From Candidatus Poribacteria bacterium (GTDB lineage Bacteria; Poribacteria; WGA-4E; PCPOR2b): a stretch of 64,000 bases of DNA. The stretch's first letter is position 1. Each line of letters opens with the position of its first letter. A program made the position numbers and the translations under genes. The notes beneath the pieces were generated by a model, which saw only the letters and a list, made by a program, of their open reading frames with translations, was not told where the DNA came from and made no database searches. The DNA lies in the NCBI GenBank assembly GCA_965208325.1, contig OZ242326.1, positions 3,872,001 through 3,936,000 on the forward strand, given 5' to 3'. Of this stretch, positions 1-64,000 are shown in pieces.

Positions 1-1
1 T

Positions 2-106
2 CGCAAGAACCTGCTTGACTTCAACTACAGCGAGGATTACTCCGAAAAGGACGAAATCTACCAATTCCCCATTCTGCCGTACTTAGGGGTTACCACCGAG
101 TTCTAA
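2..106 (+). CDS. 3' end of a probable TonB-dependent outer-membrane receptor (partial)
   Basis: Frame 2 reads RKNLLDFNYSEDYSEKDEIYQFPILPYLGVTTEF*. The alternating final beta-strand ending in Phe is typical of beta-barrel/TBDR C-termini. Confidence 0.6.
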   Translation, partial: RKNLLDFNYSEDYSEKDEIYQFPILPYLGVTTEF

Positions 107-219
107 CGGAGTTATTCAACTAGCCGCCTGAATCCAGCTATAGTAAGGCCGTGACTATTAATGCACTGCGGCGGGTTCGGTTGCCTAACCAATCCCGTCC
201 GTCCTGTTCTCCTTCTGCC

Positions 220-3200
220 TTACAACTCCGCGACAACCTCCATATTCATGCGGTGTTCAGGCTTCCGCTGTTTTGTCGAGAGCAACCGGTAATTGAATCT
301 TAACAATAGGTCTGTCACCTTGTGAACCTTGTAACTCGCGGTGGCTCTGATTTCGTGGCTGACACCCTCGTAGAAGTTGTATCGCGCAAAAGGGATGCCG
401 CCTTCGCTGGTGCCGTGGCCGATTCGGTATTTGAAATCAATCCGGCCCTTGCGGATAAAGGAGTAGACTATCTGATTTTGGATTGAGAGTGTTCGTGTCT
501 GAGCCTCCGGTTCGTTATCAAGGTGCTCCAAATCCGAAGTAATTCCGTGACTGCCAACCACGCCAAACCGCACCGTACGGCTGAGTTCGTAACGGAGTTC
601 CATTGAATTAAGCCGTTCATATTGCATGAGATCTGAGATTTGCTCCGCCGCTTTGCCTTCCAGATTCAATTGGGTGAATTCATCTCGCTCGCGGCGAACC
701 TCACACCTCGCACGCAATGAGAACTTCGCCGTTGGATTAATCGTCATGTGAATGTCCCAATCTCTCCCGCGGCGTCGGCGTTCGCGGTTGTTGATGCGTT
801 TGTTGAGGAGCTGGTTAGTGTTAAACCCAACATCTAAATTCAACGCCGGTGATGGAGAGAAGTCAAGCCGGTACCGCTGAACCCTTCGCCCAAAGATGGT
901 CTGTTCATTCTGTAGGTTTCGCAATAGGAGGAGTGAAGACGGGTCGGAAATTTCCTGTTCTTCCGCAATGCGCACCTGAAACTCCCCGCGGATAGCATTT
1001 GCTAGCCATTCAAACCGATCGCGCATCGTTGTTGGCGGGTTAGGTAAGGTATCGGGTAGAATCGGGTTAATCGGAGAGCCGCCCCCGCCTTGCGGCTCGG
1101 CAGGCTGCTTCGATAACGTTTCACCGCTAGCGTACCGAAATGTATCGAGGATACTGGTAGCGGAGTCTCGTGTTCGGCGCCGGCGCGCAAACATCCGGCG
1201 CGGCTGAACGCGAACTCGAAACTTAACATCAATCGCAGAAACAGGCTTGTCATCAACGTTCTGGATAAATCTGATATAATTCCCTTCCTCGAAATCCTCC
1301 CGGTAATGCAGTTCATCAATTTTCACGTAATGCCCCTCACCCGGCGGGATTTCTCTGCCCGTCAGCGGATGAATGTTAGTGTATATTTCCCGCCGCTCTG
1401 TCGCGAGCGTCTTATCGAGTTCATAGACCATCTCGCCATCCAACGCGCGGTTGAATGGTGTCAGGCGCAGGTTAATATCCGCCAATTGCGTCGTTGAATC
1501 AGCGCCTTCCGCTCGCTGTGACTCATACAAACGCCGAGAGAGGTTCGCCGCAAAGTTTGTCCATTTTCGCGGCCGCGAGAAGAATCCAATCGTCCACGTT
1601 TTCGCGCTCGTCATCTGCTTCCAGTCCGAAAAGGCGAGCGTCTCCTCATCAACCACAATCAGCGGTTCTTTGTCAAATGCTTCCTCAAGGGAATATTCCG
1701 TATTGATGGACGCCCACTGGAAGTCCGCAAGATTAATCCGGCCGGTGGAGATGTCTCGCTTCCGGTTCAGGTTCTGTAAATCAGTTGTATTCAGATCGGT
1801 TGACTCCAACTGTTCGATTGAGGCATTCAAATCAAATGGGCGAATCCGCTGGAAGATACTCCACATCGTCCGGTCCTTGCGAAATTGGTCTTGTCCTCTG
1901 ACCTTTGACGTGCTGCTTCGGTAATCGCTTCTCACGCGGGGAAGGATTGGACGTTTCACTAAACCGCCCTGCGGTTTGAATTCAAATCCGCCGTTGAAAT
2001 TGTTGCGGATAGTTATGCCGTCGGACGCATTCCCCTCGCGCTCGCCAGGGTCGAGTGCAGTAGAAACTCCGGCTCCAGTCAAGCCGTCAATCGCAGGTTG
2101 AATCTTAAAACGCTCCTCCGTTCGTCCAATTCCTGAATCAAGATTCAACCACCCAAACGGTCTAAACTGGAGATCGAAATCTAGTGATCTTTCATCAGGC
2201 GATTGCCCGCCGCCAGATGCGCTGAGCAAATACAAATCATCAAATCTTTCTTCAGAGTACTGCTCCTCGTAGCGGAAGCGTGTACGGTTTGTGCTCGATG
2301 CGCCGACCGGCACAAACTCGGCATCAAGCGATCGGACATCTAAATTCAGTTGCAGTTTGTTGCTCGACGAATTTGCCAGAAATTTCCACGCCCGACTGAG
2401 CACCTTCGCATCCCGTTCGGAAAATGTGTTCTCATCAAGTGCGCTAAAAGCCATCTGTCCCTCAACCGATGTCCAATCTGTCGGGTGGAGGCGCCCCTCA
2501 ATACCCCATACGGTGTGCCGCTGCGGCGCCGTAAGCGAGTTCCCATCGGAGCCCAATTCATTCTTTTTCAAATCCTCAATATCTTGTTCGTTGAGGATAA
2601 TGAACGCGTTTTCGGGGTCGTTCAGATCCGATTCAACGGCGTATGCGAGGCCAACTGCTGCCCGCCCGTCCGGCAGCAGATTGAATAACCCGCTTACGCC
2701 CTGTAAATTCCGCTGATAAGCAAGGTCTTCCGGGATAAATTCAAAATCAATGCGGATGCTGTCGTTGCTGGTAATCAGATGTTTGCTTGTGAATTCGATG
2801 ATGGGGTCGCCGTAATCGCGTATTACATAGTCATGGTTTTCACCGCGCCGCATCCGCTCACCGTTGAGCCAGACAATTTCCGTCCCCGCCTTAACAATGA
2901 CAAATTCGCCATCCACGTCAATTCGATATTCGCTGCGCCCCTCCTCTGCCCGTATGGTCTTGCTCGCGGATTCCCCTTTCGGGATGCTGCTTGGAATTAT
3001 ATGGAATGACCCCCACTTGAAGTTTCCTTCGACCTGGACGCCTTCCAACGCCCTTGGAAAGAAAATGAACTCGGAATTTCCGAGCGATCCCTCAAAATCG
3101 CCCAAGGTCGCTGTCACGTTCGGACTTGTAATCCGAATCAGTTTCTGGTCGATGTCTTGGATGTCCTCTGTCGTGCCCTCCGGCTGGATTGGCAGGTCTT

Positions 3201-3933
3201 GATCCGAAAGCAGGGCGATTACGCTCACGTTTTCCGAAACTTTGCCGTCAACGCTAATCCGCAATTCTTGGTTTTGAGACAACGCTCGTCCGCTGCCGAC
3301 TGAAACCCCAAACGTCTGCGTTCCCGTGACTTGCAGGGGAGGCTGTGCGGTTTCTGTGGACGGTCGCCGTGCGAAATCGGGCTGAAGACCAAATTCGCTT
3401 TCTGCGGGCGGTTGCTCGGTTAACGGTTGTTTCTGTCGAAACAGATTGCGTTTGTACCGTTTTTTGATTTCAAAGGGCAGCGCGTGGTATGTGATGTTGA
3501 CGATAACATCCGGCGCGTAGTCGTTCAGAAGGGCGACAGTTCCAGCGTGATAATCAATTCGGTAGTCCTCGTCTTTCGTGATTTTTTCGCCATTGACGGT
3601 AACTGTTTCGCTGTCCCGGACGATTGGGAGGTGCTTTAAGGAAAAGGGATTGGACAGGTCTTTAAACCTCGCCGTCTCCGACTTTTGCAGAAGAGAAATG
3701 GTCGGAAGTTGGAGGTCACTGGTTAAGGGTTTGGTAGGGTTTGCCTCTTCCGCGCCAGAAGCCGTAGCGCTGATATAACTGGATAGTAGCAGGCATATCA
3801 ACAGCAGAAGGTTTCGGAGAGAAAATACACAAAATTGTGTGGCGCGAGACGGTAGAAAAGGGATTGGAGTATCTGATTGAGTGGTTATAAAAAACTGATT
3901 GTACACCGCCACATCTCGTTTCCCTTTCTCCAA
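220..3933 (-). CDS. Large (~1200 aa) exported, probable outer-membrane beta-rich protein of unknown function; true start probably downstream of 3933
   Basis: Hydrophobic signal-like segment (LLLLICLLLSSYISATASG), a conserved-looking block LSDQDLPIQPEGTTEDIQDIDQ, and many amphipathic beta-strands up to the C-terminus. Confidence 0.65.
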   Translation of the reverse strand: MEKGKRDVAVYNQFFITTQSDTPIPFLPSRATQFCVFSLRNLLLLICLLLSSYISATASGAEEANPTKPLTSDLQLPTISLLQKSETARFKDLSNPFSLKHLPIVRDSETVTVNGEKITKDEDYRIDYHAGTVALLNDYAPDVIVNITYHALPFEIKKRYKRNLFRQKQPLTEQPPAESEFGLQPDFARRPSTETAQPPLQVTGTQTFGVSVGSGRALSQNQELRISVDGKVSENVSVIALLSDQDLPIQPEGTTEDIQDIDQKLIRITSPNVTATLGDFEGSLGNSEFIFFPRALEGVQVEGNFKWGSFHIIPSSIPKGESASKTIRAEEGRSEYRIDVDGEFVIVKAGTEIVWLNGERMRRGENHDYVIRDYGDPIIEFTSKHLITSNDSIRIDFEFIPEDLAYQRNLQGVSGLFNLLPDGRAAVGLAYAVESDLNDPENAFIILNEQDIEDLKKNELGSDGNSLTAPQRHTVWGIEGRLHPTDWTSVEGQMAFSALDENTFSERDAKVLSRAWKFLANSSSNKLQLNLDVRSLDAEFVPVGASSTNRTRFRYEEQYSEERFDDLYLLSASGGGQSPDERSLDFDLQFRPFGWLNLDSGIGRTEERFKIQPAIDGLTGAGVSTALDPGEREGNASDGITIRNNFNGGFEFKPQGGLVKRPILPRVRSDYRSSTSKVRGQDQFRKDRTMWSIFQRIRPFDLNASIEQLESTDLNTTDLQNLNRKRDISTGRINLADFQWASINTEYSLEEAFDKEPLIVVDEETLAFSDWKQMTSAKTWTIGFFSRPRKWTNFAANLSRRLYESQRAEGADSTTQLADINLRLTPFNRALDGEMVYELDKTLATERREIYTNIHPLTGREIPPGEGHYVKIDELHYREDFEEGNYIRFIQNVDDKPVSAIDVKFRVRVQPRRMFARRRRTRDSATSILDTFRYASGETLSKQPAEPQGGGGSPINPILPDTLPNPPTTMRDRFEWLANAIRGEFQVRIAEEQEISDPSSLLLLRNLQNEQTIFGRRVQRYRLDFSPSPALNLDVGFNTNQLLNKRINNRERRRRGRDWDIHMTINPTAKFSLRARCEVRRERDEFTQLNLEGKAAEQISDLMQYERLNSMELRYELSRTVRFGVVGSHGITSDLEHLDNEPEAQTRTLSIQNQIVYSFIRKGRIDFKYRIGHGTSEGGIPFARYNFYEGVSHEIRATASYKVHKVTDLLLRFNYRLLSTKQRKPEHRMNMEVVAEL

Positions 3934-3970
3934 ATTGTAAACCTATTCAGCCAGCCGGTTTTCCGCCTCA

Positions 3971-5131
3971 CTATTTTTCCAGTGGCGCTGCCTCTTCATT
4001 GTCAGCGGTTTCTAAAGGGCGGTAAACAACCTGAAACACTTGGATGGAGTTTGTCCCAATATCGCTGACAAAAATGCGGCTGTCCCGCGAGATTGCAATG
4101 CCGGCGGGTTCGACAAGCTCATCACTGGTAAACGCCATTACGGGTTGACCATCTCCTTTGAAAATCTGTACCCGCCGATTTCCGCCGTCAGTCACGTAAA
4201 GGTAGTTCCAGCGGTCAAGTGCAATATGGCTCGGCTCTCGAAATTGGCCGAGTGCATCGCCCTCAATTCCCCACATCTGGACAAGGTTGCCGCTGAAGTC
4301 ATATTTTTTGATGCGATTATTGCCCGAATCCACAATGTATACATTTCCGCGAGTATCAACAACCAGATCGATTGGGTCGCGGAATTGTTCCATTGCCCTG
4401 CCAAACTCTCCGCGTATCATAGCGGGCAACCCGTCTGTGTCGAACTGGATAAAACGGTGGTTTCCGGTATCGGTTGTATAAACTTCTCCGTTTCGTCCGA
4501 TGCCAACCCCTTCAGGCAGATCTAATTCGATTGCTCGATTTTCCTCACCCTCCCGTAGGTCATAATCCAAGCGGCTTCCAACAACGATACGGAAAATTCG
4601 ATCCACTAAGTTGCAATACTGGACGCGGCTATTACCGGTATCCGCAACATAGAGCAGTTCGGTCCGCTGAAAGTTAATAGCCACATCCGTAGGTGTATCA
4701 AATTCACCGGTTCGCCAGCCGTGCCTGCCGTATTCCGCAATGAAATTCCCATCTGTGCCAACTACCTGAATGCGGTTGTTGCCTGAATCTGCAACGTAGA
4801 GTTGTCCGCGGTGGTCTAAATCTAATCCAACGGGACGCAGAAATTGTCCAGCACCCTGTCCTGGACGTCCAATCGATTCAACATAGTTCACGCCCAAGAT
4901 GGTTGGTGCGGGGAGATTGTGAATGGAGGAAATAACCTTTGGGGGGGCGGCTTTCAGCGGCGTCTTGTTGTTCTTTGGCTCAACGGTCTCACCGTGCGGT
5001 GCGTGTCGAACCGCAGAACAGCCCAAATTGAAGGAGAGCGCAAATACAGTGAGTAGGAAAAGCCAATGCGTGCAGTTTTGCGTCGCTCTAGATGATTGCA
5101 CCCGGTTGATTCGACCTACAAAGTGCAACAT
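3971..5131 (-). CDS. NHL-repeat (beta-propeller) lipoprotein
   Basis: Repeated F..P.(G/D).A.D..G..YV.D.GN.R.Q units; lipobox-like FNLGC after a hydrophobic stretch. Confidence 0.85.
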   Translation of the reverse strand: MLHFVGRINRVQSSRATQNCTHWLFLLTVFALSFNLGCSAVRHAPHGETVEPKNNKTPLKAAPPKVISSIHNLPAPTILGVNYVESIGRPGQGAGQFLRPVGLDLDHRGQLYVADSGNNRIQVVGTDGNFIAEYGRHGWRTGEFDTPTDVAINFQRTELLYVADTGNSRVQYCNLVDRIFRIVVGSRLDYDLREGEENRAIELDLPEGVGIGRNGEVYTTDTGNHRFIQFDTDGLPAMIRGEFGRAMEQFRDPIDLVVDTRGNVYIVDSGNNRIKKYDFSGNLVQMWGIEGDALGQFREPSHIALDRWNYLYVTDGGNRRVQIFKGDGQPVMAFTSDELVEPAGIAISRDSRIFVSDIGTNSIQVFQVVYRPLETADNEEAAPLEK

Positions 5132-5134
5132 CGC

Positions 5135-5752
5135 CTAGCCTTTATGCGTTTGGAATTTGAAAACAAACGTCGATTCTGTATCGTCGAACTCGGTTCGCAC
5201 TTTGGGAACGATGACGCGGAGGTGCGACGATTTGATGCTTCGCTTGCGAAAATACAGAAAGAACTGCGTGCGGCGTTTCGGCATCACCGTTGTTTTCTCA
5301 ATATCCTCGCGCGGCAAAACGGCGTGATCGCCCTGTATCTGGAGCGCCGGATTCCATCGAAACACATCAGCCCCAAATTCCGGCGGCAGCTTGGGTCTAA
5401 AATTCTTGCCGAGGTAAAACGTCTCCTGAGATTTATCAATCGGTCGGGTTTTATCGCCCGCCTGATCTAGCATCCAGCAATCCTTCTTCTTGAACGAGAT
5501 AAAGTGGTCCGTATTGTTATAGATTAAAACGCCAAAAGCATCAACGGCTTTTACGTCGTTTAGCGGTACTGCCATCGCTGTAATACCGTTCTTTTCATAA
5601 ATAACTGTCCCTGACTGAGGCAAGATAGTTGCTTCAGGGTCAAATACAGGAATTATCCGGACCGTCTGAAGTGCCGAACAGCTCAGTTGAATATATATTG
5701 TCAAGATGAAAATTATCTTAATGCAAATTTGGAGAAATCCGTTCATTTTCAT
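5135..5752 (-). CDS. Hypothetical lipoprotein
   Basis: 205-aa ORF with a GGAG RBS and a signal peptide ending IQLSC; abuts the NHL gene. Confidence 0.7.
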   Translation of the reverse strand: MKMNGFLQICIKIIFILTIYIQLSCSALQTVRIIPVFDPEATILPQSGTVIYEKNGITAMAVPLNDVKAVDAFGVLIYNNTDHFISFKKKDCWMLDQAGDKTRPIDKSQETFYLGKNFRPKLPPEFGADVFRWNPALQIQGDHAVLPREDIEKTTVMPKRRTQFFLYFRKRSIKSSHLRVIVPKVRTEFDDTESTFVFKFQTHKG

Positions 5753-5884
5753 TCATGCTCCTATTCGGTAGTGCGCTAGCAAGTTATAGGTTGATGCATC
5801 AGTACACCCGTAGCTTTCATTATCCCTTTGGATTCTCACTCCCGCAAATTTTGACGGGATTGGAAATACATTCGCAAGAAGGTA

Positions 5885-6709
5885 TTATGAATTCGAGTGA
5901 ATTTCATGGGTCGTTGCTTTTCGTCCAACTGTCTGCTTGTCGGCGAAAAAGGCAAGCAATTTTCCCAATAACGTAGGTAACTCTTGGCGCTGGGTGTTCA
6001 AATCTATGAGCACATCTGATTGCGGCGAGTCTGAAAGATTTGGAATTCCGTCGCCCCGATGCACAACTTTCTTCTGCTCCGATACAACCAGATCGCCGAG
6101 GGGAAATCGTGTTGAGAATCCACCGGTTACACCTATATCTGTTAAGGCTGTAATCTGTGGGAGACGTGCTTGTGATAAGCCATCCAGCTCGATTTTCAGA
6201 TGTGTAATTTCAGCGGGTGTCAGTTCGGATTGCTTCGGCTCATCTGACTTCCTCTTTGCGAGGCCGTCGCTCGGATAGACGGTTATAAGCGGGAGATTTT
6301 TTTGCAATGACGCGCGGATGCACGTGAGCAGCGTGACAAAGTGGCCGCGTTGAGGAACGGAATATGGATGCACGACCGCTAGAATTGCGGGGTGACCCGA
6401 AATTGTACCGTCCCCCGCGGCGATTAACTGCCCCAGCTCGTCCGGAAATGTCGTATGCGATACGAAATCCATGAGTTCAAGCGATTCTAAGAGCGATTCT
6501 GGCGCCAACGGAGGGTAGAGATTCATCAGCGGCTCCGTATCAAATAGGTGGAACAGGCGTTCCTCGGCAGGCATAGGTGAATAATGGTCGCAGTGGGGGC
6601 ACGTGTAGAAATGGCGCTTTAATACCTGATTAAACACCGGTTCATCACAGTGCGAGCACTTCTTCCACAATGCATCGCGTCTTTCTGTGTAATGCGTTAT
6701 GTCAGTCAC
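5885..6709 (-). CDS. Degenerate AccD-like protein (carboxyltransferase beta fold with C4 zinc finger, catalytic motifs eroded)
   Basis: LWKKCSHC...CPHCDHY...AEERL matches the AccD N-terminus and LTDIGVTGGF..LGDLVVSE matches the TGG region. The GGSMG, SGGARMQE and IGFAG motifs are absent. Confidence 0.7.
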   Translation of the reverse strand: MTDITHYTERRDALWKKCSHCDEPVFNQVLKRHFYTCPHCDHYSPMPAEERLFHLFDTEPLMNLYPPLAPESLLESLELMDFVSHTTFPDELGQLIAAGDGTISGHPAILAVVHPYSVPQRGHFVTLLTCIRASLQKNLPLITVYPSDGLAKRKSDEPKQSELTPAEITHLKIELDGLSQARLPQITALTDIGVTGGFSTRFPLGDLVVSEQKKVVHRGDGIPNLSDSPQSDVLIDLNTQRQELPTLLGKLLAFFADKQTVGRKATTHEIHSNS

Positions 6710-6742
6710 AACCGTACTCCGCGAGAGTGTGAAAATTCTAAT

Positions 6743-7087
6743 TCATTGAAAACTAGCCACAGCCTCATCTTCATTGTCGTACCGATCGAAGATTGTCATC
6801 AGTTTCGCCATGACAATTAAATTCTTAATGTTCCCGCCAACATTGAGCAGTGCAATTCGTCCGCCATTCCGCTGAATTGATGTATAAGCGGCAACAATCA
6901 CGCCGAGGCCAAAGCTATCCACAATACGCACGCGTTCGAGATTCAACACAATTTTCGCTATGTTACCCGCGGCAATTTCGATTTGTGCATCAATTGCGCG
7001 CTTGAGGTCCAGACTGTCGGATCCGGCGATTCTCCCCGCAACATCCAAAATAGTAACGTCATCTCTCCGACGAACTACAATCTCCAT
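6743..7087 (-). CDS. STAS-domain anti-sigma factor antagonist (RsbV/SpoIIAA-like)
   Basis: 114 aa; LNLERVRIVDSFGLG with the phosphoacceptor Ser; GGAGG RBS. Confidence 0.9.
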   Translation of the reverse strand: MEIVVRRRDDVTILDVAGRIAGSDSLDLKRAIDAQIEIAAGNIAKIVLNLERVRIVDSFGLGVIVAAYTSIQRNGGRIALLNVGGNIKNLIVMAKLMTIFDRYDNEDEAVASFQ

Positions 7088-7257
7088 CCAATCCTCCGTG
7101 TTGTACTATCTCAGTAAAGGGTATCCGAAAATTTGCGTTCTACGGGCGAAATTTAGGTGGGTGCAACTGTACGGGTTTGCTATACGCCCAAAGCGTAGGT
7201 TTGGCCATTGAAACTCGCCGTCGGATTGGCACGTCTTACGCCAAACCGGGGTTAGGT

Positions 7258-7698
7258 CTACTTCTGTTTGTTGCTCGGCGATTTCTTGTACTTCACCATC
7301 CTTACCGTTGTCCCTGGAGCCTCATAGGTAACTGCGTCCATACAGGTTTCCATCAGAAATATTCCTCTACCGCTGCTCTTCAACAAATTTTCCGGATTCA
7401 ACGGATTCTCTACGCTATTTCGATCGAACCCGGCGCCCCCATCCTGAACAACAACCGTAATCTTGTCTTGATTGAGGATGAACTCAAAACGAGCGCGTTT
7501 GTTTACATCCTCCTTATTCCCATGTTTAATCGCGTTCGTGCCTGCCTCAATCACCGCCAAATTAACCTGTTCCCTCGATTCATCATCGAATCCCATCTCT
7601 TTGAGAATTTGAGAGATTACCGAATCCAGAACATATACGAGTTGCATTGAACTCGGTATATCTAGGCTAATGACGTGCCCTTCGGGCGTCCGGTCCAC
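7258..7698 (-). CDS. Anti-sigma factor Ser/Thr kinase (RsbW/SpoIIAB-like)
   Basis: EAGTNAIKHGN N-box, DGGAGF G1 box, SGRGIFLM G2 box. Confidence 0.9.
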   Translation of the reverse strand: MDRTPEGHVISLDIPSSMQLVYVLDSVISQILKEMGFDDESREQVNLAVIEAGTNAIKHGNKEDVNKRARFEFILNQDKITVVVQDGGAGFDRNSVENPLNPENLLKSSGRGIFLMETCMDAVTYEAPGTTVRMVKYKKSPSNKQK

Positions 7699-7702
7699 TT
7701 CC

Positions 7703-8908
7703 CTACTTCTCCCCGTGCTTGACTTTTATGGCGACAATCGTAAGGTCGTCATTCCGGTGATTCTGCTTTCCACTGAACCTCAAGAGATCTGCCTCGATTG
7801 CATCGCAAAGCATTTGAGCGGATAAATGCTTGTTGGTGTCAATACATTCAATGAGCTTTTCTTCACCGTACAGTATACCATCGTCCTCTCGTTCTGTTTC
7901 TGTAGCGCCGTCTGTGTAAAGAAGTATTCCGTCCCCCGGCGCGAAATGAATTGTCTCAGATTGAAAAGTCGCAAAATCGAAACTGCCGAGTATCATGCCG
8001 CCGGCTTTCAGCGAAGTGATTGTGCTGCCTTCATTTTTCAAATATAAGGGGTAACAGTGCCCCGCATTTGAATAGGTGAACGTCATAGATTCCGTATCTA
8101 AAATCCCATAAATCATCGTCGCAAATAGATCCGGATCGGTATCCGCGAAAAGCAAATCGTTAATTCGCTTTAACGCCGCAGACGGCGAAGATTCTTCGCG
8201 GCATACCAGCCGCAAAGCAGTTCGAATCATAACCATGAGTAAAGCTGCCGGAATGCCCTTGCCGCGGACATCCGCGATGGCGATGCCCAAGTGATTTTCC
8301 GTCAAAGGGATAAAGTCGTAAAAATCACCCGATATTGTCATCGAACTCCGCAGTACGCCAGCGATATCATATCCCGGCAAATCGGGAGATTTTTGCGGCA
8401 GCAACTTTTGCTGGATTATCGCTGCTGTCTTAAGATGGAATGCCAACTGTTCCACGCCGGATTCGCTAAACTGATCGCCCATCGCGCCTATTAGAGGATT
8501 AATATATTTCGTCGGGCGGGTTCGCCCGAGAACGGCTTCTATTCGCGCCGTGAGCTCATCTAGCTGGAAAGGTTTTGTGATATAATCGTCCGCCCCCGAT
8601 CGTAAGCCTTGAATTTTTTCATGGGTTTGTGCCTTTGCAGTGAGCATGATGACAGGGATTGTACGGGTTGCCGCATCCGACTTGAGTCTTTCGATTACCT
8701 CAAAGCCGTCCATCTCCGGCATCATGAGATCCAGTAGAATGAGGTCCGGCGCGTGATCCTTTGCGCATTCCAACGCACTGCGTCCGTCGGACGCAGTTAT
8801 GACGTCGAACCCGTCGGCTGTCAAGCTTGCCTCGACCAATTCGAGGATGTCTATATCATCATCTACGGCTAAAATCGTCTCAGCCATTACCTGTATGCTC
8901 CTGCTCAT
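7703..8908 (-). CDS. Response-regulator receiver fused to PP2C/SpoIIE phosphatase (RsbU/RsbY-like)
   Basis: Receiver motifs VDDD, DLMMPEMDG, LTAK, KPF; PP2C motifs SGDFYD, IADVRGKG, NAGH, YTDG, NDDLT. Confidence 0.92.
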   Translation of the reverse strand: MSRSIQVMAETILAVDDDIDILELVEASLTADGFDVITASDGRSALECAKDHAPDLILLDLMMPEMDGFEVIERLKSDAATRTIPVIMLTAKAQTHEKIQGLRSGADDYITKPFQLDELTARIEAVLGRTRPTKYINPLIGAMGDQFSESGVEQLAFHLKTAAIIQQKLLPQKSPDLPGYDIAGVLRSSMTISGDFYDFIPLTENHLGIAIADVRGKGIPAALLMVMIRTALRLVCREESSPSAALKRINDLLFADTDPDLFATMIYGILDTESMTFTYSNAGHCYPLYLKNEGSTITSLKAGGMILGSFDFATFQSETIHFAPGDGILLYTDGATETEREDDGILYGEEKLIECIDTNKHLSAQMLCDAIEADLLRFSGKQNHRNDDLTIVAIKVKHGEK

Positions 8909-11219
8909 CGACTTCTGTCAATTTATGCGCGATGGGACTCGACACAGGCAGTACAAACTGAAAATTGCTGCCTCTCCCCTGATCCCCTTCATCAACCCAT
9001 AGCCTTCCGCCGTGTGCTTCAACAATGGATTTTGTGATGGATAACCCCAAACCAGACCCGCCTTTCTGGCGTGTGTGAATATCGCTGCGTTGATAAAACT
9101 TTTCGAAAATTTTCTGGCGTTCTTCAACTGGAATGCCTGGCCCTGTATCAATAACTTCAACATGAAGGAGGTTGCCGTCGACTTTGAGCTTGACGGTGAC
9201 TTCTCCATTATCGGGCGTAAATTTGATGGCATTGCCAATGAGGTTTGTAAATGCCTGACCCATCCGCGCCTCATCACCTATAATTGCTGGAAGAGTTTCG
9301 GGGCTGACAAAATTCAATTGGATAGCCTTCGCATCAGCTTGCGGCCGGATTTCTTCAATGCGATGATTGGCAATCTCCAAGAGCATGATTGGCTCTTGAC
9401 TCATCTGGATACGGCCGGATTCAATCCGAGAAACATCAAGCAAGTCGTTGATGAGTGCTGCCAGCCGCTTCGATTGGCGGTGCACGCGAATAAGGCTGTT
9501 TTGTTGTTTTTCATTGATAGGCCCCGTTTTACCGTCAAGAATAAAGGATACGAAACCGATGATAGAGGTCAACGGCGTTCGAAGCTCATGGGAGACCAGA
9601 GAGATAAAGTCAGATTTCATCTGATCGATTTCCTTTTCTCGCGTAATGTCATCAAAAACATAAACAATGCCAAGCGAGAAACCGTTTTCGTCAAGGAACG
9701 GACTGGCAACCACGCGTACAACCCTTTGCTCGCCGTCGTGGCCTACATTGACTTCAGATATAGCCGAGTTGTCTTGCGAAATCTGGGACTGGCTGTCCTT
9801 GATTACTTGTGTAAGTTCCACATCCCGGATTATTTGGGTGAAATCTTCACCGATCTGATCCACGCTCACGTTTAGTAGAAATTCAGCAGCGGGATTGATA
9901 TGAAGTACGCGGTTGTCACCATCTACAAGAATCAGCCCTTCTGCCAGACTGTTCACGATGGCGGACATCTTTTTCTCCTCTTCAGTCAGTTTGCCGACGG
10001 CAGTTTCGAGATGCTTTCGCATTGAATTGAATTCCTGCGCTAGAACTCCAACCTCGTTGCTGCCGGTGACAGGTATCTTTTGATTAAAGTCACCCTGCCC
10101 CATGGCTCGCGCCGCCCTCGCCACCCGCATAATTGGCGTCACTATACGTTGCGAGACTACCAAAGCGATAATCACAACTACGATGCATGAAACGATTGTG
10201 AAGGTCAAGATGCGGCGCGTGAGTTTTGTGATTTCCGGAAAGGCTAGCCGTTCGGGTTGTGAAACCAAAATTGCCAAGTCAATAAATTTTATACTGCCGC
10301 TGCCAGATGTGTCTTCCCGTGGGGTGCGAGCCCAAGCATAGACTTTCTTTTCGCCTTGACTGTTCCGTTCTCCCTCCATCTCATAACCATGGTCTTCTGC
10401 GCCGGCATTAATGAAATCGAAAACGGCATTGCTAAATTCTATATGATCCGAGAAACCATATCCACTTTCCCGCGCAGCCGCAATTACCCGTCCATGTTTA
10501 TTTATGATGAACGTTTCGATACCCTCAAAAATTTTATCTGCTTTGGACGATGATTTAACCATTTCTGAAAGTTCAGGAATTGTAATGTTGGCTCGGAAGA
10601 CACCAATTACTCTTGAACTTGGGCTCTCAGACCTGCGGATAGGCAAAGCAACCGTCAGAATGTGGCGCTTTTCGACATCGTCGAATTGAAGGTCCTCGAT
10701 GTAATCATAGCCAAGTCCATTATTATAAGCTTTGTGCCACCACTCGTCGTTGATTGGCCGCACAGATGGCTTCTCAGCCGTCGAGATAACTATTTGCCGA
10801 TGGAGATTCGTAATTGTAATTTCGCTGCCCGGCCCGGCGTGTCCTTCAAGCTGCCTTATACTATTTCGCAACGTGGAATTAACACGGCGTAACGTGGAGA
10901 GTTTTGAAGGATTTGACAATTCGTCTCCGTTTGCTTGGGCGACTCTATCGCATATTTCCGGTATGTGGTTTTTGATGTTTTCTAGGCGCCTCTGGATGCT
11001 TAAATGCGCATGATTAAGTTTGCCCTTTGCAAATCGTACTAAGCTTTCAGCAATTGTATTCTTTAGCGCAATCTTACCGTCCCGATGCACCAGAAAGGAA
11101 AATAACAGTAGAGGTATTAGTGAAACGAGCAGAAAAAGTAGTACAAGCTGTCCACGCAAGCCCGTTTTGAGATAAAGAGATTTCATTGTCATTTGATGAA
11201 CGCTATCCGTCCGGATCAA
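8880..11219 (-). CDS. Membrane sensor histidine kinase (2 TM, Cache-like periplasmic domain, HAMP, PAS, HisKA, HATPase)
   Basis: Two hydrophobic helices; HAMP ...NEVGVLAQEFNSM; PAS NPAAE; SHELRTPLT; NLIGNAIKF, DTGPGI and GSGLGL boxes. Confidence 0.93.
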   Translation of the reverse strand: MIRTDSVHQMTMKSLYLKTGLRGQLVLLFLLVSLIPLLLFSFLVHRDGKIALKNTIAESLVRFAKGKLNHAHLSIQRRLENIKNHIPEICDRVAQANGDELSNPSKLSTLRRVNSTLRNSIRQLEGHAGPGSEITITNLHRQIVISTAEKPSVRPINDEWWHKAYNNGLGYDYIEDLQFDDVEKRHILTVALPIRRSESPSSRVIGVFRANITIPELSEMVKSSSKADKIFEGIETFIINKHGRVIAAARESGYGFSDHIEFSNAVFDFINAGAEDHGYEMEGERNSQGEKKVYAWARTPREDTSGSGSIKFIDLAILVSQPERLAFPEITKLTRRILTFTIVSCIVVVIIALVVSQRIVTPIMRVARAARAMGQGDFNQKIPVTGSNEVGVLAQEFNSMRKHLETAVGKLTEEEKKMSAIVNSLAEGLILVDGDNRVLHINPAAEFLLNVSVDQIGEDFTQIIRDVELTQVIKDSQSQISQDNSAISEVNVGHDGEQRVVRVVASPFLDENGFSLGIVYVFDDITREKEIDQMKSDFISLVSHELRTPLTSIIGFVSFILDGKTGPINEKQQNSLIRVHRQSKRLAALINDLLDVSRIESGRIQMSQEPIMLLEIANHRIEEIRPQADAKAIQLNFVSPETLPAIIGDEARMGQAFTNLIGNAIKFTPDNGEVTVKLKVDGNLLHVEVIDTGPGIPVEERQKIFEKFYQRSDIHTRQKGGSGLGLSITKSIVEAHGGRLWVDEGDQGRGSNFQFVLPVSSPIAHKLTEVDEQEHTGNG

Positions 11220-11547
11220 ACGCGTTTATTGCAGATTCTTCGTCCATGTAAATTTCGAGAATAGTATTTAGCCGTGTAACCTGCAAGACATTCATAACAG
11301 CTTTTTGTGGGTTCAGTAAGACAAGCATGCCGCCCTGCTTTTTGAGAAACTGCAAGATGGCTATAATCATTCCAAGCGCGGAGCTATCAAGTAAAGGAAC
11401 GTTTGTCAGGTCTAGAATCAATCGCCCTTCGCTCTTCTCGATCTGCTTATCCATTTCGCGGCGAAGTGCATGTGCCGCATTTCCAAGGATTTTGCCCTCC
11501 ACGCGAAGAATGGGAATGTTGTGCTTACTGATGGTTGTCTCAAACAT
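11203..11547 (-). CDS. STAS-domain anti-sigma factor antagonist
   Basis: 114 aa; LDLTNVPLLDSSALG; start codon abuts the rsmG stop. Confidence 0.9.
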   Translation of the reverse strand: MFETTISKHNIPILRVEGKILGNAAHALRREMDKQIEKSEGRLILDLTNVPLLDSSALGMIIAILQFLKKQGGMLVLLNPQKAVMNVLQVTRLNTILEIYMDEESAINAFDPDG

Positions 11548-12252
11548 CTAATGAAACTCCTTAATCCTTCGTATAGCGACGTAGGTGCGATTGAGTTCGT
11601 CAATTTGGCAGTTTATAATGGATTGGATGCCGCCGTTGAAGAGCTGCAACTTGGATTTGGCGCTCCGAATTTCGGTTTCGACGTTACGCGGCTTATACGC
11701 AATCCAAGTCCCGTCTGGTTTTAGTAACGGCAGGCAGTAAGCTAACGAGTCTGCTATTGAAGCGACATAACGTGTGAGTACCCAATCATAAGCGTTAGCA
11801 TGCTGGCTCATTTCAGCACATTCTTCCGCACGCTCCCCAATAACACATATATCTTCCCAAGTTGCGGCGTCGTCAGATTGCGCATCCCTGCGGAGTTGAG
11901 CAATAAGGTAGTGCAGAAAACTCACCTTCTTCAGTGAAGATTCAACTAGGGCAAGCTGAAGCTCAGGCAGAATAATTTTTATTGGAACGCCTGGGAAGCC
12001 CGCACCTGTCCCAACATCAATCACTGAATCACGCGGATTGATAGAAAAATCGTGAAGCACACTCAACGAATCGAGGAAGTGTTTAACAATAATTCCATAA
12101 TCATCCCGAATTGATGTCAGATTCATTCGCGAATTCCAGCGTTTGAGTTCAGTCCAGTACGTGATATATTGATTAATCTGTAATTCTGTTAGCGGGAAGC
12201 CGTGCTGGAGAAAGGTTTGCTTTAGCAGGATTCGGAAATCATCAGTATTCAC
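11548..12252 (-). CDS. rsmG: 16S rRNA m7G527 methyltransferase
   Basis: WNSRMNLTSI, KHFLDSL, DVGTGAGFPG; follows mnmG. Confidence 0.95.
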   Translation of the reverse strand: MNTDDFRILLKQTFLQHGFPLTELQINQYITYWTELKRWNSRMNLTSIRDDYGIIVKHFLDSLSVLHDFSINPRDSVIDVGTGAGFPGVPIKIILPELQLALVESSLKKVSFLHYLIAQLRRDAQSDDAATWEDICVIGERAEECAEMSQHANAYDWVLTRYVASIADSLAYCLPLLKPDGTWIAYKPRNVETEIRSAKSKLQLFNGGIQSIINCQIDELNRTYVAIRRIKEFH

Positions 12253-12300
12253 TGATTTATGAATTATTGAGTATTAGTTAAAATGTATTGGGGGCACTCG

Positions 12301-14202
12301 TTATGCGATTTTCGCCGTTTGGCTCCGCTGGAATTCCTTTATCCGCACCATCAGGATGGAAATATCCGCCGGTGAAACTCCAGGAATGCGCGACGCCTGC
12401 CCGATGGATGCCGGGTGAATCTTAGCAAGTTTTTCTCGTGCTTCGGTTTTTATTCCGTGAATACTTCCGTAATCAATTTCGTCCGGAATCGGAAGATGCT
12501 CCAGCTTCTTGAACCGTTCAATCTGAAGCGTTTGACGGCGAATGTAACCATCATATTTTATCTGAATCTCCACCTGTTTCTCTACCGCAGTTGGAAGCGG
12601 CCGGATTGGGGGCGAAAGTTGTTTAATCCCTTCATAACTCATCGCAGGGCGCTTCAGCAAATCAGCCAGAGACGTGGGTTTATCTAACCCATCAATTCCG
12701 CACTGTTTCAATTCATCCAACGTCCGAAGGGTTGGGTTGAGAACCGTTTGGTTTATGCGTTCTAACTCCTCTTGAATGAGTAGTTTTTTTTGTTGGAATC
12801 GATTGTACGTGCTGTCATCAACAAGCCCAATGCGACGTCCGATTTCAGTCAGCCTCAAGTCGGCATTATCCTCACGAAGTGCTAGGCGGTATTCCGCACG
12901 GGAGGTGAACATGCGGTACGGTTCACGAATGTCCCTCGTAACGAGGTCATCAATGAGCACACCGATATATGCTTGAGAACGATCGAGGATTAACGGTTCT
13001 TGGCCGCGTACTTTTAAGGCGGCATTGATTCCGGACATTAGCCCCTGCGCAGCGGCCTCTTCGTAACCGGTAGTTCCATTCAGTTGTCCGGCAAAGAAAA
13101 GATTCTCCACACGCTTCGTTTCGAGGTTCGCATAAATTTGCGTTGCAGGGGCAAAATCGTATTCCACAGCGTAAGCAAAACGCAAAATCTGTGCATTTTC
13201 CAGTCCTTTGATGCTGTGCACCATCTCGACCTGAACCGCTTCAGGTAAGCTGGCAGAAATTCCGTTTAAGTAGATTTCGTCAGTATTTCTGCCTTCGGGT
13301 TCAACAAAAATCTGATGGCGGTCTTTGTCCGAAAAGCGCACCACTTTATCTTCGATAGAAGGGCAGTATCGCGGTCCGATACCGACTATTCGCCCGCTGT
13401 ACATCGCAGAACTTTTGATGTTGTCCCGAATGATTTGGTGAGTTTTCTCATTCGTATAGGTCAAATGGCAAGGCATCTGCGCTTGCGAAATTTTTTCAGT
13501 TGAGAACGAAAACGGACGCGGCGGTTCGTCGCCCGGCTGAATCGCCATGACATCGAAATTCACCGTATCTTTTTTGACGCGGGGAGGCGTTCCAGTTTTT
13601 AGACGACTGATTTCAAAACCGAGTTTCAAGAAACTCTCTGATAATTTTTCTGCGGAGGATTCTCCGGCGCGGCCCGCGCTGTAAGTTACTTCTCCCACGT
13701 GGACCAATCCTTTGAGAAATGTGCCTGTGGTCAGCACAACTGTTTTACCCAGAAACGCAGTGTCGGTATGGCTCAGTATACCGATGCACCTTCCGTTTTC
13801 AGTCAACAACTCCTCCACCAATACCGGTTCAATATCGAGACGTACTTGTTTCTCCAACACCCGCCTCATCTCGTGCTGATAAGCCTCCTTGTCAGCCTGG
13901 GCGCGGCTTGAACGGACAGCGGGCCCTTTCTTCGTGTTCAACTGCCGAAATTGGATTCCCGTTTTATCAATATTTTTTGCCATCTCGCCGCCAAGCGCGT
14001 CAATCTCCTTTACCAGATGCCCTTTGGCAAGTCCGCCAATTGCTGGGTTGCAAGACATTTTGGCGATAGTATCCAAGTTGATGGTGGCAATCAATGTCTC
14101 ACAGCCCATTCTTGATGCTGCAAGTGCAGCTTCACAGCCGGCATGACCCGCACCGACAACAATTACGTCGTATTGTTTAGGATAGACAGTCAATAATCTC
14201 AC
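12301..14202 (-). CDS. mnmG: tRNA uridine-5-carboxymethylaminomethyl synthesis enzyme MnmG (GidA)
   Basis: GAGHAGCEAA, MSCNPAIGG, RLKTGTPPR, GPRYCPSIEDK, AGQLNGTTGYEEAAAQG, EPYRMFTSRAEYRL. Confidence 0.98.
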   Translation of the reverse strand: MRLLTVYPKQYDVIVVGAGHAGCEAALAASRMGCETLIATINLDTIAKMSCNPAIGGLAKGHLVKEIDALGGEMAKNIDKTGIQFRQLNTKKGPAVRSSRAQADKEAYQHEMRRVLEKQVRLDIEPVLVEELLTENGRCIGILSHTDTAFLGKTVVLTTGTFLKGLVHVGEVTYSAGRAGESSAEKLSESFLKLGFEISRLKTGTPPRVKKDTVNFDVMAIQPGDEPPRPFSFSTEKISQAQMPCHLTYTNEKTHQIIRDNIKSSAMYSGRIVGIGPRYCPSIEDKVVRFSDKDRHQIFVEPEGRNTDEIYLNGISASLPEAVQVEMVHSIKGLENAQILRFAYAVEYDFAPATQIYANLETKRVENLFFAGQLNGTTGYEEAAAQGLMSGINAALKVRGQEPLILDRSQAYIGVLIDDLVTRDIREPYRMFTSRAEYRLALREDNADLRLTEIGRRIGLVDDSTYNRFQQKKLLIQEELERINQTVLNPTLRTLDELKQCGIDGLDKPTSLADLLKRPAMSYEGIKQLSPPIRPLPTAVEKQVEIQIKYDGYIRRQTLQIERFKKLEHLPIPDEIDYGSIHGIKTEAREKLAKIHPASIGQASRIPGVSPADISILMVRIKEFQRSQTAKIA

Positions 14203-14287
14203 ACCTCTCCAAGTATTTCGTGGTATTGGTCAGACGGATTTTGCGCTTGTAATTTGTGCCGAGATATGTTAAGATAAAAATAAATCC

Positions 14288-14371
14288 GCCGGAGTGGTGA
14301 AATCGGTATACGCACTGGACTCAAAATCCAGCGAGCCTCGGCTCATGTCGGTTCGAGTCCGACCTCCGGCA
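14288..14371 (+). tRNA. tRNA-Leu (CAA); CCA end not encoded
   Basis: Acceptor stem GCCGGAG/CTCCGGC; anticodon arm CTGGA-CTCAAAA-TCCAG; long variable arm; GGTTCGAGTCC T-loop. Upstream TTGTAA-17-TAAGAT promoter-like motif. Confidence 0.95.
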
Positions 14372-14397
14372 TCGTTGATAACACTGCTGCAAAATTC

Positions 14398-14430
14398 GCC
14401 ATATAGCAAATAACGCTATATGGCTTTTTT
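14398..14430 (+). terminator. Rho-independent terminator after tRNA-Leu
   Basis: GCCATATAGC-AAATAAC-GCTATATGGC, a perfect 10-bp stem followed by TTTTTT. Confidence 0.85.
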
Positions 14431-14449
14431 GTTGAACCGAATTACATGA

Positions 14450-15001
14450 TTACGTTTTAACGCTTAGTTCCCGAAGGGCGCCGTCATAACAATTATAAGT
14501 GTCATCATCAAACAAAACGAAGCGGACCTCTTCAACACCTTCGTGCTCCTCAACGAATGCCTTTATCGCCTTGAGTGCGGTAACTGCTGCTCTTTCAATC
14601 GGATACCCGAAAGTCCCCGTGCCAATCGAAGGGAAGGCAATCGTCTTGATGTGAAAATTTAAGGCTGAAGTTAAACTCGCCCGGTAGCAGCTTGCAAGCG
14701 TTTCAGGTTCACCCGAATTCCCGCCGCGCCACTTGGGTCCAACGGTATGAATGACATACTTCGCCGGCAAATATCCCCCCGTTGTGATGACTGCTTGTCC
14801 GGGCGGGCAACCTCCCCGGTAAGCGCGAATATCATTGCATTCCTCCGAAATCGCCGGTCCGCCCGCGCGTCTAATTGCGCCATCCAAACCGCCGCCTCCT
14901 AACAAACTAGCGTTGGCGGCGTTGACGATAGCATCAACGTCCTGAGTGGTGATATCACCCTGCACCACTGTAAAAAGTGTTCGGTTGATTTTCGTTTCCA
15001 T
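14450..15001 (-). CDS. Macrodomain O-acetyl-ADP-ribose deacetylase (YmdB-like)
   Basis: GDITTQDVDAIVNAANASLLGGGGLDGAI, IHTVGP, IAFPSIGTGTFGYP. Confidence 0.93.
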   Translation of the reverse strand: METKINRTLFTVVQGDITTQDVDAIVNAANASLLGGGGLDGAIRRAGGPAISEECNDIRAYRGGCPPGQAVITTGGYLPAKYVIHTVGPKWRGGNSGEPETLASCYRASLTSALNFHIKTIAFPSIGTGTFGYPIERAAVTALKAIKAFVEEHEGVEEVRFVLFDDDTYNCYDGALRELSVKT

Positions 15002-15082
15002 TGTACATTCTCTTCCTTTGGGTTAGCATAGGTATCGGTCTGCGTGTTTTGCGTACATTTTGAACCGCTTGTCCTTACCATG

Positions 15083-16162
15083 TTATATAAACGGTAGAAG
15101 CACCACCGTAGCCTTCACGCGGCCGCTTGGCGTTTCGACTTCCACGTCACTGCCGGCATCCGTTAAAGCAGTCCGCACATACCCCATACCGACGGTTTCT
15201 CCGAGCGTTGGGGAGTTAACCGCACTCGTAATCCAACCGACCTCCTTTTCACCGTTGAAAATGCGGCTGCCCTGTGCCGGTGGGGTGTCGTGGTCAATCT
15301 TGAATCCTCGCAACAGCCGATTCGGGTGGCCGCGATAGTGCATGCGCGCAACAATCTCCTGGCCTATATAGCACCCTTTTTCAAAATCGAGAGCATTATT
15401 GAGCTCCGCTTCTAGAGGTATGATTGCATCGGTCAATTCCGATCCGTATCGGGGAATACCCGCTTCAATGCGCAGTGAGTTCAGGGCGGTCAGTCCCACC
15501 GGGTAAGCCCCAAACTCACGCCCTTTGGTCAGGGCAGCAGCCCATAGCCATTCCATGGATGCCGATGCTGCGTAAAGGTTATACCCAATTTCGCCAGTTT
15601 CGTTTTGCCGGATACACACCATCCATCTGTCTTCCACGCGATGAGCGGCGGTACGATGTTCATGAAGTTCATCAACATTTAGTCCATAGGCGTTTCGGAG
15701 CAGATTCGCCGATTTTGGGCCGTGTATCCCAATCATGCCCGTCCTAGCCGTGACATTCTCTATAACGACATCGTCCGCGATAAGATACTTGTCTAATTCT
15801 TGAGCGAGAATCTGCGTTGTGTCAGCGTTAGTCTCAATGGTGATAGCCTCTTCCAGAACATACACGCTCATGTCCGCTATGAGTTTCCCGCGGTTAGTCA
15901 AGATTGTTGCGTAGTTTCCTTCCCCGACACTAAGCCCTTCAACATCATTGGATATAATCCGATGCAAATATTTCGCGCGATCTTCTCCCGTCAATCGGAC
16001 CCTGCCGCGATGCGAGAAATCAATTATGCCAACCCCGGTTCTAACTGCACGGTGCTCTTCCAGCGGATCGGCATAATAGTCAACCAATTTCCAGCCTTCA
16101 TGAATCTCTTTGAACGTCGCCCCATGAGCGCGATGAGTTTCATACAGAGGCGTTGTTTTCAT
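15083..16162 (-). CDS. GcvT/YgfZ-family folate-binding aminomethyltransferase-like protein
   Basis: GcvT-like N-terminus MKTTPLYETH and the YgfZ signature KGCYIGQE. Start placed at ATG 16162 because the longer ORF-track start lies in the MITE. Confidence 0.85.
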   Translation of the reverse strand: MKTTPLYETHRAHGATFKEIHEGWKLVDYYADPLEEHRAVRTGVGIIDFSHRGRVRLTGEDRAKYLHRIISNDVEGLSVGEGNYATILTNRGKLIADMSVYVLEEAITIETNADTTQILAQELDKYLIADDVVIENVTARTGMIGIHGPKSANLLRNAYGLNVDELHEHRTAAHRVEDRWMVCIRQNETGEIGYNLYAASASMEWLWAAALTKGREFGAYPVGLTALNSLRIEAGIPRYGSELTDAIIPLEAELNNALDFEKGCYIGQEIVARMHYRGHPNRLLRGFKIDHDTPPAQGSRIFNGEKEVGWITSAVNSPTLGETVGMGYVRTALTDAGSDVEVETPSGRVKATVVLLPFI

Positions 16163-16217
16163 ACCTTGAAGTTCCCCGCTGTTCCGTCGGTGGTAGTTTT
16201 CACAAGTGCTTCGTATA

Positions 16218-16422
16218 CTAGGGCGTGTTGACATTTTGGTGTTACTAATGCAACATACAACTGTTTAATTCGCCAAAAACCCAAGTCGGGGGCGATGTCT
16301 GACGTATAAGGGCAACCACATGCGTTGCCCCTAAAAGGATTATGTAAGGGCAGGTCTTATGCCTGCCCAGAAACTCAGGTCATGGAGATGGGTTAAAATT
16401 TCCAATTGTCAACAGAACCTAG
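16218..16422. mobile_element. MITE copy 1 (205 bp including both flanking CTAG)
   Basis: CTAG-GGCGTGTTGACATT ... AATTGTCAACAGAAC-CTAG; a near-identical copy of the same length lies at 39099-39303; no ORF. Confidence 0.85.
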
Positions 16423-16747
16423 TACGAATCCTCATTATAGCGCACCGTGAATTGAAAATCAAGTCGGCGGCAGAACTTTTCTGTTTTCTCCATCAATCGT
16501 AACCATAAATCGCTAACTCTTCAAATGTAAGAGCGATCTCCGAATCGCGGCTTCTTCGCTCAACCAATATTCAACCCGAAATCCACAGATTTCTCTGCCG
16601 CAGTCTCAGTTTTGAAACCGTTTTTGCGGCATAGTAAAACCGATTTCGTGCGAGTATCGGAAAAAATGTTGACCAACGGGTAGCCAATATACTACCATTT
16701 AACGAGATTTTTGCGGACTAATGGAATTCGTCTAAGCAAGTTTAGGC

Positions 16748-18691
16748 GTGGGGGTAAAAGGATTGAAAATTTTTGTGCCGGGGCGTATTTGTCTATTTGG
16801 AGAGCACAGCGATTGGGCAGGCGGCTATCGCCGAACGAATGCCAGTTTGAAGAAAGGCTACACAATAATCACGGGCACTAGCCAAGGACTGTACGCGGAA
16901 GTTAAACCGCACCCAACCAAGCTGATTCTTTCAACCTCGTTGAGCGATGGAACGAGCGAAGGCCCCTTTGAATTGCCTATGGAGCGTGGGGCACTTCGAG
17001 AAGAGGCGGAAAAAGGCGGTTTTTTCAGTTATGCTGCCGGCGTCGCTTATCAGGTTCTTACGCACTACCGCGTGCGCGGCCTCGAAATCAATAACTATCA
17101 TACAGATCTGCCGGTGAAGAAAGGGCTTTCGTCCAGCGCTGCGGTCTGCGTGCTAGTCGCCCGCGCCTTCAACCGTATTTATGATTTAAAAATGACGGTT
17201 CGCGGCGAAATGGAGTGCGCTTACCTCGGCGAGATTACGACGCCTTCCCGCTGCGGACGCATGGATCAGGGATGCGCTTACGGGAATCGCCCCATTATGA
17301 TGACCTTCGACGGCGATCAGATTGATGTCCAGCCCCTTAGTATTTCGAAAGATTTGTTCTTTGTAATCGTTGACCTCGGCGCCAGTAAAGACACAAAAGA
17401 AATTCTGAACAGATTGAATCACTGTTATCCTTTTGCTGAAGGCGAACTTCAAAAGAATGTTCAAAAATATTTGGGGCGGATTAACGCCCAAATAACCCGC
17501 GAAGCGTCTGATGCACTGCGCAAAGGCGATGCGACGCGAATCGGCAGCCTCATGAACACAGCGCAGGCAGAATTCGACAAGCATCTTCAACCCGCATGTC
17601 CGTCGCAATTGACTGCTCCCGTCCTACACAAAGTGCTGAATTACGAAGCCATTCAGACGTATATTTTTGGTGGAAAAGGCGTAGGCTCGCAAGGTGATGG
17701 ATCTGCGCAATTTATTGTCAAAGATGAAGCTTGCCAGCGGAAGGTCATGGATATCCTTGAACGCGATTTTCAGATGTCATGTTTGAAGCTGGTAATTCAG
17801 TCCGGGCGGAGCGTAAAAAAGGCAGTCATCCCCGCGGCAGGTTTTGGCACCCGTCTGTTCCCTGCCTCAAAAGCCATTAAGAAGGAGCTTTTTCCTATCA
17901 TCGATCGACAAGGACGAGCCAAGCCCGTGATAATGGCAATTGTCGAGGAAGCAATCAGCGCCGGAATTGAAGAGGTCTGCTTGATTGTGCAAAACAGTGA
18001 CCGCAGGCTGTTCGAGGAGTTTTTCAGCGCACCGCCGCCGGTGGAAAACTTCAATAAACTATCGCGGGCGGATCAGGAGTATTGCCGGTATCTCCTCGAC
18101 CTCGGACACCGGATTACACTGGTGACCCAAGATGTTCAGGAAGGATTTGGACATGCCGTGTTTTGTGCGCGGGAATGGGTTGGGAATGAACCCTTTCTAC
18201 TCATGTTGGGGGATCACCTGTATGCGTCGGATTGTGAGACCCCGTGCGCGCGGCAACTTTTGGACGTATACGATCGCGCAGGGCACAGCGTGGTTGGATT
18301 GAAAACTACACCGGCATCAGAAATCCACAAGTTCGGTTGCGTAAACGGGATTTGGCAAGAGCACGGTTCTCTGCTTTCGGTGACGGCGTTCCACGAAAAG
18401 CCTGATATCGATTATGCTCGTGAACATCTGCATGTGGAAGGCCTGGAAACCAATCAATTTCTAACCCTATTCGGACAGTATGTTATCACTCCAAATATCT
18501 TCCACTATTTGGAAGAACATATCGCGCATAACGTCCGCGAACGGGGAGAATTTCAGTTGACGTCATGTCTCGACAAGTTGCGGCAAGAGGAGGGATTTTC
18601 GGGTTATCTTGTCAAAGGTAAGTGTTTTGACATCGGCCTCCCGGAGGCATACCGAAAATCAATGATCGCCCTGCAGGCGGCTTATCAATAA
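16748..18691 (+). CDS. Bifunctional GHMP-family sugar kinase / GalU-like sugar-1-phosphate nucleotidyltransferase
   Basis: N-half: PGRICLFGEHSD, LPVKKGLSSSAA, GRMDQ, GGKGVGSQGDG. C-half: KAVIPAAGFGTRLFPASKAIKKE, QEGFGHAV, LGDH, EKP, EFQLT. Confidence 0.88.
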   Translation: MGVKGLKIFVPGRICLFGEHSDWAGGYRRTNASLKKGYTIITGTSQGLYAEVKPHPTKLILSTSLSDGTSEGPFELPMERGALREEAEKGGFFSYAAGVAYQVLTHYRVRGLEINNYHTDLPVKKGLSSSAAVCVLVARAFNRIYDLKMTVRGEMECAYLGEITTPSRCGRMDQGCAYGNRPIMMTFDGDQIDVQPLSISKDLFFVIVDLGASKDTKEILNRLNHCYPFAEGELQKNVQKYLGRINAQITREASDALRKGDATRIGSLMNTAQAEFDKHLQPACPSQLTAPVLHKVLNYEAIQTYIFGGKGVGSQGDGSAQFIVKDEACQRKVMDILERDFQMSCLKLVIQSGRSVKKAVIPAAGFGTRLFPASKAIKKELFPIIDRQGRAKPVIMAIVEEAISAGIEEVCLIVQNSDRRLFEEFFSAPPPVENFNKLSRADQEYCRYLLDLGHRITLVTQDVQEGFGHAVFCAREWVGNEPFLLMLGDHLYASDCETPCARQLLDVYDRAGHSVVGLKTTPASEIHKFGCVNGIWQEHGSLLSVTAFHEKPDIDYAREHLHVEGLETNQFLTLFGQYVITPNIFHYLEEHIAHNVRERGEFQLTSCLDKLRQEEGFSGYLVKGKCFDIGLPEAYRKSMIALQAAYQ

Positions 18692-18807
18692 CCCTCGTAA
18701 GTGGATTGACAACGTTCAACCTCCCCAATCCCACCATATTCTCAACCCAAAGATGAGTAACCTTCTCCCCTCAGACTCATTTTTTCCCCAGTGCTCCGTA
18801 CTCAGGA

Positions 18808-19089
18808 TTACGATGTTTTGCGTTGGTCAGGGAACGAAGTCATTTGCCTCGGAATAACAAACTGCTCAATCAACCGTCGAAATCGTGACGCGTAGATGAG
18901 TTGATATAAGCCCATCTGGTCCGGTATAAGTTTCTCGGCTTGAACCCGTGTTTGGTTAATTAGTTCCACGGCTTCCCACAACGTCAGGTTACCCCATTGC
19001 AACTGCTCGCTTGTACAATCGACGACTGTTTTGAGTTGGGTTAGCAAAGTGTCTTCCGTAGAATTGGCGTGCATAATACACCGTACCAT
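18808..19089 (-). CDS. Hypothetical small helical protein
   Basis: 93-aa ORF just downstream of and co-oriented with the metallo-hydrolase gene. Confidence 0.55.
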   Translation of the reverse strand: MVRCIMHANSTEDTLLTQLKTVVDCTSEQLQWGNLTLWEAVELINQTRVQAEKLIPDQMGLYQLIYASRFRRLIEQFVIPRQMTSFPDQRKTS

Positions 19090-19112
19090 TGAAAGTCACG
19101 TGAATCGGTATT

Positions 19113-19823
19113 TCAACTCAAGGTTCCACCGGGTTTGAGTTCAATGATTTCCACAGCAAGGTCCGCGGTCAGTTCACGCAGCGCATCCGGTGTTCCGGTT
19201 AGCACTGGAAACGTCCCGTAGTGCATGGGAATGATGGTAGGAACATTAAGCAATCTCGCTGCATACGCCGCCTCCCTCGGTCCCATGGTGAAGTAATCCC
19301 CGATCGGAAGGAGTGCGAGATCCGGTTGGTAAATTTCGCTGATGATTCGCATATCACTAAACACGTTTGTGTCCCCGGCGTGGTAAATCTTATATCCATT
19401 TGGAAATTCGACGATATACCCGGCCGGTTCGCCGCCGTAAACGATTGAACCATCGGCTTCCGTAATACCGTTGCTGTGATTTGCATGAACCATCGTCACG
19501 TTAATCCCGTTTACAGTTTGAGTCCCGCCTTTATTCATGGCGCTGATGTTCTCGACGCCTTGCGCTTCAAGCCAACTACCGGTTTCGAGAATCGCCACTA
19601 CTGTGGGTGTATATTCCTTTGCTAACTCGACAGCGTCTGCGAAGTGATCAGCGTGCGCGTGCGTGATGAGCATAGTGTCAATTTTATCAAATGTTTTGAG
19701 GTCGTCCGGGCAAGACGGATTGTTCATCACCCACGAATCAATTAAGGTAGTTTGTCCATCAAATTCAACCTTAAACGTCGCATGTCCCAGCCATGTGAGT
19801 TGAATGCCGTTTTTCAGTGCCAT
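19113..19823 (-). CDS. Metallo-beta-lactamase-fold metal-dependent hydrolase (UPF0173-like)
   Basis: LTWLGHATF, THAHADH, YHAGDT, LPIGDYFTMGP, IPMHYGTFP; GGAGG RBS before ATG 19823. Confidence 0.9.
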   Translation of the reverse strand: MALKNGIQLTWLGHATFKVEFDGQTTLIDSWVMNNPSCPDDLKTFDKIDTMLITHAHADHFADAVELAKEYTPTVVAILETGSWLEAQGVENISAMNKGGTQTVNGINVTMVHANHSNGITEADGSIVYGGEPAGYIVEFPNGYKIYHAGDTNVFSDMRIISEIYQPDLALLPIGDYFTMGPREAAYAARLLNVPTIIPMHYGTFPVLTGTPDALRELTADLAVEIIELKPGGTLS

Positions 19824-19914
19824 GTAGTATCCTCCGTAATGTAAACCATTATGTTCAATTGATGTGCGCTTTGCAAATAGTTTAAATAGATAATCGCTGT
19901 CAGTTCGCTGTCCA

Positions 19915-19986
19915 ATTATACATGGGCTGCATGACCCTTTCAACCAGAATTTTGATATTGACGACAGCCAATACAGCCGTTATAAT
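19915..19986. promoter_or_regulatory. Back-to-back divergent sigma70-type promoters
   Basis: Plus strand TTGACG(19958)-17-TATAAT(19981); minus strand TTGAAA(19943)-17-TATAAT(19920). Confidence 0.75.
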
Positions 19987-20051
19987 CAACCATCGTAAAG
20001 TCTTAACCGCCCTAAGGTTCTTGAACTAATACCCAAAGAGTAGGAGAGCCA

Positions 20052-20987
20052 ATGAAATTAGTAAGTTTTCAGAGTTCTGATGGCACCAAACTGGGTGCAC
20101 TCATCGACGACCGAATCTTAGATCTCCAGACCACCTACCGAGCTGCCGTCGTAGATCCGGCTCTGCCCAAACTCTTAGCCGGCATGGACGCTTTTCTCGA
20201 AAGCGGGCAACGTGCATTTGATGCTGCGACTCATTCCATTCGTGTTGCGGAGGCGTCCCCTGAGAAAGCAGTTTGGGTGAAGGCTCCGCTCTTGCCGCCT
20301 GTTCCCAACCCAAACAAGATATTGCTGCTTGCCGGAAACTATGCCGCCCATATTGAAGAAGGCGGCGGTAAAGCTTTGAGTAAGGTAGAGACCACGCCGC
20401 GTGTATTCATGAAACCGCCAAGCACAACTCTGATAGCAACCGAACAACCCATTGTTATTCCCGCTAACGGTGCATTCATTGACTGGGAAGCTGAGCTCGG
20501 CATCGTCATCGGAAAACGCGGAAGATTTATCAGTGCCCACGATGCTCACGACTACGTCGCGGGATATACCATTGTCAACGATGTGTCAGAGCGTAGGTTA
20601 AAAGTCAAGGACTCGCGGGTTCCCCGGGACGGAGATGGATGGTTTGATTGGCTCAATGGAAAATGGTTTGACACGTTCGCGCCGATTGGCCCCTGCTTGG
20701 TAACCAAGGACGACATTCCAAATCCGGATGATTTGCATCTTACGCTGCGGCTTAACGGCGAGGTCAAGCAAGATGCCAACACCGGGCAGATGATTTTCAA
20801 CACGGCTGAGTTGGTCGAGTTTATTTCTACGCTGGTCACCCTCGAACCCGGGGATATTATATCAACTGGTACCCCGTCCGGCGTTGGACACCCCGATGAA
20901 AAACTTGCTGATGGTGATGTTGTTGAAATCGAGATCGAAAAAATCGGGGTTCTGCGAAATCCGGTTGTTCAGATGACAAACGCGTAA
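20052..20987 (+). CDS. Fumarylacetoacetate hydrolase family protein
   Basis: NYAAHIEE, FMKP, DWEAELGIVIG, NDVSER, GKWFDTFAPIGP, GDIISTGTPSGVG. Confidence 0.93.
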   Translation: MKLVSFQSSDGTKLGALIDDRILDLQTTYRAAVVDPALPKLLAGMDAFLESGQRAFDAATHSIRVAEASPEKAVWVKAPLLPPVPNPNKILLLAGNYAAHIEEGGGKALSKVETTPRVFMKPPSTTLIATEQPIVIPANGAFIDWEAELGIVIGKRGRFISAHDAHDYVAGYTIVNDVSERRLKVKDSRVPRDGDGWFDWLNGKWFDTFAPIGPCLVTKDDIPNPDDLHLTLRLNGEVKQDANTGQMIFNTAELVEFISTLVTLEPGDIISTGTPSGVGHPDEKLADGDVVEIEIEKIGVLRNPVVQMTNA

Positions 20988-21031
20988 TTTTCTGCTTATC
21001 GAATAGAGATAGATAAATCGCGAGGTGACTC

Positions 21032-22111
21032 ATGAAACCGAAATCGGGAATTGAAACTATCCACCCTTATCAAGGCGGCAAACCGATTGAAGAGGTCCAA
21101 CGCGAATTAGGAATCACCGATATTATCAAATTGGCGTCAAATGAAAACCCGCTTGGACCCTCCCCCCTAGCGAAAAACGCCATCCAACGGGCGGCCGATC
21201 AGGTGCATTTTTATCCTGATGGAGATGCGTATTACCTTAAAACTGAACTTGCAAAACACGTCGGCGTAGCACCCGAGAACCTAATCTTGGGAAACGGCTC
21301 TAACGAAATTCTGCAGATAGTCGGGGAGACCTACCTGTCGCCCAATGACGAGGCAATCTATTCTGAAAGCGCATTTGTCGTGTACATGCTTGTATCCAAG
21401 ACCTGCGGCGCAAAATCAATTGTCACACCGATGCGAAGATTCACACATGACCTTGAAGCGATGGCGGACGCAATCACCGATCAAACGCGTATAGTTTTCA
21501 TTGCAAATCCGAACAACCCAACTGGTACAATCGTGACGAGTGATCAGGCGGATCAATTCATGGAGCGTGTGCCGGATGATGTGCTCGTGGTCTTTGATGA
21601 AGCATACTTTGAGTATATTTATAGGCCCGACTATCCCCACACACTGCCATTGATCCAAGAAGGCCGCAACGTCGTAATCACACGGACGTTTTCCAAGATT
21701 TACGGGCTAGCCGGTTTGCGAATCGGATACGGCATTGCGAAACCGGAGATTATCCAGATGATGAACCGTGTCCGACAGCCGTTTAACTGCAACTCAATCG
21801 CACAAGAGGCGGCAAGGGCAGCGCTAAGGGATGACGCGCATGTCCGCTTTAGCCGGCAGACTAATGCCGCGGGCAAAGCCTATCTGTACGGCGCGTTGAA
21901 TCGAATAGGAATAGAATACGTCGAGTCCGACGGTAATTTCATTCTGGTTCACCTCAATCAATCCGGTCAGACCGTCGCCGACGCGCTCATGCGGAAAGGT
22001 GTAATTGTCCGTCCCGTCGCTGGATACGGATTCCCGAATTCAATCCGAGTGACCATCGGTAAGCGTGAAGAGAATGAGCGGTTTGCAGATACCTTGAAAG
22101 ATGTATTGTAA
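21032..22111 (+). CDS. hisC: Histidinol-phosphate aminotransferase
   Basis: IKLASNENP, GNGSNE, NPNNPTG, DEAY, RTFSKIYGLAGLRIG. Confidence 0.95.
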   Translation: MKPKSGIETIHPYQGGKPIEEVQRELGITDIIKLASNENPLGPSPLAKNAIQRAADQVHFYPDGDAYYLKTELAKHVGVAPENLILGNGSNEILQIVGETYLSPNDEAIYSESAFVVYMLVSKTCGAKSIVTPMRRFTHDLEAMADAITDQTRIVFIANPNNPTGTIVTSDQADQFMERVPDDVLVVFDEAYFEYIYRPDYPHTLPLIQEGRNVVITRTFSKIYGLAGLRIGYGIAKPEIIQMMNRVRQPFNCNSIAQEAARAALRDDAHVRFSRQTNAAGKAYLYGALNRIGIEYVESDGNFILVHLNQSGQTVADALMRKGVIVRPVAGYGFPNSIRVTIGKREENERFADTLKDVL

Positions 22112-22209
22112 TTCGAGATGCGTCGACCGGCAAAGTCGGTGAGTTGCAAATGAAGTTCAAAAAAGGTAAACCAAAAGGAATGTCCATTGCGTAGGAAAGG
22201 TTTTTTCCA

Positions 22210-22268
22210 TTGACAACCGCGGTTTAAATCGGGTATCTTTTAGGGCTGTCAAGCCAAATATCTTGACA
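22210..22268 (+). promoter_or_regulatory. Promoter of the ylxM-ffh operon with a downstream palindromic operator candidate
   Basis: TTGACA(22210)-18-TATCTT(22234), followed by TGTCAAG-N8-CTTGACA (22247-22268). Confidence 0.65.
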
Positions 22269-22303
22269 CCTCTAAACGAAGTCAGTGGCTGGGGCATTCC
22301 ATT

Positions 22304-22669
22304 TTGGCAATTGAAAAACTGAAGTTTGTCCACTTGTGCGATTTCTATGGAAATCTCCTAACTGAAAAACAGCGGGGATTCCTCAAACTGCATTATGAAC
22401 AAGATTTGTCGTTCGGAGAGATTGCCGCACGCTTTGATGTCACACGTCAAGCCGTCTGTGATTCAATTAAGTCAGCCGAAACTGCCCTCGAACGCTATGA
22501 GCACGCGCTAGGTCTGCTATCCGATTTTCACCGTCAGAGAGAAGTGTTTACGGATATATTGACGCGTCTTGAGGGTTTAGAACACGGACTTGATAATAGA
22601 GAAAAGATTTGTGCAATTCAATACATTAGAAAATGCGTCTACGCATTGATGGATTCTTCAGAATCCTAG
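22304..22669 (+). CDS. ylxM: YlxM-family HTH protein (SRP-associated)
   Basis: DFYGNLLTEKQ...DLSFGEIA....TRQAV.D.IK; lies immediately upstream of ffh. Confidence 0.88.
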   Translation: MAIEKLKFVHLCDFYGNLLTEKQRGFLKLHYEQDLSFGEIAARFDVTRQAVCDSIKSAETALERYEHALGLLSDFHRQREVFTDILTRLEGLEHGLDNREKICAIQYIRKCVYALMDSSES

Positions 22670-22687
22670 AGTACATTAAGGCTTCGC

Positions 22688-24067
22688 ATGTTTGAGAGTT
22701 TGACTGAAAAATTACAGGGCACCTTCAAGAAGCTTAGCGGGCGCGGAAAATTGACCGAAAAAAATGTTTCCGACGCCCTCAGAGAGGTCCGGTTTGCGTT
22801 ATTGGAAGCGGATGTAAATTACAAAATCGTCCGAGATTTTATCAATGACGTAAAGGTCAAGGCGCTAGGCCAAGAAGTGCTCGGCAGCCTAACACCCGAG
22901 CTTCAAATCGCCAAGATTTTTGGGGATGAACTCACGAAGCTAATGGGAACCGAAGTTGAGAAAGTCAAGATTGCTTCAAGCGGGCCGACAATTATTATGA
23001 TGGTGGGGCTGCAAGGTTCCGGTAAAACAACCGCGGCTGCTAAAATCGCTCTCCAATACCGCGCAGATGGGCGCCAACCGCTCTTGGTTGCCGCAGACAT
23101 TTATCGGCCGGCAGCCATTAAGCAACTTCAAATGCTCGGCGAGGAAATTGACGTGCCTGTTTTTTCCATGGGGACGGAGGTTTCGCCGGTCAATATTGTT
23201 CAAGCCGCCGTCAAGAGCGCTGTAAGTCTTGCCCAGAATTTTGTCATCGTCGACACTGCTGGACGACTGCATGTAGATGAAGAGTTAATGGAAGAACTGC
23301 GGTCGATTAAGTCGGCTGTTAGTCCCACCGAAATCCTACTTGTTGTCGATGCGATGACAGGCCAAGACGCGGTCAATATCGCCGAGAATTTTAACACCGA
23401 TTTGGACATTGACGGCGTAATTCTGTCCAAGCTCGATGGGGATGCCCGCGGCGGCGCTGCCCTCTCGATACGTGCCGTTATCCAAAAACCCATCAAGTTC
23501 GTCGGCGTTGGCGAAAAGGTTAGCCTAACGACGCTCGAAGAGTTCCATCCTGACCGAATGGCTTCGCGCATTTTGGGGCAAGGTGATTTCAGTACGTTAC
23601 TCGAAAGAGCCGAATCCGTTTTTAGTGAAGATCAAGCGAAAGAACTGGAACGTAAACTGACTGATAAACAGGGTTTGGATTTCGAAGATCTCTTAATCCA
23701 AATAGAGCAGATTAAAAAGATGGGGCCATTGGATCAGCTGATTGAGATGATTCCCGGAGCAAATAATTTGCCGATGAAAGGTATCCAAGCTGACGAGTCG
23801 CAATTGAAATACGCCAAAGCAATCGTACAATCCATGACACCCCAGGAGCGTAGAAATGCTCGCATTCTCAATCATAGCCGACGCCTTCGGATTGCCAACG
23901 GAAGCGGTACTTCAGTTCGCCAAGTGAACCAATTGGTAGAGCAACTGAAACTCATGAACCGCATGGTTAAACAACACACCGGACTTGAAATGCCTCAACT
24001 CGCGGCGAGGCAAATCGGGAAAAGACCCAAGGGTATGCAGAAGCGCAAAAAGCGCAAGAGGCGCTGA
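22688..24067 (+). CDS. ffh: Signal recognition particle protein Ffh
   Basis: ALLEADV, GLQGSGKTT, DTAGR, KLDGDARGGAALS, SMTPQER, RIANGSG. Confidence 0.98.
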   Translation: MFESLTEKLQGTFKKLSGRGKLTEKNVSDALREVRFALLEADVNYKIVRDFINDVKVKALGQEVLGSLTPELQIAKIFGDELTKLMGTEVEKVKIASSGPTIIMMVGLQGSGKTTAAAKIALQYRADGRQPLLVAADIYRPAAIKQLQMLGEEIDVPVFSMGTEVSPVNIVQAAVKSAVSLAQNFVIVDTAGRLHVDEELMEELRSIKSAVSPTEILLVVDAMTGQDAVNIAENFNTDLDIDGVILSKLDGDARGGAALSIRAVIQKPIKFVGVGEKVSLTTLEEFHPDRMASRILGQGDFSTLLERAESVFSEDQAKELERKLTDKQGLDFEDLLIQIEQIKKMGPLDQLIEMIPGANNLPMKGIQADESQLKYAKAIVQSMTPQERRNARILNHSRRLRIANGSGTSVRQVNQLVEQLKLMNRMVKQHTGLEMPQLAARQIGKRPKGMQKRKKRKRR

Positions 24068-24111
24068 GTGAATCAGTAAATCGTTAATCTTTACGAATGA
24101 GGAGGTAATAT

Positions 24112-24534
24112 TTGCCAGTTAGACTTAGATTGCAACGCCATGGAAGAAAAAAACGCCCTTTTTATCGGCTCGTGGCTGCCGATTCGCGCAGCCAAAGGGA
24201 TGGACGCTTTCTTGAAAGGCTTGGTTACTATAATCCGTTGACCAATCCAGCGGAAATTGTTGTCAATGAAGAAAAGGCTTTGAAATGGCTGAATCAAGGC
24301 GCACGCCCATCGGATACAGCCAAGAGTCTTTTGTCAAAAGCCGGAATCTGGGAGAAGTACATCAACGAAAAATTAGGGATCGTCCAGACGAATAGCGATG
24401 GGGATAGTTCTGACCGGCATAACTCGGAAACAGAACCCGCTCCCGATGACCAACCATCGTCGTCGGCCGATGAGCCGAATTCAACTTCCGATGAAGAGGT
24501 AGAGGAAAACACAGCCTCGGAGACAACTTCGTAA
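24112..24534 (+). CDS. rpsP: 30S ribosomal protein S16 with acidic C-terminal extension
   Basis: [42 protein letters not shown] start after GGAGG. Confidence 0.96.
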
Positions 24535-24766
24535 GCACCGGAGGAATCAGACGAAGATGTGGTTCTAAACTCGATTCCATGCGCTGTGCTATTGCTTAAT
24601 ATCCAAAATTCGCCGATTGCTGAGAAGAAACGAACGAGTGAATAACGACGGATCAACCGACAGCAAAAGTTTTCGCCCTCGTTGTTCACTCGGTTGATCG
24701 ATTTGGATTTTATTGGCTGGCGGTCATTCCGAGAAGCTGAAAAACCGTACGTCATAAGGATGTTTC

Positions 24767-25006
24767 ATGTTGAAGGATTTGATTGAATTCATTGCGCAAT
24801 CTCTAGTAGACCATCCGGAGCAAGTTAAGGTACGTGAGATTGAGGAGGAAAAGGTAACGGTAGTAGAGTTGAGCGTCGCAGGCGAAGATTTGGGAAAGGT
24901 AATTGGAAAGGGCGGACGTACCGCGAAAGCCATGAGAGCTGTATTGCTTACGGCTGGAGTTAAAGCCAACAAAAAAACAGTGCTGGAAATCATCGAATCG
25001 CATTAG
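24767..25006 (+). CDS. khpA: KH-domain RNA-binding protein KhpA
   Basis: LVDHPEQV, DLGKVIGKGGRTAKA. Confidence 0.93.
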   Translation: MLKDLIEFIAQSLVDHPEQVKVREIEEEKVTVVELSVAGEDLGKVIGKGGRTAKAMRAVLLTAGVKANKKTVLEIIESH

Positions 25007-25062
25007 TTTCTTAATCCGCCAAAGCGCTATCCCCGTGCCAAAAAACTACGTGAGAATAGACA

Positions 25063-25470
25063 ATGGCTGTTATTGTAAAACGACCTGTTATTGTGAAGAA
25101 TATTGTCACGCAGGCTTTTAAAGAACAACTCACCGCGGAGCTAACGCAAGCAATTCAACAGATTGAGGAGTGGCTCGAACAGGAAGAATTCAAGAGTCGC
25201 CGCATGATTTCAGAAGCGCAAAAACACGATGCGCGCCGCGTCAGTCAGTTGCGTGAGCAAGCAAGACAGGAACGGGAAAAACAGGAACAGGTCAGGAACA
25301 ATCTCAAGCAGAAATTAGAACAAGTCCAGCAACTTGAAATTGACAGCCTTTTCGTCAGCGGGACGTATGATGCGCCTGTCAAAATCGAAGTTGGCGATGA
25401 CATTCGCACCAAACTGTCGCAGGCGGATATAGTTGTTAAAGACGGAATCGTTGTTCGGATTACTGAATGA
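25063..25470 (+). CDS. YlqD-family protein
   Basis: KRPVIVKNIVT, a central coiled coil, and VEVGD/IVVKDG-type C-terminal strands; position after khpA as in Bacillota. Confidence 0.8.
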   Translation: MAVIVKRPVIVKNIVTQAFKEQLTAELTQAIQQIEEWLEQEEFKSRRMISEAQKHDARRVSQLREQARQEREKQEQVRNNLKQKLEQVQQLEIDSLFVSGTYDAPVKIEVGDDIRTKLSQADIVVKDGIVVRITE

Positions 25471-26199
25471 ATGAGAATTGATGTCATCGCGCTATTCCCA
25501 GAAATCATACTTCCTGCGCTGCAAGTCGGTATCTTAAAACGAACGCAAGATGCCGGGAACTTGACAATCAATGTTCACAATCTCCGCGATTTTACCGCGG
25601 ATCGGCATCAAACCGTCGATGATTATCCGTACGGCGGCGGCGCGGGGATGATTATGAAGCCCGAACCCCTCTTTACTGCCGTCAGAACGTTGAGCCGCGA
25701 TTCGACAGCGCGAGTTATCTATTTGACGCCGCAAGGCACGCCTTTTACGCAGTCGCTTGCCGAAGCCCTTTCGCTTGAATCACATCTTCTGCTGATATGT
25801 GGGCGTTACAAAGGAATTGATGAACGCGTTCGAATGAAATTGGTCACAAACGAGATATCCATTGGGGATTACGTGCTGAGCGGGGGCGAGATTCCGGCGC
25901 TAGTTCTAATTGATGCAGTCGGGCGAGTTCTGCCGCGCGCCTTGGGAGATTATGAGTCCGCGCAGGGAGATTCTTTTAGCCAAGAGTTGCTTGATCACCC
26001 GCACTACACCAGGCCGGCCGAGTTTGAGGGTATGACAGTTCCTGAAGCACTCTTGAGTGGGAATCACGAAAAGATTACGGAATGGCGGCATGAACAATCG
26101 CTCAAACGGACGGCTGAACAACGTCCAGAACTGCTTGAGAAATATCAGCTCACTGAAGAGGATATCGCGTATTTGGATAGCCAAAAACCTGAACGATAA
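25471..26199 (+). CDS. trmD: tRNA (guanine-N1)-methyltransferase
   Basis: VDDYPYGGGAGM, CGRYKGIDER, SIGDYVLSGGE, PHYTRP, LSGNH. Confidence 0.97.
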   Translation: MRIDVIALFPEIILPALQVGILKRTQDAGNLTINVHNLRDFTADRHQTVDDYPYGGGAGMIMKPEPLFTAVRTLSRDSTARVIYLTPQGTPFTQSLAEALSLESHLLLICGRYKGIDERVRMKLVTNEISIGDYVLSGGEIPALVLIDAVGRVLPRALGDYESAQGDSFSQELLDHPHYTRPAEFEGMTVPEALLSGNHEKITEWRHEQSLKRTAEQRPELLEKYQLTEEDIAYLDSQKPER

Positions 26200-26220
26200 A
26201 CCAAGAGCGTGAGGAAGTTT

Positions 26221-26286
26221 GGCAGGCACAAGTCCTGTCCCAACAACGGATTCATTCTCTTCAGGGGCAACCCTTGTGGTTGCCCT
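26221..26286. repeat. REP-like palindrome doublet (inverted free copy of the MITE core)
   Basis: GGCAGGCACAAGTCCTGTCC and AGGGGCAACCCTTGTGGTTGCCCT match the reverse complement of the two hairpins inside the MITE, in the same order. Confidence 0.7.
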
Positions 26287-26321
26287 GCTACTAAAAAAAA
26301 TATTAAGGAAGTGAAATAACC

Positions 26322-26678
26322 ATGAATCTGATACAATCTGTTGAAAGTAAGTATATTAAGGATGATATTCCTAATTTTGGTCCAGGAGATACAGTGAGAG
26401 TGAACACCCGAATTCGTGAGGGGAAAAAGGAACGCACCCAAGCGTATGAAGGGACCGTGATTCGGCGTACTAAAGGTGGATTGAGTTCAACTTTTACGGT
26501 ACGCCGGGTTGCGTATGGCGAGGGAACCGAACGAACGTTTCCGCTGCACTCGCCAAACATTGAGAGTATTGAGGTCGTTCGATTCGGCGCCGTGCGTCGA
26601 GCCAAGCTATACTACTTACGTAATCGGACCGGTAAATCAGTGCGCATCCGTGAGAAGAAGCAGTCGAGTGACGCATAA
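26322..26678 (+). CDS. rplS: 50S ribosomal protein L19
   Basis: [36 protein letters not shown]. Confidence 0.97.
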
Positions 26679-26829
26679 ATCTCTAAAACAACGGTGCCAT
26701 CCTAGATTTTACCACCTTTAGCGTTAGTCATTTAGGAACCCTCATAGAAATTGCCTTCGGTACGGGCGTGTCACGCATTGACTTTTGATTATTGTTATTC
26801 TTCCCCACGGCTGGGAGGTCGCATCAATT

Positions 26830-26860
26830 CCCCTCCTTGCCAAGGAGGGGTTAGGGGAGG
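26830..26860. repeat. GC-rich extragenic palindrome (CCCCTCCTT-GCC-AAGGAGGGG-TT-AGGGGAGG)
   Basis: Perfect 9-bp stem with a G-rich tail, a pattern typical of small dispersed intergenic repeats. Only one copy in the window. Confidence 0.5.
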
Positions 26861-27002
26861 TCGTAAGTTGAGATTTACTTTCCTCCATGACATGGCTTAC
26901 GATTACCCAATGTTCTCCTACAGTCTTCACTAGTTTTGGAGCCGAAACGTTTTTTTCGGGTTAATTTGTGAAAATTCTGATTTCTACAGCTGTGCAAGGC
27001 CT

Positions 27003-27986
27003 ATGAGGAAAACTCAATCAATAACGGACACCTCGCCGGAGCGTGCAAACGGCAAGAATGCAGAAAAACTCCGGTTCTGTGTCGTCGCCGATTGGCACGG
27101 TGCGCATGAACCGTTCGGCGAGTTAGCGCATCGTCTCATTGAAGAACGGCCTGAATTTGTCCTAGTTCCCGGCGATCTAGTTAATGCGAAAGGCGGAGAT
27201 CCTGCCCCTTGGGAACACTTCTTTGCAGGCATACGTCCCTTGCTTGACGCCGGCATCACGTATTATCCTGTACCCGGCAATCACGATTTCGATGGAGACA
27301 TCGCCGCCGCTCAACACGAGTGGATAAAAAGGTTTGACCTTCCGGACAATCAGTTCTTCTATTCCTTCGATTCCGGCCGCGCTCACTTCACGGGGTTGTG
27401 CGTCACGAAAGGGATGTTCATCCATGAATTCGACCTGTCCGACGGGCGTATATCGCAACGCAAATGGTTCGAGGGCGATTTAGAATCCTCGCGCCATGCG
27501 CGCTGGCGCTTCATCTTCCACCACGAGCCGGGCGCAGCGTTTTGCCGACTCAGTACCCCCAATGACGGCCTAGGACTCGCGGAGGTGTCCGAATCGGTCG
27601 AACCACTCGCATTCCGCGAAGGCGTGGATCTCATCTTTCGAGGCCATCAACACCTCTACGAGCGCACATATCCCGTCAATCCAATCGAAAAAGTGCGCGA
27701 CGACCGCCGCGGTGTTGTTCTCATTACCGTTGGCGGCGGCAACATCAATTACCGTCCGATAGACCCTGCGGACGCTGTCCCCAAATGGTTTGACGCTGTA
27801 ATCAGCGTACACCAGATGCACTACCTCACAATTCAGTTGACTGAAGACAGACTGGATGCCGAGGCGAAGAATCTTGCCGGGGAAGTGTTCGATCGATTCA
27901 CCATCCAAAAGTTTCCCGACGGATCACGAGAATGGGGTGGCCTCCCACCGACGCCCGTCTTCCTCGTCGAAAACCAACCGTGCTAA
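27003..27986 (+). CDS. Metallophosphoesterase (calcineurin-like / purple acid phosphatase-like)
   Basis: Metal-binding motifs DWH, GDLVN, PGNHD, FHH, GHQHLYER. Confidence 0.88.
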   Translation: MRKTQSITDTSPERANGKNAEKLRFCVVADWHGAHEPFGELAHRLIEERPEFVLVPGDLVNAKGGDPAPWEHFFAGIRPLLDAGITYYPVPGNHDFDGDIAAAQHEWIKRFDLPDNQFFYSFDSGRAHFTGLCVTKGMFIHEFDLSDGRISQRKWFEGDLESSRHARWRFIFHHEPGAAFCRLSTPNDGLGLAEVSESVEPLAFREGVDLIFRGHQHLYERTYPVNPIEKVRDDRRGVVLITVGGGNINYRPIDPADAVPKWFDAVISVHQMHYLTIQLTEDRLDAEAKNLAGEVFDRFTIQKFPDGSREWGGLPPTPVFLVENQPC

Positions 27987-28010
27987 CGAAATCGAGCACG
28001 AAGAGTAATT

Positions 28011-28724
28011 ATGCAAACTGGAACACGATCCGACACATCCGAACCCGCCGAATACGACGAGGCTGTCCGTCTTAATCCAAACTCTGCCGAAGCCTATTTT
28101 AACAGGGGAAAAGCGAGGGCTACCCAAGATCAAGAACCGTCCGCAATTTTGGATTATGATGAGGCACTCCGTCTCAACCCGAATTTCGCCGAAGCCTATT
28201 TCCATCGGGGTTGTCTGAAAGACTTCCTAGCACCACGCGAGTCTATTCTCGCGGTTAGCCGTGCGTCATTCCGTTGCGCGATTGCAGATTTTGACGAAGC
28301 CATACGACTAGGCCTTGAACTCTCCCTACTCTCTCACGCCTATTACAGACGAGGCCTAGCGAAATACAATTTGGACCAATATGAAGCCGCCATTCTCGAT
28401 TTTGATGCAGCTCTCAGTCTTGACCCAAGCGATTCCGAAAGTATCGACGGACGCAAGGACGCGGAAGGCACGCTAAATTTCTATGAGGGTGGGATTGCTC
28501 GTATGGATGGAAGGATTAAGCAGAATCCTGATGACATCAGAACCCTCAAGATCCGGGGCGAAACACAAGGCTTTTTAGGACGCATGCAGGAAGCGAAATC
28601 AGATTTTCAGATCATTCTAAAACTCACTATGGACACAGATGTAATAACAGAGATAGAACGGCACCTTCAAGAACTTGACAATCCCGACTATTGGCAGCAA
28701 TATAGCTGGCGGACCGAAGGTTAA
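28011..28724 (+). CDS. TPR-repeat protein
   Basis: Repeats of YDEA(V/L)RLNPN.AEAYF.RG and AYYRRGLAKYNLDQYEAAILDFDAALSLDP. Confidence 0.88.
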   Translation: MQTGTRSDTSEPAEYDEAVRLNPNSAEAYFNRGKARATQDQEPSAILDYDEALRLNPNFAEAYFHRGCLKDFLAPRESILAVSRASFRCAIADFDEAIRLGLELSLLSHAYYRRGLAKYNLDQYEAAILDFDAALSLDPSDSESIDGRKDAEGTLNFYEGGIARMDGRIKQNPDDIRTLKIRGETQGFLGRMQEAKSDFQIILKLTMDTDVITEIERHLQELDNPDYWQQYSWRTEG

Positions 28725-28796
28725 ATATAGATTTTGTGGGGTGGGTAGAGCGATCAACCGAGTGAAAAAACGAGGAGGATAGTCTTTCGAAATCAT

Positions 28797-28899
28797 TGTA
28801 GGTTGGGTTAAACGGGCTTGACTAAACAGTGTCGGTATGTCTGGAAGGATTGGTGGTTTGATGGCGATGAAAATTTTATTACCCGCAGCGTAACCCAAC
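28797..28899. repeat. ~105-bp REPIN-like element, copy 1
   Basis: Ends TGTAGGTTGGGTTA ... TAACCCAAC; internal AAACAGTGTCGGT and TTGGTGGTTTGAT are shared with 30256-30364. Confidence 0.8.
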
Positions 28900-28965
28900 G
28901 CTTTTTGTTAATTGGGGTGTGTATCGTTTAGCCGTGCCGGTTTCGGTATACGAAAATCTTTTGGC

Positions 28966-29754
28966 TTATGATTCCCAGACAAAAACTTGTTTCTCGTAAA
29001 TAATTTCAAACCCGTTGCGCTCCAGATTCCTCAGCGATGTTTTAAGCATGGTGAGGGTTTCACTGCAGGCGATTTGGCATCCGAGTTCAGCGGCTCGATT
29101 AAGGCGCGCCTTTATGAGCGCATTTTGCCCGCCCTTTCCTCGGTGCTCTTCAGACGTGGCTGCCCAGCCTAGGTAAGCGGTATTACCATGTATCCCTAGT
29201 ATCGCAGCGCTTACGGGAGCGTGGTTTTCATAAGCTAGAAAGTGTTCAAACTCAGACAGATTAACGCTATCAAAGAAGAACGAACAGTTCCAAGGATTGT
29301 AAATTTGTCTGATTGCATCGGCACGGTTTTCAATCTCTAGCCTAGGGACGCGCTCAACTCTGAGATTGGTGGCGTGCGGCGCTACCTCCTCGACAGGACG
29401 AATTAGCATGGGATACTGCGTACCTTGAAATGGCTTAAACCCTTTGTCTAGTAGCCACGTGACAATTTCATCTCGCTGGGGATTCGGGCTAACCCAGAAA
29501 AAGAATCGCTCAATCTGCGATTCTTCCATTGTGTTCAGGATCTTCAAGAAATCGGTCTGGGAAACCTCGGCACCGCACCCGAAATATTGTACGGCGTTGC
29601 CGTTGGCTGAAGGATACGGCGACGACGCTGAAGACGGATCAATTGTAACAATAGCGTTCCCAATATTACGACACCGATGGTTACGCGACCTCGAACATTG
29701 GATTTCTTTCCGTTTGAAGACCCTGAGTCTCTTGGCAATCTCATAAGTCGTCAT
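28966..29754 (-). CDS. GNAT-family N-acetyltransferase
   Basis: AYLGWAATSEEHRGKGGQNALIKAR acetyl-CoA motif A and SLRNLERNGF; ATG 29754 overlaps the end of the VOC gene. Confidence 0.85.
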   Translation of the reverse strand: MTTYEIAKRLRVFKRKEIQCSRSRNHRCRNIGNAIVTIDPSSASSPYPSANGNAVQYFGCGAEVSQTDFLKILNTMEESQIERFFFWVSPNPQRDEIVTWLLDKGFKPFQGTQYPMLIRPVEEVAPHATNLRVERVPRLEIENRADAIRQIYNPWNCSFFFDSVNLSEFEHFLAYENHAPVSAAILGIHGNTAYLGWAATSEEHRGKGGQNALIKARLNRAAELGCQIACSETLTMLKTSLRNLERNGFEIIYEKQVFVWES

Positions 29755-30142
29755 TTTGTTTATCAATTGGGCTTTCAAAAGCCAACCGGTAACCATCGGG
29801 ATCTTTGAAATAAAAGACATCCATGTTATTTCCAACGAAGGTTTCGCCTACTTGAATGCCGCGCGCTTTAAATTCTCCGTGTGCCGCTTTAGCATCATCA
29901 CAAATAAAATATAGCGTAATCCCACCCCCAAGATTCGCGGGCGATTCGCCTTGAAATTTTTCCAGCATCAAAGCGCTATCGTCGCGTTGCAGCCAGCACC
30001 ACCGCAACTCGCCGTCCTTTACCCACTTGTGCCGCATTTCGAACCCGAGGCCATCAACGTAGAATGCGACCGACTTTGCCATGTCCACAGCGGTGAATAA
30101 GGGGACCGTCTGTGAAATACTGACCTTTGATGAATGCGTGAT
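29741..30142 (-). CDS. VOC/glyoxalase-bleomycin resistance family protein (start possibly ATC at 30142; first canonical start is GTG at 30088)
   Basis: TVPLFTAVDMAKSVAFYVDGLGF ... LYFICDD ... FKDPDGYRLAF. Confidence 0.85.
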   Translation of the reverse strand: MTHSSKVSISQTVPLFTAVDMAKSVAFYVDGLGFEMRHKWVKDGELRWCWLQRDDSALMLEKFQGESPANLGGGITLYFICDDAKAAHGEFKARGIQVGETFVGNNMDVFYFKDPDGYRLAFESPIDKQNDDL

Positions 30143-30255
30143 CTCTACTCCTAATGTGTTCTAGGTTATTGAGTTTCATTTGAATCAGTCGCGAATTGGC
30201 GCGCTTTTGCCCGAATCAGTAGCGCATGTGATACAGGTAAGACCAGCTTAATTGT

Positions 30256-30364
30256 TGTAGGTTGGGTTAAGCGGATTAGACGAAACAGTGTCGGTTTGTT
30301 AGAAAGGTTTGGTGGTTTGATTAAGTCAAAAAATCTTGTTATAGACAGCGTAACCCAACCTACA
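30256..30364. repeat. ~105-bp REPIN-like element, copy 2 (solo arms at 30504-30517 and 41368-41402)
   Basis: Perfect 14-bp terminal inverted repeat TGTAGGTTGGGTTA / TAACCCAACCTACA. Confidence 0.8.
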
Positions 30365-30544
30365 ACCGACCCAATAGGGAGGGCGATTGTCTTCCTCTCC
30401 CAGTTTTTGAAAGGTCTGGTTTTGCTATTATAATTTTACCAAGTTCGTGGTTTTGTATTTATAGCTTTATTTTTCCTCAAATACGTAAATGATATTACCC
30501 ACTTAACCCAACCTACATTACTCAAGGTGTGTCTTGCGTAAAAA

Positions 30545-30856
30545 TCATTCGTCGCCTTCTTTATCGCGTTCTGGATTATCGACAAACCAACCACTGCGCC
30601 ATATTGATCGGATTTCTGCTTCGATGTTTTCTATACGAGATTCTACTGTGTCAATGCAATTGCTGACTTCCTTAATATCCTCTTTGGTAGCAAGAGGTTC
30701 AATTGCTTCCTTAATAGCTGCTTTGATGTCATCTTTGGTAGCTACTGTCAAAAGAATTTCACGGTGTTGTTGCGTAATTTGCAACGTAAGTTTCACGACC
30801 GTGAATATAATCCCAACCGAACCAAACGTGAAGACAATTAACATGGCAACTTCCAT
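30545..30856 (-). CDS. Small membrane-anchored coiled-coil protein with duplicated ATK(D/E)DIK motif
   Basis: N-terminal TM helix, ATKDDIK...ATKEDIK, heptad-like tail; GAGGGAG RBS. Confidence 0.65.
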   Translation of the reverse strand: MEVAMLIVFTFGSVGIIFTVVKLTLQITQQHREILLTVATKDDIKAAIKEAIEPLATKEDIKEVSNCIDTVESRIENIEAEIRSIWRSGWFVDNPERDKEGDE

Positions 30857-31044
30857 TTTTTCTCCCTCGTAACCATATACAGTTGCGTAACCAAGGAAAA
30901 CAAACTTACCGGGACGATAACCACTATTATACTGTTATTAGGTGTGCCAGTGTCTCGTTAGAAATGCGCTCTTGGCAAAATCATTTACTATCCTCGTATA
31001 TCCAACCTCAGGACGATTTTAGCCTGTCACCAATCAGACCATCT

Positions 31045-32538
31045 TCAGAGTATATACTTACTCAAATCCTGATCCTTAACAACTTCCGCTAACTGGTTGC
31101 TGACATAATCCGCATCAATTTTAATATCTCTCTCCTCCATGCTTGGGGCGTTGAAAGACAGGTCATCAAACAGCCTTTCCATAATGGTATGTAAACGGCG
31201 TGCGCCAATGTCCTCAACCGACTCATTGACCTGAAACGCTAGTGCCGCGATTTCGTCAATCGCGTCTTCAGTGATACAAACCTCAACTTCCTCCGTTTTC
31301 AACATTGCGATGTATTGTTTCTCCAGTGCGTTTTTCGGCTCGGTGAGAATCCGTTTAAAGTCGTGCTGATCTAAACTTTTGAGTTCGACCCGAATCGGGA
31401 AACGTCCCTGCAGTTCCGGAATCAAATCCGACGGCTTGGATGCGTGAAAGGCACCCGCAGCGATGAATAATACGTGATCAGTGCGCACCATGCCGTACTT
31501 TGTCGCTATCGTACTTCCTTCAATTATCGGTAGGATGTCGCGTTGAACCCCTTCGCGTGAAACATCTGGTCCAGATTTCGATTCGCGTCCAGCAATTTTA
31601 TCAATCTCATCCAGAAAGACAATCCCCGAATTCTCGACTCGTCCGATAGCTTCCCCCACAACCTTATCCATATCAATCAGCTTTTCCGCTTCCTCCTGCA
31701 TAAGAATGTGGCGCGCTTCATCGACCGTTACGCGGCGTTTCTTCACCTTTTTGGGTAGAAAGCTGCCGAACATATCCTTAAAGTTGATGTCCATTTCTTC
31801 GATACCCGATGGAGAAAAAATTTCAATAAAGGGAACAGATTGGTTCTTCACGCTAATCTCTACCGGCTTATCTTCTAGTTTGCCGTCTCGAAGCATCTTT
31901 CGAAATTTCTCTCGCGTCCGCAAGTACCTAGTTTTCTCTTGTTCACTGACGGCCTCTTCTTGCTCCGGTTCAATCTCCTCGCTATCACCAAGTTCCAAGT
32001 CGAATGTCAACGTTTCAGTATCTTCCCCTTCCTCATCAGTTAAATCACCATCTTCTTCAACGGACTTCTGCTTCTTTATCGCACGCGGCGGCGGCAACAG
32101 ACAATCCAATAGCCGGTCCTCTACCAGTTCCAGCGCCTTCTCTTTGACAGCATCGGTTTGTTCAGCTCTGACCATGTTGATTGCCAAATCCGTTAAGTCC
32201 CGAATCATGGACTCGACATCTCGTCCGACGTAGCCGACTTCCGTGTATTTTGAGGCTTCGACCTTAATAAAAGGAGCGTCAACCAAACGCGCCAAGCGTC
32301 GGGCAATTTCAGTTTTACCAATTCCGGTGGAACCAATCATGATAATGTTTTTCGGTGCAACTTCATCCCGCATATCTTCTTCAAGCATCTGTCGTCGAGC
32401 CCGGTTGCGGAGCGCAATTGCTACCGCGCGTTTCGCTTCGGACTGCCCGATGATATATTTATCTAGCTCTTCTACAATCTGTTTTGGCGTGAGTGCATCT
32501 GCTAGTGTTTTCTTGGGTGAAAGTGACGGTGTCTCCAA
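31045..32538 (-). CDS. hslU: ATP-dependent protease ATPase subunit HslU
   Basis: [63 protein letters not shown] start after GGAGG. Confidence 0.97.
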
Positions 32539-32647
32539 ATGTGAACCTCCAGTTTCTTCTTTAGTTTTGGGGTGCCAGCGCAAATGATGTCGGGGGTTTT
32601 CTCGCTGAAACTATGTGAGCGCTTAGTTTGAACTAGGTGAATGGTCG

Positions 32648-33187
32648 CTAAACGTCAATTGACTCAATATCAATCTGCTTGTTGGTATAAATGCAGATAT
32701 CGCTTGTAATCTTCATAGCTTCCTCGACAATCCGTGCGGCAGTGAAATCAGAGTGGTTCAATAAGGCTTTAGCGGCTGCGATTGCAATCGACCCGCCCGA
32801 TCCAATGGCTAACGTTCCATCATCGGGCGAGATTACGTCCCCGCCGCCCGAAAGTAGATATGCCCCATCGGCGTCCACGGCAATCATCAATGCATCTATG
32901 CGCCTGAGAACTCGATCGCTTCGCCAATCCCTGGCTAGCTCGACAGCCGCTCTCCGTAGATTTCCGCGATACTGTTCCAACTTATTCTCTAACTTTTCAT
33001 AAAGCGCAAGCGCATCGGAAGCCGATCCGGCAAATCCCAAAAGGACGCGGTCGTTATATACTTTACGAATTTTTTTGGCGCCGTGTTTAACTGCAATATC
33101 GCCCAAGGTGACCTGCCCATCGCCGCCGATTGCCACCTGTTTACCACGGCGTACACTCAAAATGGTCGTTGATTTAATCTTTGGCAT
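32648..33187 (-). CDS. hslV: ATP-dependent protease peptidase subunit HslV
   Basis: Short propeptide, then TTILSVR, GDGQVTLG, GFAG, AIGSGG, ICIYTN. Confidence 0.96.
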   Translation of the reverse strand: MPKIKSTTILSVRRGKQVAIGGDGQVTLGDIAVKHGAKKIRKVYNDRVLLGFAGSASDALALYEKLENKLEQYRGNLRRAAVELARDWRSDRVLRRIDALMIAVDADGAYLLSGGGDVISPDDGTLAIGSGGSIAIAAAKALLNHSDFTAARIVEEAMKITSDICIYTNKQIDIESIDV

Positions 33188-33192
33188 AAGTC

Positions 33193-33861
33193 TTAGAAAT
33201 AATAAAACAGTAAAAAACCGAATAGTTGCAATGCGCCCATACAAAGCCCGCATCGGAGTCCAGCCACTATCAGATTTTGTCCTCGAAAGTAATACGGGGA
33301 AAGCAAAAAGGTCAACGAAAATGCCATTGGGACAAAGGCTGGAATGGTGCCGACAAAAGGAAAATTCTCAAGGTAACTCGCGTTCCAATTCCACAGTCGG
33401 GCAGACCCGAGTCGATCAAATACAACGCTGCTAAGAAAAACGGCACAAGCTGTAATCACTGCCGCGATATAGGGATATCTCCACTTCAAACTGAGACGGT
33501 GATAAAAATAGATAGTTACGCTTAAAGCTATTAACCAAGTCAATAGCAAACTCAACGGAACCGTGGGCACCCGAATATCGTTAAGACTCAAGTAGAAAAT
33601 CAGATGTTCTTGGTGAACTTTCTGTGAAATATACCAGTCTAACGGCAGGTAGATAATTAAGGAAATCGCACTTGCAATCACGCTGCGCGACAAATTTGAC
33701 GATTCATCCAACCTCCGGAGCACAAAACCGAACACCCCGGATATTATCAGCACGTTCAAATAGAGCAGCCAAATCGACCCTAGTTTGGCGTTAATCAGAA
33801 ACGTCAAAAAGGTCGTAGTAGACGCAATAATGACAGTCTTGTCTGTATGAGTAATTGCCAT
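33193..33861 (-). CDS. Hypothetical polytopic membrane protein
   Basis: About six or seven hydrophobic segments; ends 5 nt before the hslV start. Confidence 0.7.
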   Translation of the reverse strand: MAITHTDKTVIIASTTTFLTFLINAKLGSIWLLYLNVLIISGVFGFVLRRLDESSNLSRSVIASAISLIIYLPLDWYISQKVHQEHLIFYLSLNDIRVPTVPLSLLLTWLIALSVTIYFYHRLSLKWRYPYIAAVITACAVFLSSVVFDRLGSARLWNWNASYLENFPFVGTIPAFVPMAFSLTFLLSPYYFRGQNLIVAGLRCGLCMGALQLFGFLLFYYF

Positions 33862-34128
33862 TGTGGCAGAAACGCAATTTTGTGCAGATTGCGAACCGAG
33901 ATAGTTACATTATACCGTGTAGCCCTCTTTGCCGCAAGTCCAAAAACAAAGAGGGTTCGCCATTTGCCCCACCGCTCCTTGCGGTAAAGTGTGCGGACAA
34001 CGTGGTTCTCATTCCGTGTCATCCTACCCGGACGGTGTCGGACGGTAGCCGATTGGCAATAAGCTGATTATAGCAAAGATTCGGCATTGCGCGCAAATGA
34101 AACTGCAGGTTTAGCCTTAGAAACACGG

Positions 34129-34157
34129 TTGAATTCCACTTCCAGATTTAGTATAAT
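34129..34157 (+). promoter_or_regulatory. sigma70-type promoter
   Basis: TTGAAT-17-TATAAT upstream of the ORF at 34225. Confidence 0.6.
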
Positions 34158-34224
34158 TATGAAGTGAAATCTCTCAATCTTCGTTCGAAAATCCTAATCC
34201 AATCACACTAAAACGGGAACGGTT

Positions 34225-34521
34225 ATGTATCTCGCTTTCGCGGCAGATAAACAGAATTTCGAACCTTACGAAATTTCTCGAACATTACGAGGACAACTTC
34301 ACTACTTTACTGAAGGTGAGATTCGGGACAGTGAAAAACCCAACGACTATTTTTTCCCGCTCGAGCGCACCGCAGAACTGCTTGATACGGGCGTATTTTA
34401 TCTCGTTTCGCCGCTCGACGATAGAAATCGCGCGGAGATTGAAATCACAGCGGAGCAAGAAGATTTTTTGGAGTGGCTGGTTGCAAATGAGATTGAACGG
34501 ATACGCGTTACAGAAGCATAA
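34225..34521 (+). CDS. Hypothetical acidic protein
   Basis: 98-aa ORF between a promoter and the epimerase gene. Confidence 0.65.
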   Translation: MYLAFAADKQNFEPYEISRTLRGQLHYFTEGEIRDSEKPNDYFFPLERTAELLDTGVFYLVSPLDDRNRAEIEITAEQEDFLEWLVANEIERIRVTEA

Positions 34522-34559
34522 ATGTGCGGATGTGGTGTTCCTGTGTTGCGAGGAATTTT

Positions 34560-35519
34560 ATGGCGTATTATTTGGTCACGGGCGGCTGTGGCTTCATCGC
34601 CTCTCATCTGGTTGAGGCATTGGTGAAACGAAATGAACAGGTTCGTGTATTCGATAACTGTACAACCGGCGCCACAGATAACATAGCGGCGGTAAAGGAT
34701 CAGATTGAGTTTATCAATGGAGATTTGCGGGATTGCGAAGCCGTAGGTAGGGCTGTTGACGGAGTCGATTATATTATGCACCAAGGGGCATTGCCCTCCG
34801 TCGCGAGATCTGTCGCAAACCCAATCCGCAGCAACGATGTGAACATCGGTGGAACATTGAATATCCTTGTTGCTGCGAGGGATGCAGGTGTGAAGCGTGT
34901 TGTTTATGCAGGATCCTCATCTTCTTATGGAAATTTAGCTGTACTTCCAAGATCTGAAAACCTTCCGTCCCAACCAGCTTCACCTTATGCGCTCACCAAG
35001 TACGTTGGAGAGTGTTATTGCCGAATCTTTACCGAAATTTACGGTCTTGAAACTGTTGCATTAAGATATTTCAATATTTTTGGTCCCCGCCAAAATCCAA
35101 ACTCCCCATATTCCGCTGTTATTCCTCGCTTTATTAGCGCCGGTTTAATCGGCGATCCCCCAACGATTGATGGAGACGGAGAACAATCGAGAGATTTTAC
35201 TTACGTCGCAAATGCGGTTCATGCGAATCTCCTCGCCTGTCACGCTGAAGGGGCAGTTGGAACCGTCTTTAACATCGGGTGCGGCGAGCAAACATCAATT
35301 AACCGGCTTGCTGCTCTCATCGGTGAGTTGATGGAGCATAAAATCAAACCCGTTTATGCACCGGCGCGGGTTGGAGATGTTCGGCATTCACGCGCGGACA
35401 TCAGCAAAGCGCAGCGCCTGTTAGGCTATCAACCGAAAGTTAGTCTTAAAGCTGGATTGCGAGAAACTATTGATTGGTTTCGGCACAAACCCATGCCTTC
35501 ATACCCAACGGCAGGATAA
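34560..35519 (+). CDS. NAD-dependent nucleotide-sugar epimerase/dehydratase (WbpP-like extended SDR)
   Basis: VTGGCGFIASH, SSSSYG, YALTK, LRYFNIFGPRQ, GDGEQSRDFTYV; AGGA RBS before ATG 34560. Confidence 0.92.
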   Translation: MAYYLVTGGCGFIASHLVEALVKRNEQVRVFDNCTTGATDNIAAVKDQIEFINGDLRDCEAVGRAVDGVDYIMHQGALPSVARSVANPIRSNDVNIGGTLNILVAARDAGVKRVVYAGSSSSYGNLAVLPRSENLPSQPASPYALTKYVGECYCRIFTEIYGLETVALRYFNIFGPRQNPNSPYSAVIPRFISAGLIGDPPTIDGDGEQSRDFTYVANAVHANLLACHAEGAVGTVFNIGCGEQTSINRLAALIGELMEHKIKPVYAPARVGDVRHSRADISKAQRLLGYQPKVSLKAGLRETIDWFRHKPMPSYPTAG

Positions 35520-35596
35520 GTTGTCTATAGCAAGCTTGGTGTGTTCCCGCCATAAAGTGCCGTCCCCGCTTTTTTAAGGTATTTACCATAAAAAAC

Positions 35597-35626
35597 TTGA
35601 AAAAATACGTCTGCTTGTGTTATCAT
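35597..35626 (+). promoter_or_regulatory. Promoter upstream of moaA-suf
   Basis: TTGAAA-18-TATCAT with a TGn extended -10. Confidence 0.55.
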
Positions 35627-35680
35627 ACCTGCGCAAGCTAAAACAAACGATGTCCTCTTGAAATCGCCGCTTTTATAACG

Positions 35681-36676
35681 ATGAATACCCAGTTAATTGA
35701 CCGTTTCGATAGAATTCATACTAACCTACGCATTTCCGTGACGGACAAGTGTAACCTGCGCTGCATCTACTGTATGCCAGAAGACATGGCGTTCATGGAA
35801 AATGAAGGCATTATGAGCTTCGATGAAATAGTCTACTTGACCCGGGTTTTCGTTGAACTAGGAGTTAATAAAATTCGGATTACAGGCGGTGAGCCGCTAG
35901 TTCGTCCGGGGGTTCCGAATCTCATTAGGCAACTGAGAGGCATTGAAGGGATAAAAGATATTAGCTTGACAACCAATGGCATCGGTTTAGCCAAGCAAGC
36001 AAAGGCGTTATATGATGCCGGACTGCGCCGTATTAACGTCAGTCTTGATACACTGAACGAAGAAAAATTTGAGCAAATGACGCGGCGCAAGATGCTTGCA
36101 AAGACGCTTGAGGGACTAAAAGAAGCACAGCGTTGCGGGTTCAATCCCATAAAAGTGAATGCAGTCGCAATGCGGGGATTTACCGATGACGAAATTATTG
36201 ACCTCGCTCAGTTTGCTCGTGAAAATGCATATCAACTGCGGTTTATTGAATTTATGCCTTTAGATGCGGACGACATTTGGGGGCGCAACATGTTTGTACC
36301 GGGCAAAGCGCTAATCGGTAAAATCAATGAAACCTATCCACTAGCACCAGTTTACACGAATGGAGATGGGAATCATGAACCGGCGGCGCGCTACCGTTAT
36401 TTAGATGGCGGCGGCGAAATTGGGGTCATCGCTTCGGTAAGCGAACCATTTTGCGATCAGTGTAATCGCATACGACTTACTGCCGACGGTAAATTCCGTG
36501 CCTGCCTCTTTTCGCTTACAGAAACCGACCTGTTGACGCCGTTACGTGCAGGATTGCCCAAGAAAAACCTCGCCAATCTCATCATTGACGCCGTAAAACA
36601 GAAAGAAGCAGGCCATAAAATCAATTCAACAGACTTCGTAAAACCTTCACGAAATATGTCCATGATAGGTGGATAG
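35681..36676 (+). CDS. moaA: GTP 3',8-cyclase MoaA
   Basis: LRISVTDKCNLRCIYC, TGGEP, FCDQCNRIRLTADG...CL, C-terminal IGG. Confidence 0.97.
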   Translation: MNTQLIDRFDRIHTNLRISVTDKCNLRCIYCMPEDMAFMENEGIMSFDEIVYLTRVFVELGVNKIRITGGEPLVRPGVPNLIRQLRGIEGIKDISLTTNGIGLAKQAKALYDAGLRRINVSLDTLNEEKFEQMTRRKMLAKTLEGLKEAQRCGFNPIKVNAVAMRGFTDDEIIDLAQFARENAYQLRFIEFMPLDADDIWGRNMFVPGKALIGKINETYPLAPVYTNGDGNHEPAARYRYLDGGGEIGVIASVSEPFCDQCNRIRLTADGKFRACLFSLTETDLLTPLRAGLPKKNLANLIIDAVKQKEAGHKINSTDFVKPSRNMSMIGG

Positions 36677-36800
36677 TGGCACCACGAAAGGAACCAAGTC
36701 ATTGAACGCTCGGTATCAAAAACAGTGTTCTATGGCGTGTTCGTGCTTTTCACTAGCCACTTGCCACTAACCACTGCTTTAAGGAGTTTAACGGACCTTA

Positions 36801-37586
36801 ATGAGCAACAATTTAGTCATTGATAATTTGCACATCAGCGTGGAAGGACAACCCATTATCAAGGGTCTGAATTTGGCGGTCAAGCAGGGAGAGATTCATG
36901 CACTTATGGGACCGAATGGTTCCGGTAAAAGTACGCTCGCAAACGCACTCATGGGGCACCCATTCTACGAAGTAGATTCAGGTGAAGTCACTTTTGATGG
37001 TGAAGATATTCTCGGCTTGGAACCGAATGAACGTGCAAGGCTTGGTCTTTTTCTCGCATTTCAATACCCGACCGCCGTGCCCGGTGTGAGTATGGCGAAT
37101 TTCCTCCGTATGGCCGTCAGCGCGGTGCGTGCTGAAAATTCAAATGGTGGCGAAACGACAGAACTCATTCCAATGCGCGAATTTCGGCGGGAATTGCGCG
37201 ATAAAATGAAGCGGCTCGGCATAGATGAATCGTTCGCCCGACGCTATCTCAACGACGGGTTTTCAGGCGGAGAGAAGAAACGAGCTGAGGTTTTGCAACT
37301 GGCAATGCTCGAACCAAAGATCGCAATTCTTGATGAGACGGATTCTGGATTAGACATTGACGCCGTGCGAATCGTTGGTGAAAGTGTTAGCCAATTGATC
37401 GGATCAGAGTTAGGCGTCTTGATCATTACCCACTATCCACGTCTCCTCAACTATATCCGTCCGGAATTCGTACACATTCTCCTCGATGGTAAAATTGTGG
37501 AATCCGGCGGATGGGAACTCGCCCAACTTTTGGAGGATGAAGGATACGACCCAATACGGGAGAAATACGGAATCGCACCGCTATAA
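36801..37586 (+). CDS. sufC: Fe-S cluster assembly ATPase SufC
   Basis: GPNGSGKST, FLAFQYP, GFSGGEKKR, LDETDSGLDID. Confidence 0.97.
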   Translation: MSNNLVIDNLHISVEGQPIIKGLNLAVKQGEIHALMGPNGSGKSTLANALMGHPFYEVDSGEVTFDGEDILGLEPNERARLGLFLAFQYPTAVPGVSMANFLRMAVSAVRAENSNGGETTELIPMREFRRELRDKMKRLGIDESFARRYLNDGFSGGEKKRAEVLQLAMLEPKIAILDETDSGLDIDAVRIVGESVSQLIGSELGVLIITHYPRLLNYIRPEFVHILLDGKIVESGGWELAQLLEDEGYDPIREKYGIAPL

Positions 37587-37667
37587 TCCATAACCAATAA
37601 TATGCAACAAATTTAATTACGCTTTACTCATTACGCCTTACTCCTTACCCCAACGAAAGGACACAAC

Positions 37668-39086
37668 ATGGCTTCACCCAATATGCAAATTCAAGAAAAT
37701 CTTAACGTGGACAGCGAGTATAAGTACGGGTTTCATGATGATATTAAACCTGTCTTCAAATCTCGCAAGGGCATCGATGCTGAAATCATTAACCAGATGT
37801 GCGATGTCAAAGGTGAACCTGACTGGATGCGCCAATATCGGCTGAAAGCTTATGAAATCTTTAAACAAAAGCCGATGATTAAGTGGGGCGGCGATCTCTC
37901 TCAACTCAACTTCGATGACATTTATTATTACGTCAAGGCTTCTGATCGGAGTGAGCGCAGTTGGGATGACGTTCCCGATGACATCAAAAAAACCTTCGAT
38001 CGGCTCGGTATCCCCGAAGCCGAACGGAAGTTCCTCGCTGGCGTCGGTGCGCAATATGATTCGGAAGTTGTCTATCACAACATTGAGGAAGAACTGGATA
38101 AGATTGGTGTGGTCTTCGTCGATACTGACACCGCCGTTCGCGAATATCCCGATCTTGTTAAAGAATATTTCGGGACAGTTATCCCGTCAGCGGATAACCA
38201 GTTTGCCGCACTCAACAGCGCTGTCTGGAGTGGCGGCAGCTTCATCTATGTTCCGCCCGGCGTTAAGGTCGATTATCCACTGCAAGCGTACTTCCGAATC
38301 AACACCGAAAATATGGGGCAGTTTGAACGGACGCTGATTATTGCAGACGAAGGTGCTCAAGTTCACTACGTAGAAGGTTGCACAGCCCCCACATACTCCA
38401 GCGAGTCGCTGCACAGCGCCGTTGTCGAGATTATCTGCAAGAAAGGGTCGCGCGTCCGCTACACCACAATCCAGAACTGGGCAAATAACGTGTATAATCT
38501 TGTTACTAAGCGAGCCGTCGCCTACGAAGATGCCCATATGGAATGGATCGATGGTAACTTAGGATCCAAGCTGACTATGAAGTACCCCAGCGTTTATATG
38601 AAGGGCAAAGGCGCACATGGTGAGATTCTCTCGATCGCTTTTGCGAGCAAAGGTCAGCATCAGGATGCAGGGGGGAAAGTCATTCATTGCGCGCCGAACA
38701 CGACTTCGCGTATCACCTCCAAGTCCATTAGCAAGGACGGTGGACGTTCTAGTTATCGTGGTGAGCTCAAAGTCCTTAAGGGCGCAAACCAGTGTAAATC
38801 TAACGTTGTCTGTGATGCCCTCATCCTTGATGAAGAGTCTCAATCTGACACCTATCCGGTCATCGAAATTGGTGAAAATGACGTAAATATTGGACATGAA
38901 GCGCGTGTCAGCAAGATTGGAGAAGAACAGTTATTCTATCTCATGAGCCGCGGACTTTCCGAAGAGGAGGCCTCGACGATGATTGTTAATGGGTTTATCG
39001 AACCGCTCGTTAAGGAACTTCCAATGGAATATGCGGTGGAGATGAACCGGCTAATCCAACTTCAGATGGAAGGGTCGGTTGGATAG
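37668..39086 (+). CDS. sufB: Fe-S cluster assembly protein SufB
   Basis: [45 protein letters not shown]. Confidence 0.97.
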
Positions 39087-39098
39087 AAGCAGTCAAAA

Positions 39099-39303
39099 CT
39101 AGCGCGTGTTGACATTTTGGTGGTACTAATGCGACATACAACCTTTTAATTCGCCAAAAACCCAAGTCGGGGGCGATGTCTGACGTATAAGGGCAACCAC
39201 ATGCGTTGCCCCTAAAAGGATTATGTAGGGGCAGGTCTTGTGCCTGCCCAAAAACTTAGGGCATGGAGATGGGTTCAAATTTCCAATTGTCAACAGAAAC
39301 TAG
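39099..39303. mobile_element. MITE copy 2, between sufB and sufD
   Basis: CTAG-CGCGTGTTGACATT ... AATTGTCAACAGAAA-CTAG; same length and orientation as 16218-16422, with scattered substitutions. Confidence 0.85.
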
Positions 39304-39335
39304 TCACGCGCCGCTGCTTTAAATAGGAGACGGAT

Positions 39336-40745
39336 TTGGAGGCGGAGTTTATCAAGAATCCCCAGTGTGCATATGAAGTTCACAAGGGGAATTTCTCACG
39401 GGAATTTGTCGAAAAAATATCCAGCGAGCAGGACGAGCCGCAATGGATGCGTTCGCTTCGATTGGATGCTTATAAACGCTACCAAAGCCTGCCAATGCCT
39501 CATATCACGCCCGATGAGGTGTGGCGCCGGACAGCCGCTATGAGCACCCAAGATTATTGGCGTCGGACAGCGAGAAATATGCGGGGATTGAAGTTAGAGA
39601 AGTATCAACCCGTTGCACTCACCCCAAACGGGAAATTGATGCAATCGGATCCCGTTTTGCCCAACACCAGCGCCGCGCAGGTTCAATCGAACGAGGCATC
39701 AGGCGTAATAGCCGTACAAGATGGCCGCGTTGTAGAACATGCGCTATCGAAGGAACTTGTACGCAAAGGGGTGTACTTTGCAGACATTAATACCGCTTTG
39801 CAGGAACGATCGGATTTCGTCCGCTCATATTTCATGACCAAAGCCGTGAGGATTGATTGGAATAGCTTCGACGCGCTGCACGGAGCCTTCTGGCAAGGAG
39901 GATTCCTGCTGCATGTTCCCAAAGGCGTTGTCGTCGAAATTCCGATGCATGTTTTTATCGCGTTGTCTGAGGCAAATCGCGCCGATCTCGCGCATTCAAT
40001 AATTGTCGCTGACGATTCAAGTCAGATTACCATTGTGGAAGAGCAGCTATCGGCTGACGTTGCGGCGCCCGGATTGCATTGCGGGGCAGTTGAGATTTTT
40101 GTCGGACGAAACGCACAAGTGAATTACGCACAAATTCAGCGCTGGAATCACCAAGTTTGGAACTTTTCAAGTCAACGCGCAATTGTCGATAGAGATGCTG
40201 AATTCCGTTGGATTACAGGCGCTTTAGGCAGCCGCCTTAGCAAGTTGAACCAAGTTTCCGTTCTTGAGGGTGCGGGTTGCCGTGTTGATATGCTCGGGCT
40301 CACGTTCACCCATGCGCGCCAACACATTGATATTCATACATATCAAGAGCATAAAGCCAACCATACAACCAGCGACTTGCTCTACAAATCTGTGCTCAAG
40401 AATCAATCACAATCAGTGTGGAGCGGCATGATTTACGTTCACCCGGAAGGACAGCATACCGACGCGTATCAAAAAAATGATAATTTGGTTTTGAATAAAC
40501 GCGCACATGCCGATACACTTCCCGGTTTAGAGATTAACGCAAACGAGGTGCGTTGCACCCACGGTGCAACGGCTGGTTCCATTGATAAAGAACAGGTGTT
40601 CTACCTCATGAGCCGTGGGTTATCGTATGATCAGGCCGAAAAGATGATTGTCGCTGGCTTTTTTGAGCCGGCAATGGGAAGAATCCCGTTGGTATCTGTT
40701 CGGAAGCAATTGCAGCAATCTGTGACGGACAAACTCGCAATTTAG
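39336..40745 (+). CDS. sufD: Fe-S cluster assembly protein SufD
   Basis: [25 protein letters not shown]; paralogous to SufB and lies in the operon. Confidence 0.93.
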   Translation: MEAEFIKNPQCAYEVHKGNFSREFVEKISSEQDEPQWMRSLRLDAYKRYQSLPMPHITPDEVWRRTAAMSTQDYWRRTARNMRGLKLEKYQPVALTPNGKLMQSDPVLPNTSAAQVQSNEASGVIAVQDGRVVEHALSKELVRKGVYFADINTALQERSDFVRSYFMTKAVRIDWNSFDALHGAFWQGGFLLHVPKGVVVEIPMHVFIALSEANRADLAHSIIVADDSSQITIVEEQLSADVAAPGLHCGAVEIFVGRNAQVNYAQIQRWNHQVWNFSSQRAIVDRDAEFRWITGALGSRLSKLNQVSVLEGAGCRVDMLGLTFTHARQHIDIHTYQEHKANHTTSDLLYKSVLKNQSQSVWSGMIYVHPEGQHTDAYQKNDNLVLNKRAHADTLPGLEINANEVRCTHGATAGSIDKEQVFYLMSRGLSYDQAEKMIVAGFFEPAMGRIPLVSVRKQLQQSVTDKLAI

Positions 40746-40818
40746 AGATTAGGCATTGGGTATTTGACCCGCTGCCAAATACAATTAACTAATTTTTAAT
40801 AAAGAAAGGAAACAAAAA

Positions 40819-41199
40819 ATGAGTCAACCTAAGATTACCGCCTATATGAAACCCGTCTGTGGTTGGAGCAATGGCGTTCGCGCGATTTTCCAAAAATACG
40901 GTTTAGAATACGAAGACAGAGACATTATCAACAACGCCGACAACTATCGGGAAATGGTGGAAAAGAGCGGGCAGCCCCTTCAGCCAACCATTGAGATTGA
41001 TGGTGCAATCATCGCCGATGTGAGCGGCGATGAAGTCGAAGCGTATCTCCTCGAAAAAGGATTCGTACAACCGAGCGACGCTGACGTTGGTGTACCAACG
41101 GATCAAGCATGCGCCGATCACGGTGACGTCGCGGTAAACATCGATCAGCCGCAAAGTAGACTGTCTAAGTGGGCGAGCAACTTTCTGTCAAAGTCTTGA
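40819..41199 (+). CDS. Monothiol glutaredoxin-like protein (CGWS)
   Basis: YMKPVCGWS, EMVEKSGQPLQPTIEIDG: glutaredoxin fold with the cis-Pro. Confidence 0.8.
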   Translation: MSQPKITAYMKPVCGWSNGVRAIFQKYGLEYEDRDIINNADNYREMVEKSGQPLQPTIEIDGAIIADVSGDEVEAYLLEKGFVQPSDADVGVPTDQACADHGDVAVNIDQPQSRLSKWASNFLSKS

Positions 41200-41741
41200 T
41201 GTCGCCACCTATCGTAGGGGGGCGTCTTCCCCGCATGGGTGATAACGCATCGAATTGCAATTCCTCGTCGTCAACTGCGTAGGTTCTAACACGCATTAAA
41301 ATTCGAAAAATTGATGTCCTACTCGTGGCTCACATCATCGACTATACGCTGCACGATAGTTGATACTTGTAGGTTGGGTTGTGACTGCTCGCAAAACCCG
41401 ACTTTTTTCTTAATCACGGGGAATGTCCCAAAAACGAAATCCCCGATTTTAGGGCACAAAAGGGCACAAAAGGACACTTTAAGACACACTGCGGTCGACT
41501 CGTTGCGAAAAACACAAAACATGCCGCCGACCTAGTGTTTGACGTGATTCTGAAGCCATCGGAGATTCTAAAATTAAGCGAAATCTTGCCGCTGGGAAAA
41601 AGTGTCCCCAAAAACCTAGTCGCTCGGTAGGGACACTTTTGGAAACTGCGAAAAGCGACGTACTTAGGTATAGGTTGGATTGTGCGTAATCCATATACAC
41701 AATCGGACAACGGCAATTGGTTGTCGTAATTGGAGGTGTGC

Positions 41742-42989
41742 ATGAATGGTGCGTTTCGTCCGCTGGATGTGGAAGCTATCCGCGGCGACTTTCCCATTCT
41801 AAAACAAGAAATCAATCCGCCGTTAATTTATCTGGATAGTGCTGCTTCTTCTCAGAAGCCGAATCGTGTTATTGACGTATTGAGTGATTATTATCGCACC
41901 TATAACGCAAATATCCATCGTGGCATCTATCGAATTTCTGAGAAAGCGACCGAACAGTACGAAGAGGCGCGGAAGAAGATTGCTCGTTTTATCAACTCAC
42001 CGCGCGCTTGCCAGATTATCTTTACACGGAACACAACGGAATCGATAAATCTTGTCGCCAATAGCTGGGGAAACGCTAACCTGCGAGCCGGGGATGAAAT
42101 TCTAATCTCTGTAATGGAACATCATAGCAACCTTGTTCCATGGCAACTGCTTGCTCAACGGACAGGAGCAAAGCTTCGGTACATTGAAGTTACCGATGAA
42201 GGGCTTTTGCATTTAGAGGAATTGGATCGGTTGTTGACCGAACGCACCAAACTTGTTGCGGTAACTCACGTGTCTAATGTTCTCGGCACGGTCAATCCTG
42301 TTCAATCAATCACTGCCGCGGCACATGCGGTTGGTGCAAAAGTCATCATTGATGCAGCGCAAAGCGCTCCGCATTTGCCAGTCGATGTGCAAGCTATCGA
42401 TTGCGATTTCTTCGCTTTCTCAGGGCATAAAATGTGCGGCCCCACCGGAATTGGTGTACTCTTTGGCAAATTGGACCTGCTAGATGAGATGCCGCCGTTT
42501 TTGGGCGGCGGTTCGATGATTCGCACCGTCCAACGTGAACACTCAACTTACGCTGATTTGCCGCAAAAATTTGAAGCGGGCACACCGAGCATTGCTCAAA
42601 CCATTGGACTTGGCGCCGCCGTAGACTATCTCAACGACGTTGGACTTGATGCAATACACCCGCACGAGCAAGAACTTCTTGAGTATGCACACCAGAAATT
42701 GAGCGAAATTGAGGGTATAACTATCTATGGCCCTAAACCACGGCATAAAGTTGGTGCGGTCACCTTTAATTTGGATCGCATCCATGCACACGATGTAGCC
42801 GGTATATTAGATCAGGACGGCGTTGCAATTCGAGCCGGCCATCACTGTACTCAACCCCTAATGCAAAAATTCGGTGTCATCGCTACGGCTCGCGCAAGTT
42901 TTTATCTCTATAATAAACTTGAGGAGGTTGATAGCCTCTATGAAGGACTTCTAAAAGCCCAAAAGATACTGATACGGAGACGAGGATGA
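41742..42989 (+). CDS. sufS: Cysteine desulfurase SufS
   Basis: YLDSAASSQKP, MEHHSN, SGHKMCGPTG, FEAGTP, RAGHHC; GGAGG RBS. Confidence 0.96.
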   Translation: MNGAFRPLDVEAIRGDFPILKQEINPPLIYLDSAASSQKPNRVIDVLSDYYRTYNANIHRGIYRISEKATEQYEEARKKIARFINSPRACQIIFTRNTTESINLVANSWGNANLRAGDEILISVMEHHSNLVPWQLLAQRTGAKLRYIEVTDEGLLHLEELDRLLTERTKLVAVTHVSNVLGTVNPVQSITAAAHAVGAKVIIDAAQSAPHLPVDVQAIDCDFFAFSGHKMCGPTGIGVLFGKLDLLDEMPPFLGGGSMIRTVQREHSTYADLPQKFEAGTPSIAQTIGLGAAVDYLNDVGLDAIHPHEQELLEYAHQKLSEIEGITIYGPKPRHKVGAVTFNLDRIHAHDVAGILDQDGVAIRAGHHCTQPLMQKFGVIATARASFYLYNKLEEVDSLYEGLLKAQKILIRRRG

Positions 42990-43378
42990 ATATCTACGAA
43001 GAAGATATTCTGGATCACTACGAGAATCCAAGCAACTACGGAACTCTTGAGAATCCCGATATCTCTTACGAAGAAGACAACCCGTTATGCGGGGACAAGA
43101 TTCAGATGGATTTGACCGTCAAGGACGGTGTTATCGTGGATGTTGGATGGCGGGGGCATGGTTGTACGATTAGCCAAGCGGCAGCTTCGATGCTAACCGA
43201 ACGAATCAAAGGACAATGTTTGGAAGACATAAAAAAGTTGAGCAAAGACGACCAGTTGGATATGCTTGGCATTCCTTTAGGGCCCGTCCGTCTGAAATGT
43301 GGACTTTTAGCGTTGAAGGTGCTAAAAGCAGGCGCTTATGGACTGAAAGGATGGCCGGGTGAGGAGGACGAGAGGTAG
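42986..43378 (+). CDS. sufU: SufU/NifU-like sulfur-transfer scaffold
   Basis: ILDHYENP, NPLCGD, GCTISQAAAS, RLKC. Confidence 0.9.
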   Translation: MNIYEEDILDHYENPSNYGTLENPDISYEEDNPLCGDKIQMDLTVKDGVIVDVGWRGHGCTISQAAASMLTERIKGQCLEDIKKLSKDDQLDMLGIPLGPVRLKCGLLALKVLKAGAYGLKGWPGEEDER

Positions 43379-43393
43379 GGAGGACATGGGTTA

Positions 43394-43705
43394 ATGAACC
43401 AGTTTTTCAAGGTGGCCGAGGTCAGTGAACTGCCGCCCGGTGGAAAGAAGTTAGTTGAAGTAGATGGACTTCCAGTTGCGATTTTCAATGTGGATGGTGA
43501 TGTTTATGCTATTGAGGACGTTTGTACCCACGATGGAGGTCCGCTCGCTGAGGGTGAGCTGAAAGGCGATGAGGTGGAATGTCCAAGGCACGGAGCGCGT
43601 TTTAGCGTTCGGACGGGAGAAGCCCTCTGTATGCCGGCCGTTGAACCGATAGAGTGTTTTAAAGTCAAAATAGAAGGAGACAATATCCTTGTGTGCGTCG
43701 ATTAA
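43394..43705 (+). CDS. Rieske-type [2Fe-2S] ferredoxin
   Basis: CTH...CPRH Rieske ligands. Confidence 0.93.
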   Translation: MNQFFKVAEVSELPPGGKKLVEVDGLPVAIFNVDGDVYAIEDVCTHDGGPLAEGELKGDEVECPRHGARFSVRTGEALCMPAVEPIECFKVKIEGDNILVCVD

Positions 43706-43801
43706 AAAGACAGTGACCGGTGACTTGTTGATGGTGTCACTTGATTCACTGACCGCCTGCCACTGCTTTTTGCTCTCCACTGCCTTCGAAAGGAGATTCG
43801 G

Positions 43802-44101
43802 ATGGTCACAGAAGAAACGGTTTTTGACACCTTAAAGGAAATCATTGACCCGGAGATTGGCATTAACATAGTGGATATGGGCTTGATATACGGTGTTGAC
43901 ATTCAAGAAAATACCGCTAATATCACCATGACCTTAACGAGTCCCGGTTGTCCCGCCGGTGGTCAAATTATCAATGGGGCGCAGCATCTTGTTGAGCAGC
44001 TGGATGGGATTGACGATACCAACATCAACGTCGTTTGGACGCCTCGCTGGACACCTGAGATGATGAGCGAAGAAGCGAAGGATGAGCTAGGGATTTTTTA
44101 G
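43802..44101 (+). CDS. sufT: SufT/DUF59 Fe-S maturation factor
   Basis: IDPEIGINIVDMGLIY, TLTSPGCP, WTPEMMS. Confidence 0.9.
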   Translation: MVTEETVFDTLKEIIDPEIGINIVDMGLIYGVDIQENTANITMTLTSPGCPAGGQIINGAQHLVEQLDGIDDTNINVVWTPRWTPEMMSEEAKDELGIF

Positions 44102-44172
44102 GACGATGCAAACAATCAGGGAGGATCGACTTAGCGGATAGCGAAGCGGTAGTCTTAAAGGGTTAAACCGTA

Positions 44173-44559
44173 ATGTGTAATTCCCGTTCATCTGCCGAAC
44201 TAAAGCAACCCAAAACGCTTAGAAAACTCAGTGATACAACTTTCCTGATTGTATGGAAAGATGGACACGAAAGCAAATATCCCATCCTTTATCTCAGGCG
44301 TTTATGCCCTTGTGCAGGTTGCGCAATGGAACGGCATGGTGGGCAGGACGTTCACTCCATTTTTGGTCCAAGCGGATTCGGCGATACCTCTCGACTAGTC
44401 GTACCACATGATATTCGTGCAGTCGACATTCAGCTTGTTGGTCGGTACGCAATCCAATTCACGTGGAGCGACGGTCATTCGACCGGCATTTATTCCTTTG
44501 AGACCCTGCGAGAAATATGTCCGTGTGCAAAATGTGCTGCATTATGGAATACCGAATAA
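44173..44559 (+). CDS. DUF971 / gamma-butyrobetaine-hydroxylase N-terminal-like protein
   Basis: WKDGHES.Y..LYLRRLCPCAGC, VGRYAIQFTWSDGHSTGIYSF. Confidence 0.85.
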   Translation: MCNSRSSAELKQPKTLRKLSDTTFLIVWKDGHESKYPILYLRRLCPCAGCAMERHGGQDVHSIFGPSGFGDTSRLVVPHDIRAVDIQLVGRYAIQFTWSDGHSTGIYSFETLREICPCAKCAALWNTE

Positions 44560-44605
44560 AGTCTCCCGATAATCGACCAAAATTCAGGCTGGCTATAGGA
44601 TAGGA

Positions 44606-46231
44606 ATGAAGGGTGGAGATATTCTCATCGAATGTCTGAAAGCGCAGGGAGTACGCTGCATTTTCGGCATGCCAGGCACCCAAAACATAAAGATTTATGA
44701 TTCCCTTCTGCGTCGTGGTACAGGCATTGAACACTTTCTCGTACGCCACGAATATTCTGCAACCCATATGGCGGATGGTTTTGCCCGCTCCACCGGCGAA
44801 ATTGGAGTTGCTTTGACAGTACCCGGTCCAGGCGCGAGCAACGCCTCGACCGGCATTTTGGAAGCATTTACCGATTGCGTTCCTGTGCTGCTAATCACCG
44901 GCCAAAGCGATTCGAAATTTTACACTAAACATCCAAGCAAGATGTTCCACGGCTTGGATCAGATGCAATTCTTCAAACCTATAACGAAGTATTGTGCAAT
45001 CCCCAAGACGGTCGAAGAGGTTCCCGTTGTCGTCGAAAATGCTTTCCGGGCAATGCGGTCCGGTCGTCCTGGTCCCGCTGTGCTAGAATTTCCCATGGAC
45101 ATCATCACCGGAGCAGGGAATGTGACTGTCCCACCGAGAGTCTATCCAACCCCGGTTCCCCCGCCAGACGACGCCGACATAAAATTCGCAGCTAAAACAC
45201 TCAATCGCGCAAAGATGCCCATTTTATTTGTTGGGGCCGCTCTTATTCACGCCGATGCGCGCGAGGAATTGCGGCAGCTCGCTGAGAAACTCAATGCGCC
45301 TGTAATCGTCACGCGATGTGCAAAAGGTGCACTGCGCGAAGATCACCCGCTGGCACTAAGGAATAGTAACGGTTATCTCGCGCGTCAAGGCATGCAAATC
45401 GCAGATTGTACCCTCGCAATTGGACCGCGCTTTACCTCGATTGATACAAGGGACTGGAGTTTCGAACCGTCGCGTCCGCTAATTCAGATTGATGCGGATG
45501 ATACGGAAATAGGGCGAGAGTATCCTTGCGACGTTAACGTCGTCGGAGATCTCAAACTAACATTGCAATCGTTGATCGAAGAAGTTGAGGTTGGCAGCGG
45601 ACATTGGAATAAGCCGTTGCATCGGCTTAGAGAAAAATTTACGGCTCAACCGCCAATGCCCCTGCTGCCGGAAATCCGCGGCGTACTTCCAAACGATGCA
45701 ATCCTTTCAGTTGATGTCCATTCGATTGGATACGCTTCATTTGCGGAGTATCCCATCTACCAGCCCCATAAATTCCTATATCCCTGTATCGGCATCGCTT
45801 TGGGTTACGCTTTTCCTGCGGCGATTGGGGCTAAAATCGCGCATCCGGATAAATCGGTCGTGTGCTTTAGTGGAGATGGCGGATTCATGATGGGCGCTGG
45901 TGAGTTGGCAACAGCAATGATGTACGGAATCAACGTTGTAACGATTGTTGTGAACGATAATGCCTTGACGGCAATTAAGGGTTCGCAGCGGCAGAGCTGC
46001 AACGGACGAACAATTGATACAGACTTGTTGAATCCTGATTTTGTCGAGTTTGCTAGGTCATTCGGCGCATATGCCGTTAGGGTGAATAATCCAGCTGATT
46101 TCAAAAGTGTTCTACAAGACGTGCTCGCAATGAATACGCCTGCCTTAATCGAAGTTCCTATGGAAGATAAGCAAGAAGAACTCATCAACACAATTGGTTG
46201 GATGCAGCCGCAACCGTTGTTGAGGGAATAG
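44606..46231 (+). CDS. Thiamine-pyrophosphate-dependent enzyme (acetolactate synthase large-subunit-like)
   Basis: FGMPG, RHE, ADGFAR, GPG, and the GDGGF...NDN TPP-binding motif. Confidence 0.9.
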   Translation: MKGGDILIECLKAQGVRCIFGMPGTQNIKIYDSLLRRGTGIEHFLVRHEYSATHMADGFARSTGEIGVALTVPGPGASNASTGILEAFTDCVPVLLITGQSDSKFYTKHPSKMFHGLDQMQFFKPITKYCAIPKTVEEVPVVVENAFRAMRSGRPGPAVLEFPMDIITGAGNVTVPPRVYPTPVPPPDDADIKFAAKTLNRAKMPILFVGAALIHADAREELRQLAEKLNAPVIVTRCAKGALREDHPLALRNSNGYLARQGMQIADCTLAIGPRFTSIDTRDWSFEPSRPLIQIDADDTEIGREYPCDVNVVGDLKLTLQSLIEEVEVGSGHWNKPLHRLREKFTAQPPMPLLPEIRGVLPNDAILSVDVHSIGYASFAEYPIYQPHKFLYPCIGIALGYAFPAAIGAKIAHPDKSVVCFSGDGGFMMGAGELATAMMYGINVVTIVVNDNALTAIKGSQRQSCNGRTIDTDLLNPDFVEFARSFGAYAVRVNNPADFKSVLQDVLAMNTPALIEVPMEDKQEELINTIGWMQPQPLLRE

Positions 46232-46270
46232 ACGAATCAGGAATGGTAATACTTCGAAGAACCGAAATCA

Positions 46271-46957
46271 ATGTCAAAAATTCGCGCCGTGCTGTTTGAT
46301 TTTGGAGGCACACTTGACGGAAATGGAATTCACTGGCGTGAGCGAACCTATCGATTCATCCGTTGTGGCCATCCCGAAATCAATCGAAAGGAATTTGATC
46401 GCGCCGACCACGCCGCGGTTGAACAATTCATCGCCGACGGGAAAGCGCCAACGCTGAATCTCCGCGAATCTGCAGATGCGATTGCCACAGGAATTTATGA
46501 ACGGCTCGGATTAAATCTGGCGGAGAAAAATCGATATATCGACCATTTCTGTCGCGGTGTAGCGGAGAGCCTCAATCTAAACCGGCGATGGCTCACAACG
46601 CTTGGAAGCAGATATCAACTCGGCGTTATCAGCAACAACTTTGGAAATGCGCATGGTTGGTGTAATGAATTTGGACTTTCCCCACTGCTTGATGTCGTAA
46701 TAGATTCAACAGTTGTTGGAGTTTGGAAACCGGAACCAGAAATTTTCCGCGCCGCATTGTTTGCGCTGGGGATTTCGCCCCACGAGACAATCTATGTTGG
46801 AGATTCGTATTCGCATGATGTCTGTGGCGCTAAGGGAGTAGGGATGTGGACAGCGTGGTTAGTTGGTGGGGAAGAGAAGGTATGTCCTGACCCTTCAATT
46901 GTCGATGTGCAACTGGCTAATATTCAAGACCTGGAAAGGTTTCTCTCGCAACGATGA
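46271..46957 (+). CDS. HAD-superfamily hydrolase
   Basis: FDFGGTLD, ISNN, KPEPEIF, VGDS..D. Confidence 0.88.
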   Translation: MSKIRAVLFDFGGTLDGNGIHWRERTYRFIRCGHPEINRKEFDRADHAAVEQFIADGKAPTLNLRESADAIATGIYERLGLNLAEKNRYIDHFCRGVAESLNLNRRWLTTLGSRYQLGVISNNFGNAHGWCNEFGLSPLLDVVIDSTVVGVWKPEPEIFRAALFALGISPHETIYVGDSYSHDVCGAKGVGMWTAWLVGGEEKVCPDPSIVDVQLANIQDLERFLSQR

Positions 46958-47258
46958 AATCTGGCGTATGGAATGCTTTGAGAGTTAGATGAAGTATTTC
47001 CTTCTGTGTTTTGGACGGGGTTAGAATTCTAACGTCACATGGTTGCCGATTTAGCGGTCACAATGTCCAACCACCTATGTGCCCACCCGCGATATGCTTG
47101 CTATTTTTTTTAAACGTCGATAGAGTTTGATTTAGCGGAGGCAGGCCTTTACCAGATCTTTTACACCTGCCTTCGCTGTCCCCGGCCATTATCTCTTATG
47201 CCTAAACTTCAGCAGCAATATTAGCAAACCTCACCAAATGAATAGGCAAAGCTTTCTT

Positions 47259-48335
47259 CTATTCCCCCGGTATTGGGAACCACAACCCGCCTGTCTGGTT
47301 TACCAAGTATTTTTGCCATTTATCATTGACGCCAATGACGTCCATCGTAATCTGCGCCGCACGGCAGCGACTCAATACATCAGAGATTGTGTAAGATCCT
47401 TTACACGGTTCATCTGTAATAAGAATGAATCGTCGTTCAGCTTCCTTACGGAATTTTACGCTTGAAATTGATTTGACAATGGCATTGTAAGCTCGCTCAT
47501 CGCCGCCGCATTTGACATTCTCGAGTAAGCGTTCATACTTCCGATAATCCCGTGTCTGGGGAAATATCAGGGAATCATATTTAAATTTGACGATTCCCAT
47601 TGTGAAATCAATGTGTTTTTCCCGAAAAATCTTAACCATGCTGACAAGATGATTTCCCACGGCTCGGATGTTCTCTTCCATGCTGCCGCTCGAATCCAAC
47701 AAAAACACAATATCCGAAATTGAAGAACTTGTGCCGCTTGCAATATTTCTAGCAATCGTCTGCAGCGCACTTCCAATTTGAGCGTCGCGGTTAATGTGTT
47801 TTATGGGATGGTGCTCACCATCCGTTGCCGATTGAGCGTCTCTGTTTTGAGTCAAACTGTTCTCATTCTCCAAGGTGTGTGACGTTGGCTGTCGTGCCAA
47901 GACATTGGCAGGGTTGACAATCAGTTCTCGTAAATATGATTCCTCTTGCGGTTGATTCGTGAGAATAGTATCTGAATTTGGCAATGCCACTTTCGTACTA
48001 ATTGGTAGTGCCGCTGCCAGATATGCTTGTTCTGCCCTATTAGTCTGTTCTCTTCTAACCCGTGAATTCGATTGAGGCATAGAGGGAACCCGCATTGCTA
48101 AGTTTGGGGTGTTTGTGTTCGTAGTTGAGATGCGGCTTGTCAGGCGTGGCGCATAAGAAGGCTGAAGGATTTCAACCACAGTTGGCTCAGCAACAATAGG
48201 TTCCGGAATCGTAGGCGCGGATGGATACCATTTCGGCAAATTTAAGTTCATCATCAACGTAACAATGATGTGCAAAAATATAGATATTACGAATGAGTTA
48301 TGCACTCGTTGTTTGGCTGGCGCTCGGTTATACAT
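47259..48335 (-). CDS. Membrane-anchored VWA-domain protein
   Basis: TonB-like anchor SIFLH, low-complexity linker, MIDAS motif DSSGSM, GGDE, LITDE. Confidence 0.82.
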   Translation of the reverse strand: MYNRAPAKQRVHNSFVISIFLHIIVTLMMNLNLPKWYPSAPTIPEPIVAEPTVVEILQPSYAPRLTSRISTTNTNTPNLAMRVPSMPQSNSRVRREQTNRAEQAYLAAALPISTKVALPNSDTILTNQPQEESYLRELIVNPANVLARQPTSHTLENENSLTQNRDAQSATDGEHHPIKHINRDAQIGSALQTIARNIASGTSSSISDIVFLLDSSGSMEENIRAVGNHLVSMVKIFREKHIDFTMGIVKFKYDSLIFPQTRDYRKYERLLENVKCGGDERAYNAIVKSISSVKFRKEAERRFILITDEPCKGSYTISDVLSRCRAAQITMDVIGVNDKWQKYLVNQTGGLWFPIPGE

Positions 48336-48783
48336 TCCTGATTCCGTGGACGTAAAAATGATGCATGAAAGATAACGCCAAAAAGAGATAATGGGTTCGG
48401 CATTAACTGACCAATTTCTGTCTGATATCCGATTTACCTTTTCATATCATAGGGTGTATAGAAACCTTTAAAGTTTCGGTTTCAAGGGAAAAACGCAAAT
48501 TATTCGCGGAAGGTCTATCCATCTTAAAATTCCGGCTTCGTTACAATGGGAATTTATCATAAATATTCCTGTATGTCAAAGGTGTTTTTCACACGCTGGC
48601 ATTGCTCGGAAAAGATAATTCTCCTGCTGATATAGTCCGTTGAAATCGAATCATTTAAAGAACCAACGGCTAGTATTTTGATTGCGGTTTAAGATACACT
48701 TGCGAGTAAAGATACAAGTGTGTTACAATAACACCAATCAAAGGTAGGTTGAGAAGGTTCGGTTTTTATAAGAGGATTCGCTT

Positions 48784-49290
48784 ATGAAAACACCGGTACT
48801 CGTGTTAAACGCAAGCTACGAGGCGATTAATATTTGTAACTTAAAACGTGCGATGAAGATGATTATCAAAGGGGTAGCGTGTATGGAAGAAGTCTCAGAT
48901 CAGGTTATCCGATCGCCAAGCACCGCAATGAAAATTCCTTTGGTGATTCGTCTCGTGAATTACGTCCATATCCCTCGCTGTGTTGTAAAATTCTCACGAA
49001 GAAACGTATTTGTCCGGGATGCATACGTTTGCCAGTATTGCCATGAGAAATTTCCTCATTCAATGTTAACGCTTGACCATGTTGTCCCAAGATCGCGCGG
49101 AGGTGCAACGGTATGGGAAAACGTCGCGACAGCGTGTAAAAAGTGCAACATCAAAAAAGGTAATTGCACACCTCGTGAAGCTCGTATGTTTCCCAAGCGC
49201 TCCCCTAAAGTTCCCTCAATTATCTCTTATTTGCATCTTAGCCGCCATTTGCGTTATGACGAGTCCTGGAACAAGTATCTGTATATTTAA
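48784..49290 (+). CDS. HNH endonuclease (stand-alone, McrA-like)
   Basis: VLVLNASYE, RDAYVCQYC, LTLDHVVPRSRGG..WENV.TACKKCN.KKG. Confidence 0.92.
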   Translation: MKTPVLVLNASYEAINICNLKRAMKMIIKGVACMEEVSDQVIRSPSTAMKIPLVIRLVNYVHIPRCVVKFSRRNVFVRDAYVCQYCHEKFPHSMLTLDHVVPRSRGGATVWENVATACKKCNIKKGNCTPREARMFPKRSPKVPSIISYLHLSRHLRYDESWNKYLYI

Positions 49291-49294
49291 ATTA

Positions 49295-49966
49295 ATGCGC
49301 TTTTCTATCATCAGAACGCACTTTTTTATTTTGAGTTTCCCTCTTATATGGTTCGCTTGTGCAATTCAAGCGCCCGAAGATTATTATTATCAATTCTCCT
49401 TGATGGAAGAGTGGGGGAAATATAATCGACGAGAAACCGGACGCTCGCCTGGTGAATCCGTTATCCATCCAGAAAATGCGCAACCGCTGGTTGTTGCATT
49501 TGAAGTTGGTAATCCCGCTTCGGGATGGCTAGGTTTTGTACCTTATAAGGTAGTGGGGGACCAGCCTACTAGCAAACCCTCTTCTGAAACTACCAAGCCC
49601 AAAGTGCCCATATCGCTCCAGCAAGAAGTGCTGCGTCGGATGTTTCAAGAGCAGAAAATCCAAACAGTTCACTGGCGTCTAAACGATGGTCGTCTTGATG
49701 GCGGGCACAATATATTTCAAATTCACTTTATTCCACAGGCTTTGTCGGATATAGCAATAAAAAAAGAATTCCTGATGATATGCGCTATTGTGCACGGAAC
49801 TCAAACGCAAGAGGATACAGTTGATGTCATAAAGGGTATTGTTGAAGGTGAAGACGGCACACCGAAAATGATCGTGGAAACTCAAGTTACAGATTATGTT
49901 GACTACCTTCGTGGACAAATCGACAATGCGGAGTGGGAGACTCAAGTAACACTCAAAAAATTTTGA
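49295..49966 (+). CDS. Hypothetical lipoprotein
   Basis: Signal peptide ending IWFAC. ATG 49295 lies 4 nt after the HNH stop, and the stop is 1 nt before rnpA. Confidence 0.65.
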   Translation: MRFSIIRTHFFILSFPLIWFACAIQAPEDYYYQFSLMEEWGKYNRRETGRSPGESVIHPENAQPLVVAFEVGNPASGWLGFVPYKVVGDQPTSKPSSETTKPKVPISLQQEVLRRMFQEQKIQTVHWRLNDGRLDGGHNIFQIHFIPQALSDIAIKKEFLMICAIVHGTQTQEDTVDVIKGIVEGEDGTPKMIVETQVTDYVDYLRGQIDNAEWETQVTLKKF

Positions 49967-49967
49967 C

Positions 49968-50315
49968 ATGGAGATAAAAGCTCATCCAGAGCGATTGACA
50001 CGAAGATGGGAATTTCAGCGAGGGTATAAGAAGGGGAAGAAATATTGGAATCGGAATTTTGTTGTATATGTGTCTCGGAATTCTTTAAGTGTGGTACGTC
50101 TCGGCATTACCACCAGTAAAAAGTTAGGGAACAGTGTCAAACGGAATCGAGTCAAAAGGTTAATCAGAGAATCTTTCAGATTATCTAAACACCGAATTTG
50201 TCCAAATTACGACCTTATCGTTGTTGGACGAACGGCCGCGCTTGATATGAAATGCCAGCAAGCCAAATCTTCATTCTTACAGCTTTTGCGTCAAGCCAAG
50301 ATTCTCAAAACATGA
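49968..50315 (+). CDS. rnpA: Ribonuclease P protein component
   Basis: RLGITTSKKLGNSVKRNRVKRLIRE (RNR motif). Confidence 0.95.
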   Translation: MEIKAHPERLTRRWEFQRGYKKGKKYWNRNFVVYVSRNSLSVVRLGITTSKKLGNSVKRNRVKRLIRESFRLSKHRICPNYDLIVVGRTAALDMKCQQAKSSFLQLLRQAKILKT

Positions 50316-50327
50316 CTGTTTTTGTCT

Positions 50328-50537
50328 ATGAGAATAATTCTGATTTATCTGATACGCCTCTATCGTAAATTTATTTCCCCGCTCTTTCCGCCAACTTGCC
50401 GTTTCTACCCTACGTGCTCCCAATACTCTTTAGAAGCAATAATGAAGCATAATCTTTTGAAAGCGTGTTGGCTAACTTTCAAACGATTATCGAAGTGCCA
50501 ACCTTTTCACCCCGGTGGCTATGATCCGCTCAAATAA
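50328..50537 (+). CDS. yidD: Membrane protein insertion efficiency factor YidD
   Basis: [18 protein letters not shown]...[12 protein letters not shown]. Confidence 0.95.
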
Positions 50538-50765
50538 AATTCCAAAAGAATTATGTGGCTGAATAGGGTCAAGCATAAAGTACCGGAAATCTGTAGTAGC
50601 GTTAACCGGAGCTCGTAATTCCTAATCTCCATATTCAATCTGTCGCTCTGCCGGCATAATGCGTTGCTGCCTAGAGTCTATAAAAGCGTGTGCATTGCTT
50701 ACGGCGTGTAAATGAAAACACAACTCTTTAGAATCATAATTGTTCATCTATGAGGAGATTTTTGA

Positions 50766-52559
50766 ATGGAGAGGCGTTACATCCTAGCGATTGCGCTCAT
50801 GATTATTGTAATGGTTAGCTGGACCATCTTCTTTAGTCCGCCGCCGCCTGAGCAAACCCCCGACCGGCAGCGGGAGGATTTGCCGGCCTCCCCGTCTGAA
50901 TCAACGATTGAAACACCAACACCAACACAAAGGGATGAGTCATCGCTTTATTTGAGTAGGGTTCAAGAAGGTCCAAGAACTCTTGTGCAAACCGACAACT
51001 ATGAAATTTCCTTTATTGACGAGCGCGCAATTGTCGGTGAATGGAGACTTAGAAAATATCCAGATCGATCTACCAACGACGAATCAATCAACTTGATTCC
51101 AAAAAGTGCCCAAAGTTGCCTCCGAGTTGATATTCCTGATTTGAAGAATGACACAATGTCGGCTGTCTGGAAGGCGGACAAACAACAAGTGATTCTCACC
51201 GATCAGTCTCGAGACAGGTTGACCTTCAAAACTCAGATTGGAGATAAACTCAAGGTATCCAAAGAATTTACTTTTTATAATGATCGCTATTTTGTGGACG
51301 TAGCGCTGACTTTCGAAAACATATCAAATCAACCGTTAGAGAATTACAAACTGTATTGGGGACCGGGGATTAATGCAGACCTTCTTCTCCATGAGCGCAA
51401 GCACAGCGGCAAAGGGAGGAGGGCTTCTAAAAATGAGGGGGCGGTAGCATATTTAGGACACGGCAAGCCAAGACAAGATTTTAGCGATTCAGAGAAAAAC
51501 GCCCCCGTCCTATGGGCGGGGATGAATAGCAAGTATTTTGCCGCGCTTATGATTCCAGATCCATCGCTCAATGCTTTGTATGAACGTGAAGAACTTATAG
51601 ATAATGGAGAAATTCCATCGGCTGAGATTGCTGCCTGGAAAGACGCGGCAAGCCTTGTCATTTCCGGTATTTCCGTCAATGAACGGCGCACCGATGTATT
51701 TCGAGTCTATGTTGGACCCAAGGAAGATAGTATCCTGAATAGGGTGACACATCCCAACGCACCCGATGATCCGCTTAGAATGAACAAGATTATTGACCTT
51801 GGCTTTTTGTGGCCAGTTGCTTGGGCGATGCTCTGGTTGCTTCGTGGACTCAATAGTATAATTGGAAATTATGGAATTTCAATCATTCTATTGACCTTAT
51901 TTACGAAACTGGCTGCCTACCCGCTAATCCGAAAAAGCTATAAGTCAATGAAGGAAATGCAGGAACTCCAGCCCTTACTTGCAGAATTAAAGGAGAAATA
52001 CAGAGACGATCCGCAAAAGTTAAATCGTGCCACAATGCGGCTATACAAAGAACACGGTGTCAATCCACTAGGCGGCTGTATTCCTTGGATACCGCAGTTG
52101 CCAATCCTATTTGCGTTATTCACGGTCTTTGGAAACGCGGTTGAGCTTCGTGCCGCCCCTTTCTGCTTATGGATGGACGATTTGTCTGGCCCTGATACCT
52201 TGTTCCCGTTACCCTTTACGATTCCCCTGCTTTTGATTGATGCAGTTCGGTTTTTGCCCATCATCTACGGTGCTACAACCTTGTTACAACAAAAAATGAA
52301 TGCAGGGGTGACGCCTATCGCAGACAATACTCAGGCAAAGATTATGCAGTTTATTCCCTTTATCTTTGTGTTTATTCTTTACAATTGGTCATCGGGGTTA
52401 ATTCTTTATTGGACATGTAGTAACGTTTTTGAAATTGGACGGCACCTTTTAACTCAATTCCGGAAATCAGAGGAGACCGAGCCTGTTAAAACCTTAACAT
52501 CAGGAAAACAACCTAAGCTAACAAAAAGGAGATCTCAACTCCAAAATCGAAGATCTTAA
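50766..52559 (+). CDS. yidC: Membrane protein insertase YidC (long periplasmic domain)
   Basis: YVGPK, NYGISIILLT, LYKEHGVNPLGGC, DDLS.PD, SGLILYW. Confidence 0.96.
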   Translation: MERRYILAIALMIIVMVSWTIFFSPPPPEQTPDRQREDLPASPSESTIETPTPTQRDESSLYLSRVQEGPRTLVQTDNYEISFIDERAIVGEWRLRKYPDRSTNDESINLIPKSAQSCLRVDIPDLKNDTMSAVWKADKQQVILTDQSRDRLTFKTQIGDKLKVSKEFTFYNDRYFVDVALTFENISNQPLENYKLYWGPGINADLLLHERKHSGKGRRASKNEGAVAYLGHGKPRQDFSDSEKNAPVLWAGMNSKYFAALMIPDPSLNALYEREELIDNGEIPSAEIAAWKDAASLVISGISVNERRTDVFRVYVGPKEDSILNRVTHPNAPDDPLRMNKIIDLGFLWPVAWAMLWLLRGLNSIIGNYGISIILLTLFTKLAAYPLIRKSYKSMKEMQELQPLLAELKEKYRDDPQKLNRATMRLYKEHGVNPLGGCIPWIPQLPILFALFTVFGNAVELRAAPFCLWMDDLSGPDTLFPLPFTIPLLLIDAVRFLPIIYGATTLLQQKMNAGVTPIADNTQAKIMQFIPFIFVFILYNWSSGLILYWTCSNVFEIGRHLLTQFRKSEETEPVKTLTSGKQPKLTKRRSQLQNRRS

Positions 52560-52615
52560 TTAAATCTACCATCAATTTTGGGTCTCATTTTGGGGTATCG
52601 GGAATACAAGGTACC

Positions 52616-53248
52616 GTGCAACAATATGTTGAAACGGAAGGCAAAACTACAGAAGAAGCTTTAGAACATGCACTTGAAAAACTCGACGTTAGCCGAGAAC
52701 AAGTCAGTGTAAAAGTTATCCATGAAGCCACAAAGGGAATCTTGGGATTAGGCACGAAATTAGCCAAAATCCGCGCTACCGTAAAGGGAGATATTTCCCC
52801 AACCCCGGAATCTGTGCTGCATGAACTGTTGACCCATATGGGAGTCGAAGCCGAGATTGAAACGCGTAGCATTGACGATAACGTTCATCTCATTGTTAGT
52901 GCTGATACTCCTGGCTTGTTAATTGGTAGACATGGACAGACACTTAATGCAATTGAATACTTGGTCAACTGTATTTTGAACAAGTCATCCTTAGTTAAGA
53001 AGAGAGTTTTCGTTGATACAGAGGGGTACCGTGAACGTCGTGAAACTCTACTTGTTGATTTGGCTAATCGAACAGCTGCCAAAGTGAAGGAATCAAACTT
53101 GGAGGTTGTCCTAAATCCGATGACACCTCAGGACCGTCGGATTGTACACCTCGCATTACAGTCGGACAATGGTGTTGCGACTTATAGCCGTGGAGAGGGC
53201 ATGCTGCGGTGCGTCGTGGTCACGCCACACGAAAACCACGACCCATGA
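52616..53248 (+). CDS. jag: RNA-binding protein Jag/KhpB (Jag_N, KH, R3H)
   Basis: EGKTTEEAL, LIGRHGQTLNAIEYL, DRRIVH, TYSRGEG. Confidence 0.93.
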   Translation: MQQYVETEGKTTEEALEHALEKLDVSREQVSVKVIHEATKGILGLGTKLAKIRATVKGDISPTPESVLHELLTHMGVEAEIETRSIDDNVHLIVSADTPGLLIGRHGQTLNAIEYLVNCILNKSSLVKKRVFVDTEGYRERRETLLVDLANRTAAKVKESNLEVVLNPMTPQDRRIVHLALQSDNGVATYSRGEGMLRCVVVTPHENHDP

Positions 53249-53257
53249 CATGGGGTT

Positions 53258-54643
53258 ATGAGTCTATCTGATACGATTGCTGCAATTGCAACGCCTCGGG
53301 GCGAAGGTGGCATCGGGATTGTAAGGGTTAGTGGTGCCCTTGCTGTACCTATCGCTTGTAAGATTTTCCGGTCACCACGACATATCTCGCCAGCTCAATT
53401 TTCGACCCATACCCTCAACTATGGGCGGGTTGTCAATCCCGTTTCAAATGCTGTAATTGATGAAGTCATGCTGGGAATTATGTTGGCGCCCAAATCTTAT
53501 ACGGCGGAGGACGTCGTTGAGTTTAACTGTCACGGAGGCGTCATCCCATTACAGCAAGTCCTCGAATTGACGCTGCGTGCGGGAGCGCGTCTTGCAGAAC
53601 CCGGAGAATTCACCAAACGCGCCTTTCTCAATGATAGATTGGATCTTGCCCAAGCAGAGGCAGTTGTTGATTTGATTCAATCTCAAACAGAACTCAATTT
53701 CCGCGTTGCTATGGATCTGCTTAGCGGAAAGCTATCCCAAGAAGTAAACGCGCTCAGTGACCGGCTTGCAGACCTGCTCGCAGAAGTTGAAGCGTCAATT
53801 GACTTTCCGGATGAAGACCTTGATTTCATTGATTTAGCGGCGGCGCGAAAATCCGCTGAAGCCATCCTCAACGGGTTAAACCGCTTGATGGCGACCGCGC
53901 CGGACGGTAAAATTTTGCGAGAAGGCGCCCGTGTCGCTATTCTCGGCAAGCCAAATGTTGGGAAATCAAGCTTACTTAATGCTTTGTTGCAACAAGAACG
54001 GGCGATTGTCACGGAAATCCCCGGCACGACTCGGGATACAATCGAAGAACCGCTGAACCTACGTGGCATTCCGCTTAAGTTAATTGATACCGCAGGTATA
54101 CATCAGACTGAAGATGTTGTTGAACGCCAAGGCATAGTGCGCAGCAAATCCTATTTAGACGGTGCAGATTTACTTCTAGTGATGTTTGATGCTTCCCAAC
54201 CGCTAACCGAAGCAGACAGGCAATTGTTAGACGCTGTCAACCGTAGTAATGCAATTTTCATATTAAACAAAGTAGATTTGCCCGTAGTAACGACGATTGC
54301 AACTCTTCAGACTTATGCTCCCCAGAATTCGGTAGTTAAAACGTCCGTTTTGTATGGAGACGGTATTGAAGATTTGAAAACGGCGGTACTAAAGGAAATT
54401 CTCAAGGGACGAGAAACAATTAGCGAAGGGGTGATTGTCACAAATATTCGTCACTACGAGGCATTGCGCCGAGCAAAAATTGCACTTGAACAGGCGCGTG
54501 ATAGCTTATTTCATGCACAGTCACATGACCTAATCGCGGTAGACTTGCGGACTAGTTTAGATTGTCTTGGTGAGATTGTTGGCAAAATAACAGCCGAAGA
54601 CATTCTAGACCGCATTTTCTCGCAATTCTGCATCGGAAAATAG
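53258..54643 (+). CDS. mnmE: tRNA modification GTPase MnmE
   Basis: DTIAAIATP, GEFTKRAFLN, GKPNVGKSSL, GTTRD, DTAG, NKVD, FCIGK. Confidence 0.98.
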   Translation: MSLSDTIAAIATPRGEGGIGIVRVSGALAVPIACKIFRSPRHISPAQFSTHTLNYGRVVNPVSNAVIDEVMLGIMLAPKSYTAEDVVEFNCHGGVIPLQQVLELTLRAGARLAEPGEFTKRAFLNDRLDLAQAEAVVDLIQSQTELNFRVAMDLLSGKLSQEVNALSDRLADLLAEVEASIDFPDEDLDFIDLAAARKSAEAILNGLNRLMATAPDGKILREGARVAILGKPNVGKSSLLNALLQQERAIVTEIPGTTRDTIEEPLNLRGIPLKLIDTAGIHQTEDVVERQGIVRSKSYLDGADLLLVMFDASQPLTEADRQLLDAVNRSNAIFILNKVDLPVVTTIATLQTYAPQNSVVKTSVLYGDGIEDLKTAVLKEILKGRETISEGVIVTNIRHYEALRRAKIALEQARDSLFHAQSHDLIAVDLRTSLDCLGEIVGKITAEDILDRIFSQFCIGK

Positions 54644-54659
54644 CACGGAGGGTGTATAA

Positions 54660-54911
54660 ATGTTGGGACCGCAGCAGTTGTGGTGTCCTCGCTGCAAGCG
54701 GTACGTGGACACGAAACAAAAGCAAAATAAAGCGGGAAGACATGCCAAATTAGTAAAAATTGTCACGACTTGTGGAAGATGTCGGACAACTTTGTGCAGT
54801 AAGACTACAAGCATTCAGGTGGTTGAACAGATTCAAGCCAAAGCGGTTACAGAGCAAATGCCAAGTGATTCAGAACGGGAGGAAACTGAGAAAAACGGGA
54901 ATGAGTCTTGA
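54660..54911 (+). CDS. Small zinc-ribbon-like protein
   Basis: CPRC...CGRC pair; GGAGG RBS; starts 16 nt after mnmE. Confidence 0.6.
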   Translation: MLGPQQLWCPRCKRYVDTKQKQNKAGRHAKLVKIVTTCGRCRTTLCSKTTSIQVVEQIQAKAVTEQMPSDSEREETEKNGNES

Positions 54912-55222
54912 CCAATTGACCACAGGCAATTGGAATTCCAAACGTGATTATGAGGTATCAGTGGAGGTTTAAGGGTTTATTCAATCCGTACCCAGATCCC
55001 AGATTTGCCTCCAGCAATTAGCCAATTTTGCACCTAAGTAGAATGCAGCCTAAACCCAATAGTTTTCAAATCTCGTCGTGTCGAATTTGCGATAAATTCA
55101 ATATGGAACTAGTTTCTCGTACCGACGCCAAACTTGGAAATTTGCTCACATCGTTTGGACTAGGTAAATAATGATACGTTTAATTCTATAAGTACCAATT
55201 CCAATATCAAAGGAGAATACAG

Positions 55223-56122
55223 ATGTTCAATCGTACTTGGAAGCGGAATCAGCTATCGGTGTTGGTTATCCTGATGTTTACCGCCGCTGCCTATCCGCTG
55301 GCCTTTGCATCAACCGAGATTAAGTGGGAGAAGTCAATTGAGAAGGGAATGATGGAAGCCCAAGAAACAGGTAAACCCATTATGATGGACTTTTACACAG
55401 AATGGTGAGGTTCCTGTAAGCGGCTGGATGCCACTACGTTTAGTGATTCAAAAGTTGTTGAACTATCAAAAAAATTCGTTACCTTGAAGTTAAATCCGGA
55501 GTCAAGCGATGAGCACGCTGAAGCTTACAGGACATACGGAGATGGATCAGGCGCAGTCCCAACAATTGCATTCGTTGACACTGAAGGGAATCCAATCAGT
55601 GTTATTGTTGGTTACAGAGATGCAAAGGAATTTGCCGTGCTTATGGAGGGGACTCTCAAGGAGGAAGAACGGTTTCAGCAACTAAAAATTGAAATCAAAG
55701 AAAATCCAGATGCCCCGATGATTAATGCTGAAATTGCAATCATCTATGTCAAGCGGGGGGACATTGAGAATGGCAAACCTATCGCCGATAAAGTTCTTAA
55801 ACTAGATCCAATGAACAAAACCGGTTTGTTGCCGGATATCCACCTCAACCTAGGATTACATTACGCAACGCATGCTGATGAAGACAACGCGGAAGATTTT
55901 TATCGAAAGGCGGAGACGCACTTTCAAACGGTCATCGAAAAGTACGCACAAAGCACAGTTTATGAGCAGGCTAAGTATCACCTGAGCTTAACCTATGCAC
56001 TTCAAAAAAAGTATCAACAGGCAATCGAACTTCTTGAGACATTGAGCGATTCTAAGAACGAAGAAATTAAGGCAAACGCTGGTGTTTTGCTAGATCGCAT
56101 CAAAACGTTCATTGACGAGTAG
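55223..56122 (+). CDS. Probable selenoprotein: exported thioredoxin-fold (UxxC) plus TPR-like protein, TGA=Sec at 55406-55408
   Basis: Signal peptide, then KPIMMDFYTEW-TGA-GSCKRLD, continuing in frame with no further stop into ORF 55484-56122 (cis-Pro AVPT, TPR helices). Confidence 0.88.
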
Positions 56123-56142
56123 CCTGCACTAACGTCACAATC

Positions 56143-56898
56143 CTAAGTCCCCTGATGATCCCGTGTAGGTTGTGATGCGGGATTAATGTCGTTCTGCAGC
56201 GACTGAACTTCAGCTGGCGTTAGCATTCGGTACTCTCCAAGTGCGAGTCGCCCGAGTTTGAGGCTTCCTATCTGCACCCGTTTCAGTTCAATCACGTTAT
56301 GCCCCACAGCTTTAAACATTCGGCGAATTTGCCGTTTTTTTCCTTCATGAATAACAAGTTTGAATTGTGCTAATTCTCCTTTGCGCCCAATTTGAACTAC
56401 AATCGCAGGTGCAGTGCAACCCCCTACAATTTCAATCCCATCTCGTAATTGCTGAATTGCTTGTTGGCTTGGTTGGCGCTCAACTTGTGCGATATACGTT
56501 TTCTTCACCTCATGGCTAGGATGAGTCAACCTATATGCGAACGCGCCGTCATTGGTCATGAGTAGGAGGCCTGATGTATCTAAGTCCAACCGTCCCACCG
56601 GATATATGTCTTGCGAACTGCCGCGCACAAGTTCCATGACAATTGGACGGCCCCGTTCATCGCTGCGGGTTGTTAGGTACCCCGTGGGTTTATTAAGCAT
56701 CAAGTAAACCCTTTGTGGGTTTCCCTCTACCCGGCTGCCATCAAACTTAATCGTGTCCCGATCCGCAACTATATGTCTACCCGGAACTCGGACACACTCA
56801 TCGTTGACCGTTACCCGCCCCGCTTGAATGTACTTTTTCGAGCTGCGTCGAGAAGCTATGCCGCATTCAGCAAGGAATTTTTCAAGACGCATGGACAT
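56143..56898 (-). CDS. rluB: rRNA pseudouridine synthase (RluB/RsuA family)
   Basis: MRLEKFLA..G.ASRR S4 domain, NKPTG, VGRLDLDTSGLLLMTNDG, EGKKRQIRRM. Confidence 0.88.
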   Translation of the reverse strand: MSMRLEKFLAECGIASRRSSKKYIQAGRVTVNDECVRVPGRHIVADRDTIKFDGSRVEGNPQRVYLMLNKPTGYLTTRSDERGRPIVMELVRGSSQDIYPVGRLDLDTSGLLLMTNDGAFAYRLTHPSHEVKKTYIAQVERQPSQQAIQQLRDGIEIVGGCTAPAIVVQIGRKGELAQFKLVIHEGKKRQIRRMFKAVGHNVIELKRVQIGSLKLGRLALGEYRMLTPAEVQSLQNDINPASQPTRDHQGT

Positions 56899-56940
56899 GC
56901 ACAAATGCCATTGAATGGATTGAGGGATTGGAGATGTTGC

Positions 56941-57600
56941 CTAACGAGTAAAGCCTAATTTATCGTGAAACTGTTCAATTCGCCAGCCATTAGCAGCAGC
57001 AATTCGGCGCAATTTCCCATCGGGATTGACGGCGACTGGATGACCGACCAGGTGAAGTTTGTGTGCGTCGGAGTAGTGGTTCCCGTACGCATAGGATTGG
57101 CTCAAGTCGAATCCGTGCTCCGTCGCAATCTGTTGAACCAAAATCGCCTTGTTTTCGCCATAACAATTCCTCCCGATTCGACGGCCAGTGACAGTCCCGT
57201 TTACAACCTCCAACACATTCCCAATCATCATATCCGTCTTTAAGTGATTATGAAACAATCTGATTAAAATCTCTAGCGATCCGGATAAGATAATTACCGT
57301 TCGTCCCTCCGCCCTATGAAATTCAATGTGCTCAAAAACTCGGGGAGAGATGCTATTGATGAGACGTTCAGCAACGCAAAGCTGCGCCATTGCACAAATG
57401 TGTTCGTATTCCAGTCCTCGCAAATAGACTTTGTTGGCTTTCGATTCGCGTAAATTTCTCGACTTGATGAAATAGGCAGTCCAACGCAACAAATTACCCA
57501 GCGGAATTTCTCCATTAGACAACAGGTAATTAAGGAAAACCCTCTCAGAAGAGCGATTGATGATAGTCCCGTCTAAATCGAAAATGGCACAAGTACGCAT
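56941..57600 (-). CDS. HAD-IB family hydrolase (SerB-like)
   Basis: AIFDLDGT, ILSGS, GENK, YAYGN..SD, VAVNPD..L. Confidence 0.88.
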   Translation of the reverse strand: MRTCAIFDLDGTIINRSSERVFLNYLLSNGEIPLGNLLRWTAYFIKSRNLRESKANKVYLRGLEYEHICAMAQLCVAERLINSISPRVFEHIEFHRAEGRTVIILSGSLEILIRLFHNHLKTDMMIGNVLEVVNGTVTGRRIGRNCYGENKAILVQQIATEHGFDLSQSYAYGNHYSDAHKLHLVGHPVAVNPDGKLRRIAAANGWRIEQFHDKLGFTR

Positions 57601-57688
57601 GGAAATAACTCGCAAAATAGACGCTGGGCGTTATATGATTGTGTATATGTAAATTTCAAATGATGATGATGTGTCAGCGTTGCACCCA

Positions 57689-58429
57689 TCAGTCTAAAGT
57701 GCATGAGGCTTCTAACTGCCCCAATGCTGCTCGGTAGTCTTTAACTGCTTGTTGGATGCCGACGTAAAGGGCATGAGAGACTAGATGGTGACCGATAGAA
57801 ACCTCTAACAAGCCCGGTAATTTCCGCATCCGTGGCAGATTGTCTAAATTGAGATCGTGGCCGGCATTAATACCTAGCCCCAAACTAGCTGCCTTTTCCG
57901 CAGATTTAGCCAACAGGTTAAACTCAGCTTCAATCTCCTGCTCAGACGCTGCCGATGCGTAAGGTGCAGTGTACAACTCGATTCGGTCAGCGCCGACTTC
58001 CTTCGCTAAATCAATCTGCTTCAGATTTGTACCGCTGAATAAACTTACGCGAATCCCTACACCTTTCAGGCGTCGGATTACCGGTCTGAGTTGCTCTCCA
58101 TCTTTCGCCAAATCCCAGACATTATGGCTTGTAATTTCTCCCGGTACGACAGGTACGAGTGTGAACTGATCGGGACGAAGTTCCATGGCCATATCAAGCA
58201 AATCTGGTCTTGGGTCGCCTTCAATATTGTATTCAACCGTGACCGTCTCAGCAATCTCGCAAACATCATGCGGTGTTATATGCCGCTTGTCGGCTCTTGG
58301 GTGAACCGTGATTCCTTGCGCACCAGCCCTAATGCAGGTTTGGACGGCTTCAATCAAATTTGGGATATCCCCGCCTCTAGCATTTCTTAATGTCGCAAAT
58401 TTATTTACATTTACACTCAAGTTAATCAT
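57689..58429 (-). CDS. pdxJ: Pyridoxine 5'-phosphate synthase
   Basis: LSVNVNKFATLRNAR, GITVHPR.D.RHI, RIELYT, NAGHDL, EVSIGH. Confidence 0.95.
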   Translation of the reverse strand: MINLSVNVNKFATLRNARGGDIPNLIEAVQTCIRAGAQGITVHPRADKRHITPHDVCEIAETVTVEYNIEGDPRPDLLDMAMELRPDQFTLVPVVPGEITSHNVWDLAKDGEQLRPVIRRLKGVGIRVSLFSGTNLKQIDLAKEVGADRIELYTAPYASAASEQEIEAEFNLLAKSAEKAASLGLGINAGHDLNLDNLPRMRKLPGLLEVSIGHHLVSHALYVGIQQAVKDYRAALGQLEASCTLD

Positions 58430-58509
58430 CCGCTATTGCCTCCATCATCTCTAAACCAGCCTCCGTGAATGTGGTCGTAATTTCCATCCTCCCCAGAAAA
58501 TTTGCCGCA

Positions 58510-59655
58510 TCACCGCAGGTACATCAGTTTGTCAATTGCCTTCAAGCCGGTGCCTGTGAGAATTGATACAGTTAGGTCTCTTTCGCTGATAATTCCGCTT
58601 TCCACAAATTTTTTGAAGGCCGCGACGACGACAGCTGAAGTAGGTTCAACAAGGATGCCTTCTGCGGCAAGGACTTTAATCCCGTCAATTATTTCTTCAT
58701 CGTCGACAATCGTAAATGCGCCATTTGTCTCACTGATTGCCTTCAAAATCCTTTGTATTCGAATTGGTAACTCTGATGTAATGCCTTCGGCGAGTGTCTC
58801 TTGTGTCTGCGGAAACCTTTCAATTTGATCTTTATTTTCAACGTAAGCCTTGTAAATCGGATGGCAGGCAGCAGATTGTACGCCGAGCAAACTTGGTAAT
58901 CTGGAAATGATTTTCTGATCGTATAGCTCACGGAAACCAATGTACAAGCCCAAGTAAATGCTTCCAAATCCCACCGGACAAATGACCTGGTTGGGCGCTT
59001 TCCAACCAAGTTGTTCGACAATCTCAAAGGCAACTGTCTTTGTCCCTTCTAGGAAGAAGGGATTCCAGTTATGCGAAGCATAGAAAGTTGTCCTTGCCGC
59101 TTGAAGCGCAGCTTTCGTTGTTGCCAGTCGGTTTCCCTCAATCAGTTTCAACTTTGCACCGTACAGTGCAATTTGTGATAGCTTTCCTATTGATGTCGAC
59201 GCGGGACAGTGGATGGTACAGTCGATTCCGGCGCGCGCGCTATAGGCGGCTATCGCCGCACCGGCGTTACCCGAAGAATCCTCCACGATTTTTCCGACAC
59301 CGAGTTCTCTGATTTTAGACAATAGGACCGATGCTCCCCTATCTTTGTACGAACCCGTCGGAAATACGAAGTCCAATTTTAGGTAATGATTATAGGGCGA
59401 TTGATTTAACGCTACAAGCGGCGTCATTCCTTCACCGAACGAGACGACCGACGTATCACAATCAATTGGAATTGCCTCACGATAACGCCAGAGCGTGTTA
59501 TCACGCTGGGAAATTTTGTTGATCGGGAATGAAACTCCACTATTTCTTAATTCAAGTGGTTGCCCGCAATCGCATCTGTACAGAATAGCGTCAATTGGAT
59601 ATGTTTTGCCGCATCGGTTGCAGAGGTATTCCATCGCAGGTTCAAATTTAGACAA
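58510..59655 (-). CDS. thrC: Threonine synthase-like PLP-dependent enzyme
   Basis: N-terminal CNRC/CDC, GEGMTPL, PTGSYKDRG (PLP lysine), DSSGNAG, EGTKT, EPTSA, LTGTGLK. Confidence 0.75.
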   Translation of the reverse strand: MSKFEPAMEYLCNRCGKTYPIDAILYRCDCGQPLELRNSGVSFPINKISQRDNTLWRYREAIPIDCDTSVVSFGEGMTPLVALNQSPYNHYLKLDFVFPTGSYKDRGASVLLSKIRELGVGKIVEDSSGNAGAAIAAYSARAGIDCTIHCPASTSIGKLSQIALYGAKLKLIEGNRLATTKAALQAARTTFYASHNWNPFFLEGTKTVAFEIVEQLGWKAPNQVICPVGFGSIYLGLYIGFRELYDQKIISRLPSLLGVQSAACHPIYKAYVENKDQIERFPQTQETLAEGITSELPIRIQRILKAISETNGAFTIVDDEEIIDGIKVLAAEGILVEPTSAVVVAAFKKFVESGIISERDLTVSILTGTGLKAIDKLMYLR

Positions 59656-59692
59656 TTGCCTGTCGGCGTTGTGCGCTCGTAGCTACGGTGCA

Positions 59693-60811
59693 TTAAGCAT
59701 CACGCTTCTCGTCCTGAATTTGTTGTGCAGCCTCTAACAACGCGGCCGCTAAAAACTGAGGATTAACCTCAGCCTTTCCGCGAAATGTCCTTACTTTCTC
59801 GCCGCGAATCTTAAGTACTGCGAGTTCTTTGCCGCCTAAGTGAATTCCAGCTTCTGCATTACGCGTCTCTCCGGGGCCATTGACTTCACATCCCATGACG
59901 GCAACCGGAATCTTTATGCCGTGAGTTTCCAATAACGCCTCAGCGGCAGCGACTATCCCTTCATAATCTGCGAGTGGATCACCCCTTCCACAAAACGGGC
60001 ACGAGACTACATCCAATATATTATCCGCTAAACCCAATGTGCGAAGTAATTCCTTCGCCGTTAGAATTTCCTCGACGGGGTCGCCCGTTATTGAAATTCG
60101 AATAGTATCGCCAATACCATCCAATAACAGCGTGCCGATGCCGAGCGTGGATTTGACATGTGCGCGGCGAGGCGTTCCAGCTTCCGTCACACCGAGATGC
60201 AGTGGATACTCCACTTTTGCGGAGAGCAGCCGGTTCGCCTTTATCATTCTCCGTGGATCACTCGATTTAACAGAGATAGCGATATTCGTAAATCCGTGGT
60301 CTTCGCAAATTTTAACGTGACGCATCGCGCTTTCGACAAGCGCTTCCGCCGTAGGCGAGGGATATTTGTCAAGCAAGTCTTTTTCCAACGATCCCTCGTT
60401 GACCCCAATGCGGATTGGGATTCGCGCAGCGTTCGCTGCTGAGAGCACTTGGGCGATTCGCGGTTCATTTCCGATGTTCCCAGGGTTGATTCGAACTTTG
60501 GCGACGTTCGCGTCAATAGCCGCGAGGGCGTACCGATAGTTAAAGTGAATATCTGCGACAATCGGTACAGAAGCGCGCTTGACGATTGTGGAGAGAGCCC
60601 TCGCATCTCTTTCTTCAGGAACTGCTACTCGCACGATTTGTGCTCCGGCTTCCACGCACCGTTCGACTTGGCGTAAGGTAGCGTCTCTATCATACGTCAG
60701 GGTAGTCGTCATCGTTTGTATCGTAATCGGGTTTCCGTTACCGATTAACACATTCCCAACATGTATTTGCCGCGTGGGTTTTCGATTGCCGATTGGTGAT
60801 AAATATTCCAT
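59693..60811 (-). CDS. ispG: 4-hydroxy-3-methylbut-2-en-1-yl diphosphate synthase
   Basis: ADIHF, RINPGN, RIGVN.GSL, HLGVTEAG, GIGDTIRIS, SCPFCGR, MGCEVNGPGE. Confidence 0.96.
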   Translation of the reverse strand: MEYLSPIGNRKPTRQIHVGNVLIGNGNPITIQTMTTTLTYDRDATLRQVERCVEAGAQIVRVAVPEERDARALSTIVKRASVPIVADIHFNYRYALAAIDANVAKVRINPGNIGNEPRIAQVLSAANAARIPIRIGVNEGSLEKDLLDKYPSPTAEALVESAMRHVKICEDHGFTNIAISVKSSDPRRMIKANRLLSAKVEYPLHLGVTEAGTPRRAHVKSTLGIGTLLLDGIGDTIRISITGDPVEEILTAKELLRTLGLADNILDVVSCPFCGRGDPLADYEGIVAAAEALLETHGIKIPVAVMGCEVNGPGETRNAEAGIHLGGKELAVLKIRGEKVRTFRGKAEVNPQFLAAALLEAAQQIQDEKRDA

Positions 60812-60969
60812 AGGTCTTTTGCCTTTTCAAAACCGTTGAGACTGAGAGATTATGTCTCTTACAAAACATCCCTTACCGCTAAATGTAATATAGGCTAATT
60901 CCCTGTTGTTTCGAATCAGGTGAAATTCCAGTACACCTTAAAGGCTCAATTCACCCTAGGATTATGCGT

Positions 60970-61935
60970 TTATACGGAAATTGGAATACCTTCTTGTGCC
61001 GACTGGTTTGCAGCCAGCGAAATGGCAAGGCTTTTGACCGCGTCACTATATGAGCTGAGAATTTGAGATTCATCGCATCGGAAAACCGCATCAACAAACA
61101 CTTCATCAATACTTGGCCCAGGTGCTTGTTTGGAGACCTTTTGCCCATTTTCCTTCACCTGCACGCGGTCAGCTTCCCAATGGATAAACCGGTCGTCATA
61201 CAGAATGTCCAGAACGTTAGCATGTGACCAATCGTTCGGATCATACGACCAAGATGCCGTCAGTGATCCAATAGCGCCATTCTTGAATTTTAACGTCACG
61301 CAGTTGTTGTCAGGGCAATCTATATCCTTCAGAATACGATTTGTTTGCACGGCATAGACCTCCTCTACTTCACCAACGAGATAGCGCATCATATCAATTG
61401 TGTGCGTGGTCTGCTCTACCAACTGTCCACCCGACCGACTCATCTGATGAAGCCAACTGCCTGGAGTGCCGCGTCCCGTGCCGCTCCAGTATTTTCCAAC
61501 GGCCATATTTACGATTTCGCCATCAAGAATTTGACGCGCAAGCTGTGTCGATCCCAGGTACCGCAGTTGGTAACCAACGCAGGAAATTACCCCGGCAGCA
61601 ACTACTGCCTCCTCAATCTGTTTCGCTGTCTCCATGTTTATTGCAACTGGTTTTTCGACAAAAAACGGAAGTTTGCGTTCGATGATATCTAGCTCTGGCT
61701 GTCCATGGGCGAACACGGGAAGACTGACATAAACAGCATCAAGAACTTCTCTATCTAGCATTGTTTTGTGGTCGGTATAAGGATTCGCGTTATAGCTCGC
61801 AGCGGAACTGGTAGCACGAACTCCATCAATGTCACAGGTGGCAACAATCCGGACGTTTTCCATGTTGGACAACTGTTGCAGGTGTCCATTCGCATTTCCG
61901 CCGCAACCGATAAAGCCAATTTTAACTTCTTCCAC
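60970..61935 (-). CDS. Gfo/Idh/MocA-family oxidoreductase
   Basis: KIGFIGCGG, FVEKP, GYQLRY, SGGQLVEQTTHTID; GTG start after a GGGG RBS. Confidence 0.9.
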   Translation of the reverse strand: MEEVKIGFIGCGGNANGHLQQLSNMENVRIVATCDIDGVRATSSAASYNANPYTDHKTMLDREVLDAVYVSLPVFAHGQPELDIIERKLPFFVEKPVAINMETAKQIEEAVVAAGVISCVGYQLRYLGSTQLARQILDGEIVNMAVGKYWSGTGRGTPGSWLHQMSRSGGQLVEQTTHTIDMMRYLVGEVEEVYAVQTNRILKDIDCPDNNCVTLKFKNGAIGSLTASWSYDPNDWSHANVLDILYDDRFIHWEADRVQVKENGQKVSKQAPGPSIDEVFVDAVFRCDESQILSSYSDAVKSLAISLAANQSAQEGIPISV

Positions 61936-62484
61936 TGATTTCCCCTTTGAACCGGTGTTAACCCATGGTCGCTCGGATTCGCCTATGCCTGCGCAATCAA
62001 ACCTACACCACATCGGAAATTGTATCAAATTGTAACGCTGACCGTCAATGTGTTTATCCCAACGGCCCATCAGCAAATAATTTGGAATGAGGCAATAAAC
62101 TAAATTCCAAACTGCAATCCATCCGACGAACTTAAACATGGTTGCGCCGATTGTCCATATTTAGGCCATAGACTAAAAACCGTGAATTCCCCAGATTTGC
62201 AGAAGGCGATGTGTCCCGAAAGAGGCATTTTTCAACAACCATCGCCTGTGATTGAAAATGATGAGGATTTATCCATGCACTCAAGAAATCTAGCGCCGAC
62301 TACGAGATTAACTTTGATAAAATTCTGTCGGCTTTTGTTCTGTAGATGTTGGTCAAAGAATGCCGTAATGTATTTAATCGCGGGGATGATTCTTCATTTG
62401 CAACTCCATTTGCTGCTGTGGTACACTTTGTACGAGGGGGATGTTCACATTTTAGAGGAAAAATCGGTAGAAAAGGAAAAAAAT

Positions 62485-63558
62485 GTGGTTAGACAATCCA
62501 TTATATTATCAGCCGCCGTGTTAATTTTACTGGTTAGTAATGTGTCAGCTTCGGAGAAAATCGGCGCGCCTAATGCGGGCAAAAGATTCTCAGAAGACCA
62601 CATCATCACAGTATTGCCCTTCGATGCAATCCCCGCAATCAAGGATCCGCGGTTTGTCTCTGCCCGCGAGGCAAAATTGCGAGACGATTCACCGATGATT
62701 GGAGTCAGTTTCAACGGTGAAAGCCATGCCTACTCTATCTATCTGCTTAATGGGCACGAAATTGTCAACGATGTTGTTGGCGGCGTGGAAGTAGCGATTA
62801 CCTGGTGACCACTCTGTCGAACGGCAATCGTGTATAGCCGCGAACTCGAAGGAAAAACGTATACCTTTGGAGTCTCAGGCAAACTGCTTTACGATGCACT
62901 TCTGATGTATGACCATCAAACGCGTTCCCTTTGGTCACATATCACGGGGAAAGCAGTAACAGGGCAACTCAAAGGAAAACAGTTGTCAATGATGGCTGCA
63001 ATGCCGCAAATCACTTGGAAAGAGTGGCGATTAAACTACCCGAACACAAAAGTGCTCTCTGTTCAGTTCGATTCCCGTCATCCGAATCTGAAAATCGAAG
63101 AGCCGAAGTTCGATAGTTATGCAAGATATCGAGCTGGACCCAATGCAGGAATAAGTTCTACACAATATAACGATAACCGTTTACCGAATAAATCAGTCGT
63201 TATCGGTGTGCGAGTCAATGCCCGTTTCAGTGCCTATCCTCTTACAGCGTTTGACAGGACATCCGTTATAAACGATGTCATTGACGGTGTGCCGGTCTTA
63301 GCGTTTCACGACAATGTGTCCGGCGCGGCCGCTGTGTTTATGCGTGCACTGGAAGGGAAGATTCTCACTTTTGAGCCGTGCGGCGGAAATGTTGCCATAG
63401 ATACCACGACTGGCACGCGCTGGAATTTGGTCGCTGGCAAGGCTACCGAAGGAAAACTCAAAGGTAAGACTCTTGACCGAATTCCGGCGATGAATATCTA
63501 TTGGTTTGCATGGGGACGTTACCATCCTGAAACAACCGTCTATCAATTGCCGGATTAG
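62485..63558 (+). CDS. Probable selenoprotein: exported DUF3179-family protein, TGA=Sec at 62806-62808
   Basis: GTG start after AAGGA and a signal peptide; DAIPAIKDPRF, HEIVND, AITW-TGA-PLCRTAIVY, FGVSGKL, MYDHQTRSLWS, YWFAW. The frame is continuous across the TGA. Confidence 0.88.
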
Positions 63559-63673
63559 TGTACGCCGCCAGTAATCAAGAGACCAAAATCTTTGGATGGA
63601 TTTACAAACGCCGCCGAAATGATGCACCAAACCATCAGTGGAAATTCAAAAATCTCAAGGGTATTAGTTGAAA

Positions 63674-64000
63674 ATGTTGAAACGAGGAAGCGAAGTTAGA
63701 CTTTTCTGGCGTAAGCTGCGTCAAGGCAAGAAAACGAGAAAACAGAAACTCGCCATCCCGCTATCTCGTATGCTTTTTCTCCTGAATATCTGTTGCATGC
63801 CCATCGCGGAAACCTCTGATGCGGATAATTTTCTGACACGGGTGGATCGAGAAATATTTGATGCAATCTACGACACCCCGCCCCGGCGCGAACCCATCGG
63901 TACAGTTATGGAGAGAATTACCGACCTCGGCGATGCGAGAACGATGATGGGACTATCGATTGTTCTCATGGCTTACGGCGATGAATTACATCGCGAGACC
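63674..64000 (+). CDS. 5' part of a membrane protein, possibly PAP2 phosphatase family (partial)
   Basis: Open to the window end: ...VDREIFDAIY...VMERITDLGD..MMGLSIVL resembles PAP2 N-termini. The catalytic motifs are not in the window. Confidence 0.45.
   Translation, partial: MLKRGSEVRLFWRKLRQGKKTRKQKLAIPLSRMLFLLNICCMPIAETSDADNFLTRVDREIFDAIYDTPPRREPIGTVMERITDLGDARTMMGLSIVLMAYGDELHRET

Follow-up and report, generated by a model that had tools for sequence, protein, structure and literature searches.

A probable exported thioredoxin-TPR selenoprotein encoded across an in-frame UGA in Candidatus Poribacteria

Gene organization

On the + strand of the window analyzed here, a 64,000-nucleotide stretch of a Candidatus Poribacteria genome, positions 55223-56122 translate into one protein of 299 residues when TGA is read as selenocysteine (Sec, U), with U62 as the single non-standard step. 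Under translation table 11, the region is instead listed as two open reading frames (ORFs), 55223..55408 (61 aa, ATG start) and 55484..56122 (212 aa, TTG start), which have a common frame. The first-pass annotation had recognized these as pieces of one frame with TGA at 55406-55408 as the sole interruption, and our re-translation agrees. It had also expected gene callers to fragment the gene, as proves to be the case: the public protein collection holds mostly 212-aa C-terminal TPR fragments, together with six short-contig gene calls that print W at the UGA. Features of the locus are as follows.

55210..55215, + strand: Shine-Dalgarno-like AAGGAG, 7 nt 5' of the ATG, a putative ribosome-binding site
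55223..56122, + strand: whole gene of the probable selenoprotein, 299 codons plus TAG stop, full length kept in orthologues
55223..55309, + strand: predicted Sec-type signal peptide (residues 1-29), cut site after A-F-A predicted from the sequence
55325..55651, + strand: thioredoxin-fold domain, DsbD-gamma-like, residues ~35-143 (Pfam, PDB profile, VIA-align)
55406..55408, + strand: UGA read as Sec codon (U62), context ...MMDFYTEW-U-GSC-KRLDA...
55406..55417, + strand: redox motif U62-G-S-C65 (sequence and structural-profile alignment)
55415..55432, + strand: stretch frozen at synonymous sites, TGT AAG CGG CTG GAT GCC, codons 65-70 (codon counts)
55419..55435, + strand: SECIS-like mini-hairpin, stem A-U, G-C, C.A mismatch, G-C, G-C, C-G
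55559..55561, + strand: codon of P113, putative cis-proline of the thioredoxin fold, invariant in 35/35 sequences
55715..56116, + strand: TPR domain, seven helices, residues ~165-298 (Pfam, AF2, structural match)

Most of the 35 orthologous loci likewise have a ribosome-binding-site-like AAGGAG or AGGAG within 20 nt 5' of the start codon. The gene lies downstream of yidC-jag-mnmE and is convergent with an rluB-like gene, with no Ccm or Ccs genes in the neighborhood. Searches around the gene found no intrinsic terminators and no excess of sigma-70-like promoters (4 sites against 2.7 expected), and at Rfam gathering thresholds there was no match at the locus, the sole match in the window being a tRNA at 14288-14371.

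Conservation of the selenocysteine codon

TGA occupies the identical column in 35/35 extracted orthologous loci, so that the in-frame TGA is more than chance. An orthologue with one in-frame TGA was recovered from 39 of 41 related genomes; none was found in G025 and G033, fragmented assemblies that are 95% and 91% complete, and since both carry selA, there is no signal of co-loss of the gene and the Sec machinery. Across the phylum, 158/176 Poribacteria genomes gave a match at E<=1e-25, and among the matches listed, the best match of all 147 genomes contained 1 TGA. Within the main Poribacteria order, the gene was found with this query in 157/159 genomes, and G057, from another order, also carries the TGA form, although such counts overstate independence because relatives are kin.

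Among 80 loci from named genome records, TGA is present in 60 (57 titled Poribacteria and 3 titled "uncultured bacterium"), while in the remaining 20, all belonging to other phyla, the Sec column reads TGC or TGT. Homologs thus show TGA in Poribacteria and Cys in 20/20 cases elsewhere, and there is seemingly no reversion of Sec to Cys in the Poribacteria genomes read. A quick maximum-likelihood tree, built from 102 distinct rows, places all 82 Sec rows on one side of a single branch (SH-aLRT 95).

The sequence beyond the UGA has been retained as coding sequence: the downstream half has no stops or frameshifts, the protein is conserved down to 34% identity, and position 62 (U) and C65 are invariant in the ortholog alignment, as are L68, A70, and T72. 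Independent data agree with the window at the codon itself, as contigs of four runs from four studies span 55150-56150 at a depth of ~20-28 and show TGA with no difference at 55406-55408, while differing from the window at 10 other places.

The genome also encodes the full machinery for Sec insertion, namely selA (588.7 bits), selB (373.5 bits), selD (376.8 bits), and a tRNA-Sec with anticodon TCA that adjoins selB (77.5 bits), all above their curated cut-offs. selD itself contains one in-frame TGA (motif CAGUASK), and a hairpin, GAUCC-GGG-GGAUC, begins 12 nt past that UGA. Elsewhere in the window, TGA is an ordinary stop, ending the genes for Jag, PdxJ, and PALP and 7/31 ORFs of at least 250 aa. 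The selenoprotein reading proposed in the first-pass annotation is therefore upheld by the TGA/Cys column, the Sec machinery, the independent assemblies, and the intact downstream half.

RNA element downstream of the UGA

Directly 3' of the redox motif, codon choice is nearly fixed among orthologues (CGG 34/34, CTG 35/35, GCC 35/35, TGT 33/35, GAT 32/34, and AAG 29/33), and the 8 conserved columns of codons 63-72 have a normalized codon entropy of 0.36, compared with 0.82 in 53 other columns. The frozen stretch overlaps the mini-hairpin, the apical loop of which, UGGAU, lies at 55425-55429 and starts 16 nt past the UGA. According to the Fig. 2 legend of PMC13188914, bacterial SECIS elements (bSECIS) have a loop of 3-9 nt with a G at one of the first two loop positions, an upper stem of 4-16 bp, a UGA-to-loop distance of 16-37 nt, and a minimum free energy (MFE) of <= -7.5 kcal/mol. 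The hairpin falls within these limits, with a 5-nt loop, G in second place followed by another G, and 5 pairs plus one C.A mismatch, although its spacing of 16 nt and MFE of -7.7 kcal/mol do so only marginally. It departs from the commonest bSECIS loop pattern, in which an N1-N2 pair closes the loop, since UGGAU has no such pair.

Three apical pairs of the hairpin are invariant (35/35, 35/35, and 34/35), and RNAalifold on the 35 sequences returned only these three, with 0 compensatory pairs; the six-pair version of the hairpin likewise showed no convincing covariation (2 single cells), and the register of the lower stems varies among lineages. Folding energy of the window hairpin was no better than that of shuffles (z -0.01 and +0.75), nor did the element in the four genomes of this genus fold better than synonymous-codon nulls (z ~ +0.2). 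Over the larger set, folding better than synonymous-codon nulls was seen in 72/82 Sec genes versus 10/20 Cys genes, and the nucleotides 3' of the motif are not frozen in the Cys homologs. Support for a SECIS function, as judged from the sequences, comes mainly from the frozen synonymous sites. In the proposed mechanism, SelB carrying Sec-tRNA(Sec) would bind the UGGAU-loop hairpin and Sec would be inserted at UGA62, a step that we consider strongly supported.

Three other explanations of the UGA were weighed against Sec insertion. A recent nonsense mutation in a pseudogene, or a base miscalled during sequencing or assembly, would account for the splitting of the gene by callers and for the fragments that dominate the public proteins, but the TGA stands at the same column in 35/35 loci and in the best matches of the 147 listed genomes, is kept down to 34% protein identity ahead of an intact downstream half, and is agreed upon by the four runs from four studies; the probability left to this explanation is negligible, and the conserved TGA and independent contigs refute it in practice. 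It is extremely improbable that the UGA is a true stop ending a 61-residue peptide, followed by a separate 212-residue TPR protein from TTG 55484. Such an arrangement would match the table-11 reading of the sequence, but its first product would amount to a signal peptide and one third of a thioredoxin fold, its second would begin inside the thioredoxin domain with no signal peptide, the stretch from TGA to TTG 55484 is conserved in frame and includes the invariant C65, L68, A70, and T72, and the Cys homologs are single proteins. Very improbable, too, is readthrough with a residue other than Sec (Trp, Cys, or Gly), whether by near-cognate suppression or a changed code: the six public short-contig calls do print W, as a code-4-type call would, but TGA terminates ordinary genes in the window, the Sec machinery is complete, a conserved element of SECIS geometry lies 3' of the UGA, and the column is that of the catalytic Cys in homologs, where Trp or Gly would leave no working active site. 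We therefore regard it as strongly supported that the UGA encodes Sec at the active site of a thioredoxin-like redox enzyme, and put the probability that 55223-56122 is one exported thioredoxin-TPR selenoprotein gene in Candidatus Poribacteria at roughly 90%.

Protein architecture and predicted function

The first-pass annotation had described a single secreted UxxC oxidoreductase of 299 aa with a TPR-like module, and its parts can be matched to domains, with secretion resting on the predicted signal peptide. This peptide has a basic n-region (K7, R8), an 18-residue hydrophobic stretch, and AFA followed by S at the predicted cut; in the AF2 model of the protein (pLDDT 91.4, pTM 0.81), the signal region forms an N-terminal helix (4-23) that lies apart from the fold and is modeled with low confidence. 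Pfam Thioredoxin_7 (PF13899) matches residues 35-119 (E 2.7e-18, 66.3 bits against a cut-off of 27), a PDB profile search returned 2kuc_A (E 7.8e-20) and DsbD-gamma (E 8e-15), and VIA-align placed the thioredoxin domain with 3f9u_B (Z 16.2) and 1vrs_D (Z 15.5). In the profile alignments, the counterpart of U62 is the first Cys of a CxxC motif, WCGPC in 2kuc_A and WCVAC in DsbD-gamma (4ip1_A); in the model, U62 directly precedes helix 63-72, which follows strand 53-57. P113 is probably the cis-proline, given its modeled position ahead of strand 114-118. Pfam TPR repeats lie between residues 170 and 285 (TPR_2 30.5 bits, cut-off 27; TPR_8 30.2 bits, cut-off 25.7), and the helices of residues 165-298 are modeled with pLDDT >90.

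Taken together, these features point to a periplasmic selenol/thiol-disulfide oxidoreductase. The Sec-type signal peptide would direct the protein to the periplasm and be cut after A29. In the mature thioredoxin domain, whose fold is predicted, Sec62 would be exposed where helix 1 begins and act as the attacking residue, with C65 as the resolving one, so that the pair would cycle between a selenol/thiol form and a selenylsulfide form. By analogy with CpoB/YbgF, the TPR domain, after a long linker helix, may select the substrate or partner. We consider the chances about even that the protein works in the reducing branch of envelope thiol chemistry, as a reductase or isomerase that the genome's single DsbD, present as a 627-aa frame, keeps in the reduced state. 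A DsbA-like gene adjoins VKOR and DsbB was not found in the genome, so the oxidizing branch appears to be already staffed.

Other functions were considered alongside this assignment. A DsbA- or DsbC-type oxidase or isomerase, rather than a DsbD-fed reductase, is a tentative and somewhat unlikely alternative. The dipeptide between the redox residues is G-S/F/W/Y, which resembles the CGYC of DsbC more than reductase motifs, and the failure to find DsbB in the genome would also fit; against this, the DsbA-like gene beside VKOR already provides an oxidizing pathway, the domain is nearest in sequence and structure to DsbD-gamma and DsbD-like C-terminal domains, which carry electrons in the reducing branch, and no DsbC-like dimerization domain is seen in the AF2 model. 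We think it unlikely that the protein is a periplasmic analogue of CnoX/YbbN, with the TPR domain holding unfolded or over-oxidized envelope proteins while Sec rescues oxidized cysteines. YbbN 3qou, followed by its Salmonella homolog 3qdn, is the best Foldseek match to the whole model (E 2.8e-7 over 291 columns for 3qou) and has the identical thioredoxin-plus-TPR layout, but the superpositions have a TM-score of 0.29-0.31, an rmsd of 20-21 A, and 14-16% sequence identity, VIA-align ranks no two-domain match as high as the single-domain ones to DsbD-gamma and YbgF, and a signal peptide is predicted here whereas CnoX is cytoplasmic.

A more specific version would be a selenium-based periplasmic "chaperedoxin" whose CpoB-like TPR groove binds envelope proteins that are damaged or unfolded and whose Sec rescues their over-oxidized cysteines, with Sec fixed owing to oxidant-rich, oxygen-fluctuating sponge tissue. 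This version is speculative and carries rather long odds; if true, the protein would serve the symbiosis as a core stress-defense factor and would be the first chaperone-redox fusion among selenoproteins. Quite improbable is a cytochrome c maturation reductase combining a CcmG/ResA-like thioredoxin with a CcmI-like apocytochrome binder. TPR domains do bind apocytochromes in CcmI, and 3f9u_B, the structure that the thioredoxin domain matches best, carries an annotation as C-terminal domain of a cytochrome c biogenesis-related exported protein, but the NCBIfam models for DsbE and ResA reach no more than 12-14 bits, and there are no Ccm or Ccs genes beside the Poribacteria gene or, among the 68/116 flanking ORFs scanned, the Cys homologs. 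Dsb genes were likewise not found around the 20 Cys homologs in that scan, and the gene neighborhoods of both forms are uninformative on function.

The near-universal presence of the gene in the main Poribacteria order, with Sec in every case read, suggests a steady selenium requirement, which would concern the envelope redox chemistry of sponge-associated Poribacteria. The gene is misannotated across this whole group of genomes, with no NCBIfam model that covers it.

Comparison with known systems

No kind of bacterial selenoprotein is commoner than the thioredoxin-fold UxxC proteins, and recoding in such a gene is therefore unsurprising; to these proteins the gene adds a misannotated thioredoxin-TPR member. 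Among NCBIfam selenoprotein models, the best matches are TsoB (NF045694, 69 bits against a cut-off of 805) and Trx7/PDZ (NF041199, 30.1 against 300), selenoproteins with Thioredoxin_7 or DsbD-like domains, followed by VPGUxxT type 2 (NF041383, 29.4 against 275); no model reaches its cut-off, and NF041199 has the motif CxxU, with Sec at the other position from the UxxC seen here.

The inventory table of PMC13188914 lists a "Thiol:disulfide interchange protein" selenoprotein family (PF13098, UxxC), which has in common with our protein the thioredoxin fold and the UxxC motif (50.9 bits against a cut-off of 27). Compared by domain and motif, however, PF13899 of the same clan scores higher here, and a TPR domain is fused. 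The available part of this 2026 review has no occurrence of "TPR", "tetratricopeptide", "Poribacteria", or "sponge", and our full-text literature search turned up neither a described thioredoxin-TPR selenoprotein nor a Poribacteria selenoproteome.

Among solved structures, the thioredoxin domain is closest to DsbD-gamma (1vrs, 2fwe, 4ip1) and DsbD-like exported proteins (3f9u, 2kuc), with E values of 8e-15 to 8e-20, Z of 15-16, and rmsd of ~2 A, and the DsbD-gamma encoded by this genome shows 36% identity over residues 23-141. Unlike DsbD, the protein is free-standing and has a signal peptide and TPR domain of its own, Sec in place of Cys, and no membrane domain: the 299 residues contain no DsbD_TM match, and the genome's DsbD_TM is found at another locus. 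CnoX/YbbN of E. coli likewise has an N-terminal thioredoxin domain followed by TPR, but the low TM-score and high rmsd indicate that only the domain order is common to both. CnoX is not known to have a CxxC pair, in contrast to the UxxC of our predicted exported protein. The best structural match of residues 154-294 is the TPR of CpoB/YbgF (2xev; 6g5s), which is periplasmic, as would be the module here. Xanthomonas YbgF/CpoB 2xev_A aligns over 120/121 residues with rmsd 2.0 and Z 15.2, a Z that is common for helical repeats, and a sequence profile matches E. coli CpoB (E 7e-8). The N-terminal domain of CpoB is a coiled coil, and CpoB contains no redox domain, whereas the Poribacteria protein has a thioredoxin domain.

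The same overall design is seen in the 20 Cys homologs (loci L116, L118, L120-L134, and L136-L138) from Phycisphaerae/Planctomycetales, Armatimonadota, Ignavibacteriota, Zixiibacteriota, Eisenbacteria, and one Spirochaetes MAG. They are single proteins of 238-352 aa, excluding those cut by contig ends, at 26-41% identity, and like the Poribacteria protein they have a signal peptide or lipobox, a thioredoxin domain, and then a helical TPR-like domain; this analysis found no name for them. Their motif, DFYTDW-C-x-W-C-K-x-LD, has Cys where Poribacteria have Sec, and from their sequences we read them as true homologs that complete a Sec/Cys pair. Having Sec in one clade and Cys elsewhere, this otherwise uncharacterized exported thioredoxin-TPR family offers a clean natural pair with which to ask how selenium benefits a periplasmic oxidoreductase.

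One protein from a split reading frame

The ORF list divides the region into two pieces:

55223..55408, (+), ORF piece of 61 aa
55484..56122, (+), ORF piece of 212 aa, start TTG 55484, in the same frame as the 61-aa piece

Translated with TGA as U, 55223-56122 gives one protein of 299 residues whose sole non-standard codon is the TGA at 55406-55408 (U62, in the context MMDFYTEW-U-GSC-KRLDA), which confirms as written the first-pass annotation's observation of one frame split by a TGA. The gene follows yidC, jag and mnmE, in that order, and is convergent with an rluB-like gene; mnmE also lies upstream in one extracted locus (L052), and an rluB-like gene lies beside another (L041). Between mnmE and the selenoprotein gene lie:

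54660-54911, (+), 83-aa ORF without a Pfam match
54912-55222, non-coding gap of 311 nt, from the 83-aa ORF to the selenoprotein gene

Conservation of the TGA and its cysteine counterparts

A search with the read-through protein found orthologues carrying a single in-frame TGA in 39 of 41 related genomes, the window's own genome (G000) counted in; G025 and G033 gave weak thioredoxin matches only. Thirty-five loci were extracted (20 from the search of related genomes and 15 fetched additionally), and all of them, at protein identities from 90% down to 34%, carry the TGA at the identical column, as W/Y/S-U-x-x-C. In the phylum-wide search, matches at E<=1e-25 came from 158 of 176 genomes (family f1, 28/28 plus G000; f2, 111/112; f3, 11/11; f4, 6/7; outside these families, 1/17). 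Each of the 147 genomes with a listed best row shows one TGA, two of them also a TAG at the alignment's C-terminal end, and the sole listed row free of stops, a second match in G140, starts at query residue 67, past the Sec column; among the 11 matching genomes without a listed best row, G028 and G057 have the TGA by other searches. Contigs from four sequencing runs of four studies (some labelled sponge metagenome) span 55150-56150 in one piece each; they depart from the window's sequence at 10 positions, all outside 55406-55408. X1 and X5 may be the window's source. Two of the checks proposed at first pass, alignment to homologues and confirmation of the TGA, upheld the codon.

Genome G028 holds two copies of the gene, L054 (G028:C32) and L055 (G028:C12). 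L054 has no signal peptide at its first Met, has Ser in place of Trp before Sec (D-S-U-Y-W-C) and a longer, partly duplicated C-terminal TPR region, and retains the TGA and the frozen nucleotides downstream. In a public protein collection, six full-length proteins (P0008, P0010-P0014), from contigs of 1-2 kb, bear W at the Sec position (W-W-G-x-C), presumably because TGA was read as Trp when the genes were called; the remaining seven matches, 189-214 aa long, comprise the C-terminal part only.

In named genome records the scan found 80 loci, 60 with TGA at the Sec column (57 titled Poribacteria, 3 'uncultured bacterium') and 20 with TGC/TGT. The 20 Cys homologues belong to Phycisphaerae/Planctomycetales, Armatimonadota orders, Ignavibacteriota, Zixiibacteriota, Eisenbacteria, one Spirochaetes MAG and two unnamed MAGs, and share the layout of the Sec form, in which a signal peptide or lipobox precedes the redox motif (here DFYTDW-C-x-W-C-K-x-LD) and a helical domain comes last. 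In a quick, unrooted IQ-TREE tree of 102 distinct rows (115 before identical sequences were removed), the 82 Sec rows form one side of a single branch (SH-aLRT 95); one change explains the Sec/Cys distribution. In three Zixiibacteriota loci (L130, L133, L137) the Cys-form gene sits between two glycine-cleavage P-protein subunit genes, with gcvH and the first of these upstream and the second downstream in L133 and L137; in L132 the second P-subunit gene is likewise downstream. No Dsb or Ccm genes were found among the 68 of 116 flanking ORFs scanned around the 20 Cys homologues, and gene neighbourhood, there and in the window, does not help to assign a function.

Selenocysteine machinery

The window's own genome, a single contig of 4.71 Mb, encodes all four components that the first-pass annotation had named as a check: selA (588.7 bits), selB (373.5 bits), selD (376.8 bits) and a tRNA-Sec (77.5 bits; anticodon TCA by ARAGORN) directly adjoining selB.

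G000:C1:2041509-2044983, selA + selB + tRNA-Sec cluster
G000:C1:4481278-4482201, (-), selD (locus L001), TGA at L001 2397-2395

The selD product is itself a selenoprotein, its gene having a single in-frame TGA (motif C-A-G-U-A-S-K); 12 nt past this UGA begins a perfect hairpin, GAUCC-GGG-GGAUC, in a geometry similar to that of the element in the U62 gene. TGA is not reassigned in this genome; in the window it is the terminal stop of jag, pdxJ, a PALP gene and 7 of the 31 ORFs of at least 250 aa. The only Rfam match in the window is an 84-nt tRNA at 14288-14371 (+) (56.7 bits), which scores 40.3 bits with the tRNA-Sec model (at G000:C1:3886288-3886370; threshold 47) and is probably a long-variable-arm tRNA rather than a second tRNA-Sec.

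A constrained RNA element after the UGA

The 18 nt TGT AAG CGG CTG GAT GCC (55415-55432) are near-invariant in Sec genes, synonymous positions included (CGG 34/34, CTG 35/35, GCC 35/35, TGT 33/35, GAT 32/34, AAG 29/33), whereas Cys homologues show no such constraint there. Over the eight conserved columns of residues 63-72, normalised codon entropy is 0.36, against 0.82 over the 53 other conserved columns (Mann-Whitney p = 7e-4, which overstates the case because the sequences are kin). The segment folds into a hairpin, GGC-UGGAU-GCC, with its three pairs retained in 35/35, 35/35 and 34/35 Sec sequences; its stem is extended by C-G in 23/35 and, in the window's lineage, by G-C and A-U past a C.A mismatch (13-15/35).

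The bacterial SECIS model, as far as a 2026 review presents it in the sections available to us (PMC13188914), sets the apical loop at 3-9 nt, the upper stem at 4-16 bp and the distance from UGA to loop at 16-37 nt; it calls for a G at one of the first two nucleotides of the loop, frequently with G or U next, and for an MFE <= -7.5 kcal/mol. The element in the window, which has a loop of 5 nt (U-G-G-A-U), five pairs and one mismatch, 16 nt spacing and an energy of -7.7 kcal/mol, fits this outline, marginally for spacing and energy. Its folding energy is not below that of shuffles (z -0.01 and +0.75), and no real covariation was found in the hairpin among the 35 Sec sequences. The folding signal is clearer family-wide than in the window's own genus: against synonymous-codon nulls, four genomes of that genus give z about +0.2, whereas 72 of the 82 Sec genes are more stably folded than their nulls (median z -0.88; 21 below -1.64), compared with 10 of 20 Cys genes (median z 0.03), and other lineages have long hairpins of -15.2 and -18.2 kcal/mol (z -2.6 and -2.9).

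These results bear on other readings of the TGA. Conservation of the codon and its recurrence in independent assemblies exclude an error or a recent pseudogene. It is highly improbable that UGA is a true stop and that the locus yields two products, as the ORF list would have it: beyond its signal peptide, the 61-aa product would contain just a third of a thioredoxin fold, protein-level conservation extends through the 25 codons from the TGA to TTG 55484 (C65, L68, A70 and T72 invariant), and the Cys homologues are single chains. The catalytic position, the Sec machinery and the hairpin all weigh against read-through with an amino acid other than Sec.

Predicted structure and function

The N-terminus, residues 1-29, resembles a Sec-type signal peptide (K7, R8, a hydrophobic stretch, A-F-A|S). 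Pfam places Thioredoxin_7 at residues 35-119 (E 2.7e-18); Thioredoxin_2, Thioredox_DsbH and Thioredoxin pass their cut-offs as well, and TPR repeats lie between residues 170 and 285. In family profile searches U62 falls on the leading Cys of the motif WCGPC in 2kuc_A (E 7.8e-20) and on that of WCVAC in DsbD-gamma 4ip1_A (E 8.2e-15); the NCBIfam matches, all far under cut-offs, are led by TsoB, through its DsbD-like C-terminus, and by DsbD itself. The AlphaFold2 model from the 35-sequence alignment (pLDDT 91.4, pTM 0.81) has a thioredoxin fold (strands 53-57, 86-90, 114-118 and 124-129) with U62 immediately before helix 63-72 and the invariant P113 at the cis-proline place of thioredoxins, followed by a long helix (134-160) and seven helices at 165-298. 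In VIA-align, residues about 30-150 resemble the DsbD-like exported protein 3f9u_B (Z 16.2), DsbH (15.5), DsbD-gamma 1vrs_D (15.5) and 2kuc (14.8), and residues 154-294 the Xanthomonas YbgF/CpoB TPR (2xev_A; Z 15.2, rmsd 2.0, 120 aligned).

On this prediction and alignment, which carry both fold and catalytic position, Sec62 would be the exposed nucleophile of the U-x-x-C pair and C65 the resolving residue. Compared with thiols, selenols have a lower pKa and exchange faster, and selenylsulfides exceed disulfides in stability; rapid reductive or isomerising reactions would thereby be favoured. One full-length DsbD is encoded in the genome (627-aa frame, DsbD_TM domain), whose gamma domain is 36% identical to the selenoprotein. 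We put at about 0.5 the probability that the protein is a DsbD-fed reductase or isomerase whose TPR groove picks the client. An oxidase or isomerase role is less likely; a DsbA-like Thioredoxin_4 gene directly adjoins a VKOR gene (G000:C1:273369-274272) and no DsbB was found in the genome, so the oxidising branch has its own enzymes, and oxidative folding is probably of the DsbA-VKOR type. A CnoX-like holdase-redox role seems less likely still: E. coli YbbN/CnoX (3qou) is the best whole-chain Foldseek match (E 2.8e-7, 291 columns), but only domain order is in common (TM 0.29-0.31, rmsd 21 A). A role in cytochrome c maturation is improbable.

Relation to known selenoproteins

A second in-frame TGA in the window falls in a DUF3179 protein:

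62104-63558, (+), DUF3179 protein frame, in-frame TGA 62806-62808, context ITW-U-PLC
about 62623-63534, (+), DUF3179 domain (Pfam PF11376, E 2e-79)

The protein has a counterpart in 20 of 21 related genomes, with a TGA somewhere in the match for most of the closer ones. DUF3179 with UxxC/T already appears in the portion of the review's inventory available to us (PMC13188914), so this gene belongs to a known family; it is probably another fragmented gene call.

The accessible parts of one 2026 paper report Sec-containing hydrogenases in Poribacteria, and those of a 2017 sponge-metagenome paper selA and selB in sponge symbiont bins. Full-text literature searches gave no description of a thioredoxin-TPR selenoprotein family, nor of a TPR fusion for a selenoprotein, and the terms 'TPR', 'tetratricopeptide', 'Poribacteria' and 'sponge' are absent from PMC13188914. 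None of the NCBIfam selenoprotein models reaches its cut-off on the protein, which meets the loose description of PF13098 plus UxxC (PF13098, 50.9 bits). The same review's inventory table, in the part available, includes many thioredoxin-fold selenoproteins. The gene described here very probably encodes a real, unannotated thioredoxin-fold UxxC selenoprotein, a known kind.
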